From: a virus
Lineage: Duplodnaviria > Caudoviricetes
DNA: 54,946 nucleotides
Reading direction: 5' to 3' (one strand)
IMG/VR virus record: IMGVR_UViG_3300023106_000155
Span: 1 to 54,946 of that record
Positions 1 through 54,946 of this stretch are shown piece after piece (the first letter of the stretch is position 1; each line of letters begins with the position of its first letter). The position numbers and the translations under genes are program-made. The notes below the pieces were generated by a model. It did not search any database. It saw only the letters and a list, made by a program, of their open reading frames with translations, and was not told the DNA's origin.

Positions 1-32
1 ATGTGTCCCTGGTTCGATCCCTGGAGGTACCA
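1..32 (+). tRNA. 3' half of a tRNA, probably tRNA-Phe; likely att core
   Basis: CCTGG-TTCGATC-CCTGG T-arm region followed by AGGTACCA acceptor end; resembles Flavobacterium tRNA-Phe from memory; anticodon lies outside the window. Confidence 0.8.
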
Positions 33-35
33 CTT

Positions 36-75
36 AAAGCCTAAAACCTCTCCCAACTTGGTTTTAGGCTTTTTA
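36..75 (+). terminator. Intrinsic terminator after the tRNA
   Basis: AAAGCCTAAAACC / GGTTTTAGGCTTT stem followed by T tract. Confidence 0.8.
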
Positions 76-144
76 TTTCAAATCACTTTCGAGACGTGTA
101 GCTACATAAACGACAATGTAATCGGCAATGTAACTACGCACATC

Positions 145-1407
145 ATGAAACAACTTCTTTTTGACTGCTCATACACGGATGTATGGGTGTCGCCACCGAA
201 TTGGAAAACAATCACGGGAAAAGCTGCGCTTAAAAAATCGTGGTACGTCCAATGCAATTTCTTCGACCCTAATTTCAAAGAAAGCCACCCGAAAGGATTT
301 CAATTTAGAAAAAAACTCAACAAATTCAATACATTAGAACTTCGCAAAGCTGCGGTTGAATTGTATCTTGTTGAAATTCCAAAGCTTTTTGAAGAGAAAG
401 GATTCAATCCATTTACCAAGGCCTTCATGATTCCGGAGAATAACCCGGTTATTACTGCCAAACTTAATCCCGAATTGAATTGCGTTGCAGCAATTGAGCT
501 GGCATGGGATAAGATTCTGGAATCGGCCTTAAAAAACAAAGCAAAGAAAAATACAAATCCTTTTCCAGATGTGAAGCAGGCAAAGAACCGGTTCGTAAAA
601 GCGCTAAAGGAACTGCATTTTGATTCGATTGCAATAAAGGACCTGAAGCTTTCAGAGGTCAAGGAGACGTTATCTTATTTGAATCTGCCTGATGCTTCAT
701 ATAACAAGTTTCTTTCGTACATGGCCAAGATATTTACGGAATTGATTGAGTATGGCTGTGTGGAAACAAACCCGTTTAAGTTATTCAAGAAAAAAAGCAT
801 CGTTACCAAGATTAGAGAAGTTCTTCAGGAAGAGGATTTTGCCGATGTCATGGATTTTCTGGAAGAGCATTATTACGAGTTCTACCGATACGGAATGATT
901 TTCCACATGTCCGGAGCCAGAACCACGGAATTATTTTTGGTACAGAAAAAAGATGTCGATTTAAAAAATCAGGAATATAAAGTATTGATTAAAAAAGGTG
1001 ATCAGTATGTTGAAGAAGTAAAAGTCATCATGCTCGATGCTATGCCATTTTGGAGAGAAATAATGAAAGAATGTAAGTCCGAGGAAGATTATCTGTTTAG
1101 CAAAGGACTGAAACCGGGCAAAGTTGCAATTGCTGCGCGACAAATTTCAATCAGATGGAGAAGGCATGTAAAAATAAAATTCAAAACATTATTCAATAGA
1201 GAAATAACCGCTGATTTTTACGCTTTAAAACATCTTTTCCTTGACAAACTGGATTCGAAGCAATATGAAATAAACAATGCTCCAGATAATTTAGCACAGA
1301 CAATGGCCAGCCATAGATCACCAAACATTACCAATCGTGTATATTTGGTCAATAAGAAAAAAAGAGAACGTGATTTTTTGAAAACGATCAAAGTTAGTGC
1401 TAGTTAA
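145..1407 (+). CDS. int: Tyrosine recombinase / phage integrase (true start likely ATG 145, MKQLLF)
   Basis: SGAR box I, FYALKH, MASH and RVY catalytic motifs; adjacent to tRNA; ORF-track start at 1 lies inside the tRNA. Confidence 0.92.
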   Translation: MKQLLFDCSYTDVWVSPPNWKTITGKAALKKSWYVQCNFFDPNFKESHPKGFQFRKKLNKFNTLELRKAAVELYLVEIPKLFEEKGFNPFTKAFMIPENNPVITAKLNPELNCVAAIELAWDKILESALKNKAKKNTNPFPDVKQAKNRFVKALKELHFDSIAIKDLKLSEVKETLSYLNLPDASYNKFLSYMAKIFTELIEYGCVETNPFKLFKKKSIVTKIREVLQEEDFADVMDFLEEHYYEFYRYGMIFHMSGARTTELFLVQKKDVDLKNQEYKVLIKKGDQYVEEVKVIMLDAMPFWREIMKECKSEEDYLFSKGLKPGKVAIAARQISIRWRRHVKIKFKTLFNREITADFYALKHLFLDKLDSKQYEINNAPDNLAQTMASHRSPNITNRVYLVNKKKRERDFLKTIKVSAS

Positions 1408-1492
1408 TACAAATGTGTTTCATAAAATAATAGTTAATTAGTAATGATCTCTAAATAGTTATTTATAACTTTAAATGTTAAACTGATAAATT

Positions 1493-1876
1493 ATGTATGC
1501 AATCTGTGAATTCCAGCTGCCTGTCAAACTTCATATTGCAGGAATGGGTATTAATAAAGAAGCGTTGAAAGATATTTCTTTAACGCTTATTTCCTATTTA
1601 AAAAATCGGCAAGCAGTCCTAACAAGCGTAGACCAGCATTTTGGCGATATTGACAATCAAAACGATAATGAAGTAAACCCGCCTCAAGTGGATTGCACTT
1701 TTTTTGAAGTCAGCATTAACTTAGACCAACATCAGCGCGAAGACTGGAGGACATTTGACAATCTAATTTATGATAAGGTGATTGCGGAATTGGAATCAGA
1801 TGATTTATATATTTCGGCATTCTGGAACCGTGGACGTGAAGAGCATATTGCATTCATAAAAGATAATAACAACTGA
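1493..1876 (+). CDS. Hypothetical acidic protein, paralog 1 of triplet
   Basis: 127-aa ORF coupled to next gene (TGATG); aligns by eye with 2350..2733. Confidence 0.8.
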   Translation: MYAICEFQLPVKLHIAGMGINKEALKDISLTLISYLKNRQAVLTSVDQHFGDIDNQNDNEVNPPQVDCTFFEVSINLDQHQREDWRTFDNLIYDKVIAELESDDLYISAFWNRGREEHIAFIKDNNN

Positions 1877-2343
1877 TGGACTATTACAAAATAAGGCTCA
1901 AACTTTCTAAAAGTATTCTTCCTAAATTTAAGGAAGAAGAGCTTCAATGGTTTGCTGTCAAAAAGCTGGTAAAAGAAGGTAAAGGAGAAATTATTGTGCT
2001 TGAAAAGTCCGATGATGAATTTGACAAACCAGCAGGGCTTCCAGAATTTCCAGAATGGAATATAAAATTAAAGACAGATTTATATTTTGATTTTTCAAAA
2101 CTGCTGACCGATGATGAAGCAAGTGACAGTCAAAAGATATTTGCAAAGCTTTTCGAAGAATTGGAACAAAGCAATGTTTTGGAATATTCTTATGAAAATG
2201 AAAGTGGCAGATTTGAAAGCTGGGCATACTTCGATAATTCTGATTTTGCGGAAGCTGAAATGATTGATAAAAAGAATCCAGGCGATGGAACAAAACAAAC
2301 TCCTGAGCAAATCGATATGTTTAAAAAGAAACGCAAAAAATAA
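1876..2343 (+). CDS. Hypothetical protein, probable paralog 2 of triplet
   Basis: 155-aa ORF; IFAKLFEELE matches the IxxKVxxEL helix of its neighbours. Confidence 0.8.
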   Translation: MDYYKIRLKLSKSILPKFKEEELQWFAVKKLVKEGKGEIIVLEKSDDEFDKPAGLPEFPEWNIKLKTDLYFDFSKLLTDDEASDSQKIFAKLFEELEQSNVLEYSYENESGRFESWAYFDNSDFAEAEMIDKKNPGDGTKQTPEQIDMFKKKRKK

Positions 2344-2352
2344 AATAATTTG

Positions 2353-2733
2353 ATGAAAGCACTTGTAGAGATAAAGCTAAACAAATTGATAAGCGACGTT
2401 CGTATTAAACAATTAAATTCCAATGTATATGAAGATGTAATTGATACGCTGCTGGAAGATGATGGCTATACTCTTCTCCTTGTCTCAAAATTTGTAGCCT
2501 CTCAAGCACATGTGAAAAATTTTACTGCCAGCAATATGCCAAATGTCACTTTCGTGTCATTAGTTATAGAATTGCAAGAAGAACAAATTTTAAATTTTGA
2601 AAGCTATGAAAATGTAATTTTAGGCAAAGTTCTTGACGAACTAGGAACAAAATATTTACAGATTATTGATTTGCCCGGCGAAGACGATGACAACTTTTTA
2701 TTTTTCGGATCCGACTTTGAAATCGACAACTAG
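2353..2733 (+). CDS. Hypothetical acidic protein, paralog 3 of triplet
   Basis: ORF with ATG at 2353 (TTG at 2350); stop overlaps the convergent SRAP stop (CTAG). Confidence 0.8.
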   Translation: MKALVEIKLNKLISDVRIKQLNSNVYEDVIDTLLEDDGYTLLLVSKFVASQAHVKNFTASNMPNVTFVSLVIELQEEQILNFESYENVILGKVLDELGTKYLQIIDLPGEDDDNFLFFGSDFEIDN

Positions 2734-3371
2734 AACAACTGCAAAGGCATTTTGTCAACTGGTTCTGCAATCAGTTCAACTTCGCTTCTGTTGTGGTAAA
2801 TTTCCATAGGTTCTCCTTTCAGCCAAAGTTCTTCTTCTTGTTTTCGCAATACAACCGGCATTCTTTTTTTGCTGTTGTGGATTTCTGTCATTAACTCATT
2901 TGCGTCGGTAGTAAGAATGGTATAAGTCAAATTTATATTTCCACTTGAATCCGTATTTTCATTGAATAATCCCGCAAATGCAAAAGGCTCATTATCCTTT
3001 GTATAAATGCGATGCTTTATTTTTTCTTTTCCTACATGCTTCCATTCAAAAAAAGAAGTTGCCAGCACAAGGCATCTGTTGTCCAGCGAATGCTTGAATG
3101 AATTCTTTGTTTCTAAGGTTTCTATTTTAGCGTTTAGCGTATTTGATTTCTTCCAAAACTCTTTTGCATTGTCCTTTGCAAAAAAAGGCACAAGTCCCCA
3201 TTGCGCATTCACAATTATGCCAGATTCTTTATTTGATATTATCGGAGTTGCCGGATGCGTAAATCCGTTATACTCTTCTGAGATCATAAAATTTTCAGGG
3301 TCTTCCATCATTGCCTTGAACAATTTTTCAAGCTTTTTCAATGAGGCCATTTGTTGAAAATAGTAGCACAT
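2730..3371 (-). CDS. SOS response-associated peptidase (SRAP/YedK/HMCES family)
   Basis: N-terminal M-C, WGLVP, NAKIET, RCLV..FFEW, FAFAGL, IHNSKKRMPVVL. Confidence 0.95.
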   Translation of the reverse strand: MCYYFQQMASLKKLEKLFKAMMEDPENFMISEEYNGFTHPATPIISNKESGIIVNAQWGLVPFFAKDNAKEFWKKSNTLNAKIETLETKNSFKHSLDNRCLVLATSFFEWKHVGKEKIKHRIYTKDNEPFAFAGLFNENTDSSGNINLTYTILTTDANELMTEIHNSKKRMPVVLRKQEEELWLKGEPMEIYHNRSEVELIAEPVDKMPLQLF

Positions 3372-3398
3372 AATTCTTTTTTACTTAAAGATAAGAAA

Positions 3399-4661
3399 CT
3401 ATCTGCAATTGACAACAATCAGATCGCTCCAGCGTGTAGTATAGGACGGCGATAATCTTTCACGGCGCATTTTCCATTTTCTTTTCAAGCTTTGGCTTCC
3501 AAGCCTAATTTTGGTGTTTCCGATTTTGCGGTTCAATTTATCGATAACTTTTAAAACGTCTTGGTGTTTTGGATTTTCACCGCCAAATATTTTCATTTGG
3601 TAGCTGTCGGCTGGCGTAATCGTGCTGACAATTACCCCAGCTTTTTTATAGTCGATTCCTTCATAAAAAATCATATCGAGTGCAAGAATTGCCAGGCGGT
3701 TGATTTCAAAGGTTGAATTAGTTGGAAAATCTGTCTTGATTCTTATGTTTCTGTAATACTGCGGCAAATCTTGCCTAAAAGGATTTGACATTAAGAAAAC
3801 ATCAATCGCATTGGTGTGCAGTTTGTCTTTTCGTAATTTTTCTGCAACGGTTCCGGCATAGGTTGAAATCCTTTCCCGCAAATCTTTTTTATCCTTTAGC
3901 ATATTTTCAAAGCTGCGGGTGCATGCGATGTTCTGCTTTGGCTTAATTTCCTCAAAATCGATTGAACTAATTCCCATCAAATCATGTTTGAGGCGAAGTC
4001 CTACTACTGTCATGTTTTTACGAACCCAGTCATCATTCATTTGGCTGAATTTGTAGGCATCTGTAATATTTAACGCCATAAGCCTTTTGGCGTGCTGTCT
4101 TCCAATTCCCCAAACATCGCCAATCTTGGTCCACTTCAAAGCCTTGATTCTTTTTTCATCACTATCGATAACGTATGCATTGCCGGTACGGTCAGGAAAT
4201 TTCTTTGCAATCTTATTTGCAATTTTTGCAAGTGCTTTTGTCGGGGCAATTCCAACAGAAACGGGAATCCCTGTGCATTTCAAAACTCGTTTGTGTATAG
4301 CCTTTCCGTGTTGGTGCAAGTCCCAATTTTCAAAACCTATGAATTTCAGAAAGGCTTCATCGATGGAATAAACTTCCAAATCGGGTGTGAATTCTGCAAG
4401 CGTGGACATTACACGCTTTGACATATCGCCATAAAGCGCATAATTGGAAGAAAACACGTGAACATTGTTTTTTTCAAAAACATCTTTAAACTGGTGCGCC
4501 GGAGCGCCCATCGGACAAAAAGGCTTGCACTCATTTGAACGTGCAATAACACATCCGTCATTGTTTGACAGTATGGCGATTGGCTTTCCATTAAGCGATG
4601 GATCAAACACACGCTGGCAGGAAGCATAAAAATTATTACAATCTACAAGGCCAAACATCAC
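3399..4661 (-). CDS. umuC: Y-family DNA polymerase V subunit UmuC
   Basis: DCNNFYAS, SNNDGC, YSIDEAF, VWGIG, C-terminal LSPSYTTRW. Confidence 0.96.
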   Translation of the reverse strand: MMFGLVDCNNFYASCQRVFDPSLNGKPIAILSNNDGCVIARSNECKPFCPMGAPAHQFKDVFEKNNVHVFSSNYALYGDMSKRVMSTLAEFTPDLEVYSIDEAFLKFIGFENWDLHQHGKAIHKRVLKCTGIPVSVGIAPTKALAKIANKIAKKFPDRTGNAYVIDSDEKRIKALKWTKIGDVWGIGRQHAKRLMALNITDAYKFSQMNDDWVRKNMTVVGLRLKHDLMGISSIDFEEIKPKQNIACTRSFENMLKDKKDLRERISTYAGTVAEKLRKDKLHTNAIDVFLMSNPFRQDLPQYYRNIRIKTDFPTNSTFEINRLAILALDMIFYEGIDYKKAGVIVSTITPADSYQMKIFGGENPKHQDVLKVIDKLNRKIGNTKIRLGSQSLKRKWKMRRERLSPSYTTRWSDLIVVNCR

Positions 4662-5110
4662 CTGAAGGATTTAATGACGTTGATCACAATTCCCCAGATA
4701 AGAAGTTCATTTTCAGAGGTAACTTTTATAGGAGCATAAGCCTCATTTTCGGCAACCAACCAAACTATATCTTTTTCAATCAGAATTGTCTTAACGGTAA
4801 ATTCTCCGTCCAAATAACAGACAGCAATATCTCCATTTTTCGGCTCAAGTGATTTGTCTATGACCATGATATCGCCATTGCAGATGCCTACGTCTTTCAT
4901 CGAGTTGCCTTTGACTTTGGCGTAAAAAGTTGCGCTGGGATGCTTGATGAAAGTTGCATTGAAATCTAGTTCATTTTCAAGGAAGTCATCAGCAGGAGAA
5001 GGAAAACCAGCTGAAACACCGCCATCAAAAAAAGGAAGGCTCAGTGCAGTCCCTGTATTTGCTGTAAAAAACTCTAAAGTTTCGCTGTCGTGCAATCTGA
5101 TCACTTTCAT
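4658..5110 (-). CDS. umuD: UmuD (S24 autopeptidase)
   Basis: VSAGFPSPA cleavage region, GNSM Ser, FTVK Lys; overlaps umuC start. Confidence 0.95.
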   Translation of the reverse strand: MKVIRLHDSETLEFFTANTGTALSLPFFDGGVSAGFPSPADDFLENELDFNATFIKHPSATFYAKVKGNSMKDVGICNGDIMVIDKSLEPKNGDIAVCYLDGEFTVKTILIEKDIVWLVAENEAYAPIKVTSENELLIWGIVINVIKSFR

Positions 5111-5205
5111 AGTTCTGCATTTTATGGACTACAAAGCTATGACTGAATTTTATAAATTAAATATTAAAGTTTTCAGATTAACATTTGATGTAAGATTGTA
5201 CACAT

Positions 5206-5230
5206 AAAAAAAGCGCCGAGATTGGCGCTT
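5206..5230 (-). terminator. Intrinsic terminator separating the small-gene operon from umuDC
   Basis: AAGCGCC/GGCGCTT stem with T tract on - strand. Confidence 0.75.
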
Positions 5231-5372
5231 AAATATTTATAAATTCACTAGATGGAGCATAATATTCCCGTCCATCATCTAATTTTATTATTGTAGTTAA
5301 TGGCCTTCCTGTAGGCTGAACTTCTTTTACGAAAACACCTTGGTGTCCTGTCAATTTATGTTTTAGTCTCAT
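5229..5372 (-). CDS. 47-aa small protein MRLKHKLTGHQGVFVKEVQPTGRPLTTIIKLDDGREYYAPSSEFINI (below ORF-track cutoff; beta-rich, possibly SH3-like)
   Basis: Manual translation; start overlaps end of HTH gene; stop abuts terminator. Confidence 0.65.
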   Translation of the reverse strand: MRLKHKLTGHQGVFVKEVQPTGRPLTTIIKLDDGREYYAPSSEFINI

Positions 5373-5562
5373 ATTCTTTTGCTTTATTAAAAATAAAACT
5401 TTTTAGATCATCTAGATTCTTTTGATTGAACGTATGCCTTTCGGAATTGTCATTTTTCTTATTCCTGAATGTTGCATAAGTCACACCCATAGCCTCAGCA
5501 GCTTTAATTCCAGACATTCCAAAAGCATCCAATATTTTAAGTATTTCTTCTTTTGGTTCCAT
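5356..5562 (-). CDS. Small helix-turn-helix regulator (Aca-like position)
   Basis: MSGIKAAEAMGVTYATFRNK HTH pattern. Confidence 0.8.
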   Translation of the reverse strand: MEPKEEILKILDAFGMSGIKAAEAMGVTYATFRNKKNDNSERHTFNQKNLDDLKSFIFNKAKEYETKT

Positions 5563-5564
5563 AT

Positions 5565-5879
5565 TTAAATATTATTTTCATCCCATCTAAAAAATTCACT
5601 CAGATACTTCCAAGCACCTTTCAAAATAGCATCTTCGTTGTGTTCAAACTGATCGCAATTGTTTTGCACGAAAACACCAAACCAATTTTCACCTTCATAT
5701 TCAAATCGATCTTGTTTTCCAGTAAACTGAAAATCCCCGAATTCATCAACATTTATAAATTCAATTAGTGATAAGCTTGGACGGTGGTAAATCCAAATCC
5801 TGTCATCATTCTGCGTACCATCTTCAATAGCAATCTGGCACATTAGATAATTTGGCTGTTCGAAGTTAAATTTTTCCAT
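5565..5879 (-). CDS. Hypothetical acidic protein
   Basis: 104-aa ORF in operon with the HTH gene. Confidence 0.8.
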   Translation of the reverse strand: MEKFNFEQPNYLMCQIAIEDGTQNDDRIWIYHRPSLSLIEFINVDEFGDFQFTGKQDRFEYEGENWFGVFVQNNCDQFEHNEDAILKGAWKYLSEFFRWDENNI

Positions 5880-5961
5880 ATATTTGTTTTGAATTTAATT
5901 GTTTCAATTAAGTTTCGTTTCTACAAAACGTTAAGCCTCTCTTTTCGAGAGGCTTTTTTGT

Positions 5962-6270
5962 CTATAATTCATCGCTGATTTTATCTTCAGCATAAGGTTG
6001 ACCAAGTTCATAAGTGTAAACATCATCGATATATCTTTCAGTTCCATTTTCAATTTCTTCAACTGAAAGCAGGATATCATTTTTATCTGAATCATACCAA
6101 CCTTCACTTTCAACGAAAATTTCACCGGCTGAACTTTCGGAAATTTCTTCATGTCGCTGTTTGGCAAAAATCTGTTTTGCTTCCTCAAAACTGTAAGCCA
6201 GAACATGTCTTACTAAATTAAATTGACCACCTTGTCTTTTTTTGTAAACTGGGAATTCACTTGGATTCAT
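5962..6270 (-). CDS. Hypothetical highly acidic protein
   Basis: 102-aa ORF, first gene after the operator-containing promoter. Confidence 0.8.
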   Translation of the reverse strand: MNPSEFPVYKKRQGGQFNLVRHVLAYSFEEAKQIFAKQRHEEISESSAGEIFVESEGWYDSDKNDILLSVEEIENGTERYIDDVYTYELGQPYAEDKISDEL

Positions 6271-6311
6271 AATTTTAAAATTTAATTATTATTTGTTTCA
6301 TTTCTACACTG

Positions 6312-6339
6312 CGAATATACGTTACTTTTTTGTAACGTA
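6312..6339 (-). promoter_or_regulatory. Promoter -7 (TATATTCG) overlapped by palindromic operator TACGTTAC-N6-GTAACGTA
   Basis: Perfect 8-bp arms at 6318..6339; same site recurs at 29150..29169. Confidence 0.75.
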
Positions 6340-6371
6340 AAAATAAATATAAAACTTTAACATTTTTGCAT

Positions 6372-6569
6372 AAAAAAACTGCATTCAGTAATCTGAATAC
6401 AGTTTAGAAACACTTTCGTGTCGGTCCAAAAATACTATTCTTGGAGATGGTAATTATCTCTTGAAAAGAAAAATCTTTTATAAAAAAAAGAGGACGTGCG
6501 ATCCTCTTTTTTGTGGTGAATCAATCCTCAAGGATTCATCTTTAGCAGTAAACCCCACTTGGAACTGCT
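6372..6569 (-). ncRNA. Candidate structured sRNA (chain of about 8 hairpins including two terminators)
   Basis: TATATTTG -7 at 6575..6582, back-to-back stems, no minus-strand ORF of note, terminators at 6482..6512 and 6372..6405. Confidence 0.5.
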
Positions 6570-6636
6570 CGATGCAAATATATTCAGTTAAATTTAGGAA
6601 TATTTATACCATTGAAGTATTATCTTATACCATTAA

Positions 6637-7230
6637 CTATACAGGAGATATCCTGCGATATCTCCACCACAAATATAATCCTAACGGTATAACCAACAAT
6701 AAAAGCCACCAAAAAGAGAAACCTCTTTGTGCATCAGTTTCTTTATTTGAAGTTTCAGAACTCGTCTCATCTTCTCTTTTATAATTCAGATTTTGATTAA
6801 AATCAAATAGATCCTTTGTTCTAGAATTATCAGTGAATAATGATTTATCATTAAGATTTGATTTTTCTTCAGAAACAGTATTATCGGTTTTTTTTCCGTT
6901 GTTGACTTTTGCGTTTTCCCATTTTGTAGTCGTTTTATTTCCTTCTATAACGACTTCTTTTGTCATTGGCTTTGTGGGATCAATAGGCTCAAGATTTTCA
7001 TTTTCTTCAACTACATTATTTTCAACTTTCTTTTCATTTTCAGCAACGATATCCGTTTGATTATGAATGTCGTTTTGAACGTCCTTTTCTATTACGGCCG
7101 TAGTTTTTGCTGAAGTTTCAATATTTGTTTCAGATTTATTTTCTGTTTTTGACTTTGAAGACTTTCTGGATCCGCAGGATGTTCCCGACAATAATGTCGC
7201 GAACATCAAAAATAAAATAACATTTTTCAT
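6637..7230 (-). CDS. Unimolecular spanin-like lipoprotein
   Basis: Lipoprotein signal (MKNVILFLMFATLLSGTSC) plus C-terminal TM helix (WWLLLLVIPLGLYLWW); follows the endolysin. Confidence 0.8.
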   Translation of the reverse strand: MKNVILFLMFATLLSGTSCGSRKSSKSKTENKSETNIETSAKTTAVIEKDVQNDIHNQTDIVAENEKKVENNVVEENENLEPIDPTKPMTKEVVIEGNKTTTKWENAKVNNGKKTDNTVSEEKSNLNDKSLFTDNSRTKDLFDFNQNLNYKREDETSSETSNKETDAQRGFSFWWLLLLVIPLGLYLWWRYRRISPV

Positions 7231-7235
7231 AATTA

Positions 7236-7784
7236 TCAATTTACCAAATTATCATATTTGATGATTGTTGAAGCAACGAACTTAGCAACCAGCGGTTTCT
7301 TCTCATCCCAAGCCTTCAAGTCATTTGGGTTTGAAATGAAGCAATGTTCAATCAAGACCGCAATGCCAGGCTTATTTAAGATTCCAATCTTTTTTCTAGG
7401 AGACTGGCTTTCAGTTTTTACACCACGATTTGCAATACCAAGAATTTTCGAAATACCGTCAACCAATTCCTTTGCCATTTGTTTGCTCAACGCTCCAGCA
7501 TTGTCAGAAACAAAAACTTCTGTTCCTGTTGCTTTTGAATTTGCTGATGCATTCATGTGATTATCGACAATCACATCAGTTCTGTTTGGCTTGATTCGTG
7601 ATTGCAAAACAGTATTGGTTTCGCTGTCATTATCAGTATCAAAATCATGTCCTTTCAATTCGGCCAGAACCAAATTTCTAAGGCACATCATTTCTTCACT
7701 TTCTTTTCTTCCGTTGTAAGTTGCACCAGGATCATTTAAGTGATGTCCTGCTAATGGAAATGCTTTTTTATTGCTACTACTCAT
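7236..7784 (-). CDS. Endolysin, N-acetylmuramoyl-L-alanine amidase (Amidase_3)
   Basis: AGH..DPGA, E, HMNAS, LIEHCFISN zinc-amidase motifs. Confidence 0.92.
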   Translation of the reverse strand: MSSSNKKAFPLAGHHLNDPGATYNGRKESEEMMCLRNLVLAELKGHDFDTDNDSETNTVLQSRIKPNRTDVIVDNHMNASANSKATGTEVFVSDNAGALSKQMAKELVDGISKILGIANRGVKTESQSPRKKIGILNKPGIAVLIEHCFISNPNDLKAWDEKKPLVAKFVASTIIKYDNLVN

Positions 7785-8307
7785 CTTCTTTTGGTTTTAT
7801 TTCGTTTATATTTAAGTTCTGATTGAATTTTTTAATCTTTTCCATCCATCCCATGGGAGGAAATACACCATTTGTAAGCTTTGACATATTTACAAATGCA
7901 GATCCTGCAGGATATAGAAAAACTATTAGCCTGGTCACTAGCGATAGATAATCATAAAGCCATTTATGATAAGCCGTCATTCCGTTAAGAATTTCAAATA
8001 GGATTCCACATGCGATACACAATCCGATCTTTCCCATCAGGCCAAATAGATTTTTTTTAAAAGTGAAATCTTTTGCTTTGAAACCGTGATATATCGAACC
8101 TATAAAATGGTCGATAGCAATCGCTACAAGAACCCCAAAAATAAAATCTCGATTCAGCATCGTCCAGACGTTTATCTTTTCGCCTAAATATGCAATAGGG
8201 CTGATTGAAAGCACAATCATGAATGTCGACTTCAACTTAATAAATGCAGTTCCTGAATAAAATGCCAGAAGATTGCTTAGGAAAAATATTTTTATCTGAT
8301 TGATCAT
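7777..8307 (-). CDS. Holin
   Basis: Several TM segments; directly upstream of and overlapping the endolysin. Confidence 0.75.
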   Translation of the reverse strand: MINQIKIFFLSNLLAFYSGTAFIKLKSTFMIVLSISPIAYLGEKINVWTMLNRDFIFGVLVAIAIDHFIGSIYHGFKAKDFTFKKNLFGLMGKIGLCIACGILFEILNGMTAYHKWLYDYLSLVTRLIVFLYPAGSAFVNMSKLTNGVFPPMGWMEKIKKFNQNLNINEIKPKEDE

Positions 8308-8750
8308 GATTTCTTTTCTAACAAATTAATCGGTTCATTGTCGCCGGGTTTTGACATCTCCTGATGTGGATCTATTTCATGAATCTTTAGATTGCATTCT
8401 GCACGCAAAGCTGTTCGCTGATCTAATATGCTTTGAGGTATCGCAACACCATCTATAATTGATTTTTCAACATAAGGCGCAACAAGTTTTGAAATTTCAG
8501 TTGTATAAAAAGCATTTATTGCATCAATCTTAGACTGATTTACGTTTAAAATTTCCTGTGATGTTGCGCTTTCAAACCAAACGGATCCATCCCATTTAGC
8601 CTTGATTATATTTTCATCTGGCAACTCTGCATCTATCAATTGCCAATCAGAAACCAAACTGCCATTTATTTCATTGCTCCAATTTTCAAGCAAAAATTCT
8701 TCACTGTAAGCTCCACCAAAGCAGAACCCATTTATCAATCTTATCTTCAT
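8304..8750 (-). CDS. Tail fibre assembly/chaperone-like protein (start likely ATG 8750)
   Basis: TAATG coupling to the fibre gene; KAKWDGSVW motif typical of fibre chaperones. Confidence 0.6.
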   Translation of the reverse strand: MKIRLINGFCFGGAYSEEFLLENWSNEINGSLVSDWQLIDAELPDENIIKAKWDGSVWFESATSQEILNVNQSKIDAINAFYTTEISKLVAPYVEKSIIDGVAIPQSILDQRTALRAECNLKIHEIDPHQEMSKPGDNEPINLLEKKS

Positions 8751-10303
8751 TACATCACTTCTTGAAATGTTAAACCTATTAATCCGTAAGTTCCAGTATT
8801 TACACCTAAAGCCAAACAAACCGAATACCCTTTAGGGATTAGAACACCGCTAGTAACAGTATAGTCATAGTTTTGTGGTTGCATAACTGCTTCAAAGCAA
8901 TCTATTTTGTTTATCCATGTAGTTGTAGGTTTTTGCCGTGCAAAAACAGCAACCGCATTACCGACTCCAGACGTTACTCCGTAATTACTACTTCCTGTTA
9001 CAGAAATTAACGTCATATTAAAAGGCGCAACAAAGATGTTACCAACATTTGTTGTTACGGGAATAGTCGCCAAAGTAGTTGCTCCAGTTGATACTGAAAA
9101 AGCGGGTGTAGTTCCTAATTCTATTAAACCGTTAAAGTTTCCGGGATTACCGCCCGAATAGCGCATGTTAAAAGAATATGTCCTTTGCAAAAGCTTTGAA
9201 TCAACATAGTTTTTTACGCTATGCTCTGTTGGAAATTTGTCAATAGAATCTCCAAGTGGCCCATTTGATTTATTGCTCGCTAGTTCTCTTAACCCAACAG
9301 AAAAAGCCAAAGAATTTAAAGCGTTTTGCGCTTTTCCGAATGCAATTAAAATGCTATCTGTGCTAACTATTGGTCCTGAAATTGTTGTAAATCCTGATAA
9401 TAAAGTCGCCAAAACGCGAGCTGCTGTATGGTACTGTCTGCTTCCTTCTGGAACTACAGTAGTAGTCAATGTTTCCAGCTTGTAATTAGTGTAGTCGTTA
9501 GCGTTTTCTAATGCTTCATTCATTTTTTCCAAGACATAAGCTTCTGATACTCCTACAGGACCAGAAGTGTCGCTAGAAAATATAAGCGTCAAATCTGGAT
9601 TGACCATTTGACCGCTTTCGAAGCCATACATACCTGGCGCTCCTTTAAATTGGTAGAGATATTTGACATCGTCCAATGTTACTCTTACATAATAGATATA
9701 GCTTATTTCTTCAGTATCTTCATCATAGCTTACAGGCGGATTATTATTATTGATAAGGCTAAGAATGTCGGTTCCATATACTGTTCCGTAATCTCGAACA
9801 ATAGCATATGGCGCTGAAATTATCTCATCAGCAGTTTGTTCAGACGGATATATGCTAGGCAATTCGAAAAGCTTGGAATCGATGCTGTCTGAGCCGATAG
9901 GACTAAAATTACCTTTCCCCAATTTCCACAAAAAGAGCCTTTGCACGAACTGTTCAATCTCAGATCCATCTTCAATTGGCTGGAAGACTGAAAGAAAAAC
10001 AAGCTCATCAGATTCAACTAATATTCCAGTATTGTCGAGTATTTCCGCAAAAGTATTTGTATCAGAAATTACACCTAGCAAAACCTCTCTGACCTTATTG
10101 TTCTGGCTTTCGTTGCTAGCTGCTGCCAATAACTTTGATACAGTTAATGTCTCAGATAAGCCTTCAGTTGAAACGAGGATTTTGGAATCAGGGTTTACGT
10201 TTTCTTGAACTGGAAATTCATCAAACCTCTTACCGAGGCTGATCACATTCTGTAATTGAGTAGTAAGTCCTGCTACCTTATTTGCAAGCTGAGTAAAGTT
10301 CAT
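8750..10303 (-). CDS. Tail fibre / receptor-binding protein
   Basis: Position at end of tail module; VPEGSRQYHTAARV and STDSILIAFGKAQ fibre-shaft-like segments; beta-rich C-terminal head. Confidence 0.7.
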   Translation of the reverse strand: MNFTQLANKVAGLTTQLQNVISLGKRFDEFPVQENVNPDSKILVSTEGLSETLTVSKLLAAASNESQNNKVREVLLGVISDTNTFAEILDNTGILVESDELVFLSVFQPIEDGSEIEQFVQRLFLWKLGKGNFSPIGSDSIDSKLFELPSIYPSEQTADEIISAPYAIVRDYGTVYGTDILSLINNNNPPVSYDEDTEEISYIYYVRVTLDDVKYLYQFKGAPGMYGFESGQMVNPDLTLIFSSDTSGPVGVSEAYVLEKMNEALENANDYTNYKLETLTTTVVPEGSRQYHTAARVLATLLSGFTTISGPIVSTDSILIAFGKAQNALNSLAFSVGLRELASNKSNGPLGDSIDKFPTEHSVKNYVDSKLLQRTYSFNMRYSGGNPGNFNGLIELGTTPAFSVSTGATTLATIPVTTNVGNIFVAPFNMTLISVTGSSNYGVTSGVGNAVAVFARQKPTTTWINKIDCFEAVMQPQNYDYTVTSGVLIPKGYSVCLALGVNTGTYGLIGLTFQEVM

Positions 10304-10326
10304 TATATTCAGATATTTGTACTTGA

Positions 10327-10367
10327 CAAATGTAATAAATAATTCGTTATTTAGAATCGTTCTAAAT
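10327..10367 (-). promoter_or_regulatory. Tail fibre promoter (-7 TACATTTG) with Fur-box-like palindrome ATTTAGAATCGTTCTAAAT
   Basis: -7 at 10327..10334, box at 10349..10367; same geometry as 24541..24581. Confidence 0.65.
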
Positions 10368-10399
10368 TATTATGTAACTTATTTAGTTATTTTTGCTGT

Positions 10400-10645
10400 A
10401 TGGAATTCTTAGGATTATTATTTTTTGTATGTGTTGGCGGTGGATGGCTTTTTGGCAAATTAGCTGGAAATGTACTATTCCCAAAAAAGAAGGATCCTTT
10501 GGCTGACTTCCTAAAAAATTACAAAGAGCCTCCGGTGATAAATAATCATTATCACACGCATATTCATCATCATCAAAATTTGACAATCATTGATGATGAG
10601 ACAAAGAAGAAAGTATTGGAGTTGAACAATAAAAAAGCCACTTAA
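10400..10645 (+). CDS. Small membrane protein with His-rich tract (moron, opposite strand to tail genes)
   Basis: N-terminal TM, NNHYHTHIHHH; own -7 element TATTTTTG at 10388..10395 and its own terminator. Confidence 0.75.
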   Translation: MEFLGLLFFVCVGGGWLFGKLAGNVLFPKKKDPLADFLKNYKEPPVINNHYHTHIHHHQNLTIIDDETKKKVLELNNKKAT

Positions 10646-10660
10646 TAAAGTGGCTTTTTT
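10631..10660. terminator. Bidirectional terminator
   Basis: AAAAAAGCCACTT-AATA-AAGTGGCTTTTTT between convergent genes. Confidence 0.85.
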
Positions 10661-10663
10661 AAT

Positions 10664-12688
10664 TTAATATCTCACAAATCCATTAAGTCCAGATTCTATA
10701 AATCCGGGTACCTCAATCGGAGAAGCTCCATATCCAGAATCAATAACTCCAGATGAATTATAAACATTTCCGTTTTTAACCATCTTTGCTTTTAGAACAT
10801 AAAGATTTGATTCACCTAACGGACCTTCAGTATCGAAATCTCCATTTTTAGTATAACCAACTCCATCTATAAAAATGATTTCGTGAGAAAGAGCTTGACT
10901 TAATTTTCTCCAAAGTTCTTTGGTTAACGGCTCAAAAACAAACTCATCAACTTCATATAATTCAGCTTTCAAAAGTTTGGCGCTGGTATCAGTTTTATAA
11001 GTATCATTTTCTTCTTCTATCTGACCATTTACAACCGTATAAGGAATTCTTAAAATACCTTCAATTCCTGTTGCGTAAACGATATCTGTATTGGTTGAAT
11101 TCTTATACTTGATTTCCTTGGTATCTTCATGGCGAACTTTCACGCTTATTTTTTCACTCAAATATTCAATTAATGGAAATGAAGGATCCTCATTTTTTAA
11201 ACTCACTTGAAATTGCTGGTTTAAAAAATTAACCATGTCAATTTCAAACTCATAAATCTCATAATCGAATCTATTATAAATCGATTTTACATTTACTGAA
11301 GCATCAGCGCCAATATAATTGTCAGATATTATCAAAACATCAGCAAATTTGTTCTCATCAAAAACAATATCTTCTATTATAAACCAAGCCGTTCCAATAG
11401 TAAGATAATTTCCCGCCACCGCCCATTCTGGAAGGGAACCATTTAAAGTATAACTCCCGGTTACAACTCCAAGATCATAATCATAAGTGTTTCCCTGAAC
11501 AAAATATATCCCGGTTTTACCATTACCTAGGTTATAGCGCATCGCATCTCTTCTATCTTTCAATCCTATATTATTTGACAATTGAACCGTTGGAATCTCG
11601 ATAATTGAGCCATCCGTTTTTAGAACTTCAACTTTTCGGAAGGTATAATTTGATAAGAATTGAGTTTTAACAATATCAGCAGATTGAAATCGCTGCAATT
11701 CACAATGAGGAAGTTTTACATCTGATTCATAGCTCAAAGTATTCTCATCATTTTTATAATTCCCAGCGTCTCCCCAAACAATACGGTTTGCAAATCTTAT
11801 CGGCAAAGATTTTGAAATATAGAAGAATGGAGAATTCATGCCTGTTTGACCGATATGGAAATCCTGTGTTTTCACGCATCCATATTGATCTCTGATATGC
11901 ATTACATAATCTCCAGATGATAAGCCAGTGAAAGTATTAGATTCTTGCCACGTCATGCCATCTATTGAATATTCAACCTCCAAATTTTGGATAATACCAG
12001 ATGTCACAATAACCGTGGCCCCATTTGGCGAGTTATTTATTTCAATATTAGCTGAAAAGTAAAATCGCGGTGGCATCTGAATTTGCTGTTCAATAATTTC
12101 AGTTCCTTTTCTGACTTTGACAGTAAAAGTTTGACCTCTTGCAAATTCTACATAAAATGGATTTTGAATATTTGGATTGACTGGATTTGGCAATATTATT
12201 TCATCAGCCAAAGTTGTAGTCCTAATTTTTGCTTTTACATTCAAGCATGGATTTGTCGCCGGCTCAAACTCGACCTGCTGGAATCCAAAAAAGCTACCAG
12301 AATAATTGTTGATAAAAAACACCAAGCTTGGATGATTGTCATACTCAGCACCTCCCCCCGGCGTATCATTTACATAAAATGTCGTAATGCTACCTATATT
12401 TTCAGCTCTTATGGTTACGATGTTAGAAATTCTCGAAACTGTGTAAGCTCCAGCACTATCTAAATTGATAGATTCTACAAAATTAATTGCATCTCTTTCG
12501 CCAGGTGTAAGTGTTGGGCTTCCAGAAGTAACTTCAAAGCTCGAAGTCCTCATGTTCCTCCAATTCCAAATCATTGTATTTATCGACGGTGTACCAAAAC
12601 GGCCACCGTCATTTATTGAATCAAATCCGAGCTGTGCCCCAATTGGTAAATTTTCTGTAAAAGTAATCCTGATTATCGATGCTGCCAT
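10664..12688 (-). CDS. Tail/tip structural protein containing an SprB-repeat-like Ig domain
   Basis: Position in tail module; YSIDG..WQ.SN.F..L..G.Y....RD..GC motif. Confidence 0.7.
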   Translation of the reverse strand: MAASIIRITFTENLPIGAQLGFDSINDGGRFGTPSINTMIWNWRNMRTSSFEVTSGSPTLTPGERDAINFVESINLDSAGAYTVSRISNIVTIRAENIGSITTFYVNDTPGGGAEYDNHPSLVFFINNYSGSFFGFQQVEFEPATNPCLNVKAKIRTTTLADEIILPNPVNPNIQNPFYVEFARGQTFTVKVRKGTEIIEQQIQMPPRFYFSANIEINNSPNGATVIVTSGIIQNLEVEYSIDGMTWQESNTFTGLSSGDYVMHIRDQYGCVKTQDFHIGQTGMNSPFFYISKSLPIRFANRIVWGDAGNYKNDENTLSYESDVKLPHCELQRFQSADIVKTQFLSNYTFRKVEVLKTDGSIIEIPTVQLSNNIGLKDRRDAMRYNLGNGKTGIYFVQGNTYDYDLGVVTGSYTLNGSLPEWAVAGNYLTIGTAWFIIEDIVFDENKFADVLIISDNYIGADASVNVKSIYNRFDYEIYEFEIDMVNFLNQQFQVSLKNEDPSFPLIEYLSEKISVKVRHEDTKEIKYKNSTNTDIVYATGIEGILRIPYTVVNGQIEEENDTYKTDTSAKLLKAELYEVDEFVFEPLTKELWRKLSQALSHEIIFIDGVGYTKNGDFDTEGPLGESNLYVLKAKMVKNGNVYNSSGVIDSGYGASPIEVPGFIESGLNGFVRY

Positions 12689-12700
12689 GATATCTCTATT

Positions 12701-14929
12701 TTATCTGTTTGCTGTTAATAATTTCCATTGGCCTTTACCATTAGGCTTAAGGTTGAATAAAAAACCTTTTTCAATTTCGTTTTTCTCATTTATGAATTCT
12801 ACTAATCCGTAGAAGTTCTGAACTGTTTTACCAAGAATTACAGAAGACCCTTCTACTTGCCTCATTGTTTCAAAATCACATATATGTTCGAACTCTATCC
12901 ATTCAGGCTTAAATCTAGGACGTGGCAATTCTGAGTTAATAATATTTCCATTCTCTGAATATTGCAATCCTCCAATTAATTTTGTTTTCAATGCGCTATT
13001 GGCCGTTGAACTTCCATATCTTATATAATCTGTTGGATATTTAATCATTCCGGATGCGATAACCCAAGCATGTCGCAGAAACATATTAATTGGCGAAAAC
13101 CTCAAGTTTGTCGCAGTTTCTGGGCTAAATATACCAGATGGAGCCTCCATGAAATCATCCTGCCATTTTCTTTCTCTATAAAAATCCTCTACTGGATTCT
13201 TTTTCAAATCGTTGATAAATATGTGGTCATCGTATGCGGTATCTTCAGTATTATTTAAAGTTTCCGGCTTTCTTCTGGCAAACTCCTGCCCGTATTTATC
13301 TGCCCTATATTTTGATAATTGAGTATAGGTGTTTTTTACTCGATTGATAATCGTCGTAAAAGTTGATTTTGCGTTATACTCATCAAGTCCCATCGCTTCT
13401 TCATACTCCCCGCCTTGCATGTAGCCAAATTCTAGTGAAGAATAATAGTAATCTGCAGCGCAAGATCTCTTTACATTTTTAATTTGATTAGGCAATTTGA
13501 TTGTTGCATTGAAATTATAAAAATAAGATAGCGATTCAAGCCTTACCCTTTCTCTTCTGTTGATTGTCTCAATCCCCATACCCAGATTCCAAACTGCAGC
13601 ATATGATGACATGAAATCTTTGAAAGTAGTTGTAAGTGGCTTAAACAAGTTTACAACCTCAGGTGGCCCGACTGTAGGAACTGGCAATTTATCAAAACCA
13701 CGCACCCAAAAACCGTGAGTATTTCCGGTAAGCGCACCAGGTCCATTTATTGAATATCCGATATCTGTCCTTCCTAAAAATTCAGAATAAACAGCATCTT
13801 TCTGATTGGTGCAAATAGCAACAAGTCTTTCTGCCAATTCATGCGCCAAAACAAATTTTGATTTTGTCTGTTCATAGAAAGAATCTTCTTCAACAGTAAA
13901 CTTTCCTCCAAGATTGTCTATTGTCAAATAAAACCTTTCGCTTCCAGAAGTATTTTTCAAATCAGCTTTCATAAAGAATTCAATGGAAGCGCTTTCTCCT
14001 GATTCTAAAGTTATCATCTCATCAAAAGCAATTTCAAAGTTTCTTTGATTCACTCCCCACATTCCTCCATTAGCATCAGAATCAAATAATACCCTTCTAT
14101 CTTTAACGATAAAAGAACTGCCATCATAAAAGGTTGTTATGCTAACTTTAAAAAAAGCCCATTGCCAGTCACTTTCATTAACAACTGGCCTAAACTTGAA
14201 ACTATCTGACATAACACGCAAATTTCTCTGACGTTCTGCAATCGCAAAGAACATCATACCAGCCGTTCCTTGACCTTCTGAAGCATTGCTTCCTGGCAAA
14301 ATAGAATGCACTTCCTCATGGCTTCTGTTTACAAGCTGGAATGGAACTCCGGTTGTCATGCCGCGCGTATTTCCATCGCTAGATCTAACACCCATAAACT
14401 CATAGCGGGCCGTATCATTTATCTCCCACGTCGATTTCAAAAATATCCTCCTACCTTCCAAAAGCATCGTTTCTGTTTTGAGTTCTGGTAATGGCTTTCC
14501 GTCGATCGTAGTCAATCTGTCAATTTCCACATTTTCAGATTCTCTTGATTTCAAAGCTTGTTCTAAACCGCCTGAATTAAATTTTACAGAAACTTTTCCG
14601 TCTTGGATTTCTTTAGTTGATAAATCGAGATATCCAGAATAAACCACGACCCATACATCAGTTTGCGGATGCTTCTCGAATTTGGTAAGTTTCAAATCAG
14701 CTTGAACTCCATATAAATCATCAATCATATTTATGAAGTCGGCACCATTTCCAATATATTTCGCGTTATTGGAAAATTTAGCAATAACGCCATGATAATC
14801 CTTATTACGGGTATATTCTTTTTCATCACTATCCCATCCTTCAGGTTCATCTATTATCAGAGTACCTTCAATATTATGATAAAGCTCATATCGAACACGG
14901 TCTTTATATGCTGGATTTATTGTTCCCAT
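12701..14929 (-). CDS. Minor tail (tip/hub) protein
   Basis: 742 aa, immediately downstream of the tape measure gene. Confidence 0.65.
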   Translation of the reverse strand: MGTINPAYKDRVRYELYHNIEGTLIIDEPEGWDSDEKEYTRNKDYHGVIAKFSNNAKYIGNGADFINMIDDLYGVQADLKLTKFEKHPQTDVWVVVYSGYLDLSTKEIQDGKVSVKFNSGGLEQALKSRESENVEIDRLTTIDGKPLPELKTETMLLEGRRIFLKSTWEINDTARYEFMGVRSSDGNTRGMTTGVPFQLVNRSHEEVHSILPGSNASEGQGTAGMMFFAIAERQRNLRVMSDSFKFRPVVNESDWQWAFFKVSITTFYDGSSFIVKDRRVLFDSDANGGMWGVNQRNFEIAFDEMITLESGESASIEFFMKADLKNTSGSERFYLTIDNLGGKFTVEEDSFYEQTKSKFVLAHELAERLVAICTNQKDAVYSEFLGRTDIGYSINGPGALTGNTHGFWVRGFDKLPVPTVGPPEVVNLFKPLTTTFKDFMSSYAAVWNLGMGIETINRRERVRLESLSYFYNFNATIKLPNQIKNVKRSCAADYYYSSLEFGYMQGGEYEEAMGLDEYNAKSTFTTIINRVKNTYTQLSKYRADKYGQEFARRKPETLNNTEDTAYDDHIFINDLKKNPVEDFYRERKWQDDFMEAPSGIFSPETATNLRFSPINMFLRHAWVIASGMIKYPTDYIRYGSSTANSALKTKLIGGLQYSENGNIINSELPRPRFKPEWIEFEHICDFETMRQVEGSSVILGKTVQNFYGLVEFINEKNEIEKGFLFNLKPNGKGQWKLLTANR

Positions 14930-17900
14930 TATGCGTTCCAGTTAGTATTTTTATATTTCCAAAGCTCATGTCCCATATCGATTTTAAGCATGTTGTTTAC
15001 AGTGACATTTGTTTTGTTTTTTTCAATTGCTTTTCGAGTAAGAATCATTTCTTCCAAAAGCTCTTTACCATAAGTTTTTTCAAAAATCAAAGATGCTTGA
15101 TAATCGTTTGCCTTTGAATTTTCCATTTCCAATGAAGCCATAAAAGAAGCGCGCTGAAGCCTATTAAATTCCTTGACATTACTGTATACATTATCCCCTT
15201 TTTCTAAATAAGTCAATGTAGGCCTATTTGGAGTTAGGAAAGCACGGCCGTCAGCTTTTTGGATAACCTCGCTAACATATCCATCTCCTACTTCAGCAAA
15301 TTCAGCAGGCCCTCCAATACGTCCATCTTTATATTTTGGAATTGGTGTAGCTAATACTGCAGCAGTCTGAATACCCCCTAAAATACCAACCAATAAAGCG
15401 CCGGCATTACCTGCTATTGGTCCAAGCTGAGCATATGACTGCATTATACCTTGAGCAGTTGCAAATCCAATCTCTACGATCGAAAGAGCCTTATTCATTA
15501 TAGCCTGTTTGATCTGCTCTTTCCTTTTTTTATCTTCAAGCTTTTTTCTATCTTTTTCAGCCTGCTCTTCTAATAGTTTTTTCTGAGCAGCATCATTTCC
15601 AGCTAATTCAATCTGTCGATTATAAAACTCATCATTTCGTTGAATTTCATTGTCTATATTTTGAATTCTAGTTTCCATGACAGCATTTGCCAAATCCATT
15701 AGAGCACTCGCAACATTTTGAGATGCTTCTAAAACAGCTTCAGAAAATTCTGCTTCTCGTTGAGTTTTCTCATCTATGTTCTCAATGTAATTTTCCTTTT
15801 CTAGATTTGAATATTCAGTTTTAGCAGCTTGTAAATCCTCTGCAAGCTTCTTTCTGACTTCACCAGAAACCTGTTCTTTCGCTTCTTTAGCATCATTTGT
15901 AGCCAATTCGCTTTCGAGTCCATCTATCTGGATTTTTAAAGCATCTAGCGCAAATTTTTTCTTTATTTCAAGAATTTTATTTTCATGATCGAGAATTGCG
16001 CTTTCTCTATCGCGCATATTCATGGATTCTAAATCATTAGAAGCTTTGAATTTTTTATTTTCAAATTCTATAGCCTCATTAATCTGGCGTTCCTGTTCTG
16101 CTTTTGCTGAATCAATATTTTTCTGATAGACTGCAACCTGTGCATCAATAATTTTCTGTTGTTCCTCAGCGGTTCTTTTAGCTATAACAATTTTATCATT
16201 TTGCATTTTTTCATAAAATATCTTTTCAGCAGTGGTCATTTTTTCAACCGCTAACTGTTCAGATAATATCAGTTTTATTCTAGCATCTGCCCCTTTGATA
16301 TATATATTAAATTCATCTTTAGATAGCTTCTCTAAACCTTCTTTTTCAAGAGCCATTATCTTGAGCTTATGTTCTAAAGTTTCAGAAGACAGAGCTCGAT
16401 CAAACTGACTGTTTTCGTATAAAGCATCCATTTTTTCATCCAATGTAGATTTCTCATCTTTTAAAATATCATCATTGAATGCAGAGCTATATTTAAATCT
16501 GTTTTCACGCAATTGAAAGTCATCATTTTCAGCATTTTTTAAGCTATCAATATATTTTTTTCTAGCTCTCTCAATTGCAGCAATTTCAGCTTTGGACAAT
16601 TCAACTACTGCTTTTGTTTTTTTAGCTGATGATTCGGCGGTTTGATTGATAATTTCATTTAATGCTTTCATTGCACCATTTCCCGCAGAAATCTGTTTAT
16701 TATATTCACGGATGGCCTCATTATTTTTTTTAATCTTAAATTCAATTTCTTGATTTGGATCATTTGGATCATAACCAATAGAAAAAGGCTTTTCGTATGG
16801 TTTTTTTTGCTGAGTCAATTTATAATTTTCGAGTTCCAATTTTTTAGCAGCATTTGAATTTTCAGCTAAAAAAGCTTGAATTTCTTCTCTTCTAATTTTG
16901 GCTTTATCTTTTACAATTGCAGATTCTTGTTTAAAATTTATATCCACCGCCCTTAGCCTTTCTTCAAGTGCAGCTATTTCTTTCTGAGTTTCCTCTTTGG
17001 TTGATTTTGCAGATATTTTTTTTAATTTTTCAATGTTAATTAAAATCGTTTCTCTTTCATTTAGGGCCTGATTGATTTTTGAATTTATTGAGCTCTTTGT
17101 GTCATTGTAATACTTCTCAGAAATCTCTTGATTCAAAATTTTATTTTTGGAAGATGATGATGCAAACACAAATTTCCATGCAGAAACAGCCTCTCTCAGT
17201 TGAGCAATCAATGAACCAAAAACCCTTGTTACAGTTCCGTCTCCTGAATTTAATTCTCTAACAAAATCAACCCAAGTATTTGAAAGCCTAGAAGTCTCAG
17301 CATTTAAGCTTTCAACTCTATTTAAGTTCTCAACACCGTAAGCCTTTTCCAATTCCTTTGCAAATGCGGGAAGAACTTCGGCTGCCAATACTTTTCCATC
17401 TTTCAAAAGTTTATTAAGCTCCATTTCAGTAACTCCCATAGATCTAGCAAGAATTCCAAATGCTCCAGGCAATCTTTCTGCTAACTGACCACGTATTTCT
17501 TCAGCTTGAACATTGCCTTTTGAAATCATTTGTTGTAATGCAAGAAAAGCACCTTGTTGCTGATCAACAGATAACCCCATAGCTCCAGCAGCCTTTGATA
17601 CGCTTTCAAAAATTTCTTTTATTTGTTGAGCGCTGATTGCTCCAGAATCAATTGCATTTTGAGAAGCAGCCAAGAATCCTGTATATGATCTTGTCAAACC
17701 ATTTATTTCAATTCCGTAAGCTTCAGAAATTCTAATTAAAAACTCTTGAGATTCGGCAAATTCATCTTGCGTTCTGGTTACTTGTTTTAATGCCAGATCC
17801 AGTGCCTGAGTTTCTCTAGTAGTTTCAAATATGTTTCGAGTTATATTAGCAAATGCAGTAACTCCACCTACAATACCAAAAGCCCCCATTAGGTTGCTTA

Positions 17901-18552
17901 AATTACTTGAAAGTCCAGAAAAAGCAGATGAGTAATTGCCAATGTTTTTTGTATAATTCCGGATAGAAGCATCTACCTTTTTTACACGCGCATCAAGAGC
18001 ATCGAACTCTTTTTGAGCTTTCCTTATTTCAGCATTATTTCTAACTTCAGCACTTAATAAATTAGCCAAAGTCTTTTGAGCTTCATTTCTTCGAGCATTA
18101 AGTTTTTGATATGCTCCAACCATTCCCATTTTTTCAAGAATAGCCTGTTTCAAAACTTTATTAGCTTCTTGTTGCTGAATTCTTTCCTCTAATGTTAATC
18201 TGGTTGATGATTTTGTTTGCCTATCCTGCTGAGCTTGTAAAGCAAGCTCCTCTTTCATTGTTTGCAGTTTTGCCTTTTTCACTTTTTCAGCAGAAAGCAT
18301 TGCAGCTTCTTCTTTCTTGATAGCATCAATTGCTGTTTGCGTAGCAAGAGCCTCTTGCTGTTTTAAAGTTATAAATTCAGACTGCCCCTTGATTTTTGTG
18401 TACTGTGAGTATATAGTAAGAAGTTCTTTTGCTGATTTCAAAAGTTGATTTTGGGCACTTACTGCTTTTTTCATTTGTTTTGCATAATCATCACCCCATC
18501 GAAGAGCCTCATCTTCGATAATGTCTTTTCTAGTTATAGTGCCTTTTGCCAT
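14929..18552 (-). CDS. Tail tape measure protein
   Basis: 1207 aa, coiled coil, tape-measure domain (QMISKGNVQAEEIRGQLAERLPGA), C-terminal hydrophobic segment and PKYKDG motif. Confidence 0.92.
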   Translation of the reverse strand: MAKGTITRKDIIEDEALRWGDDYAKQMKKAVSAQNQLLKSAKELLTIYSQYTKIKGQSEFITLKQQEALATQTAIDAIKKEEAAMLSAEKVKKAKLQTMKEELALQAQQDRQTKSSTRLTLEERIQQQEANKVLKQAILEKMGMVGAYQKLNARRNEAQKTLANLLSAEVRNNAEIRKAQKEFDALDARVKKVDASIRNYTKNIGNYSSAFSGLSSNLSNLMGAFGIVGGVTAFANITRNIFETTRETQALDLALKQVTRTQDEFAESQEFLIRISEAYGIEINGLTRSYTGFLAASQNAIDSGAISAQQIKEIFESVSKAAGAMGLSVDQQQGAFLALQQMISKGNVQAEEIRGQLAERLPGAFGILARSMGVTEMELNKLLKDGKVLAAEVLPAFAKELEKAYGVENLNRVESLNAETSRLSNTWVDFVRELNSGDGTVTRVFGSLIAQLREAVSAWKFVFASSSSKNKILNQEISEKYYNDTKSSINSKINQALNERETILINIEKLKKISAKSTKEETQKEIAALEERLRAVDINFKQESAIVKDKAKIRREEIQAFLAENSNAAKKLELENYKLTQQKKPYEKPFSIGYDPNDPNQEIEFKIKKNNEAIREYNKQISAGNGAMKALNEIINQTAESSAKKTKAVVELSKAEIAAIERARKKYIDSLKNAENDDFQLRENRFKYSSAFNDDILKDEKSTLDEKMDALYENSQFDRALSSETLEHKLKIMALEKEGLEKLSKDEFNIYIKGADARIKLILSEQLAVEKMTTAEKIFYEKMQNDKIVIAKRTAEEQQKIIDAQVAVYQKNIDSAKAEQERQINEAIEFENKKFKASNDLESMNMRDRESAILDHENKILEIKKKFALDALKIQIDGLESELATNDAKEAKEQVSGEVRKKLAEDLQAAKTEYSNLEKENYIENIDEKTQREAEFSEAVLEASQNVASALMDLANAVMETRIQNIDNEIQRNDEFYNRQIELAGNDAAQKKLLEEQAEKDRKKLEDKKRKEQIKQAIMNKALSIVEIGFATAQGIMQSYAQLGPIAGNAGALLVGILGGIQTAAVLATPIPKYKDGRIGGPAEFAEVGDGYVSEVIQKADGRAFLTPNRPTLTYLEKGDNVYSNVKEFNRLQRASFMASLEMENSKANDYQASLIFEKTYGKELLEEMILTRKAIEKNKTNVTVNNMLKIDMGHELWKYKNTNWNA

Positions 18553-19148
18553 TATCCTCTAGATTTAGTTTTTTTATTATTTATTGGTGGAGTTTCTGAT
18601 GCCTTTATTTTCGACGCAACTTGCTTTTGCATGGATAAATACTTTAAGCACGAAAGTGTTTCAAAATCAAAGTCAATTCCTAGAATCGCAGAATAGCTTG
18701 ACAAAACATCATACAGACTGGTTTTTGGTTCCGTATTAGATTTAGGCAGCATCGATTTAAGGCTTTCAATTTTAACTAATAAACCTTCTGATTCTCTATC
18801 AATTCTTTCGATGTCGTCAAAATATGTAGATTGTTGAATTTTATAACCCCATTCACGAAGTTTGGCGACAAGCTCATTATTCCAGTCAAATTTTAGACAT
18901 TCTAAAATGACCTTTATAGTCTTGTGCTTGCATCTAAATGAATCTATTTCTTTTGTAAGCCTAAATATTTTTTTTGAATCTGAATTCTCACTCTTTTCTG
19001 AAAAAGAAACGGAAAGAGATTGCCATAAATCAGCTAGTACTTCGGGTTTTTCAATTTCACCTTCTTGAAGCAATAGGGTTAAATCGCCTCCATTAACAGA
19101 TATCTCTTCATAGATTACAATTGGAAGTTTTGCGAGTGTATTGTACAT
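18552..19148 (-). CDS. Probable tail assembly chaperone
   Basis: Helical protein directly upstream of the tape measure gene. Confidence 0.5.
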   Translation of the reverse strand: MYNTLAKLPIVIYEEISVNGGDLTLLLQEGEIEKPEVLADLWQSLSVSFSEKSENSDSKKIFRLTKEIDSFRCKHKTIKVILECLKFDWNNELVAKLREWGYKIQQSTYFDDIERIDRESEGLLVKIESLKSMLPKSNTEPKTSLYDVLSSYSAILGIDFDFETLSCLKYLSMQKQVASKIKASETPPINNKKTKSRG

Positions 19149-19606
19149 TATACTTCAAGTATTTTTCGTGAATTTTCAATTATAAATGGTAATATCTTCG
19201 ATCTAATAACTTCTTCTAAATGTTTATCTGAAAGCCCAAATAAATCTCTTGACAACCACGGGTTTTGTGGATTTGTTGAAAGGATTATATCATTTTTAGG
19301 ATCCTTTGAACTGATTCCAATTTCACCTGATTTCTGATACATATAGAATCCATTAAACCAATCTTCTGTGTCTACACCAGTAAAAGGCTCACCGGCTTTT
19401 TTCTTGCCTCCACTCATTACCTCAGTAGCTTCAGAATAAAAACCAATAGCTTTTCCATGTATATCTTTGCTTTCAATCTCAATTTGATTTTTATTTAAAT
19501 CAATGATAAAACTCTCTAGTTTCCGTATATACATAAACATATCTGTTTCAATTCTTCTAGGTTTTATTTTATTCGCTTTTTCGATCTGCTCGTGAAATGA
19601 AGCCAT
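19148..19606 (-). CDS. Probable neck/tail completion protein
   Basis: Position in morphogenesis module; DTEDWFNGF and LFGLS motifs reminiscent of virion morphogenesis proteins. Confidence 0.5.
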   Translation of the reverse strand: MASFHEQIEKANKIKPRRIETDMFMYIRKLESFIIDLNKNQIEIESKDIHGKAIGFYSEATEVMSGGKKKAGEPFTGVDTEDWFNGFYMYQKSGEIGISSKDPKNDIILSTNPQNPWLSRDLFGLSDKHLEEVIRSKILPFIIENSRKILEV

Positions 19607-19619
19607 CTGGATAAGGTTT

Positions 19620-19656
19620 AAAAAAAATGGCAGACAGATTGACCTGCTGCCATTTT
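19620..19656 (-). terminator. Intrinsic terminator after the head/major tail block
   Basis: AAAATGGCAG / CTGCCATTTT stem with T tract on - strand. Confidence 0.75.
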
Positions 19657-19675
19657 ATATTATTAAAAACGTGTA

Positions 19676-19888
19676 TTATTTTTTAGTTGCTGGTTTTACA
19701 GAATCTCCATCTGCTTTTGATACAGATGTTTTACCGGTCGCTATTTCGTACGCTTTTTTTAATTCGGCTTCTCTTTTGGCTGATGGAATTGCTAAAAAGT
19801 CATGAGTAGAGCCTAACTCAGCTTTAAAGTCTTCGAAAGATTTATTATAATCTTCAGCGAATGTGATTCCTTTGTATACTCTTTCCAT
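19676..19888 (-). CDS. Hypothetical protein in tail module
   Basis: 70-aa ORF coupled (TAATG) to the major tail gene. Confidence 0.7.
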   Translation of the reverse strand: MERVYKGITFAEDYNKSFEDFKAELGSTHDFLAIPSAKREAELKKAYEIATGKTSVSKADGDSVKPATKK

Positions 19889-20763
19889 TATGTGATAGAT
19901 ATTACTAATGGTTCAGGTGATTCCATTTTTAATTCAGCTTGAGAAATCACTCCATTTAATTGTACTGTGAATCCATTTGCAAATCCAGTTCCATTGATCG
20001 TGTAAATTCCATTGGAATCAGCACTTACAAATGTTACCGTCTCAGTTCCACCATCAACATCTTTAACAACTACATTTGCAGCTAACAAAGATTTAATTTT
20101 AGTAGAACCTCCAGCGCATCCAGTTGAAGCTGTAAACTTGATTACAGTTGCAGATGCTGAAACTTGTTTCAAAACGATATCGTAAATACCGTCAATATCA
20201 GATGCTGAAAAACCTGGTCTTAAAACAACACCGTTATTTTCATACTGGTTGAAATCTTTATAAGTCACTTTCACAGGAGTATAAGGCGGTTTATCTGGCA
20301 TCGCATCAACACGCTTTCCGATATCCAATGTCACAAATTGGCCTTTGACTTTTCCAGCTGAATCTCTCCATGCTTTTACTTCTCCATCTTCTGTGATTTC
20401 GAATAATTGGACTTCCTTTTTATTAAAGGTTTTCAATGCCGCATGAGAGCATAACCCTAAATAAGAATTGAAAGTGATTACCTTTTTGCCTTTGGCCGTG
20501 GTATAAGTTTTGTTTCTTCCTTCAAACACTGTATCTTCAGTATTAGCAGATGCTAATTCTTCCACATCGTATAAAGGAAAAAGTTTTTTATCTGCAATAC
20601 CATCATTCCATTTAGAAATATCTTTCGCATCTTCGATGGTATCGAAAGAAAAATCCAATGGAGCAGCAACAGTCTTTACAACTACGCTTTCAAGGCATTG
20701 CTCACTAGCTCCGGTGTTAGCGAAGTTCGTTTCGTCGTTATTACATTCTACATATGGTCCCAT
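19888..20763 (-). CDS. Major tail tube protein with C-terminal Ig-like extension
   Basis: Position; beta-rich 291 aa; C-terminal Thr/Gly-rich beta-sandwich. Confidence 0.65.
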   Translation of the reverse strand: MGPYVECNNDETNFANTGASEQCLESVVVKTVAAPLDFSFDTIEDAKDISKWNDGIADKKLFPLYDVEELASANTEDTVFEGRNKTYTTAKGKKVITFNSYLGLCSHAALKTFNKKEVQLFEITEDGEVKAWRDSAGKVKGQFVTLDIGKRVDAMPDKPPYTPVKVTYKDFNQYENNGVVLRPGFSASDIDGIYDIVLKQVSASATVIKFTASTGCAGGSTKIKSLLAANVVVKDVDGGTETVTFVSADSNGIYTINGTGFANGFTVQLNGVISQAELKMESPEPLVISIT

Positions 20764-20787
20764 ATATATATTTTTATTTATTAATAA

Positions 20788-21318
20788 TTAGCATTTAGAG
20801 TTCAGATAATATGAAATGTCGCCTTCAATGGCAAAAACATGAAAAGGTTGCATATTTACCAGCTTCAAATTTTCTATGTTTATTTTGTTGAATATTTTAG
20901 TGATATCCTTTTCGATTATTGGAACTTTTACGATTCTAGATTTCTTTACAATTCTGATAGCATCTTCTTGAGCATTTAGATCAGCTCTGTTTTCTAATTC
21001 CGGATAAAGCCTTTTAAGATTAATCATAAAAACAATACTGATCGTATTTGTAAACAGAACACCTTCTTTAGTTTTATGCTCGCTATCCTCAATAAAAAAA
21101 ATATTACCGTTGTTCTTATCATTTGTAAAAACATCTTTGTATTCTTTCTTTCCGATATAAGCTTCTAACGTATCTCCTTTTGTTTTTGATGGATTTTTAA
21201 AAACCCTACCGAAAACTTCAATTCCGCTCCATCCAATTTTATCATGAATCATATTTTGAATCATGTTTATTTTGGCATCTATTCCTTTGGGATTTTCAAT
21301 TAAATGATTCATTACCAA
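20788..21318 (-). CDS. Head-tail joining / tail terminator protein
   Basis: Synteny between adaptor and major tail gene. Confidence 0.5.
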   Translation of the reverse strand: MVMNHLIENPKGIDAKINMIQNMIHDKIGWSGIEVFGRVFKNPSKTKGDTLEAYIGKKEYKDVFTNDKNNGNIFFIEDSEHKTKEGVLFTNTISIVFMINLKRLYPELENRADLNAQEDAIRIVKKSRIVKVPIIEKDITKIFNKINIENLKLVNMQPFHVFAIEGDISYYLNSKC

Positions 21319-21887
21319 AAATTAGGTGATTTGATTACAACTGGATCTGGGAAAAAATACTCAACAGCGTTTTTAATTGAATTATCCCTAAACCATTTCA
21401 ACCCTCTAGCAACAGTATGTCCGTTTTCATTTTTATAGCCTTCAAGTTCAAGCTTTAAATTATTCACTGCCATTTTAGTATTTCTTTCTTCAATGTTTGA
21501 TCTACTAGTAGAAATAAACATTTCAATTACTGAACATGCTAAAGTATAGCCGATGGCTTCATCGAATATTGAAATTCTGTTTGTTATCTTATCTGAATAA
21601 TCAGATAATTCTAAATAATCCTTTGATTGGCTAAAAACACTAGACAATACATAAAGCACAGACTGTTTTCTTAATTTTCTTAATTCCAAATTGAACTCTT
21701 CATCATCAGCATCCTCATTATCCATAGATGAATAAACATTTGAAGGAACTGCAAGCTTATGAAACCGACTAAATTTAATCTCAGAAATGCCTGTTAAGTT
21801 ATAATCATCAACTGTCAGAGAATCGCTTGAGATATTGTCCCAAGCGATTCTTTTTTCCAACAGTTCTATGACCTCTTCACTGTACAT
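21312..21887 (-). CDS. Head-tail adaptor protein
   Basis: Helical protein two genes after the capsid. Confidence 0.5.
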   Translation of the reverse strand: MYSEEVIELLEKRIAWDNISSDSLTVDDYNLTGISEIKFSRFHKLAVPSNVYSSMDNEDADDEEFNLELRKLRKQSVLYVLSSVFSQSKDYLELSDYSDKITNRISIFDEAIGYTLACSVIEMFISTSRSNIEERNTKMAVNNLKLELEGYKNENGHTVARGLKWFRDNSIKNAVEYFFPDPVVIKSPNFW

Positions 21888-21889
21888 GT

Positions 21890-22369
21890 TTAAATTTCTT
21901 TAATAAGTTTTCGTTCCAATAGAGAGTTAATTCTATCTTCATCAAAGTGACTTACGGAATCCCCAACAGCATATGTTTCGGCAACATAACCATTTGGCAC
22001 ATACTGTTTAGAGTCTTTAAAAGACTTAACAACTAAATAGGATTTAAATTCCTTTGGGTTTTTATCCTGCTGTGACTTTTCCTTCTTCTCAGGTTTAGTT
22101 ACTTTTTCCTGTTTAGGTTTGGTATCCTGATTAGGTTTTTCTGATGAAGTATCTTTTTTTTCGCCTTCATTTTTGCCACTTTCAGATGGAATTTCTTCTG
22201 CTGAATTTTCTACTTCAGCAGAATCTAGAGTTACTTCTTCAGTTTCAACTGTTTCAGATGATTCTCTAGATTGAATTTTTAAAAATTCCTCTTCGGTACC
22301 TGTGAATCCACCAGCAATAGCTAATTGATATTCAGGATTTACATTAGAATTTGCATCATTCTTTGCCAT
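21890..22369 (-). CDS. Capsid-adjacent protein with YQLA..GFTGTEEEFL motif, acidic linker and compact C-terminal domain
   Basis: 159-aa ORF; contains a copy of the 29-bp capsid-end repeat. Confidence 0.7.
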   Translation of the reverse strand: MAKNDANSNVNPEYQLAIAGGFTGTEEEFLKIQSRESSETVETEEVTLDSAEVENSAEEIPSESGKNEGEKKDTSSEKPNQDTKPKQEKVTKPEKKEKSQQDKNPKEFKSYLVVKSFKDSKQYVPNGYVAETYAVGDSVSHFDEDRINSLLERKLIKEI

Positions 22370-22398
22370 TTCCTTTGGGTTTTTATCCTGCTGTGACT
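22049..22398. repeat. Exact 29-bp direct repeat TTCCTTTGGGTTTTTATCCTGCTGTGACT at 22049..22077 and 22370..22398
   Basis: Direct base-by-base comparison; copies start 321 bp apart. Confidence 0.9.
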
Positions 22399-23465
22399 GT
22401 TGAGTCTAACAGATAGATTGATTGAACATTGTGAATTACAGGAACAACTCTAGCTTGAGAAGTTGTATGCTCCGATAATGAAGGCTTATTCTGGCGATAT
22501 TTTGAAACTAGAATATATCCATCTGCAACTTGGTATTGAACTCCATCAACTGGGTGATTTTGTTCTGCCAAACGAGCATAAACTAACTTACCGACATCAG
22601 TTGTATTTAAGAAAACAACCTGACCAGTGGCCCAGGGTTTTACTGAAGTTTGAATTCCGTTTTTCTCGTATCTGATTGTACGGTCAACAATTTCGAAAAC
22701 AAAACCGTATCTGTCCTTAACTGCTGTGTTTAACTGACTAAAAGTTGGAATTGGGACATTATTCCCAATAATTTGAAGTCCAGAAGCATAAATATCTTTA
22801 GCTTCTTGTGTTTTTGAAATAGCATTCCAAGTCGCTCTGTCAAGCATTACTACAACTGTAGGATAACCATCAGCAGATGCTTTATCCAACAAAGGTTGCA
22901 TGTCAGTAAATGGAGTTGAAGCAGGATCTGTCCAAGCTGTTTCAGATTCAAATTTATTTGCAGGAAGATAGCCGTAATCAACTCTCACATCTGCTCCTAC
23001 ATTCTCATCGTCAAGTACTAAGGCTAAACCAGTTGAAAGTCCTTCCAAGAAAATCGCTTCATTTCGTTCGTAAACACCACCGATAGATTTACCTGTATCT
23101 TCGAAAAGTTTTTCCAATATCTGAGCATCAGTTCCATTCATTGCTACTAATGTATCAAGATCTGTAAGCTGTTTTTCATTAAGCTTGAATTCCATTCCCA
23201 TTTTAGGAATATCACCAGACGCTTTTCCAACGCTAGCTCTTTTTTTCAAAGGAAGGCTTGAGTCCATAGAAACGATATCGGCTGCAACTAATGCACCATT
23301 TACGTTTAATGATTCCCATTTACCATCAAGAGAAAAAGCAGGCTTCAACATCTTTTTAAAGAGATATGTCGGCTGTCTGTTTTCTCCGTTTAACGTTTCA
23401 GTAATACTAACCGTAATCGCAGGAAAGTATTTCTTTACCCATTCAATAAATAATGACTGTTCCAT
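22383..23465 (-). CDS. Major capsid protein (lambda gpE-like family)
   Basis: 360 aa after scaffold and decoration genes; AADIVSMDS.LP, GDIPK, VDYG motifs. Confidence 0.85.
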   Translation of the reverse strand: MEQSLFIEWVKKYFPAITVSITETLNGENRQPTYLFKKMLKPAFSLDGKWESLNVNGALVAADIVSMDSSLPLKKRASVGKASGDIPKMGMEFKLNEKQLTDLDTLVAMNGTDAQILEKLFEDTGKSIGGVYERNEAIFLEGLSTGLALVLDDENVGADVRVDYGYLPANKFESETAWTDPASTPFTDMQPLLDKASADGYPTVVVMLDRATWNAISKTQEAKDIYASGLQIIGNNVPIPTFSQLNTAVKDRYGFVFEIVDRTIRYEKNGIQTSVKPWATGQVVFLNTTDVGKLVYARLAEQNHPVDGVQYQVADGYILVSKYRQNKPSLSEHTTSQARVVPVIHNVQSIYLLDSTVTAG

Positions 23466-23466
23466 A

Positions 23467-23865
23467 TTAGTCTGCTCTTTGGTCGATTAATGGCAATGCA
23501 GTTTTAACAGCTGCGGCAATTGTCGCAAAGTCAAAAGGTGCTGCCACCGGGTTAATAGTTCCTCTCACCATAATACCGGCGAAGGCTTTAGATGTTTCAA
23601 TCGTAGCGATCAGGATACCTGCATAAGTATGTCCTGCTGGCAAAGCTGCATAAGCAGTAGCTCCAGCATTAATTGGCATAGGCTTATGATCACCTGTCGC
23701 TGTTTCTTTAATAATTACATGGCCAGCTTCGATAACTTTCGGAGTAAAGCCAGTAACATTTAAAGATCTGCCGCCTCTGATAGATTGAAAATTATCTACA
23801 ATGACAATGGAGTCTCTTCCTGTGCCAATGTTCTGAGGCGTGTTATTCAAATTGACTGTTGCCAT
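23467..23865 (-). CDS. Head decoration protein
   Basis: 132 aa, VIEAGHVI motif, between scaffold and capsid. Confidence 0.7.
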   Translation of the reverse strand: MATVNLNNTPQNIGTGRDSIVIVDNFQSIRGGRSLNVTGFTPKVIEAGHVIIKETATGDHKPMPINAGATAYAALPAGHTYAGILIATIETSKAFAGIMVRGTINPVAAPFDFATIAAAVKTALPLIDQRAD

Positions 23866-23882
23866 AATTTGATTTTTATTTG

Positions 23883-24506
23883 TTAAACAATATTTTTAAC
23901 CACTTGATCTACAACATCCTTAGAAGCATCTCCTTTTGAAACTGTAGCCGGTGGCACGCCTCTAAAGTCTTTATTATCTATTGATGTCTGGAACATGTCA
24001 GTAAATTCTGTTTCCAACTCCTTAACCTGATCTTCAATTGAAACTTCTGATTCTAACTTGATTCGATCAAACCATCTCTCTTTATGTTCTGGTTTGATTG
24101 CTTTTAAGACATCTGATTTTTCAAAAACTGATTTTGCTTGCTGGGTTTTGCTTTCAATTGCTTTTCCAGATTCTAAATCAGCAATTTTTTTAAAAAGTCC
24201 TTTTGCCCATTCTGGAGCATCATCTTCAGGCTTAGTTTCTGGTTCTTCTTCGGTCTTAGCTGGTTCCGATTTGGCTTTTGCTTTTGCTTCAAGTCCACGA
24301 ACTCTATCATCTTCTTTAGCGATAGATTCGAAGCCTATAAGTTCATTAGCGTCTTTGATAATTAAATCAACCGCATCGTCATCTGCATCATCCGCAGGCT
24401 TTGTTGAAAGTTTAGCCGTATATTCGTCTATCCTTGCTTTTGATAGGTTCGCCTTAGGAAATAAGACCTTAAGTCGTTCCGCTATCTTTTCTTTTGTAAC
24501 TGCCAT
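23883..24506 (-). CDS. Capsid scaffolding protein
   Basis: Charged helical protein with PEWAK motif upstream of the capsid genes. Confidence 0.7.
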   Translation of the reverse strand: MAVTKEKIAERLKVLFPKANLSKARIDEYTAKLSTKPADDADDDAVDLIIKDANELIGFESIAKEDDRVRGLEAKAKAKSEPAKTEEEPETKPEDDAPEWAKGLFKKIADLESGKAIESKTQQAKSVFEKSDVLKAIKPEHKERWFDRIKLESEVSIEDQVKELETEFTDMFQTSIDNKDFRGVPPATVSKGDASKDVVDQVVKNIV

Positions 24507-24540
24507 TTTCTTTCGATTGTGTGATTAATAATTTAAAAGA

Positions 24541-24590
24541 CAAATGTAAATAAAAAATCCTTATTTAGAATCATTCTAAATAAGGATTTT
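24541..24590 (-). promoter_or_regulatory. Head-operon promoter (-7 TACATTTG) with Fur-box-like palindrome ATTTAGAATCATTCTAAAT, inside a longer palindrome that may also terminate portal transcripts
   Basis: -7 at 24541..24548, box at 24563..24581; arms extend to AAAAATCCTT/AAGGATTTTT. Confidence 0.7.
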
Positions 24591-24612
24591 TATAATTGAT
24601 TAATTTAATTGA

Positions 24613-26019
24613 TTATTCTATTGGTTTTGTAACTTCAACATCTCCAATTCGTTCAATTTCCAAATCTGAATCATCTGTCAAGTCAAGAATATCAACTGCA
24701 GCTTCTTTAGATATAATTTTTGCATTTACTCCAGATGCTAAAGTTTCAACTGTAGTTTTCAAATCATCAGGAAGGATTGAATTAAATTGAATTGAAAAAA
24801 GCAGATCAGATATATCTTTTTTATATTTAATAGCAGTTGTGTTTATGGTTCCGCTGGTCAAAATATTAAGCATTCTCTCAATAATAGTTCTATTTTCACC
24901 TTCATTCAATTTTGCTTTCAAAATTGCATCAAGAAACATCAGCTTCAAAGCAACTCCAGAAACGTTTCCTAAACCTTTTAGGTTATCAAAAGATAAATTA
25001 GGTGTTTGACTTAATGAATAAATAAAATCTTCCAATTTATCTAATTCTAATTTAGAACTTTCCGGCGCATTTGAATTAATTAAATATTCTGCATCACCAT
25101 GGACAACTCCACCTTGGCCATCTCTCTTTTCCTTCATTGGAAAGTGCAAAGCTTTTCCATCATCTTCAGGATCAGGGGCTGAAAGTATTTCACCATACAA
25201 TTTAATTATAGGATGAGCAGTTCTGTCATTTGAACCTCCTAATTTAGACATTGAAACTTCTAATCTATCAATCATGCTTTGAACACCCCACCATTCCGGA
25301 TAATCTTGTGACATATAAACAACTGGAATTCTATCAAAACCATGATCATCTATAGTATCAAGTCCCATAATATTATTTTGATCAGACATCTTATAAATTT
25401 TAGTACTGTCATAAATCCATATATGATTCACCGTTTTTGCAACCCCTTTTTCAGCGAATTCCCACATGAAAAGTATCATATCTCCCATTGAATCGAAATA
25501 AGGATAAAATTTCCCTTTTGATTGTTCAAGTACTCGCGATTTAATTTCTTTATTTTTATTCACTCCAAGCAATCTATTAATTAGCGTGTTCGGTTTTAGA
25601 TTATTTATATAAAAAAGGATCGCGGATTCGGTTTCGCTTTTCTGGGTTTCTTTTAGTGCCTGCAGTTTGCTGTCAAGCCTGTTTGTTTTCCATAATCTAA
25701 GAACTTCATCAGATAAATCGTCTTTTTTAACTGCAGATATTGTAACGGGTTCTCCAACCTCAAAGCCTGTTGATACTGTTACAATTCTATTCTGAAATGG
25801 AACTTGTATTCTTATTGCACGAACTAATTTATAAGATTCACCTTCACCAATAGGCTTGTCTTTTTGTATTTTCCCAATTTGAGAATCTCTTGACTTTCTG
25901 TCAAGATTCTTATATTCATTTCTCAATTTGTCAATTTCTCCCTTATCCTTCGAAGTGGTTTTGATGAATTCAATCGCTTTTTTAGTATCCGTTTTTAGTA
26001 ATTCGATTATATCTTCCAT
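24613..26019 (-). CDS. Portal protein (SPP1 gp6-like)
   Basis: HGFDRIPVVY, SQTPNLSF, GNVSGVALK motifs; follows terL. Confidence 0.92.
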   Translation of the reverse strand: MEDIIELLKTDTKKAIEFIKTTSKDKGEIDKLRNEYKNLDRKSRDSQIGKIQKDKPIGEGESYKLVRAIRIQVPFQNRIVTVSTGFEVGEPVTISAVKKDDLSDEVLRLWKTNRLDSKLQALKETQKSETESAILFYINNLKPNTLINRLLGVNKNKEIKSRVLEQSKGKFYPYFDSMGDMILFMWEFAEKGVAKTVNHIWIYDSTKIYKMSDQNNIMGLDTIDDHGFDRIPVVYMSQDYPEWWGVQSMIDRLEVSMSKLGGSNDRTAHPIIKLYGEILSAPDPEDDGKALHFPMKEKRDGQGGVVHGDAEYLINSNAPESSKLELDKLEDFIYSLSQTPNLSFDNLKGLGNVSGVALKLMFLDAILKAKLNEGENRTIIERMLNILTSGTINTTAIKYKKDISDLLFSIQFNSILPDDLKTTVETLASGVNAKIISKEAAVDILDLTDDSDLEIERIGDVEVTKPIE

Positions 26020-26029
26020 AGTAAAATAG

Positions 26030-27499
26030 TTAAAAGTTTATACCCAATTTTGTTAATGATTTTTCAGTTTTATAAATGAGCTCAGGATTATTGTGAGCAA
26101 TATGACCATATCGTGCACTATCCCAAATGTGATTCCATTTATCAATTGGCTGGTTAATAGCAATTCCATTTATCTCTTTCATTTTATAATTCTGTTGTTC
26201 TTTCAGAGCTTGCTTGTATAGATGATTTTTCACAATATGAATCTTCTTTTTTTTCATTGAGGTAAGCCAGAACATCACAGATTTAGTTTTGCTGATTTTG
26301 TAAGCATTTACCCAACCCAGTTCATTTAATCCCCTTACCATTTCAACAGTTCCCTTATTCTCACCAGTATATTTATCTGCAGAATCACATGGAATTATGT
26401 CGTATTTTTTATCTAGGCCTAAAGTTTCGAATAAAAGAGAAAGATCTTCTGGATTTTCAATAGGTTCATAGCATAAGGGCTCAATCCAAATGTTGTAATC
26501 ATCTTCTGCGTATTTTGTTAGAGTATTAGGATCAACAGTAAATCCGAAATCATTCGGATAAATAGCTGCTTTATCTTGAGGAAAGCTGTCAATCCATTCA
26601 ACGATTGGAAAAATAATTCCTTTCATTGCTCCTCTCAGGCCTAAGCCGTAAATCTTCCAGTAGCTTTCATCAGCCGTCCCATTTTTTACATTTTCCGGAT
26701 GCGGAGGTGGCTGATTGGTAGGACTTATCTGCTCAACTTTTTGTGTGCGCTTATTATAGCACATCACAACATTGTTTTTAACGATATAAGAACCTGGAAG
26801 CCACGGCTCGGTTATTAATATTTCATTTCTTTCTTGAACCGATATGTGCTTATTGTCATGAAAAGTTGTGCGAAGAAAAGCTACATCTGGACGCGTTAGC
26901 ACGCTGTCAAAAAACCAGTGTTCAGTTACACTTGGGTTATAATCGGCCCACCAGAACTTACGGCAACGCATTTTAACTTGATCGAAAACAGACTTTTTTA
27001 TGAACATCACCTCGTTAAAGAAAGCATAATCACAACCTCCCCCATGCTTACCATCTCCAAGGAAAACTATTTTACTTTTACCAATCTTAAAGCTTTTAAT
27101 CTCATCATTATCCTTGAATTTATTTGGCAAACCAAAATCATCAAGTCGCCGTTTAAAATCATCGTAAAGTGTAGTTTTGAATTCGTTGTAAGTTTCTCTG
27201 TAAATATTTATTGTACAACCATTGACCTCAACAAAAAGGCAAAGCCAGATAATAATATCGATACCGCTCCAAGTTTTTCCAGATCTTGAAGAACCTTCAA
27301 GCCCTGCTCCACGAAATCCAGAAACCAATTCTAACTTGCCATCGACTAGTGCATATTTTTGTTCTTTTATGGAGTTGTAAAGAAGTTTATAATTTAGATT
27401 AGTATCTTCATCGATGATTTGAAGCTTCTTTTGAGCCATATCGATTTCCCTTTCTTTCAAAAGGTTTTCGAGTTCAGTCATTTCAGCATCTGTCAACAT
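26030..27499 (-). CDS. terL: Terminase large subunit (PBSX-like)
   Basis: Walker A GSSRSGKT, FFNE, DYNP, DFGF, C-terminal D..NH..DSARY. Confidence 0.93.
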   Translation of the reverse strand: MLTDAEMTELENLLKEREIDMAQKKLQIIDEDTNLNYKLLYNSIKEQKYALVDGKLELVSGFRGAGLEGSSRSGKTWSGIDIIIWLCLFVEVNGCTINIYRETYNEFKTTLYDDFKRRLDDFGLPNKFKDNDEIKSFKIGKSKIVFLGDGKHGGGCDYAFFNEVMFIKKSVFDQVKMRCRKFWWADYNPSVTEHWFFDSVLTRPDVAFLRTTFHDNKHISVQERNEILITEPWLPGSYIVKNNVVMCYNKRTQKVEQISPTNQPPPHPENVKNGTADESYWKIYGLGLRGAMKGIIFPIVEWIDSFPQDKAAIYPNDFGFTVDPNTLTKYAEDDYNIWIEPLCYEPIENPEDLSLLFETLGLDKKYDIIPCDSADKYTGENKGTVEMVRGLNELGWVNAYKISKTKSVMFWLTSMKKKKIHIVKNHLYKQALKEQQNYKMKEINGIAINQPIDKWNHIWDSARYGHIAHNNPELIYKTEKSLTKLGINF

Positions 27500-27506
27500 A
27501 AGCGAA

Positions 27507-27632
27507 TCAATCTCCTAATTTTAATCTCAATTCTTTTATTCTATCATTCAAAACCTCATCATTTGAACCACACAGAAGAAGTTCCTGTCTTTTTTCCAAG
27601 GCCTTTTCAAGCTCAATTTTCAATTCGTCCAT
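27507..27632 (-). CDS. 41-aa helical peptide MDELKIELEKALEKRQELLLCGSNDEVLNDRIKELRLKLGD (below ORF-track cutoff)
   Basis: Manual translation; fills the gap between upstream ORF and terL. Confidence 0.55.
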   Translation of the reverse strand: MDELKIELEKALEKRQELLLCGSNDEVLNDRIKELRLKLGD

Positions 27633-27635
27633 TTG

Positions 27636-27839
27636 TCATTTACATCTTGCACATCCGATTTCAAAAACATCACCCCCTTTTAATTCAATATTGAAATTAT
27701 CGCCTTGAGTATTTTCGGCGAAATCAAGCATTGCATAACCGATTAACTCCGCGTCAACGGATTCAACTCCACCGACATATATTCTTCCGTCTTTTATTTC
27801 AAGGTCCATACTTCCAGCATTATTTAAAACTGCATCCAT
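27636..27839 (-). CDS. Hypothetical acidic protein (start likely ATG 27839, MDAVL)
   Basis: A-rich Bacteroidota start context; ORF track extends it to 27917. Confidence 0.6.
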   Translation of the reverse strand: MDAVLNNAGSMDLEIKDGRIYVGGVESVDAELIGYAMLDFAENTQGDNFNIELKGGDVFEIGCARCK

Positions 27840-28099
27840 AAGTTTAAGATTATTGAATTGAAAAGCTGAAGCATAGGTTAATCTGTTTTTTATAATTACT
27901 ATAATGGCGATATTCATAGTAATAACGCTATACGGCCAGATTTTCTAGATTATATTATTTGAGCTATTCAAGCCCAATCCGCTAAATGTATCTATCAAGT
28001 TATGATTTAACGAGGAAGAAATCCAATAACCCCGAGCGGTTCCTTGTGGGGACTTATCCCCTGTTCTCTATTGCTTCAAGTTTTCAATGAATTAGGAAA

Positions 28100-28141
28100 C
28101 AAAGATAACTTTTTTAGTTATTTGATAACTTTTTTAGTTAT
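28100..28141 (-). promoter_or_regulatory. Promoter (-7 TATCTTTG) for the terL block with tandem palindromes ATAACT-T5-AGTTAT
   Basis: Identical boxes at 28105..28121 and 28125..28141. Confidence 0.7.
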
Positions 28142-28164
28142 TATTTTTCATTAGATAAAAGCAT

Positions 28165-28199
28165 AAAAAAACCCCTTAATCTATTTTGATTAAGGGGTT
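28165..28199 (-). terminator. Intrinsic terminator between terS/moron and terL
   Basis: AACCCCTTAATC / GATTAAGGGGTT stem with T tract on - strand. Confidence 0.85.
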
Positions 28200-28220
28200 G
28201 AAATTTTAATTTATTAATTA

Positions 28221-28535
28221 TTAAACCGATTTCGGATTAGTTTTATCATTTAGATAAAAATTAATAAATGTCTTTTGATTAGTTGATGCAGAAGCAAAAC
28301 TGATTTTTCTAGTGAGTTTAGTACCATCATTTTTTATAACAATATAATCGATGTCAGCCTCATATCCATGGGATTCAAAAACGGATACAAGGGTTTCCAA
28401 AGCTTGCGGATTCTCTTGACCTATCTCCACAAATGTTGGATCATTGTTTTCAAATCTATTAAAATTGAATCTGAAGGGATCTTTGATTTTTAAATCATCT
28501 AATTGCGGGTTTGAAAATTTTAATAGATGTTGCAT
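28221..28535 (-). CDS. Hypothetical moron protein (start likely MQHLLK)
   Basis: ORF between terS and terL with its own terminator. Confidence 0.65.
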   Translation of the reverse strand: MQHLLKFSNPQLDDLKIKDPFRFNFNRFENNDPTFVEIGQENPQALETLVSVFESHGYEADIDYIVIKNDGTKLTRKISFASASTNQKTFINFYLNDKTNPKSV

Positions 28536-28626
28536 GTATTTATGTTTTTGATTAGTGATAAATATAATAAAATATACCATTTGCAAAACTTTGCTAAGTA
28601 TATTTTTATATTAATTAAAAACAGTA

Positions 28627-29064
28627 TTATCCAGAAGTAGCTTTCCTGATCAATTCTGCAATTCTTGCTTCGCGCTCATCGGAGTTGGTAACGACAATTG
28701 GCGCGTCTGGATCTCCTTTAATGACATGTGTTTTATCTGGAATAATACCTTCAAGTTTGTCGATATGTTTGTCATAAGCCAAAAGTACCCGAAGTCCTTG
28801 AGGAGTTTTTTGATACTTTTCTTCCATCAAAGTCATTCTACGTTTAAGGACATCGACTTTCATATTCCTTTTCTTTTCAATCTCTAACTGTACTCCTTCA
28901 TACCAGAGGTCAAAAGCTTTCTTAAGAAGGTTCTTTGCTTGACGGCGTCCAACGCCATATAAATCAATGATTTCCTTCATAATCAAATAGTCAGCTTTGC
29001 CCTCGATAATCCACTTCTGGATTTCAAAGACGCGTCTTTCAGTTTCTAATTTAGTGGATTTCAT
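28627..29064 (-). CDS. terS: Terminase small subunit
   Basis: N-terminal HTH-like (YGVGRRQAKN), coiled coil, C-terminal GDPDAPI; first gene of late region. Confidence 0.7.
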   Translation of the reverse strand: MKSTKLETERRVFEIQKWIIEGKADYLIMKEIIDLYGVGRRQAKNLLKKAFDLWYEGVQLEIEKKRNMKVDVLKRRMTLMEEKYQKTPQGLRVLLAYDKHIDKLEGIIPDKTHVIKGDPDAPIVVTNSDEREARIAELIRKATSG

Positions 29065-29088
29065 TTTTTATTTGGAATTATAATGAAA

Positions 29089-29176
29089 CAAAAGTAACCA
29101 AAATAATTATATAGTAACTTTTTTAGTTATTATTTAATCAAAAGCTTGCACGTTACATTTTTGTAACGTATATTTG
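29089..29176. promoter_or_regulatory. Divergent promoters: terS (-7 TACTTTTG, boxes 29094..29110 and 29114..29130) and plus-strand operon (operator ACGTTAC-N6-GTAACGT at 29150..29169, -7 TATATTTG)
   Basis: Motifs match those at 28100..28141 and 6318..6339. Confidence 0.7.
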
Positions 29177-29208
29177 TACTCAGATAACAACAATCAAAAT
29201 AAAGAAAT

Positions 29209-29433
29209 ATGAAATCTTCAAAATTAAACCTTACAGCAAAGCAATTAAGAGTAATCACATGGATGGATGATGTGACTGGAATGGATAATAAAATTGAAGG
29301 AAATGAATTAGTAATTTTCTACAAAGGGATGCCTACTTACTGGGAACATAGAATCTCAATGGAAGATGTTGCTGAAATTCTTCATGACATTATCAATATT
29401 GAAGATGAGAATTTTTCTTTAGCAAATAACTAA
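29209..29433 (+). CDS. Small acidic hypothetical protein
   Basis: 74-aa ORF with good start context, downstream of the operator-containing promoter. Confidence 0.7.
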   Translation: MKSSKLNLTAKQLRVITWMDDVTGMDNKIEGNELVIFYKGMPTYWEHRISMEDVAEILHDIINIEDENFSLANN

Positions 29434-29506
29434 AAAACAGGGTAGCCGAAAACTGAATAGAGTAGGCAACTAGAACTGGCGGCAACAGCAATACGGCATC
29501 AAAATC

Positions 29507-29695
29507 ATGTTAGAGGAAGCGTTCAAAAACATCCAGCAGATGGTCACGTCTCGAAAAGTAGTAGAACAGATCAGATTTAACAAGCTGACCGTTACGCTCA
29601 AGCTCAAAGGCCAGCCGGCCGAAAAGTGGGGCTACGGTTCTGCGATAGACATCCTCGAGTCAATAGAATTTGCTGAAAAGCAATTAAAAAAGTAA
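29507..29695 (+). CDS. Small hypothetical protein
   Basis: 62-aa ORF followed by terminator. Confidence 0.65.
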   Translation: MLEEAFKNIQQMVTSRKVVEQIRFNKLTVTLKLKGQPAEKWGYGSAIDILESIEFAEKQLKK

Positions 29696-29697
29696 AC

Positions 29698-29723
29698 AAA
29701 AAGCCCCTCGATTGAGGGGTTTT
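29698..29723. terminator. Bidirectional terminator
   Basis: AAGCCCCTC-GATT-GAGGGGTTT flanked by A and T tracts. Confidence 0.8.
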
Positions 29724-29769
29724 ATTTATTATTCAATGTTGATTTCATTTTTATTGGTATTTTCATTTA

Positions 29770-30756
29770 CTAATGATTATAGTCCATTAAAAAACCTTGA
29801 GCATCTTCAAATATATTTTTGTAACGATAAATTATCAAACCATATACTGTAAAGCGCTCATTTCCGGAAGCGTCATGCTCTACTAAACCTAATTCATTTA
29901 ATTTCTCGAAATATGAATAATCTAATGTGCCAGATTTAGTAATAAATTTTCCCACTTCCATAAATTCTGGCCATAAGTTCTTTTTAAATATTTCTGAAGC
30001 TTTAATTAAAATTGGGGTAGGGAATTTATAGATATTATCAAAATAAATATCACTTTGAATATCAAAAAACAAACTACCAAAGTCTTCTAAATCACTTGTT
30101 GCAGAATATAATTGTTTTTCCAAAACCAATTTCTGATTAGAAAGTATATTTATTTCTTCTGTAAGATTAATGTTATCATTTAATATATCTTTACTTTTTT
30201 TGGCTTGTTTAAGGTTTTTATCATTTTCAACTTGAACTTGCTTCTGCAATTCTAAAATTTGATCATTTAATTCTAATTGGATTTTGTCTTTTTCTGATAT
30301 TTGATTTGTTTGCAAGTCATAATCTTTGGATAATTGCCTTACATTTTTTCTTTGTTCCTCATATTTTTCTGAGTATTCATCACGCTCATTAACCACTGCA
30401 ATATGATCTTCTCTTAGGACCACTTTTTTATCTATTACCTTTTCCGTGATTGATGGCATTAATCCAAATTCAATCCACAACGACAGCGATCTTGTGCCAA
30501 TAACTATTCCATATCCTACTATTGTGAAAATCGTTGCAATCAATATATCACAAATTAAAGAACATATACTAAACTCCTTATTGGCAATGTAAACAAGATA
30601 ATTAAGCTTTTGCTCTAGATTAACACCTTTGTCGAAGTTAAATAGTGCATACCAAAATTGCCAATGATGAAATATTAAAATAAATATCAGAGTTCCAAAA
30701 AAGGGATTTGAAAGCTTATCTTTTACATTCTGAAAAAATGATGATACGAAATCCAT
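29770..30756 (-). CDS. AT-rich moron: two N-terminal TM helices, long coiled coil, possible C-terminal winged helix
   Basis: Hydropathy and heptad pattern; isolated transcription unit. Confidence 0.75.
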   Translation of the reverse strand: MDFVSSFFQNVKDKLSNPFFGTLIFILIFHHWQFWYALFNFDKGVNLEQKLNYLVYIANKEFSICSLICDILIATIFTIVGYGIVIGTRSLSLWIEFGLMPSITEKVIDKKVVLREDHIAVVNERDEYSEKYEEQRKNVRQLSKDYDLQTNQISEKDKIQLELNDQILELQKQVQVENDKNLKQAKKSKDILNDNINLTEEINILSNQKLVLEKQLYSATSDLEDFGSLFFDIQSDIYFDNIYKFPTPILIKASEIFKKNLWPEFMEVGKFITKSGTLDYSYFEKLNELGLVEHDASGNERFTVYGLIIYRYKNIFEDAQGFLMDYNH

Positions 30757-31033
30757 ATTCAAAGTAATTTGTACAAATATGAAAAAGATAATCTAGAAAT
30801 TAAGTATTTGAATCATTATTTTGCAATTTCGATTATTAGATACTGTTAATCTTTATTTGGTATATCTTTCATTTTTGCTTGTGAAGTGTTGATAATAGAG
30901 TAAATGAAATATGCAAATCAATTAATGTAAACACAGCATATTAATAAAAAATTAACCGATTTTGCAGTGTTAAATGTAAACATTAAATTTGTAGAACTAT
31001 ATAATACAAATACTTATCAACATTCAAAAATAA

Positions 31034-31126
31034 GTGAAAATCAAAAAAAAGATCAAAATGATAATTATCTTATTACTTTTTGATACTTCTTTTTTACTAC
31101 TGCAATATCAAGTCAAAGTCTGTTGA
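31034..31126 (+). CDS. Possible 30-aa hydrophobic peptide MKIKKKIKMIIILLLFDTSFLLLQYQVKVC
   Basis: Manual translation from GTG; TAAATTTG -7 element about 45 bp upstream. Confidence 0.3.
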   Translation: MKIKKKIKMIIILLLFDTSFLLLQYQVKVC

Positions 31127-31198
31127 TAAGTCTGTTTTGATTTAGAAATTAATAGGTTTACTTTTGGAATGTATTACGACTGACTGTAATACAAAATC

Positions 31199-31412
31199 AA
31201 AAAAACCGAAGCGCTAACTTCGGTTCTTGAAAAAGTCAGAAACTTTGTCTAACTCAATTTTCACGTCGAATGAAAATATTTTATATGCTATATTGTGCAT
31301 TAGCATTGCACCTTTTTACTTTGTTCCTCCGGGAAGTAAGGAAATTTATCCATGAGATAAAAAACTAATCCCTTAAAATAGGCCTATTTACTTTCAGTTT
31401 GTAGGTCTATTT
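31199..31412 (-). ncRNA. Candidate structured sRNA (hairpin chain)
   Basis: TATATTTG -7 at 31418..31425, about 6 consecutive stems, terminator AACCGAAG/CTTCGGTT with T tract; only a 17-codon ORF seen. Confidence 0.5.
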
Positions 31413-31515
31413 ATTTACAAATATACACACTTAATAATAAAAATTATACTATAGTCGAATATTTTTATCATTCAAAATTGGTAATTTCCATATTCTAAAA
31501 TGGCAAATAACATAT

Positions 31516-31755
31516 TTATGGATTATTTTCTACTTCAATAAGTTTCAATAAAGGCGTTGGATATGGAACATTTAAACCATCGAAAAAAGGAATATTATTT
31601 TGACAAAGCTGATATTTAAAAACTTCCACTTGATCTCTTAGATTACTTATTTCATCATCTTGATATTGATAGTTGTTTTGTGATATTTGTAAGCAATCAG
31701 ATTCATTGAAACAATCTAATCCTAATTTGCCACCACATGCTCTACAATTTGCCAT
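31516..31755 (-). CDS. Small Cys-rich (zinc-finger-like) protein
   Basis: CRACGG..DC....DC. Confidence 0.65.
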   Translation of the reverse strand: MANCRACGGKLGLDCFNESDCLQISQNNYQYQDDEISNLRDQVEVFKYQLCQNNIPFFDGLNVPYPTPLLKLIEVENNP

Positions 31756-31765
31756 AACTATTGCT

Positions 31766-32158
31766 TTAAAGGTTTACTTTTGATTTGTCTATTGCCAAAC
31801 CTCTCGGAATTAATCCGTGTACGTCGAAATGCCATTCGTAAAGCTTTTCAATTACCCAAAAAGGCAAAAACTTTGTACTTCTTATGTAAAAATCGATTGA
31901 ATAATAACTTACGCTTTCGGCTAAACTATCTATTTCTTCAATCGGAATTATCTCTTTTCCATTATGATTAATTGGCTGAGTAAGCATTGATAGAGGATAT
32001 AGCAACGGTTTAATATCTTCTAAATTAAAACGATTTAAAACCCATATTGTCATTTTTTTTTCTTCATAATGACCATACATATAAGGTCTTTTGATCGGTA
32101 AAATATCTAAGTAAAAAGGTAAATACCCCGCTATTTCTTTAAGTGTGATTGATTCCAT
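31766..32158 (-). CDS. Conserved phage hypothetical protein
   Basis: YLPF, KPLLYPLS, WHFDVHGLI..GLAID motifs I recognise from Bacteroidota phage proteins. Confidence 0.7.
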   Translation of the reverse strand: MESITLKEIAGYLPFYLDILPIKRPYMYGHYEEKKMTIWVLNRFNLEDIKPLLYPLSMLTQPINHNGKEIIPIEEIDSLAESVSYYSIDFYIRSTKFLPFWVIEKLYEWHFDVHGLIPRGLAIDKSKVNL

Positions 32159-32160
32159 AT

Positions 32161-32814
32161 TTATAAATTTTTAAGTGTTAATTTGTTAATCAATTCCCTT
32201 TCGTACACGTAATAAGTTTTAATAAAAAGTTTTTTTACATCGAGCTTATCTTTGTGAAGAAACTTGCCATCTTTTATTTTGGTAACGCGTCCTGATTCAT
32301 CCACATATAAAAGCCCAGCATATTCAGGAACCTCTTCTTTAGATATTAATCCAACTGGAACCGCGTAAAAGAATTTATTAGGAATCATTGTGTTTTCAGT
32401 CGATTTAATCTCAATTTCTGATGATATGTGGATATGAAAATTAACTTCGCTTCCATCATTGTGATAATTGTGCCTTTCTCTCGAAATGATCAGTTCTGGA
32501 TAATCCCTGCAAAGGTCCCAACTTGGATTATAAATCAGATTATCCCTTATTTTTTTGATAAATAATCCTGTCTTGATTTCATTGCCTTTGTGGATGCTAT
32601 GCTTTTCTTTTTTGAAATCCGCTTTGAAATCTGATCTGCTTATTTTTATTTCGACTTCATAGCAGAATCCGGATGCAAGAAAACTAAGCCAGTCACTCTC
32701 ATTGTTGAAATAATATGCATTTGTGAATTTGTAAGGATGAGAGTGAAACGCCCTAAAAAGGGCGCTTTGTATTTTTTTTTCTGTCAGCATTTTATCTATA
32801 GTTTTAAATTCCAC
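32161..32814 (-). CDS. PD-(D/E)XK nuclease-fold protein (MmcB-like)
   Basis: ESD..EVEIKISRSDFKAD, PNKFFYAVP, PEYAGLL. Confidence 0.75.
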   Translation of the reverse strand: MEFKTIDKMLTEKKIQSALFRAFHSHPYKFTNAYYFNNESDWLSFLASGFCYEVEIKISRSDFKADFKKEKHSIHKGNEIKTGLFIKKIRDNLIYNPSWDLCRDYPELIISRERHNYHNDGSEVNFHIHISSEIEIKSTENTMIPNKFFYAVPVGLISKEEVPEYAGLLYVDESGRVTKIKDGKFLHKDKLDVKKLFIKTYYVYERELINKLTLKNL

Positions 32815-32822
32815 AATCTTGA

Positions 32823-33137
32823 TTAAATATCTTCAAGTTTATAATATTCAATTATTTTCCAGTGATTTGATTTCTTTCCATCAACCTCTATAATTTCATT
32901 TCTTTCTACTTTAATACCTTTAGAATCTGGTTGATCTTCATCTTTAAACCATTCATACCAAACTCCGATTTTTACTTTAATTTCATCAGGTTTCCTTTTA
33001 GTTCCTATTTGCTTAGTATCATCATAAGTTCTATGAAAACGCTTTAGCTTTTTTTCATACTCCAAATCAATTGTTTCATTAAGCAACTGAACTATTTTCG
33101 ATTTGTTCCTGTCGATTTTGTTTTGAATTCTATTCAC
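32823..33137 (-). CDS. Hypothetical protein with RpoB-hairpin-like segment
   Basis: WYEWFKDEDQ....KVERNEII. Confidence 0.65.
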   Translation of the reverse strand: MNRIQNKIDRNKSKIVQLLNETIDLEYEKKLKRFHRTYDDTKQIGTKRKPDEIKVKIGVWYEWFKDEDQPDSKGIKVERNEIIEVDGKKSNHWKIIEYYKLEDI

Positions 33138-33415
33138 TACGCTGAGGTATTAAGATTTTCATTTGAAAGTGATGCAACAAACTTTTTAGCTATCCAATCT
33201 TTGATTTGGTCGATTTTTTCTTTATCTAGAAGTATCATCTGAATTTTGGTAGTTGATTGTCCTGGTATAATGTTTCCAGATTCTTTAAGCTCTTTAGCAA
33301 ATTTTTCTTCAGTCATTTTAATGATGTCGTTTGAAACATCATTCGAGCATTCAATCATAAAGATTGCTTTTGATTCGGTTTTGCTTTCTTCTAATTTTAT
33401 ATTAAGTGTTGCCAT
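33137..33415 (-). CDS. Hypothetical protein
   Basis: 92-aa ORF in operon. Confidence 0.65.
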   Translation of the reverse strand: MATLNIKLEESKTESKAIFMIECSNDVSNDIIKMTEEKFAKELKESGNIIPGQSTTKIQMILLDKEKIDQIKDWIAKKFVASLSNENLNTSA

Positions 33416-33432
33416 TTTTGTATTTTAATTAT

Positions 33433-34629
33433 TTAATAAAAAAGCCTTTGCATGGTGGAGCCGTCACTGTATATAATATCATGCGCTTCCGATGCATTCG
33501 GCTGTGAGCCATCCCATCCGTTTGGAAAAGTTTTGAGAGAAATCAATTCTCGGATTCTCGCAATTTCCTTCTGATTTAATATGTCAATTTCTGGCATGTT
33601 GCATTTTTGCGCTTCCAGATTTACTGCATCTTGGATTTTTAAAATATCTTCAAGAAATTTAAGTCTTGCCTCCAGCGTTAGCGGTCCCATTCTTTGCTGG
33701 TTTTTTTGAAGGGATCCGTCTTTTTTCTTTTGGCCTCCAGGCTGTCGATGTCTGTATTGAGCTTTGCGCATTTCTCGGTAAATAACTTTCAATCCTTTCA
33801 ATGGAGTTAGATATTTCCATTTTGGATTTTTTACAAGAGAATCTAAGGAAGTATCTTTATTGACCAATGGGCATCCAAGACATCCGGTCCGAGCATTATT
33901 TTACTCAGCTTCATCACCTCCATAAGCATCTGCAAGAAGTGCCGTGTTCCAACCTCCGTATTTTTGCATTGGAGCAAATACCTTAAGCCAATCCCAGACA
34001 TTGCAAACTCTCCAGTGTAGGATTGGCGCCAATGTCGAGCAAAGCGCGCCTTGCAATCCAGTTTGATACCATCCCTGTCCGCATTCTCCACCATCTTTAG
34101 AACAGCTGACATTTATTTTTTGATCGCGGATCGCACTCTCTCCCAATCGAACGCCGGTGAGCATTAGAACTTTTTCATTAATTCCTTTCAGATATTCCTC
34201 CAGCGCTACTTCCATCGGTTGGATTTTAATTTTATAAGTACACCATCGAAACTTATTTGATGGTGGCGGAACGCCTCTCCCCAGAATGTAAACCAAGAAC
34301 CGGTCATCGACTGGCGCCATAACAATTTTTACTTTAACTCCTCGCTCTTCAAGTTGCTTTTTGATCACCTGCGAGGAAAGCCAAAGCGGGATAAGTTCCA
34401 GACGTGTATCTGATGCAATAATTGTAAAGCTTTCTGGCGCTGGAATCTGGCCGGTTGCAATAAGTTGAGTTACTAATGTTACGACCGTCGTGCTATCTTT
34501 TCCCCAACTCCATGCGGCAGCCCAATGCTTATGTCGAGATCCGTATTCCTTCAAACTGGCAATTGTCAGCTCAATACTGTCAGCTACATTGATTGGTTCG
34601 GTTCCGAAGATATTTAGCTGGTTTTTCAT
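33433..34629 (-). pseudogene. PAPS-reductase/DndC-like gene (399 codons) interrupted by an in-frame TAA at 33901..33903
   Basis: SWGKDS, RWCT, GVR..ES..R motifs, then GGDEAE-TAA-NNARTGCLGCP in the same frame. Confidence 0.85.
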
Positions 34630-35411
34630 TATTTTGTTTTTGGAAATTGTCTGATTTTTAAATGTTCTGGAAATTCTTCGATGTTACCACCGTGCCGGTC
34701 TTTAAGTCCCATCTCTTTTGCTAGATGTGTTCCTAACTGTTTAACAAAAACTGGGATTCTTTCTAACTCGCAGTCTTTAATAACTTTTTCAATCCAAGAC
34801 AGCTGACATGGCCTGTATTTATATTTCCCATTTTCATTTCCACTTTCGCCTCCTACAATTACCCAATCATAAGCTGGAAGAATGAATAAGCTATCTTGTA
34901 ATTCTTCAAAATATTTTTTTGCAGCTTTCAGATTTACCTCTCCGTGAAGTGGTTCCAGTGAGAGAAATCGAACTTTAGTTTCAACATCACACAAATCGAT
35001 AGCTCTTTGCATTCCAGCATCACTTCCGACAGATGTTCCCAACCAGACGTTGTCCCACCCATCACCCCAATCAGATGGCAAGTGATCATTTATTCTTTCT
35101 GGTCTTTTGGTCAATATCTGGAAAGTATGCTGTGGGCACTTTCTGATAATATCCCACATCTCATCTCGGAAAGAATCTATTTCTTCGTGGAAAACATCTG
35201 TGAGAGATGAGGTAAAAATTTTCGAAGGTTCCTTCAATTTTAAAGGAAGATTGAAAACTGATTTTGTTCGAATGATTTGGCGGGCATCAAACTTAAATCG
35301 ATTCGCATCTCGATACATGTAGCAAAACTTGCAATCTGCATCTACTTTGCTGCAACCTCTGGCTATATTCCAAGTTGCATCTGTCCATTGTATTTTACTC
35401 GTTTCAGCCAT
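34629..35411 (-). CDS. Phage Gp37/Gp68 (DUF5131) radical-SAM-like protein
   Basis: IQWTDATWN, Cx6CxxC, LTKRPER, SLEPL, WVIVGGESG, FVKQLG. Confidence 0.9.
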   Translation of the reverse strand: MAETSKIQWTDATWNIARGCSKVDADCKFCYMYRDANRFKFDARQIIRTKSVFNLPLKLKEPSKIFTSSLTDVFHEEIDSFRDEMWDIIRKCPQHTFQILTKRPERINDHLPSDWGDGWDNVWLGTSVGSDAGMQRAIDLCDVETKVRFLSLEPLHGEVNLKAAKKYFEELQDSLFILPAYDWVIVGGESGNENGKYKYRPCQLSWIEKVIKDCELERIPVFVKQLGTHLAKEMGLKDRHGGNIEEFPEHLKIRQFPKTK

Positions 35412-36010
35412 TATTTATAAATTAAATTGATAAACTCAACAGGTGTAATACTTCGAGAATCTGCCATGTTTCGTATAACCATTGCCCTGTTTTTGTCCAG
35501 AGTCAATCCTGTTTTATTTTCTATTTCAACATAAAACCCGTTCTTTTTAGCTTTAGATAGTGATATCTTATCAACTTCCATTGTGCCTTCGATGCATTCC
35601 CAACATGAAAAGTCCATATGATCAGTATGTGAAATTAAATTGCTGTTATAAAAGGTTTCCACTTCAGCAAAATTCAACCATGCTACAAATGATAGATCAT
35701 CATTTTCGTTATCCCAATCATAACCGCTGATAATTGGTTTTGACACTTCGAAAGGCTTGAAAAAATCAATTACAGCTTTTGAACATAAATAATACTCGCA
35801 CGGTAATTCAACTGTTTCGTATTTTTCATGAGATAGAAATTTTTTAAGTTTTTCTAGTGCCTCAATGATTGTTTTACCGTTTTGCGTTAACTCAATTTTC
35901 ATCGCTGGATTATCTTCCGCCCAATATTTTGTTGTTGCTTGCGCACCTAATCTTTCGGTTCTGTTTTCCGCAATAGTTTTCACTATTGGCTGGTAATAAA
36001 ATATTTTCAT
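35411..36010 (-). CDS. Hypothetical protein
   Basis: 199-aa ORF coupled to next gene. Confidence 0.7.
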   Translation of the reverse strand: MKIFYYQPIVKTIAENRTERLGAQATTKYWAEDNPAMKIELTQNGKTIIEALEKLKKFLSHEKYETVELPCEYYLCSKAVIDFFKPFEVSKPIISGYDWDNENDDLSFVAWLNFAEVETFYNSNLISHTDHMDFSCWECIEGTMEVDKISLSKAKKNGFYVEIENKTGLTLDKNRAMVIRNMADSRSITPVEFINLIYK

Positions 36011-36016
36011 GTTTTT

Positions 36017-36244
36017 TTAATTTTTGGTTTCCTTTTCAAAAAGTTCTTTTACAATATTGATATTCCAGAATGTTTCACCGCATGACTTTGACCATTCAGC
36101 AAAACCTATATTTCTGCATATGGCTATTCCATCATTGATTAATTTTCTGTTTTCTTTTCTTGTAACAAAAGTCTTCCTAAGTGACGGAAGACTTTTGTAT
36201 GCTTTTGTTGCCTGAATTTGTTCTGGCGTTAAGTATGAATTCAT
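36017..36244 (-). CDS. Hypothetical protein
   Basis: 75-aa ORF in operon. Confidence 0.65.
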   Translation of the reverse strand: MNSYLTPEQIQATKAYKSLPSLRKTFVTRKENRKLINDGIAICRNIGFAEWSKSCGETFWNINIVKELFEKETKN

Positions 36245-36251
36245 AATAATA

Positions 36252-37370
36252 TTATTTAAGAACTACAGGCATGCAAAGCATAGTGATAAACTCGCCTTCA
36301 TCATTTCTATCAGTCGGCGAAAGAATTCCAGCTCTATTTGGAAAAGACATTTCCAGCTGGACTTCTTCACTTTGCAAGTTTCCAAGCATTTCAATAAGAA
36401 ATCTAGAATTGAATCCTATCTTCATTTCTTCACCAGAATAACTGCAAGAAATGCGCTCATCAGCTTTATTTGAGTAATCGACATCTTCTGCAAAAATGTT
36501 AAGTTCATTTCCTCCAAGACTCAATGCTACTTGATGAGTGGTTTTATTAGAAAACAAAGCGACACATTTAACCGAATTCAAAAACTGAATTCTATTGATC
36601 GTTAATACATTTGGATTTTCTTTTGGAATTACCGCTTCATAGTTCGGATACTTTGCATCGATTAACCTGCAGGTTAATACAAATTTCTCAAGCTTAAATG
36701 TTGCATTTGAATTATTGTATTCAATCAAAATTTCTTCATCAGAATTTCCCAGAATGCTTTTTAAAATTCCAAGCGGTTTTTTGGGCATGACGAATTCTGA
36801 AACCTGAGAAGCTTTAATATCTTCTCTCACATACTTCACGAGCTTGTGTGCATCGGTTGCAACAAAAATCAAACGATCTGGAGAGAAGTGAAAGTAGACT
36901 CCGGCCATCATCGGGCGCAAATCATCATTTCCAGTTGCGAAAAGTGTTTTGCTGATTGCTGTAACTAATACATTTGCAGGAATAAGTGCCTTTTTAGGAT
37001 TTTCAAGTACAATGCTTTTTGGGAATTCGTCAGCATTGGCATACGCCAATGCATATTTTCCAGAACTGGAACTCATTTCAATTGTATTGCTTGAACTTTG
37101 GATTGTGAAAGTCAAAGGCTGTTCCGGCAATGTTTTTAAAATTTCAATAATGATTCTGGCATTGATTGCAACTCCGGTTTGAATCTCGGAATCAATTTCG
37201 AGTTCGGTTATCATTGTTGTTTCCAAATCCGAAGCTGTTAGCTTCAAAGATTTTCCGTTAACTTCAAAAAGGAAGTTTTCAAGGATTGGAAGTGTGCTTT
37301 TGGAGTTGATAACTCCACTTAGCAATAATAATTTTTCAAGTAATGTTTTACTGTTTAAGATGAATTTCAT
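36252..37370 (-). CDS. dnaN: DNA polymerase III beta sliding clamp (372 aa from ATG 37370)
   Basis: TLPILENFLF, ASDLE, VATDAHKL, YPNYEAVIP, IGFNSRFL, MLCMPV. Confidence 0.96.
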   Translation of the reverse strand: MKFILNSKTLLEKLLLLSGVINSKSTLPILENFLFEVNGKSLKLTASDLETTMITELEIDSEIQTGVAINARIIIEILKTLPEQPLTFTIQSSSNTIEMSSSSGKYALAYANADEFPKSIVLENPKKALIPANVLVTAISKTLFATGNDDLRPMMAGVYFHFSPDRLIFVATDAHKLVKYVREDIKASQVSEFVMPKKPLGILKSILGNSDEEILIEYNNSNATFKLEKFVLTCRLIDAKYPNYEAVIPKENPNVLTINRIQFLNSVKCVALFSNKTTHQVALSLGGNELNIFAEDVDYSNKADERISCSYSGEEMKIGFNSRFLIEMLGNLQSEEVQLEMSFPNRAGILSPTDRNDEGEFITMLCMPVVLK

Positions 37371-37372
37371 AA

Positions 37373-39061
37373 TTATTTGTTTTGATTTAAGATTATTGAT
37401 GTTGTTTTTTCTAATAGGAGCTTCAAAGGTTCTACGCAAATTGAATTTCCAGCCTGTTTGTAGGCTTGCGAATCAGAAACTCCTGAGAAGTCAAAAGAAT
37501 CAGGAAAATCCATAAGCCGAAAACATTCCCTTGGAGTAAGACGCCTAATTTTTTGCTGGGTAAATACTCCTTGATTGCATTGCGTGTCTAGAGTCTGGCT
37601 AACTTTTTTACCAACCCTTCCGCGTCGTGTTTTTGAATTAGGCTGTGAAAAATTAATAGAATCTTCTTCTTCTTCTGCAAAATCAAAGCCTTTGGCGGTG
37701 TTGGATGAAATCATAACCTTAGTTTCGTGGCCGTGACTTTCGGCTCTTAAACACGGCGCAATTCCATTTGTAATAAACTTTGGTTCCTTGTTTAAATGAC
37801 CTCTGTGTTCAATAATTGTTAAACTATTTTCTTCCGTTAATTGAACAAAAGGCTGTCTATTTCCACCCTGCATAGTGTTTAAAGTTGGAGATATTCCTTC
37901 ATCGGAATAGATTCTATCATTTGAATGAACTGGGTCGTTTAGTTGAATTATTTCTTCCAGTTGAACATATCCATTAGCATATCCATGAGTTCCGGCACAT
38001 ATATTTGAAAAGATTCCTTCATCACTTAAAACTTGTGAAGCCTGAGTGTCCTGATTTATAAAACCAATTTTTATAATATTGTCAGACACGTCAATACTTG
38101 AACTTGATTTTGTAATTATAGATGCAATATCATTTTCATCTTTAAAATTTATTTTTCCATTATTGAAATTATCTTTTCTAGTCATCAGGTAAGAAATCAT
38201 ATCATCAGATAAAAAATACTTTTTCATGTACTCATCAAAAGCTTCCTTACTTTCAAAATCGCTTTCTTTTTCCAGAATATCCTTCAACCTTTTTTCAAGC
38301 GGAAAAGGCTTAGGAAAACTGAAATTATTATCAATATCATCGCGAATTCCGATAATAAATACCCTTTCTCTATTTTGCGGAACTCCAAACTCTTTAGCGT
38401 TTAATACCTGATAATAGATGTGGTATGGAACCGAATCTTCATAAGGGAAGATTGTTTCTTTTCCATTAATCGATTTACCTCCAAGATAATTTAGCCATTC
38501 ATTAAAAGTCCTTCCATACTTCTGACTTTTATCCACTTTATCATGAGAAAGCAATCCTTTCACATTTTCAAACCAAAATGTCTTTGGTTTATTTTTTTTT
38601 ATAAATTCCAATGAATTAAAAAATAAAATACCTCGACGGTCCTCTTTACCTAGTCTTTTTCCTGATATTGAAAAAGCCTGACATGGTGGAGTTGTCCCAT
38701 AACAATCCAAAGGTTCTTCTGGAATTTCCCTTTTATAAACATCCCACGGATAGTAAAATGAAAATGACCTAGCTACTTCTTCTTGAAAATCCTCAATAAA
38801 CTTCCAGTCTTCATCTGTCGGCGGTACCAATTTTGTATTTACAATTCCGGCATAATAAGTATTGTCAATCCTTTTGCATATTTCAGTATTAAGGATTTCC
38901 AAATCCTCTTTCGTTCCGTAATTCAAGATATAATTTCGTCTTGCATACTTATCCATATCACATGCAAATGCTTTTTCCTGAACTACCCCAAGCCTGTTAT
39001 AGGCTTGGTCCATTGCTCCGACTCCAGAAAAGTCACTACCAGTTCTTATAGCAGTTCTCAT
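37373..39061 (-). CDS. dcm: C5-cytosine DNA methyltransferase with enlarged, repetitive target-recognition region
   Basis: FSGVGA, PPCQAFS, ENVKG, PQNRERVF, RRLTPRECFRL, YKQAGNS. Confidence 0.95.
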   Translation of the reverse strand: MRTAIRTGSDFSGVGAMDQAYNRLGVVQEKAFACDMDKYARRNYILNYGTKEDLEILNTEICKRIDNTYYAGIVNTKLVPPTDEDWKFIEDFQEEVARSFSFYYPWDVYKREIPEEPLDCYGTTPPCQAFSISGKRLGKEDRRGILFFNSLEFIKKNKPKTFWFENVKGLLSHDKVDKSQKYGRTFNEWLNYLGGKSINGKETIFPYEDSVPYHIYYQVLNAKEFGVPQNRERVFIIGIRDDIDNNFSFPKPFPLEKRLKDILEKESDFESKEAFDEYMKKYFLSDDMISYLMTRKDNFNNGKINFKDENDIASIITKSSSSIDVSDNIIKIGFINQDTQASQVLSDEGIFSNICAGTHGYANGYVQLEEIIQLNDPVHSNDRIYSDEGISPTLNTMQGGNRQPFVQLTEENSLTIIEHRGHLNKEPKFITNGIAPCLRAESHGHETKVMISSNTAKGFDFAEEEEDSINFSQPNSKTRRGRVGKKVSQTLDTQCNQGVFTQQKIRRLTPRECFRLMDFPDSFDFSGVSDSQAYKQAGNSICVEPLKLLLEKTTSIILNQNK

Positions 39062-41703
39062 AATAAGACATCAAATAAAGTTGGTACCGATTGGTGATAT
39101 TCTTCAGCGCTGAGGTACTCGACTGAATCTTTCCAATACAGTTCATTTAGCTCTGTTCCGATTCCCCTGCGCCCAGCTTTTATTGCACGAAGAGGTACTG
39201 TTCCTAGACCACAGAAAGGATCATAGATGAGGTCATCTGGATTCGTGTATCGGTCAATTGCTCGGTCAACGATATCGAACTGCAAAGGGCAAACATGCTT
39301 TTCTTTCTTTTTAGATGATTGCTGAGTGTTAAGCGTATTCATTCGGTTGATATCATCCCACACAAAATCATTTTGAGTGTGCGTCCACGGGCTCAATGCC
39401 ATAAATCCAGATGGAAGCTTATTTATTTCATCCAGCGATTCGCATAGGGCAATATGTTCTTCAAAATCATAAGGTGTATTTTGGCAGTATTCTTTCCAAC
39501 GCTTAGAAATTTGAGAAAGATTAAGTGATCTCAATTCTTCAGGCTTCATCAGCCTGTTTCCTGAACTTTTCCAATGCGAGTGAGCATCCATCTGCCAATG
39601 TCCGCGGCTCAATTGTTTATGAGGCAAAAGATCTATTAAATTACTTTGCTCTTTGCAGTCAGGGCAGATTGCAACGGTTTCACCTACTAGCTCCCATTTT
39701 TTAGATTGCTTTTGCTTAGCATTGCATTTTGGACAGATATAGTGTCCAGCTTTCATTTTTAATACAGGATTGTCAGAGTAAGCATTTGTAATATCCGTTG
39801 GCGCCTTTCTAAAAATCAGGAGATATTCAGGCGAACCGCATCCCATTTTTGAACCATCCTTACAGTTTTCGCTCCAACCCAATCGGTAAGTCTGGTTGTT
39901 TTCTCTGACTACATCCGTTGTGATATAATGTTCACCCAAAAGGAAAAACCCGTGTTTTAAAAAGCTTTCCGTTGTCAATCCTCTAAAATCAATTAGAGAA
40001 GTAAAACCAACTCCATTCTGATAGCTGAACTGAATTCTATTTTTGACGTGAATTGCTGCGATTCTGCCAGGCTCAAGAACTCTCAATAATTCCGGCACCA
40101 GAAAATCCATCTGCTTGAAGAATCCATCATTGCCGTCATTGTGCCCAAAATCGCGGTAATTTTCACAGTATTCATATTGATCGCTGAAAGGGATTGAAGT
40201 CAAAACCATCTGGATAGAATTATCCTCCATCGTTTTTACTTCTTCAATACAGTCGTTATTGATCAGAGTTGCTTTTTTGCCTTTCCATTCCTGGCGCTCG
40301 ATATTAATGGCTCGTTTCAATTCTTCGATTTGCGCTTTCTGATCAAGGCCGTATTTTTTCATAAGAGCTGTCATTTCAGTTATCATTTTCTTATGGTTTG
40401 CCCATTTCTCCATAAGCTTTTTCAAAATATCAACCTCAACATCAGTATAAACCAAATGGATGTTGACCTCGTTTTTTTGCCTGAATCTCAGGATCCTGTG
40501 AATTGCCTGAATGAAATCCTTGAATTTATATCCTATGCCTGTGAAAATTGCATCAGAGCAATGGCCTTGAAAATTGCAACCTGCCCCAGCGATTGACGGT
40601 TTTGTTGCCAGATACTGATACTTTCCATGCTTAAATTCATTCAGATAATTTTCCTTAATTGTCGCGGACTGGCTTCCAAAAACGGTTTTTGTTTTTTCTT
40701 TTGGAAGAAGATATTCTAAAAGCTTTCTCTCATCTTCAAGATCATGCCAGAAAATGAAATTTCTATCTGGAGTCTCGCTGGCGATTTCAACCGCTTTTTC
40801 ACATCTTGCTATCAAAGAATCTCTTTTTTCCCTGGCAGCATCCGGCAAACTTTTAGACGGGTCCGTAAACATTTTTACATTTCCGTCGCGATCAATACTC
40901 TGAGATCTTCCTTCTAAGTCGATTTGATGATAATGTACTTTCAGTTCTGGCAATCTGTAACCTTCATCAGAATAACCCAAATCAGATGGATACTCAATGA
41001 AAATAGCCCAGCTACGAACCCACATCCAGAATTCTTTTTCCTTATGAGGATAAAGAGTAAGGTTTCCGGCTGTCGTACTATCACGCTGGAAGAATCTCGT
41101 AAGGGCCTGACCTCGATCACATACTCCAAGAAATTGCGCATAGTTGAGAATTTCGGTATATTCATTTGGCGCCGGAGTAGCTGTAGCAATAAATCGATAA
41201 TTGATTTTTGACATTTCCTTGAGGATATAATCGGCTGTGATTGTATCAAGGTTTCTGATAGCATCACCCTCATCGAACGATACCCCTCCAAAGAAATCAA
41301 CATCAAATTTACCTTCACGGATCCTGTCATAGTTTGAAAGTAAAATCATTGTTTCTGGATCATAACTAATTGATGATTCAGCATCTTCCTGGTCCAATAC
41401 ATAATTGATTTCCAGGCCTAAGATGTTTTTCGCATCGTCGCGGAATTCACCGACAACGCCCAATGGCAAACCGATAAGAAACGGTTTTCCGGTTTGCTTG
41501 ATAACTGCTTTTGCAATTTCAAGCTGGATAATCGTTTTACCTAATCCAAAGCTGCAAAAGATAGCGCGCCTTCCTCCATGAAGCGCCCATTGGCAAACAT
41601 CTCTTTGATGCGGGAAAGTATTATCATGAAAATCAGAATAATCAAATCCTGTATTTTTGACTTCTAAAATTTTTGATTCTAGAAATTCAGTGTAGTTGTC
41701 CAT
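39058..41703 (-). CDS. SNF2-like helicase fused to N4C/N6A DNA methyltransferase with a zinc-ribbon insert
   Basis: GLGKT, FDEG, TATPAPN, QAIHRILR; TSIPF and DPFCGLGT; CPKC..CPDC. Confidence 0.88.
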   Translation of the reverse strand: MDNYTEFLESKILEVKNTGFDYSDFHDNTFPHQRDVCQWALHGGRRAIFCSFGLGKTIIQLEIAKAVIKQTGKPFLIGLPLGVVGEFRDDAKNILGLEINYVLDQEDAESSISYDPETMILLSNYDRIREGKFDVDFFGGVSFDEGDAIRNLDTITADYILKEMSKINYRFIATATPAPNEYTEILNYAQFLGVCDRGQALTRFFQRDSTTAGNLTLYPHKEKEFWMWVRSWAIFIEYPSDLGYSDEGYRLPELKVHYHQIDLEGRSQSIDRDGNVKMFTDPSKSLPDAAREKRDSLIARCEKAVEIASETPDRNFIFWHDLEDERKLLEYLLPKEKTKTVFGSQSATIKENYLNEFKHGKYQYLATKPSIAGAGCNFQGHCSDAIFTGIGYKFKDFIQAIHRILRFRQKNEVNIHLVYTDVEVDILKKLMEKWANHKKMITEMTALMKKYGLDQKAQIEELKRAINIERQEWKGKKATLINNDCIEEVKTMEDNSIQMVLTSIPFSDQYEYCENYRDFGHNDGNDGFFKQMDFLVPELLRVLEPGRIAAIHVKNRIQFSYQNGVGFTSLIDFRGLTTESFLKHGFFLLGEHYITTDVVRENNQTYRLGWSENCKDGSKMGCGSPEYLLIFRKAPTDITNAYSDNPVLKMKAGHYICPKCNAKQKQSKKWELVGETVAICPDCKEQSNLIDLLPHKQLSRGHWQMDAHSHWKSSGNRLMKPEELRSLNLSQISKRWKEYCQNTPYDFEEHIALCESLDEINKLPSGFMALSPWTHTQNDFVWDDINRMNTLNTQQSSKKKEKHVCPLQFDIVDRAIDRYTNPDDLIYDPFCGLGTVPLRAIKAGRRGIGTELNELYWKDSVEYLSAEEYHQSVPTLFDVLL

Positions 41704-41743
41704 TTTTTCTGAAATGTTTTCAAGAAAAATTATGGTTGAATAA

Positions 41744-42154
41744 TTAGTGGCTGTTCGCCTGGCAATCTTTTTTATTCTCTATTAATTCTCGCAAATCTTT
41801 TGCGAAATCTTCGACGTTTACCGCGGTATACCTTAAAATGCTCCATCCATGAATTGCGGCAAGATTATATTTCACACAATCTTCTGTATATCCGACAAGA
41901 GTAGTATGCCCGCTTTTTTCGCTATTTAATCCTTCGTACTCAATTGCAATCATCATATCTGGTAAAGCGAAATCAAAGCGAAACTTTCTAATCGAATGAA
42001 ACTTCAATTCTTGTACGAATGGCAATTTTAGAAGCGTCAGATGATTTTTAATATGCTGCACTCCCTTGGGCAATTCTTTAGGAATTTTTACGGCCCTTGA
42101 ATGCGGTGGGACTTTTTGGAATTTTTCAACGTCTGATATTTTCCATTTTTTCAT
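41744..42154 (-). CDS. Vsr/DUF559-like endonuclease
   Basis: FH..RKFRFDFA, IAIEYEG, D..KYN.A...GW.ILRYT. Confidence 0.8.
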   Translation of the reverse strand: MKKWKISDVEKFQKVPPHSRAVKIPKELPKGVQHIKNHLTLLKLPFVQELKFHSIRKFRFDFALPDMMIAIEYEGLNSEKSGHTTLVGYTEDCVKYNLAAIHGWSILRYTAVNVEDFAKDLRELIENKKDCQANSH

Positions 42155-42165
42155 TATCTGTTATT

Positions 42166-43113
42166 TTAGAATGGTACGTCATCATTTTCATATTTGTCAA
42201 ATGCTTCATTTGGAGTTGCTTTGAAATTCATTTCCGGAGCTTTAAATTGAACTCCCAATACATCTCCTTCAGAAGTTTGAAACGTTCCATCTTCATCGAC
42301 TTTGTAGGGCATTGCATCTGTATTTTTTATACTGAAATAAAAATTATCGAATGCATAACCCCTAGAATATTGATGCACTGTTTCAATCACTTTTTTAGTT
42401 GCATCAGTTGGTTTCAGAAGTATTACGCTTTCAGCCTTTTTTATTAAAGTGCTTCCTAGATGCCCTGTAGCTTTATCTGTACCGTATGCACTGTGAATAA
42501 TGGCGCAAATATGAATTTGCAATTCTTCGGTCCATTTCAGAAGATAAGAGGCGAGCTCGTTTGCTTCAGAAAGATCATTTGTATCGGTAACTAAATCAGC
42601 TGCACCGTCCAGAAGTACAAACTTGATATTTGGCGTGTTGTAAATAATATGCTCGATAAATTGAATTCTTTCGCGAGGAGTTAAAGTTCTAAGCATGTAT
42701 GGCATATAATTTTTATATTCTTTGCCAGATATTTCAATTGCACGGCTGAAAGTTTTTTGAGCATAATATCTAGATTGCTCAGTATCGAAATCCACAATCA
42801 CATCATCTTCACTTTTACGATGGCCCTTAATATTATCAAAGTGGTTCTTAGAATTCCCTCCTATGAAAGCGCCAGCAAAAACTGATTTTAAAAATGACTT
42901 TTTAGTTTTAGAAGGTGCAACCAGAAGACTGAACTCTCCAGCTGTCATAACAGAAGTTGGATATGATTGGTTTTTGTATGGATGGTCTCCAATCGAAATT
43001 ATAGTTTCAGGCCTTTCTACTTTTACAGATAAGTCAACGAACGTTAGTTTTTTAAGCGCTTCAAAGTCCATTTTAGGACCGTCTTTGTTTGATATTTCAA
43101 TTTCGTTGAACAT
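42166..43113 (-). CDS. RecA-fold AAA ATPase (helicase-like)
   Basis: Degenerate Walker A APSKTKKS, DTEQS, LLDG.AD, GHLGS. Confidence 0.8.
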   Translation of the reverse strand: MFNEIEISNKDGPKMDFEALKKLTFVDLSVKVERPETIISIGDHPYKNQSYPTSVMTAGEFSLLVAPSKTKKSFLKSVFAGAFIGGNSKNHFDNIKGHRKSEDDVIVDFDTEQSRYYAQKTFSRAIEISGKEYKNYMPYMLRTLTPRERIQFIEHIIYNTPNIKFVLLDGAADLVTDTNDLSEANELASYLLKWTEELQIHICAIIHSAYGTDKATGHLGSTLIKKAESVILLKPTDATKKVIETVHQYSRGYAFDNFYFSIKNTDAMPYKVDEDGTFQTSEGDVLGVQFKAPEMNFKATPNEAFDKYENDDVPF

Positions 43114-43118
43114 TAGCT

Positions 43119-43652
43119 TTATGGTTTATCTTGATATTTTTTTTTGAGATCGAAAACAAGTTTTTTTATAAATGAATTGAATTCTGCATCTGTGTAATCT
43201 GAAAGAAATTCTTCAACTAGATTTTTTTGATTTTGAGCTATAAGTTTATTTTTAACTTCCCTTATCTGTTCTGCATTCTTAGATACGATTTCACTTCTGG
43301 GAACTAAAACAAATTCTTTGTCAAAAGCCCTCATCAATCTAATTCTAGGAACTTCTTTTCTGAATTTTTCTGAAAAATTTTTCAATGGCAATTCAAGTAT
43401 TTCATCAATAACTTCGAGCGCAGATTTCATTGTTCTTTCAGTTCCAGATGTAAGCATGAGCAACTTTTCAATCAACAGTTTTGCAAATAGCTTATCTTCC
43501 ATGATTGCATTCTCATAATTCTGATTTAGAGTTTTAACGATGAGGTTAAAAGCTTCGCGATCTTTATCATTTGGATTAATCTTGCTGTTTTGCAATCTCC
43601 ATGAAATATGCTTTACAGCTTGTATAATATTGAATTCTGTCTGTGTCTGCAT
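43119..43652 (-). CDS. Hypothetical protein in replication module
   Basis: 177-aa ORF. Confidence 0.7.
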   Translation of the reverse strand: MQTQTEFNIIQAVKHISWRLQNSKINPNDKDREAFNLIVKTLNQNYENAIMEDKLFAKLLIEKLLMLTSGTERTMKSALEVIDEILELPLKNFSEKFRKEVPRIRLMRAFDKEFVLVPRSEIVSKNAEQIREVKNKLIAQNQKNLVEEFLSDYTDAEFNSFIKKLVFDLKKKYQDKP

Positions 43653-43664
43653 GATTTATTTTTT

Positions 43665-44555
43665 TTAAACATCTCCTTTCTGGAACATTTCTGTTTTACC
43701 TTGCGGAGTGTACTTTTTACTCTTATCAAAAATTTTGTTTTTGTTAATCCAACAATCAAGCATTTTTTCAAAGTTTTCTCTTTGCAGTATCCAGTCGGGC
43801 CTAACTCTCACTGTTGGCAAAGTGTCTTGAAAGAAAAGGCCGGCAATTGCACATTCGAACTGTTTTTTTGAAAAGATATTTACCAATGATTTAAAATTTT
43901 GTTTTTCAAATGGGAGAAGTTTATCAAAACCACAATTTTGCTTATCATAATACAATCTTGCCCTTTTCCATATTTCTATAAATTCAGATTCTGTAATGAA
44001 TTCTTTTTGGATAATTATTTCAATTTTATCCTCAATTTTTTCTTCCGGATTTATATATATTTTTTCTTCTTTACTTTCCTTTACTTTACTCTTCTTTACT
44101 TTAGGGATAACTTCCGCAAGATTGGTATCTATTGCCGTCAATCTTACGTAAGATTGACCGTTTTTTGCGCTTATTTCGTTTAAAATGTCGCTGTATTGAA
44201 AAATTTTACCTTTTCTGTTTCTGTAAGCATCTTCGATTGAATTAGCAAATTTTTGACTCCAAATGACCTTATGATTTTCAAATAAAAATTTATCAATTGC
44301 TCCTAATTTTGCTAAATCGTTTAATATTTCTAAAGTCAAATCTTCACTAATTCTGAAGTTAATTGCCAAATACATTAAAGTTGTTTCTTCGGATATGTCG
44401 ATGTAATGATTATTTGCCTTTCCAAGCTCTTCTAATAGCTTAAACCATGTAGCATAACCATCATTCCCATATTTACCCTGTATGATGCTCATTTTACGTC
44501 CATGCCCGCAAGGGTGTGGAAAGTAGTCAACATCTTTTCTTTGCTCTCTTGCCAT
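43665..44555 (-). CDS. Replication initiator / replisome organizer (DUF4373/Lin1244-like)
   Basis: MAR...DYFPH, YGNDGYATWFKLLE, KVKKSKVKESK linker. Confidence 0.8.
   Translation of the reverse strand: MAREQRKDVDYFPHPCGHGRKMSIIQGKYGNDGYATWFKLLEELGKANNHYIDISEETTLMYLAINFRISEDLTLEILNDLAKLGAIDKFLFENHKVIWSQKFANSIEDAYRNRKGKIFQYSDILNEISAKNGQSYVRLTAIDTNLAEVIPKVKKSKVKESKEEKIYINPEEKIEDKIEIIIQKEFITESEFIEIWKRARLYYDKQNCGFDKLLPFEKQNFKSLVNIFSKKQFECAIAGLFFQDTLPTVRVRPDWILQRENFEKMLDCWINKNKIFDKSKKYTPQGKTEMFQKGDV
44069..44102. repeat. CTTTACTTT repeats within initiator gene (possible origin iterons)
   Basis: Three copies at 44069, 44079 and 44094 next to an AT-rich run. Confidence 0.4.
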
Positions 44556-44557
44556 AG

Positions 44558-45712
44558 TTATTTCTTTTCAAATGCAACATTTGTCAATTGTCGCCCATTA
44601 TTCCATATTGAAAACAATCCTTTTTCAGTTTTCCTTATTTCCATAGTCTCGACTTTACCGAAGAATTTAATGTTACCGCCAAGATCAACTATCCAAGCAT
44701 TTTCCTTAGTTGGTGCAATTCTCATACCTCGACCTACAATCTGATAATAAAGAGATAAAGACATTGTACTTCTCGCAATCAACACAGTTTCAAGTTCTGG
44801 ATAGTCAAATCCTGTTGTCAGCACTCCAACATTTACCAAGCATCTAATAATACCTTTTTTGAACTTGCTGAGGATTCTTTCGCGTTCATCTTTTTTTGTT
44901 TCTCCCGTGAGAATTACAGCTCCTGGAATTCTTTTTACAACACTTTGGGCTTCTTCAATTAAAGAGCAGAAAATCAAAAGGTTTTTTCTTTTAGCCAATA
45001 GCTGTGTTGAATACTTTACAATAATTGAGGGCATGTCGATTATTTTATAATACCTTTTCAAACTCGCTTCTGTAAAATCGGTTCCTGAACTGTTCATTTG
45101 AAGAGCTGATCTGTCAACAACATCAAATGAATAATATTCTAGTTTAGAAAGGTAACCAGCATCAAAAAGAACCGCATTTTGTACATAATAAAGAATGCTT
45201 GAAAAGATCTTTGGTCGTGTTCTGGTTAAGAATTTTAGCTGGGCTCCATAAGAATCATTTGTAAGGCGATAAGGCGTTGCTGTCAATCCTAAAACTTTAG
45301 CCTCTGGAAAAGCCTTTATAAATTCTTCATACATTCCGCCTTTAGCATTCACCAGATGACATTCATCAATAATTATATTTTTTAATCCGGTAAATAGGTG
45401 CTTCTTTTTAATAATACTTCCAATTGTGCAAAATGTAACCCTGTCAATTTTCTTTTGTCCAGCTGAAGCGCTGTAAACTGTTGCGTAATATCCATAAGAT
45501 ACATACTTGGCGAAATTCTGTTCTAAAATTTCTTTAGAAGGCTGCAGTATTATAGTTTTACCGTCGAGCGGTGCAATTATATTTGATATAACAATTGACT
45601 TTCCAGCTCCGGTTGGAAGTATTAAGATTGCATTCTTTTTAGACTTGCTTTTGAAATAATCAACACCTGCTGTTACAGCATCTTGCTGATATGGTCGTAA
45701 CTGGAAAGCCAT
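44558..45712 (-). CDS. Superfamily II DNA helicase (RadD/YejH-like)
   Basis: LRPYQ, PTGAGKS, DECH, TATP, TGFD, QIVGRG.R. Confidence 0.92.
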   Translation of the reverse strand: MAFQLRPYQQDAVTAGVDYFKSKSKKNAILILPTGAGKSIVISNIIAPLDGKTIILQPSKEILEQNFAKYVSYGYYATVYSASAGQKKIDRVTFCTIGSIIKKKHLFTGLKNIIIDECHLVNAKGGMYEEFIKAFPEAKVLGLTATPYRLTNDSYGAQLKFLTRTRPKIFSSILYYVQNAVLFDAGYLSKLEYYSFDVVDRSALQMNSSGTDFTEASLKRYYKIIDMPSIIVKYSTQLLAKRKNLLIFCSLIEEAQSVVKRIPGAVILTGETKKDERERILSKFKKGIIRCLVNVGVLTTGFDYPELETVLIARSTMSLSLYYQIVGRGMRIAPTKENAWIVDLGGNIKFFGKVETMEIRKTEKGLFSIWNNGRQLTNVAFEKK

Positions 45713-45717
45713 GCTAT

Positions 45718-46254
45718 TTAGACTTTGTTATTTTCGAAATCCTCACCTTCAGCTTCTAAAAACTCAATTGTTTCCTGTTCGAATTGAGGAGCCGTCTTGC
45801 CGTCCATATACTCTTCAACCTCAGATACGGCCACATTTAATCTAGATTCTAATTCATCTAGATATAAATAGTTACCATTTAATTTAAGTCTAGGAGTTGT
45901 TGGGGTCATTGCTCCATAAGGAGTTTCTTTTGAGCCAAACAATACAACGGAACGGTTTTCCTCAGAACCAGAAATTTTAAAACCAAAAACATTGTATTTT
46001 TCCAATTCCTCCTTAGCTTCAAGTTCATCCAGAGATGTTTGGTTATTTGCCCAATGAGAGAAAGCGCCATCAACATGTGCTAAGAAAACTGTAAGATCTG
46101 AAAATGATTTTTGCAGATCATCATGAATTACGTGAACGCCTCCACGATTTAAAGTATCGCCTTTAGTTTTTCCTGTTAAAAGCTCGTACCCATAAGAACA
46201 CTGCATATCCTTGATTGATGCGTTCTTGATTTCAACTTCCTTTGTAGTTTCCAT
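45718..46254 (-). CDS. Hypothetical acidic protein (start likely METTKE)
   Basis: ORF; the upstream extension in the track overlaps the previous gene. Confidence 0.7.
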   Translation of the reverse strand: METTKEVEIKNASIKDMQCSYGYELLTGKTKGDTLNRGGVHVIHDDLQKSFSDLTVFLAHVDGAFSHWANNQTSLDELEAKEELEKYNVFGFKISGSEENRSVVLFGSKETPYGAMTPTTPRLKLNGNYLYLDELESRLNVAVSEVEEYMDGKTAPQFEQETIEFLEAEGEDFENNKV

Positions 46255-46276
46255 AAATATAATTGAGATTAAAAAT

Positions 46277-46495
46277 TTACTTAATTTGAGAAGATTTAGG
46301 AATGCTTCTCTGATTGGATAGTGCTTTGATCGCCTTTTCAATTTGCATTTCTATATTAGCAAAAGGCTTCAATGATTTTGTAATATCAGTAAGATGTAAC
46401 GGTCCAGAATTGCTTAAATATTTAGAGCCTATTTCGCTATTCTTTTTCTTAAGATCTATAAGACTTGAAATTGTATTTTCTATGCTCATAACCAT
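46277..46495 (-). CDS. Hypothetical protein
   Basis: 72-aa ORF in operon. Confidence 0.55.
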   Translation of the reverse strand: MVMSIENTISSLIDLKKKNSEIGSKYLSNSGPLHLTDITKSLKPFANIEMQIEKAIKALSNQRSIPKSSQIK

Positions 46496-46743
46496 TCGAG
46501 TGTTTTAGCAACGATATTATTGAATCGCTGTTTAGTTACTTTGCCTAATTTCCCTTCAAATGAAATAGCTACTCTAATTTTGTCTCCTTTTTTCATTTTT
46601 TTCAATATATCTTTTAGGCCTTCTTCTCTTACCTCAACAAAGCATCTTTCGTTTACGTTAATGCTAACTGTTAATATTTTTTTCTTAAATTCAGATGAAC
46701 CTTCTGTGTAAATACCCTGAATTCTTCCTTGTATAATATTCAT
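46486..46743 (-). CDS. OB-fold / SSB-like protein (DUF3127-like)
   Basis: IQGRI, FKK, GDKIRV...EGK....FNNI pattern. Confidence 0.6.
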   Translation of the reverse strand: MNIIQGRIQGIYTEGSSEFKKKILTVSINVNERCFVEVREEGLKDILKKMKKGDKIRVAISFEGKLGKVTKQRFNNIVAKTLEWL

Positions 46744-47174
46744 ATGTATTGCTTATTATTTTCAATTTGTATTTCTAATTCCCTCAAGTGATTTAAATCA
46801 TTTGGTTCAGGAAGATAAATCCCAGCTTCTTTCGAAGAATAATCCCTAAACCTGTCAATGCATAAAGTCATTTCAGCAGTATCTAAATTGGCGCTGCTTC
46901 TCCATCTTTCGATTTTAATCAGCTTTCCAAATTCTCCATCATAAAAAGTATTAGGATTGACAATCTTCTTGAATATTTCCTGCTTGACTTCTTCTGCAGT
47001 GTAACCAGTCTTAAGAGCAAACCATGCTAAAATCAAATGCAAATAATTATTTTGGGAAATTGACCTTCTTTTGCGTTTTTCTTTTATTTCAAAAACTTTG
47101 TTATGCGTTACCAGATATTTAATTTTATCAATGGCCTTTTGCACATCAACTTTATTTTCTGGATTATACCACAT
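46740..47174 (-). CDS. NinB/YbcN-like recombination accessory protein
   Basis: RSISQNNYLH, SSA.L...EM...ID, GIYLPEP. Confidence 0.7.
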   Translation of the reverse strand: MWYNPENKVDVQKAIDKIKYLVTHNKVFEIKEKRKRRSISQNNYLHLILAWFALKTGYTAEEVKQEIFKKIVNPNTFYDGEFGKLIKIERWRSSANLDTAEMTLCIDRFRDYSSKEAGIYLPEPNDLNHLRELEIQIENNKQYI

Positions 47175-47176
47175 GA

Positions 47177-47458
47177 TTAAGGAAGCTTGGATTTAACTTC
47201 TTCTCTGAATGCTATAATAATTGACATCGAATTGTCAAGTTTTTCCAACATCTCCTTTACCTGTTTTTGATCATTTAAATCATTGAGCCATCTAATAGTT
47301 CCGTTGCAATCAGATAATCTAATTTCAGCCGTTCCATCCTTTCTAATTTTGGCATGAATGGCGCTCATCGATGTTAAACTATCTGGAGCAATGAAAATCT
47401 TTTTATTGTAAACAACATGCTCTTTCTTTTTTTCCTTTTTCTTTTTTAGCTTAGCCAT
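47177..47458 (-). CDS. Hypothetical protein
   Basis: 93-aa ORF. Confidence 0.65.
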   Translation of the reverse strand: MAKLKKKKEKKKEHVVYNKKIFIAPDSLTSMSAIHAKIRKDGTAEIRLSDCNGTIRWLNDLNDQKQVKEMLEKLDNSMSIIIAFREEVKSKLP

Positions 47459-47742
47459 TGTTTAATGTCAATTTTGGAAGCAAAATCTATTGCTTGCTGT
47501 TTATCGGTAACTTTTAGGAAAATAAATCTTCCAGTATTTTGATTATATCCATCCCACTTACCTCTGGAATCTTTATAAATTATTTTATAATTATCATTTG
47601 ATGATAATTTTTCCTTCATGAAAATCTGTTCAACAACATTTTCAATATCATTGGTTACAGACATATTTCCTTTATCCAAATCTTCAATTATAATAATCTG
47701 TTGCTTTGAAAGTATTTCGTATTTATAATCTGATTTAGTCAT
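47446..47742 (-). CDS. Hypothetical phage protein
   Basis: EDL..G..SVTNDIE.V, IIYKDS.G.WDG. Confidence 0.7.
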   Translation of the reverse strand: MTKSDYKYEILSKQQIIIIEDLDKGNMSVTNDIENVVEQIFMKEKLSSNDNYKIIYKDSRGKWDGYNQNTGRFIFLKVTDKQQAIDFASKIDIKQWLS

Positions 47743-47743
47743 T

Positions 47744-48481
47744 TTAAAAAGGTGTTTTATTAAAATTTAATGTCATTCCGTTTCTGGCGGCGGTGACTTT
47801 TTTTTGAGTTAGATCAAATACTTCTTTCTCAAATTGCCTTTCATTGGAATTTCCATCAGAAAGGTGAATAAGGACAATATTATTTACAGATTTCAAATCA
47901 TTTGCTCTCAAAAGTTCCTTGCAGTTTTCAATAGAAAAGTGGCTTTGAATAATCCTGTTTTTTAAAAATTCTTTACCGCTTTCCGGACCAAGTCTCTTCA
48001 TTATAATTTCCTTCGAATAATTGGCCTCAACGATAATATTATTCAAACCTGAAAAAGTGTATTTGCAATAATATGTGTCAGTAATAAAAAGAACTTTACC
48101 ACAATCATAATGAGAAATCAGAAAACCTAAACATGGTACATCATGCTTTAAATCAAAAGGCATTACCGTAAATCCTCCAATTTTATAAGTCTTTTTAGGA
48201 TATAGAAAATGAGCTCTGTGAATGATTCCAGTATTTGTATTTGTAAAAGTTTCAGTTGATGCGTAAACATCAATTCCTGCTTTCAAAACTTCTGAAATAC
48301 TTTTTGCATGATCGCCGTGTGAATGCGAAACAAGACAGCCAGCAACTTTACTGATATTAAAATTCAAAGCTTTCTTAATCTCCGAGAACCTTACCCCGCA
48401 CTCGATAAGCAATGCTTCCTTTTCATTTTCCAAAACATAAGCATTGCCTGTTGAGCCGGTTCCAATAATTTTAAGTTCCAT
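47744..48481 (-). CDS. MBL-fold metallo-hydrolase (YycJ-like exonuclease partner of RecT)
   Basis: GSTGN, HSHGDH, HDV, TDT, EANY, HLS. Confidence 0.9.
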   Translation of the reverse strand: MELKIIGTGSTGNAYVLENEKEALLIECGVRFSEIKKALNFNISKVAGCLVSHSHGDHAKSISEVLKAGIDVYASTETFTNTNTGIIHRAHFLYPKKTYKIGGFTVMPFDLKHDVPCLGFLISHYDCGKVLFITDTYYCKYTFSGLNNIIVEANYSKEIIMKRLGPESGKEFLKNRIIQSHFSIENCKELLRANDLKSVNNIVLIHLSDGNSNERQFEKEVFDLTQKKVTAARNGMTLNFNKTPF

Positions 48482-49536
48482 TAGAAACCTGGACCGTCTA
48501 AAGTTTGCTGAATTGCTGGCTCACTTGAATCTTCTGGCAAATCCAGATTTTCTTTTTCAGTATGATCTTCTTCTACCAATTCAGCTTCTTCAAAATCTAG
48601 ATTTTCTTTGTTAGCATTTAAAAGAATCTCCTCAGCAACTTTGTTATCAACCATTTCAGCATCACGCTTGATTACTTGAACATAAGAATCATCAATTTTT
48701 TGACTGTCAATTGTGATAACATTGTATGCTGCTTTTGCAACTGTTTTGAAAGCCATCTCGTAAAACCAACCTTCTATCTTGATTTTTTTTCCAGTCTTTT
48801 GACCGTTCACCCATTCATCTTTTTCACCTCCCCAGAACTCTGCAGAAGCTTTTGCTGGCATTCTTTTAATAATATCCTCTAATGTGAAAACTCTGATTTT
48901 GTTTTTTCGAGGATCATCGTTATATGAATGGTAGTAGAATCCTCCGACGATCTCCCCTCTATTAAAATCATTGATGACTTTGAAAGAATAAGTTTCTACT
49001 TCTGTTTCTCGATCCTTTTTAAACTGCTTAAATTCATCAGTCGAATAAACAATCTCTACGATAACTTCATCAGGTACATCAAAGCCATACTTTTTAGCTT
49101 TAATTTCAATTCCCTTATATCCCATGATGAAACCAATGTCAAACTTTTGCGTATTGCTATTTTTAAAAGGAATGATATTTATGTGGTTTGGCTGTAAAGG
49201 ATCCAAACCGACTGCAGAATAACAAACCACATCAACCGCAAGTCTTTGCATATTTACATTTTCCCATACATAAGCTAAACCATCTCGATACTGCTCACTT
49301 GTAGCAAGTCTCTTCTTTTCAGCTTCTTTCAAGGTCTGGTCAAGTTTGATGAAGTAGCTTTGGCAAAGCTTTCTTTGGAATTTTGTTAGATTCACATCGC
49401 TAACACCAGTTGAGAATTCAGCCATTACCATATTTGTAAATCGCTCGCTAGCTGTCGGTTTCGAAACTGAAACTTGAGTATTTTCTTCTTTTGGTTGTGC
49501 TGGGATTTCAGCAACTTTATTTTCTTCTTGTGACAT
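48481..49536 (-). CDS. recT: RecT-family ssDNA annealing recombinase
   Basis: GLDP, IIPF, GYKG, VYSTDEF, W..EMAFKT; between SbcC-like ATPase and MBL nuclease. Confidence 0.8.
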   Translation of the reverse strand: MSQEENKVAEIPAQPKEENTQVSVSKPTASERFTNMVMAEFSTGVSDVNLTKFQRKLCQSYFIKLDQTLKEAEKKRLATSEQYRDGLAYVWENVNMQRLAVDVVCYSAVGLDPLQPNHINIIPFKNSNTQKFDIGFIMGYKGIEIKAKKYGFDVPDEVIVEIVYSTDEFKQFKKDRETEVETYSFKVINDFNRGEIVGGFYYHSYNDDPRKNKIRVFTLEDIIKRMPAKASAEFWGGEKDEWVNGQKTGKKIKIEGWFYEMAFKTVAKAAYNVITIDSQKIDDSYVQVIKRDAEMVDNKVAEEILLNANKENLDFEEAELVEEDHTEKENLDLPEDSSEPAIQQTLDGPGF

Positions 49537-49623
49537 GATTATAATTTTTAGATTAAAAAAGCCAGCTTATAAAATTTCTAAACTTCCACCGGCAATAAGT
49601 TTTTCCTCTCTCGGTTTTATTTT

Positions 49624-50061
49624 TTATGTAAGATCAAATTCAAATATTTTTGAATTGTCATACATAGCTTCAAATATTTTAGGAAAGTCAATGTTTGCTA
49701 GACAAATATTCATACTATCATCCCAAAATTGGCTATAAGTTATTTTATCACCATTTTCATCTATTCTCTTGACTTTTATTCTTGGTCTAGGCGCTATTAG
49801 TGTCGCTGGCTTTCCAGCTTCATGAAGTCCAAAACAGATTTCTCTTGTTCTATCTTCATGAGTGAAATTTTCATCCATTACTGAAATTCCTTGGTTAATT
49901 TTAGATAAAAGATTTATATCCGTATAGTGAACATATCTATGGTCTAAATTTATCATTGTGGAAATAACATGATCCTCAGCTTTTTCGAATTTCATTGTTT
50001 TGCAATTCAGCCTAAACTTCAAATAACCTAGCGTTATTAAATACTCTTCAAATTTGCTCAT
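49624..50061 (-). CDS. Hypothetical protein
   Basis: 145-aa ORF. Confidence 0.7.
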   Translation of the reverse strand: MSKFEEYLITLGYLKFRLNCKTMKFEKAEDHVISTMINLDHRYVHYTDINLLSKINQGISVMDENFTHEDRTREICFGLHEAGKPATLIAPRPRIKVKRIDENGDKITYSQFWDDSMNICLANIDFPKIFEAMYDNSKIFEFDLT

Positions 50062-50071
50062 ATTGCGATAT

Positions 50072-52081
50072 TTAAGCGACTCTTAAAGTTTTATCTTTTT
50101 CAGAAACAATAAGATTGATTATCTGAGAATTTGTATCAATAATTTCAACCACACTTTCGCGGTTGTCAATGAAAATCGGTGCTGAAACTTGGTAATAGTC
50201 ACATAATACATTTATTATATCAAGTCCGGCGTTAATCCTTGAAGCTGTATTTGCATCAGAAAAAGGAACTCCATTGACAAGAATTTCACATGCTGGAGAT
50301 TCGCCTCCATTCACTTGCTGGTCAAACATTCTGAATTTTACCATTTGAAATTTAGAATTCACTTTTTGCTCAAGTGATTCCATTTTCAACTTTTCAAATC
50401 TCTCGATGGTAAACTGGGTTTTTTCTGTATTTGCAACAATTTGAGCCAAATTAGATTCTTCTTGTTTTAGTGCTTCTATTCTGGAATTTGCCTGTGTGAT
50501 TTGAGCCTCAATTTGTAGCTTGGTTTTAATTTGGTCGATTTCAGAAATAATCTGGTTTCTTTGAGATTTAAGTTCATCGATATCCACCTTCGGAACTTCT
50601 TTCATTTGTTCTTCCAATTGTACCAGTTCAGCCTTTTTTTCTTGGTAAAGAATATTTTTTGAAAGCATGTCATTGTAAACATCTTCTTCGCTTAGCAAAT
50701 CTTTTGCATCGGCATGTTTGCTTTTTTCTAGTACTAAATCAGCCTCAGCTTTTTCGATAGTTTTCTTAATATCTGTTATTAACTTTTTGCCGTTTTCGAT
50801 TCTAGACTTTAAGGTATTTAATTCAGTTTCTAAAGCTATTGTTTCATTAGCCAAAGACTGTCCCTGCATCATAATTGTATTTAAAGTTAAAGTCTTATTT
50901 GCGTTGAAAGTAGAAAGCATTTCAGTCTTCTTTGTCTCAACATCTTCAGACTCAAAGTTTCTTTTGCAAGTAGGGCAACAGAATTCATTTTCATCAAAAA
51001 TAGCAGTCTTAGCATTTTCTGCATTCCATTCATTTCTTTTTGCATCCATTTTTGAAGTAGTGGAAGCAATCTCATTTTCACAAGTTGAAACTTTTGTCTC
51101 TAAAATTGAAAGCGTATTCTCAGCAGATTTCAATTCCTGAGTTTTGTCCGTAATAGTATTTTGAATAAGCATCAAAGATGTTTCATCCGGTGTAACTTGA
51201 TCTTTTGCAGTTTTGCGAGTTGTAATTTCAATAGTTGAAATATCAGCTTTCAATCCGTGAGCTTTCATCTGCTTCTGTCTATGCGCTTCAAGAATTGAAT
51301 CAAACGCGGCAGATTTATCTTGGATTTGCTTATCTATATGTTTTAGTTCTAGATCTTTGCTGTCAAGTTCAGTTCTTAATGCGTTGAAATCTAAAGTTTC
51401 AGGAATACTTTTAGAAACTTCATCAATTCTAGTTGGAATAGCTTTTAACTCATCCTTTGATTTCTTAACCTCAGCCAAAATCTGTTTTTGGTAATCAGAC
51501 AGCGTTTTACCTTGTGTTAGTTTTGAAACCAATTCTTCATATTCAGAATTCCCTTTTGCAAGCTCTTCATTTGATACATCACCGAACATTGTAGTTAGGA
51601 GAGATCTTCTATCCTGCCATTTAATATCGTTGAAAGCTAAAGGGTTTGTGATCAGTTTGAAAACGCTTTCTTCTAAAACAGAATTTATTTTAGATACGAA
51701 GTCTTTTTGCGGCATCGGAACGCCATTCCAGAAATAAACAGTCTCATTTCCCGTCATTCGAGAAAATTCCTCACCTTTTTTCTTTTCCCATTTTTCTTTG
51801 TAAACTCTTTTTAAGGTATTCTCCTCACCATCGATTACCATAATTGCTTCTACTTCGTGATCCTGGCGGTTTAATTCTTTTTCAACGGTATTTTTAATAC
51901 TGAAGTCTTTTTTGTCATCAGCATTTTTACCGAAAAGCAACCAAAGGAATGCATCATAAGTTGTGCTTTTGTAAGTTCCATTTGCACCATAAAGGCTAGT
52001 TTTCTCATTGAAAGGAATGTCTAATTTTCTAGCACCTTTGAAATTTGTTACGACTAAGCGTTTTAATTGAACTGTTTTCAT
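50072..52081 (-). CDS. SbcC/Rad50-like ABC ATPase with coiled coil and CxxC hook
   Basis: NFKG, GANGTYKST, CPTC, PIFIDNRES. Confidence 0.9.
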   Translation of the reverse strand: MKTVQLKRLVVTNFKGARKLDIPFNEKTSLYGANGTYKSTTYDAFLWLLFGKNADDKKDFSIKNTVEKELNRQDHEVEAIMVIDGEENTLKRVYKEKWEKKKGEEFSRMTGNETVYFWNGVPMPQKDFVSKINSVLEESVFKLITNPLAFNDIKWQDRRSLLTTMFGDVSNEELAKGNSEYEELVSKLTQGKTLSDYQKQILAEVKKSKDELKAIPTRIDEVSKSIPETLDFNALRTELDSKDLELKHIDKQIQDKSAAFDSILEAHRQKQMKAHGLKADISTIEITTRKTAKDQVTPDETSLMLIQNTITDKTQELKSAENTLSILETKVSTCENEIASTTSKMDAKRNEWNAENAKTAIFDENEFCCPTCKRNFESEDVETKKTEMLSTFNANKTLTLNTIMMQGQSLANETIALETELNTLKSRIENGKKLITDIKKTIEKAEADLVLEKSKHADAKDLLSEEDVYNDMLSKNILYQEKKAELVQLEEQMKEVPKVDIDELKSQRNQIISEIDQIKTKLQIEAQITQANSRIEALKQEESNLAQIVANTEKTQFTIERFEKLKMESLEQKVNSKFQMVKFRMFDQQVNGGESPACEILVNGVPFSDANTASRINAGLDIINVLCDYYQVSAPIFIDNRESVVEIIDTNSQIINLIVSEKDKTLRVA

Positions 52082-52132
52082 AAATTTGTTGTTGAATAAT
52101 TATTAAATGTTACTTGTTAATGTTTGGTATTA

Positions 52133-52161
52133 AGGCCTGATGTTCGAGCATCAGGCTTTTT
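52133..52161 (+). terminator. Plus-strand terminator inside a minus-strand operon
   Basis: GGCCTGATGT-TCGA-GCATCAGGCT followed by T tract. Confidence 0.7.
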
Positions 52162-52291
52162 TGTTTTTCCTCCAGAATTCACTCTCATGAATTTGATGAT
52201 CATCTTCATCTTTAAAATCAGGATCAGATCTAAAGCAGATTATTAAAATCCAGATTGTGGTTCCGATAACCCCGAAGAATAATCCTATCAT
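52151..52291 (-). CDS. 46-aa membrane peptide (MIGLFFGVIGTTIWILIICFRSDPDF...)
   Basis: Manual translation; fills gap in early operon. Confidence 0.55.
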   Translation of the reverse strand: MIGLFFGVIGTTIWILIICFRSDPDFKDEDDHQIHESEFWRKNKKA

Positions 52292-52310
52292 GATTATATA
52301 TCCTAAAGCT

Positions 52311-52544
52311 TCAATTGCGTTTTCCATTTGTCAGTCCTGCTAAAAGTGAAATTTTATCTTTTTCTGAGAGTTGATGCTTGACCTTTCGGCCCTGCTCTTC
52401 TAAAGCTCCCAACTCTTGAAGAGCAGATTTTGCTGTTGTTTCGAGACGAGCAGCTAAACTGTAATTCTGCATTGCCAGCGCTTGCATTTCTGATGAGGAT
52501 GCTAGCAGGTTTTTGTAGGATCGTATTAATTCTTTCTTATTCAT
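52311..52544 (-). CDS. Hypothetical protein
   Basis: 77-aa ORF. Confidence 0.65.
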   Translation of the reverse strand: MNKKELIRSYKNLLASSSEMQALAMQNYSLAARLETTAKSALQELGALEEQGRKVKHQLSEKDKISLLAGLTNGKRN

Positions 52545-52546
52545 GA

Positions 52547-52828
52547 CTAGGCTGTTATTTGCTTAAGTCTATTGTAAGTATTTAAAATGCTTTTGTTTTT
52601 TTCAATTTTAGAAATAGACTCATCTGATTTTAATATTGTAAATCTGATAAGGTTTTCAACTGTTGAAAATGAATTTTCGTAGACATTACAACCTCTTAGA
52701 ATATCTCTGATGTTATAAGGAGATACTTTTCCCTCTGCTCGACAGACAACTGCCCAATCTGGAAAATCAGTCATATCTTTTAGTGCATTCCTTAATTCTT
52801 CTGGGAGTGGCTTACCGATATCGAACAT
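52547..52828 (-). CDS. Possible Cro-like HTH regulator
   Basis: DWAVVC...KVSPYNIRDILRG HTH-like pattern; early operon divergent from CI. Confidence 0.5.
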   Translation of the reverse strand: MFDIGKPLPEELRNALKDMTDFPDWAVVCRAEGKVSPYNIRDILRGCNVYENSFSTVENLIRFTILKSDESISKIEKNKSILNTYNRLKQITA

Positions 52829-52838
52829 AATTTTTATA

Positions 52839-52940
52839 TTATTGGATTAAACAATTTGTAACTTTCACAAGACAAATACTTGTCAAGATTATCATGGCTA
52901 TAAGAAATACAGCCTCTTTATTTTTAATTCTTGTGATCAT
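52839..52940 (-). CDS. 33-aa hydrophobic peptide MITRIKNKEAVFLIAMIILTSICLVKVTNCLIQ
   Basis: Manual translation; ATGA overlap with upstream gene. Confidence 0.5.
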   Translation of the reverse strand: MITRIKNKEAVFLIAMIILTSICLVKVTNCLIQ

Positions 52941-53206
52941 CCTATTTTTTTTAGATTATTTTGTTGTTGCTTTTTCGATACAAATGATTTTTCATATTTT
53001 AAAGCTCTTTCCAAATTTTCTAAAATTGAAAACTTCACATTTAGATAATCTCTCAAAGCCAATCTCAAGCAATTCAATTCAGCTTCTTTACTTTCATTAT
53101 TACTGAAAATTGAATAAAAAGGAAGTGTTTCTACAACATCAATTTCTTTTTGAGTTTCAGAGATAAGTTTATTTATCCTTTTGAGCTTTCTTATTATTTT
53201 TTTCAT
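52937..53206 (-). CDS. Hypothetical basic coiled-coil protein, first early gene
   Basis: 89-aa ORF divergent from CI. Confidence 0.65.
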   Translation of the reverse strand: MKKIIRKLKRINKLISETQKEIDVVETLPFYSIFSNNESKEAELNCLRLALRDYLNVKFSILENLERALKYEKSFVSKKQQQNNLKKIG

Positions 53207-53249
53207 TTTAATAAATATTAATTTTCCACTTTTGAGGTTTCCCGTAATC

Positions 53250-53391
53250 CTAATAGTTTCAAAAAATGTATATTTGTATTGTTGTTACATTTAGACAGGA
53301 CAAAGTAAACTAAAATGAAACTATTATGCAACTATAAATCGCTATTTATTTTCATATTAGTTTCAATTTATAATTATTCTAAATTAATTTT
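53250..53391. promoter_or_regulatory. Lysis-lysogeny switch region with TGAAACTA-type repeats and a Fur-box-like site at 53366..53384
   Basis: Divergent intergenic region; GTAAACTA/TGAAACTA/TGCAACTA spaced 11 bp, inverted TAGTTTCA copies. Confidence 0.55.
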
Positions 53392-54165
53392 ATGGAAAGT
53401 ATCGCAAATCGCGTACAGTCATTGATGGAAGATAAAGGCTTGACAGCATATCAGTTATCTAAAAAGGGCAATATATCAGCAGCAACATTAAGCAGGTTGC
53501 TTAAACAAAATTCCAAACCTAATTCTGAAACTATTTCTAAAATATGCAATTATTTTGAAATTAGTGAGGCTTGGCTTTTGAGTGGCAATGGTGATAAGTA
53601 TATTGATGCATCAAAACTCATAGTTAATGATGCTTATTCTATAGATGTTCATACAAATAGCAATGCAAATCAATTTATTAAACTTCCAAATGGCCAATAT
53701 TTAATGACAATGCCACTCGCAGAATTTAGCATACAGGCTGGCTTACTTGATCATTATCAAGATTTAGAATTCCTAGCAGATATGCAACAGCACAGTATCA
53801 TAGTTGAAAAACCCGTTAAAGGTCGATATATCGCTTTTAGGGTTAAAGGCGATAGCATGGAAGATGGCTCTAATGAATCAATCAGCCAGAATAGTATCGT
53901 ATCTACTAGAGAGCTTAACAGGCAGTATTGGTTAAGCAAACTTAGAACTAAAGACTTTCCATACTGGGTAATTTATACTTCTCAATCAAAGTATCCGCTC
54001 TTGAAAGAAATAACAAATCACGATGTCGAAAACGGAATAATTACTTGTCACTCCTTAAATGATTCTCCAGAGTATGGAGATTTTCCATTATCAATAAATG
54101 ATATCCAGGCTTTATTTTATGTTATAGATGTAAGCAAAACAATATCAAGAAAACTAACTTACTAG
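53392..54165 (+). CDS. cI: CI-like repressor (XRE HTH + S24 autopeptidase)
   Basis: LTAYQLSK..ISAATLSR HTH, WLLSG.G, QAG cleavage site, GDSM Ser, LLK Lys. Confidence 0.92.
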   Translation: MESIANRVQSLMEDKGLTAYQLSKKGNISAATLSRLLKQNSKPNSETISKICNYFEISEAWLLSGNGDKYIDASKLIVNDAYSIDVHTNSNANQFIKLPNGQYLMTMPLAEFSIQAGLLDHYQDLEFLADMQQHSIIVEKPVKGRYIAFRVKGDSMEDGSNESISQNSIVSTRELNRQYWLSKLRTKDFPYWVIYTSQSKYPLLKEITNHDVENGIITCHSLNDSPEYGDFPLSINDIQALFYVIDVSKTISRKLTY

Positions 54166-54169
54166 AATT

Positions 54170-54682
54170 ATGAAAAATATTACACAAGCATTAATTTTAT
54201 TAATTTCAACTATTGGATACTCTCAAAAAATAGCTGAGAATAAAATAGATGAATTCACTAAAAGAAAAATCATTCGAACTGAATGGGAGAATGTTTCCGG
54301 TATGACAAATTTATATTTAAGTACTAGAATCAGCAGAATTGATTCAACAAGTTATTTGGATATGAAATTTTTAACACAAACTGTTACATCAATAAGAACA
54401 GATGATGATGTTTTATTTCTATTTACAGATGGTGAAATATCCAATTTGAAAAGCATCAAAAATGCTATTTCTGGATATGGTGATGGAGCAAATGGTTTAG
54501 TCGGTTCAAAAGCTCTTGGGCTATATATTAATTGCAAATTATCAGACAAAGACATTGAGAATTTTAAAAACAAAACTGTTAATAAAGTCAGAATAAATAC
54601 TTCTCAAGGCTATTTGGAAGAAGAGATGAAACCAAAAAAAGCTGAGAAATTAATTAAAATGTTTGAATTGATTTATAAATAA
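54170..54682 (+). CDS. Exported protein co-transcribed with CI (possible superinfection exclusion)
   Basis: Signal peptide ending GYSQ; DEFTK motif. Confidence 0.7.
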   Translation: MKNITQALILLISTIGYSQKIAENKIDEFTKRKIIRTEWENVSGMTNLYLSTRISRIDSTSYLDMKFLTQTVTSIRTDDDVLFLFTDGEISNLKSIKNAISGYGDGANGLVGSKALGLYINCKLSDKDIENFKNKTVNKVRINTSQGYLEEEMKPKKAEKLIKMFELIYK

Positions 54683-54688
54683 TAGCCA

Positions 54689-54946
54689 ATGAATCCAGAC
54701 AAAAGAATGCTCAGGTTTATTGATCTTCTCATGTTTGAGAAAAAAATTAAATTCAATGCTGATTTTTGCAAAAGCATAGACATGAGAACCCAGACTCTGA
54801 CTAAAATTAGAAATGGAGACCAGCATTTTACATTGCAGCAGGTCCAAAAAGCTTGTGAAGTATACAATCTAAATGCAAATTGGGTATTTGGAATTAAAGA
54901 GAATGTTTATAACACAAAGAATAGCATAAAATTAAAAGATATTTAA
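54689..54946 (+). CDS. XRE-family HTH protein
   Basis: FCKSIDM..QTLTKIRNG, NANWVFG. Confidence 0.8.
   Translation: MNPDKRMLRFIDLLMFEKKIKFNADFCKSIDMRTQTLTKIRNGDQHFTLQQVQKACEVYNLNANWVFGIKENVYNTKNSIKLKDI

What the first reader, a model, noticed from the sequence alone, without database searches (positions are those of the whole stretch)
5229..6339. acr-aca-like operon: small acidic genes plus an HTH repressor behind a perfect operator
Seen: a stand-alone unit with promoter at 6312 and terminator at 5206. It holds a 102-aa protein (about 23 D/E vs 10 K/R), a 104-aa acidic protein, a 68-aa HTH and a 47-aa protein, and TACGTTAC-N6-GTAACGTA overlaps the promoter. Known: anti-CRISPR operons pair small acidic genes with an Aca HTH that autorepresses through a promoter inverted repeat, giving a burst on infection. 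Flavobacteriaceae carry type II-C and VI-B CRISPR systems. Inference: these are candidate new anti-CRISPR or anti-defence proteins.
Basis: partly seen in the sequence, partly recalled or inferred. Interest (0 to 1): 0.8.

Follow-up and report, generated by a model that had tools for sequence, protein, structure and literature searches.

The report
Self-repressed phage accessory-gene cassette
A prophage carries a small self-contained operon whose last conserved gene, a tiny DNA-binding protein, most likely shuts off its own promoter through a palindrome, while the genes in front of it are swapped freely between related phages, the layout known from anti-CRISPR operons, although what the cargo proteins do is still unknown.

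Summary
On the minus strand, between two terminators, lie a promoter, a 102-aa and a 104-aa acidic protein, a 68-aa HTH protein and a 47-aa ORF. The perfect palindrome TACGTTAC-N6-GTAACGTA abuts the promoter's -7 box.

- The HTH family (phrog_32215) was found in 35 related loci. A palindrome of the same geometry (ACG-N14-CGT) fused to a -7 box lies upstream on the same strand in 29 of them. It occurs in 0 of 21 control loci.
- The motif is single-copy in 8 of 10 related phage genomes searched.
- The fourth base of each arm tracks one residue of the predicted recognition helix (N/Q/H with T, K with G, S/C/M with A).
- At least 16 unrelated small cargo families sit between operator and HTH.
- This phage has a second operator copy (29150-29169) driving a separate two-gene island without an HTH.

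So the regulatory reading, an Aca-like autorepressor with swappable cargo, is well supported. The anti-CRISPR function is untested. Both acidic proteins fold confidently but match no solved structure and no Pfam or PADLOC family. No host genome was available.

The 104-aa family is the best anti-defence candidate. It sits next to a small HTH gene in 16 of 18 loci, abutting or overlapping it wherever I read the boundaries, and the partners comprise three HTH sequence types unrelated to the window's own.

The parts
6376..6405 (-). Terminator hairpin closing the upstream lysis operon. A second one lies at 6484-6512. Together they isolate the cassette on its 5' side.
   Evidence: -15.8 kcal/mol (z -5.8) and -12.7 kcal/mol (z -6.3), both followed by T runs.
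6318..6339 (.). Operator 1: perfect palindrome TACGTTAC-N6-GTAACGTA with the conserved core ACG-N14-CGT at 6319-6338. It fills the spacer of the cassette promoter.
   Evidence: The same geometry is found upstream of 29 of 35 homologous HTH genes.
6312..6319 (-). -7 box TATATTCG. Sister loci have TATATTTG or TATCTTTG. It shares its first T with the operator arm. The -33 position upstream (about 6340-6343) is only TTTT here but TTG in most sister loci.
   Evidence: The Bacteroidetes promoter consensus (TTTG / TAnnTTTG) is recalled, not from a call.
6271..6311 (-). Conserved short 5' leader (GTAGAAATGAAAC...AATTAAATTTTAAA). Sister cassettes share it even though their first genes differ.
   Evidence: alignment A4.
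5962..6270 (-). Cargo gene 1: 102-aa acidic protein (pI 4.38) from a rare family. Predicted alpha/beta fold with no known relative.
   Evidence: 2 hits including itself; 5 representatives; pLDDT 81.1; no PDB match.
5933..5955 (-). Internal hairpin after the 102-aa gene. It has a good T run only on the + strand, so on the cassette strand it is probably a leaky terminator or attenuator.
   Evidence: -15.8 kcal/mol, z -5.65.
5880..5932 (-). Relic of an operator arm plus leader (AACGT-TTTGTAGAAACGAAAC...CAATTAAATT) in front of the 104-aa gene. This suggests the 102-aa gene was inserted by recombination within the leader.
   Evidence: alignment A4, row WIN_pre104.
5565..5879 (-). Cargo gene 2: 104-aa acidic protein (pI 4.25), family phrog_18499. 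Predicted fold is a beta-sheet plus a long C-terminal helix. Invariant residues are P9 C14 D25 R27 W29 S37 L38 E40 F52 V69 Q72 N74 C75.
   Evidence: E 2.9e-38; 128 clusters; pLDDT 92.7; no informative fold match; HTH neighbour in 16 of 18 loci.
5356..5562 (-). 68-aa HTH protein, family phrog_32215: the conserved anchor gene and proposed autorepressor. The predicted recognition helix is TYATFRNKKN.
   Evidence: (E 2.5e-23).
5229..5372 (-). 47-aa basic ORF overlapping the HTH stop by 17 nt. Whether it is a real gene is uncertain.
   Evidence: no relative in the loci; one weak phage hit, E 9e-3.
5204..5230 (-). Intrinsic terminator closing the cassette.
   Evidence: -11.6 kcal/mol, followed by a T run.
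29149..29176 (+). Operator 2 (CACGTTAC-N6-GTAACGTA) fused to the -7 box TATATTTG and preceded by TTG. It is the promoter of a second, plus-strand island that has no HTH gene.
29209..29433 (+). Island-2 gene 1: 74-aa acidic protein (pI 4.63) with no relatives found.
29436..29468 (+). Match to the Rfam motif DUF805b RNA (RF02914) between the two island-2 genes.
   Evidence: 39.5 bits against a gathering score of 35.6.
29507..29695 (+). Island-2 gene 2: 62-aa basic protein. Its N-terminal 26 residues resemble a 56-aa cargo protein that sits directly upstream of the HTH in L013, L030 and L033.
   Evidence: (46% over 26 aa, pairwise E 9e-7).
29700..29723 (+). Terminator hairpin closing island 2.
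   Evidence: -15.7 kcal/mol, z -5.1.

Best explanation
The unit at 6345-5204 (minus strand) is an autorepressed accessory-gene cassette of a temperate Flavobacteriia-type phage. It sits between the lysis genes and the umuDC/SRAP/integrase end of the prophage.

Proposed mechanism:
1. A Bacteroidetes-type promoter (TTG, about 20 nt, TAnnTTTG) drives a short conserved leader, then two acidic cargo proteins (102 and 104 aa), the 68-aa HTH and a 47-aa ORF.
2. The HTH, probably as a dimer, binds the palindrome ACG-N14-CGT that occupies the whole promoter spacer. This blocks RNA polymerase.
3. The cassette therefore fires when the DNA enters a cell without the HTH, and is then throttled to a low steady level, including in the lysogen.
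4. In this phage the same protein most likely also represses in trans a second promoter with the same operator at 29150, which drives a 74-aa and a 62-aa protein.

How far each step is supported:
- Shown by sequence comparison: the operator, promoter and HTH co-occur; the operator is single-copy per genome; operator and recognition helix co-vary; cargo is exchanged.
- Inferred: binding, dimerisation, repression and timing.

The cargo's function is unknown. The most likely class is counter-defence or host take-over: roughly 0.35 for any anti-defence role and about 0.12 for anti-CRISPR specifically. The 104-aa protein is the best candidate.
For: (1) Conservation of the regulatory shell. A strict motif was defined as ACG-N14-CGT with at least 6 of 7 arm pairs complementary, followed by at least 4 of 5 fixed -7 box positions. 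It is present in 29 of 35 loci that encode an HTH homolog, in 0 of 21 control loci (110 kb) without one, and exactly twice in the window. In all 29 loci it lies 370-1500 bp upstream of the HTH on the same strand. L035 has an ACA-N14-TGT variant of the same geometry.

(2) Single copy. A related strict pattern occurs once per record in 8 of 10 related phage records searched whole, always at the HTH island. The two misses, RAP44 and L017's record, have -7 box variants that the pattern excludes.

(3) Covariation. Across 16 distinct operator-HTH combinations in which I read the helix, the fourth base of the arms follows the residue x in the helix motif F-[RKN]-x-K-[KR]:
- N with T: the window and L005/L006. 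L015/L016 is mixed, with C in one arm and T in the other.
- K with G: L012, and separately the distant L031.
- S with A: L007, L009, L017, L008/L010, L011, L013.
- C with A: L001, L018, L019.
- M with A: L022/L023.
- Q with T (L004) and H with T (L020).
L012 differs from L005 by N to K in the helix and by a symmetric T-to-G / A-to-C change in both arms.

(4) Position. The palindrome fills the gap between TTG and the -7 box in sister loci, which is where a bound protein would occlude the polymerase.

(5) Cargo exchange. Seven clusters and nine singletons sit between operator and HTH across the loci. The conserved leader is joined to different first genes.

(6) HTH assignment.

(7) Precedent. 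Known Aca regulators are predicted, and for Aca14 shown, to control more than one operon (PMC13551039, abstract and section 22 read).

(8) Cargo properties:
- Both proteins are small, acidic and phage-restricted, with confident models and no known fold.
- The 104-aa family has a small HTH gene as immediate neighbour in 16 of 18 loci.
- Three of those partners (RAP44 gp77, 6H gp25, L052) gave no BLASTP alignment to the window's HTH.
Against: - No binding, repression or expression data exist. No RNA run holds the region.
- The HTH domain is detected only weakly.
- The covariation is partly phylogenetic. The S and C classes are each one clade, so the independent events are few: K with G twice, and the N-to-K switch within one clade.
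- In the window the -33 position is TTTT rather than TTG.
- An internal hairpin could separate the 102-aa gene from the rest, and no good promoter was seen in front of the 104-aa gene.
- Six of 35 homolog loci, the most distant ones, lack the motif.
- Against an anti-defence role: nothing matches a known Acr or anti-defence family; sister cassettes carry 46-49-aa membrane peptides and 32-33-aa basic peptides rather than soluble acidic proteins; the host's defence systems are unknown.
- The invariant C, D, R, E, Q and N residues of the 104-aa family would also fit an enzyme or a toxin.
Confidence: 0.6

Rival explanations
1. The regulatory shell is the same, but the cargo are lysogen-benefit 'moron' genes rather than counter-defence proteins. 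Examples would be superinfection exclusion, membrane or envelope modification, or DNA-damage tolerance helpers. The HTH then simply keeps their expression low and constant in the prophage.
For: - The cassette lies in the classic moron position, between the lysis genes and the integrase end, next to phage-borne umuD, umuC and SRAP.
- It has its own promoter and terminators.
- Sister cassettes carry tail-anchored membrane peptides of 46-49 aa.
- In Flavobacterium prophages the HTH island is followed by SRAP homologs (cluster c8).
- Lysogens of RAP44-like phages resist superinfection (PMC12169736, abstract passage seen).
Against: - The two window cargo proteins are soluble, acidic and have no membrane segment.
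- The same HTH island in RAP44-type phages is inserted among head genes, and the 104-aa family also occurs in lytic-type F. psychrophilum phage early regions. A prophage-only role fits these less well.
- A near-consensus promoter with a tight operator suits a burst on entry.
Confidence: 0.25
2. The 104-aa protein and the HTH form a toxin-antitoxin or abortive-infection-like pair. The 104-aa protein would be an enzyme-like effector, and the HTH its antitoxin and autorepressor. The 102-aa gene would be a later insertion.
For: - An adjacent HTH gene was found in 16 of 18 loci, often with overlapping or abutting reading frames.
- The family has invariant polar residues and cysteines.
- The best PDB sequence hits of the HTH profile are HigA antitoxins (E 0.04-0.1).
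- Autoregulated promoters are typical of type II TA systems (general knowledge).
- The relic operator and leader in front of the 104-aa gene suggests an older two-gene unit.
Against: - The protein is strongly acidic (pI 4.25), unlike most type II toxins.
- It has no hit in Pfam, PADLOC or PDB.
- The window's HTH family is found with at least 15 other cargo types and never again with the 104-aa family in 35 loci. It is therefore not a dedicated antitoxin.
- Two divergent family members stand without an HTH.
Confidence: 0.08
3. The palindrome is the site of some other factor, such as the phage CI-like repressor, a host regulator or a structural DNA element. The 68-aa protein would have an unrelated job, for example Cro-, CII- or excisionase-like.
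For: - No binding data exist.
- Pfam's weak hits include the phage CII family (E 0.074).
- In three sister loci the HTH gene lies next to a roughly 400-aa ORF on the opposite strand. That ORF's identity was not checked.
Against: - The helix-operator covariation.
- One site per genome, always at the HTH's own promoter.
- No further copy near the CI/early region of the window, even with 3 mismatches allowed.
[quoted passage not shown] CTAA-N5-TTAG occurs in the window only at chance level: 34 matches against 33 expected.
- In RAP44 the HTH island is far from the integrase.
Confidence: 0.07

Closest known systems
acr-aca operons with HTH Aca autorepressors (Aca1, Aca2, Aca10 and others)
   Same: - A small HTH gene lies at the 3' end of a short operon with its own strong promoter.
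- An inverted repeat sits inside the promoter.
- The regulator is conserved while the small upstream genes vary between elements.
- The cassette is inserted at different places in phage genomes: among head genes in RAP44, and after the lysis genes here.
The papers on Aca repression were seen as a search listing and abstracts only.
   Different: - There is no detectable sequence relation. Pfam gives no model above cut-off, and the family profile finds only HigA-type chains in the PDB sequence set.
- No cargo gene is a known Acr.
- The host phylum is Bacteroidota, and the promoter is of the -33/-7 type.
- Some sister cargo are membrane peptides.
Aca regulators predicted or shown to control several operons (Aca1, Aca2, Aca11, Aca13, Aca14; PMC13551039)
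   Same: One regulator gene and more than one copy of its operator in front of separate small-gene operons. Here these are 6319-6338 and 29150-29169.
   Different: - The published cases are neighbouring operons (section 22). Here the two sites are 23 kb apart on opposite strands.
- That paper's main text names no Flavobacterium, Bacteroid-, Riemerella or Chryseobacterium. Its supplements were not seen.
Phage morons (independently transcribed accessory genes flanked by a promoter and a terminator)
   Same: Own promoter and terminator, location at module boundaries, and variable content between otherwise similar phages.
   Different: Classic morons are not defined by a dedicated, co-travelling autorepressor with a co-varying operator.
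Type II toxin-antitoxin modules with XRE/HigA-type antitoxins
   Same: A small HTH protein tightly coupled to a roughly 100-aa partner under an autoregulated promoter. The weak best PDB sequence hits are HigA.
   Different: - The partner is acidic and matches no toxin family.
- The HTH family changes partners freely.

Membership tests
acr-aca operon (Aca-regulated anti-CRISPR locus) | A DNA-binding regulator (HTH or RHH) is encoded in the same operon as the small genes. | tested here: met
   The 68-aa gene starts 3 nt after the 104-aa stop codon. The HTH is supported only weakly by Pfam (E 0.052), by the PDB HigA hits (E 0.04) and by the hhalign register on XRE HTHs.
acr-aca operon (Aca-regulated anti-CRISPR locus) | An inverted-repeat operator lies within or overlaps the operon's own promoter. 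| tested here: met
   A perfect 8+8 palindrome abuts the -7 box. It is conserved in 29 of 35 homolog loci and in 0 of 21 controls.
acr-aca operon (Aca-regulated anti-CRISPR locus) | The regulator is conserved while the upstream small genes vary between elements (guilt by association). | tested here: met
   Seven clusters plus nine singleton cargo proteins sit between operator and HTH across the loci.
acr-aca operon (Aca-regulated anti-CRISPR locus) | The regulator binds the operator and represses transcription. | not testable with these tools
acr-aca operon (Aca-regulated anti-CRISPR locus) | At least one co-encoded protein inhibits a CRISPR-Cas system or is homologous to a known Acr. | tested here: inconclusive
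   There is no match in Pfam, PADLOC or PDB sequences, no match for the 102-aa protein in PHROGs, only the unknown-function family phrog_18499 for the 104-aa protein, and no PDB fold match. No dedicated Acr database was on hand.
Known Aca families (Aca1-Aca14) by sequence | Significant sequence similarity to a described Aca family. | tested here: not met
   The profile of 19 homologs, searched against all PDB chain sequences, returns only HigA-type, EcfA and other chains at E 0.04 or weaker, none of them named Aca. That Aca1, Aca2 and Aca10 have solved structures is known from the titles, and I assume they are in that copy. Families without a structure could not be compared.
PHROG families | A match to the family profile. 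| tested here: met
   HTH: phrog_32215, E 2.5e-23. 104-aa protein: phrog_18499, E 2.9e-38. Both families are of unknown function. The 102-aa and 47-aa proteins have no match.
Type II toxin-antitoxin | The toxin is related to a known toxin family, and the toxin-antitoxin pairing is fixed. | tested here: not met
   No toxin family hit. The window's HTH family pairs with many unrelated genes, and the 104-aa family pairs with several unrelated HTHs.
Bacteroidetes SOS (non-canonical LexA) regulon | A GGA-N5-TCC or CTAA-N5-TTAG operator in the promoter (PMC8565304). | tested here: not met
   The palindrome is ACG-N14-CGT. CTAA-N5-TTAG occurs only at chance level in the window and not at the cassette or umuD promoters. 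GGA-N5-TCC was not searched.

The most novel reading that the evidence does not exclude
The 68-aa protein founds the first Aca-type regulator family described for Bacteroidota phages. It would be a portable promoter-operator-repressor shell that has diversified into several orthogonal specificities through a one-residue / one-base-pair code (N/Q/H with T, K with G, S/C/M with A). Its at least 16 cargo families, plus the trans-regulated island at 29.2 kb, would be a largely untapped pool of counter-defence proteins against Flavobacteriia systems such as II-C Cas9 and VI-B Cas13b. The HTH-coupled 104-aa family (phrog_18499) would be the first to test.
Probability: 0.25. Interest if true: 0.75.

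Novelty: new member of a known kind. Interest (0 to 1): 0.55.

Why it matters
Very few counter-defence genes are known from phages of Bacteroidota. By my recollection, Acr discovery elsewhere advanced mostly by following conserved Aca regulators to new cargo.

This cassette offers such an anchor. It can be searched by protein (phrog_32215) and by DNA (TTG-ACG-N14-CGT-TAnnTTTG). It already points to at least 16 small protein families in Flavobacterium, Riemerella and Salinimicrobium phages.

The repressor-operator pairs, with what looks like a simple specificity rule, would also be useful as compact orthogonal switches for Bacteroidota genetics.

If the cargo turn out to be ordinary lysogen-benefit genes, the finding is still a clean example of a modular, self-regulated moron shell.

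Tried and rejected
- Known-family searches of the four proteins gave nothing of known function. Pfam, PHROGs and PADLOC were scanned; the only significant hits were the two unknown-function PHROG families named above. NCBIfam was not scanned.
- Island-2 proteins and three ORFs near the integrase also gave nothing significant.
- Fold searches found no match at E <= 0.001: the 104-aa model against PDB and BFVD, and the 102-aa model against PDB. The best BFVD row is an uncharacterised Siphoviridae protein (E 1.6e-3, TMq 0.74). The kinase N-lobe rows (TM about 0.3) are treated as noise.
- The ESM Atlas returned only unnamed viral clusters with scores below 0.9.
- SOS/LexA idea: rejected.
- Host CRISPR content could not be checked. 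The record is the provirus alone, and Cas1 was not found in it.
- Association of the 104-aa family with CRISPR types across genomes was abandoned. Only 3 of 401 genomes sampled around Flavobacterium carry the family.
- Expression: no RNA holder is listed. The only run is a DNA metagenome that may be the source.
- Is AcrVIB1 a member of the 104-aa family? The idea came from the similar mass and the Riemerella origin. The positions given in the preprint (D37/D38, S56, T70) do not line up with RAP44 gp78 as read at any single offset I tried by eye. It is not supported, and it is not properly tested without the sequence.
- The island-2 74-aa protein has no relatives in viral contigs.
- The 47-aa ORF has one weak phage hit.
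- DUF3560 was found on one sister cargo. The literature search gave only plasmid annotations (listing only).
- Distant relatives of the 102-aa protein lie in arrays of small phage genes without an HTH or this operator.
- A Mantel-type statistic for the covariation was considered and not run, because shared ancestry would inflate it.
- Not in print, as far as searched: searches found no paper linking this HTH family, RAP44 gp35 or these operators to anti-CRISPR regulation. The supplements of PMC13551039 and of the RAP44-like phage paper were not seen and could hold relevant lists.

- The look-up of encoding contigs was stated closed and was not called.
- Supplementary files were not requested.
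Full report
WHAT IS THERE

The window is a complete provirus record of 54,946 bases.
- A tyrosine-recombinase gene lies at the left end (1-1407, Pfam Phage_integrase).
- A CI-like gene lies at 53392-54165. From its translation it reads as an HTH-peptidase repressor; it was not scanned against any library.
- Head, tail and lysis genes are on the minus strand, including an amidase at 7236-7784.

The finding lies just downstream of the lysis genes. Beyond it come phage-borne umuD (Peptidase_S24), a 420-aa ORF that reads like umuC (not scanned) and an SRAP peptidase.

On the minus strand the unit reads as follows:
- two terminator hairpins (6484-6512, 6376-6405);
- the palindrome TACGTTAC-N6-GTAACGTA (6339-6318), fused to TATATTCG (6319-6312);
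- a 41-nt leader;
- a 102-aa ORF;
- a hairpin (5955-5933);
- a 104-aa ORF;
- a 68-aa ORF that starts 3 nt after the 104-aa stop;
- a 47-aa ORF that overlaps the 68-aa stop;
- a terminator (5230-5211 plus a T run).

THE PALINDROME IS NOT CHANCE, AND IT HAS A TWIN

With up to three mismatches the pattern occurs twice in the window against 0.04 expected. The second copy (29149-29170), read on the plus strand, is preceded by TTG and followed by TATATTTG. About 40 nt further on, a 74-aa and then a 62-aa ORF follow, closed by a terminator.

The phage therefore has two small, separately transcribed islands with the same promoter-operator design, and only one of them has the HTH gene.

THE HTH FAMILY AND ITS OPERATOR TRAVEL TOGETHER

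The 68-aa protein belongs to phrog_32215 (E 2.5e-23). It has 19 cluster-level homologs among 5.8 billion proteins and a highly conserved core.

I collected 35 loci with a homolog:
- RAP44 from GenBank;
- 24 IMG/VR loci;
- 10 genome loci from Flavobacterium, Riemerella, Salinimicrobium and a Bacteroidota MAG.
Several are duplicates of the same element seen in two collections.

In 29 of the 35, a palindrome with the core ACG-N14-CGT lies 370-1500 bp upstream of the HTH gene on the same strand. It is mostly preceded by TTG and is fused to a -7 box. The same strict motif is absent from 21 control loci without this HTH (110 kb). It is found once per record in 8 of 10 related phage records searched whole. 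The six loci without it hold the most divergent homologs, and one of these has an ACA-N14-TGT palindrome of the same geometry.

The consensus of Bacteroidetes promoters (TTTG around -33, TAnnTTTG around -7) is my recollection and not a tool result. If it applies, the operator fills the spacer exactly.

COVARIATION

The outer ACG/CGT is constant. The inner four bases of each arm differ between lineages but stay symmetric.

hhalign places residues 13-39 of the protein on helix 2, the turn and helix 3 of XRE-type regulators, which makes TYATFRNKKN the recognition helix. Its seventh residue varies, and the fourth base of the arm varies with it:

| Helix residue | Arm base 4 | Loci |
|---|---|---|
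| N | T | window, L005/L006 (L015/L016 is mixed: C in one arm, T in the other) |
| K | G | L012, and independently the distant L031 |
| S | A | six distinct combinations |
| C | A | three distinct combinations |
| M | A | L022/L023 |
| Q | T | L004 |
| H | T | L020 |

L012 sits inside the N-type group by overall similarity and context. It differs by N to K, and by T to G and A to C in the two arms. Shared ancestry explains part of this pattern. The K/G recurrence and the symmetric switch are what one expects if this helix reads these bases as a dimer.

I take this as the main evidence that the 68-aa protein binds the palindrome. It is indirect evidence.

CARGO IS EXCHANGED

Between operator and HTH I found seven protein clusters and nine singletons that share no BLASTP hit at 1e-4. 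The loci fall into four layouts:
- Riemerella phages of the RAP44 type: a 32-aa basic peptide ORF, a 49-aa tail-anchored membrane peptide and the HTH, inserted on the opposite strand among head genes.
- Flavobacterium prophages: two proteins of about 100 aa, from alternative families, precede the HTH. SRAP homologs follow further downstream.
- L005, L006 and L012: the island follows the lysis genes, as in the window, but carries the peptide set.
- The window: the 102-aa and 104-aa proteins.

A 40-nt leader is conserved in front of different first genes. A relic of an operator arm plus leader lies in front of the window's 104-aa gene. This suggests that cargo is swapped by recombination in the leader and that the 102-aa gene is the newer arrival.

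The gene next to the window's second island (28627-29064) is weakly similar to the gene that flanks the HTH island in the Flavobacterium prophages (E 0.004). Island 2 may therefore occupy the ancestral position of that type.

THE CARGO PROTEINS

- **102-aa protein.** It is nearly an orphan, with one close homolog and four distant representatives among 1.8 billion. Those relatives lie in arrays of small phage genes. Its model has pLDDT 81 and finds nothing in PDB.
- **104-aa protein.** It belongs to phrog_18499, with 128 clusters, mostly Flavobacterium-like. Thirteen positions are invariant, including two cysteines. The model has pLDDT 92.7 and no PDB fold match.
- **HTH partners of the 104-aa family.** In 16 of 18 loci it stands directly beside a small HTH gene:
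  - an 81-89-aa XRE protein overlapping it upstream in Flavobacterium phages of the 6H type;
  - a 60-aa XRE protein downstream in RAP44, next to the integrase;
  - a 65-aa or a 70-aa HTH upstream in L051 and L052;
  - the 68-aa family in the window.

  Three of these partners were compared with the window's HTH and gave no alignment. Two divergent members have no HTH neighbour.

A small acidic phage protein that keeps changing its HTH partner is the pattern of an Acr with different Acas. It would also fit a two-protein module of another kind.

WHAT IT MOST LIKELY DOES

The unit is a self-repressed accessory cassette. The promoter fires on entry or induction, the HTH accumulates, binds the spacer palindrome, and holds both islands at a low level.

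This is how Aca1- and Aca2-type regulators are described (abstracts). Control of more than one operon by one Aca is documented or predicted for most Aca families (PMC13551039, abstract and section 22).

Membership in a known Aca family is not supported by sequence. No cargo protein is a known Acr. So I file it as something that works like an acr-aca locus and not as one. Anti-defence is the most likely cargo class but remains a guess of about one in three. Lysogen-benefit morons are the main alternative.

LIMITS

- There are no expression data, no host genome, no complex prediction and no Acr database.
- Gene calls in the loci come from a simple longest-ORF script that uses ATG starts only. 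Very small ORFs and alternative starts are therefore missed.

Noticed in passing
window 29436-29468 (+); L006 3127-3158 (+): A match above the gathering score to the Rfam cis-regulatory candidate DUF805b RNA (RF02914; 39.5 and 39.7 bits). It lies between the two genes of island 2, and again about 500 bp upstream of the operator in a sister phage. A motif described from bacterial genomes turns up repeatedly in phage accessory regions.
   Followed up: partly
window 2730-5110 (-): The prophage carries umuD (Peptidase_S24), a umuC-like Y-family polymerase ORF and an SRAP peptidase between the cassette and the integrase. SRAP homologs also follow the HTH islands in Flavobacterium prophages (cluster c8). 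No published Bacteroidetes LexA box was seen at the umuD promoter.
   Followed up: partly
window 5880-5932 (-): A relic of an operator arm plus the conserved leader lies in front of the 104-aa gene. This points to leader-mediated cassette recombination.
   Followed up: partly
L001 3670-3770 and 3852-4001; L005 3706-3806 and 3867-4007; L012; L021: The long-leader cassette variants encode a conserved 32-33-aa basic peptide (starting MNFKVKIHF / MKFRFELSF) and a 46-49-aa tail-anchored membrane peptide in front of the HTH. A conserved hairpin lies between them. Their function is unknown.
   Followed up: no
L022 with L027, and L023 with L025 (each pair on one IMG/VR contig): Two phage genomes each carry two paralogs of the HTH. 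One has the ACG-N14-CGT operator and one lacks it.
   Followed up: no
window 1493-2733 (+): Three ORFs (127, 155 and 127 aa) beside the integrase have only faint PADLOC hits: HORMA at E 0.039 and a 2TM effector at E 0.016. They might be a small prophage-borne defence module, but this is far from shown.
   Followed up: no
GenBank OQ791282.1 (hit H13): A record named Shigella phage Henu10 matches the Riemerella-phage HTH gene at the same coordinates as Riemerella phage vB_RanS_PT15 (15590-15751). The organism label looks doubtful.
   Followed up: no
L007 3262-3906: One sister cassette carries a 214-aa DUF3560 protein as cargo (E 3.4e-35). In the four listed papers that mention the domain it is a plasmid or genome annotation (listing only).
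   Followed up: partly
L003 2150-2170: A short palindrome, GTGCA-N2-TGCAC, lies about 25 nt upstream of RAP44 gp78, the 104-aa family member that is paired with the XRE gene gp77. It may be that pair's own operator.
   Followed up: no
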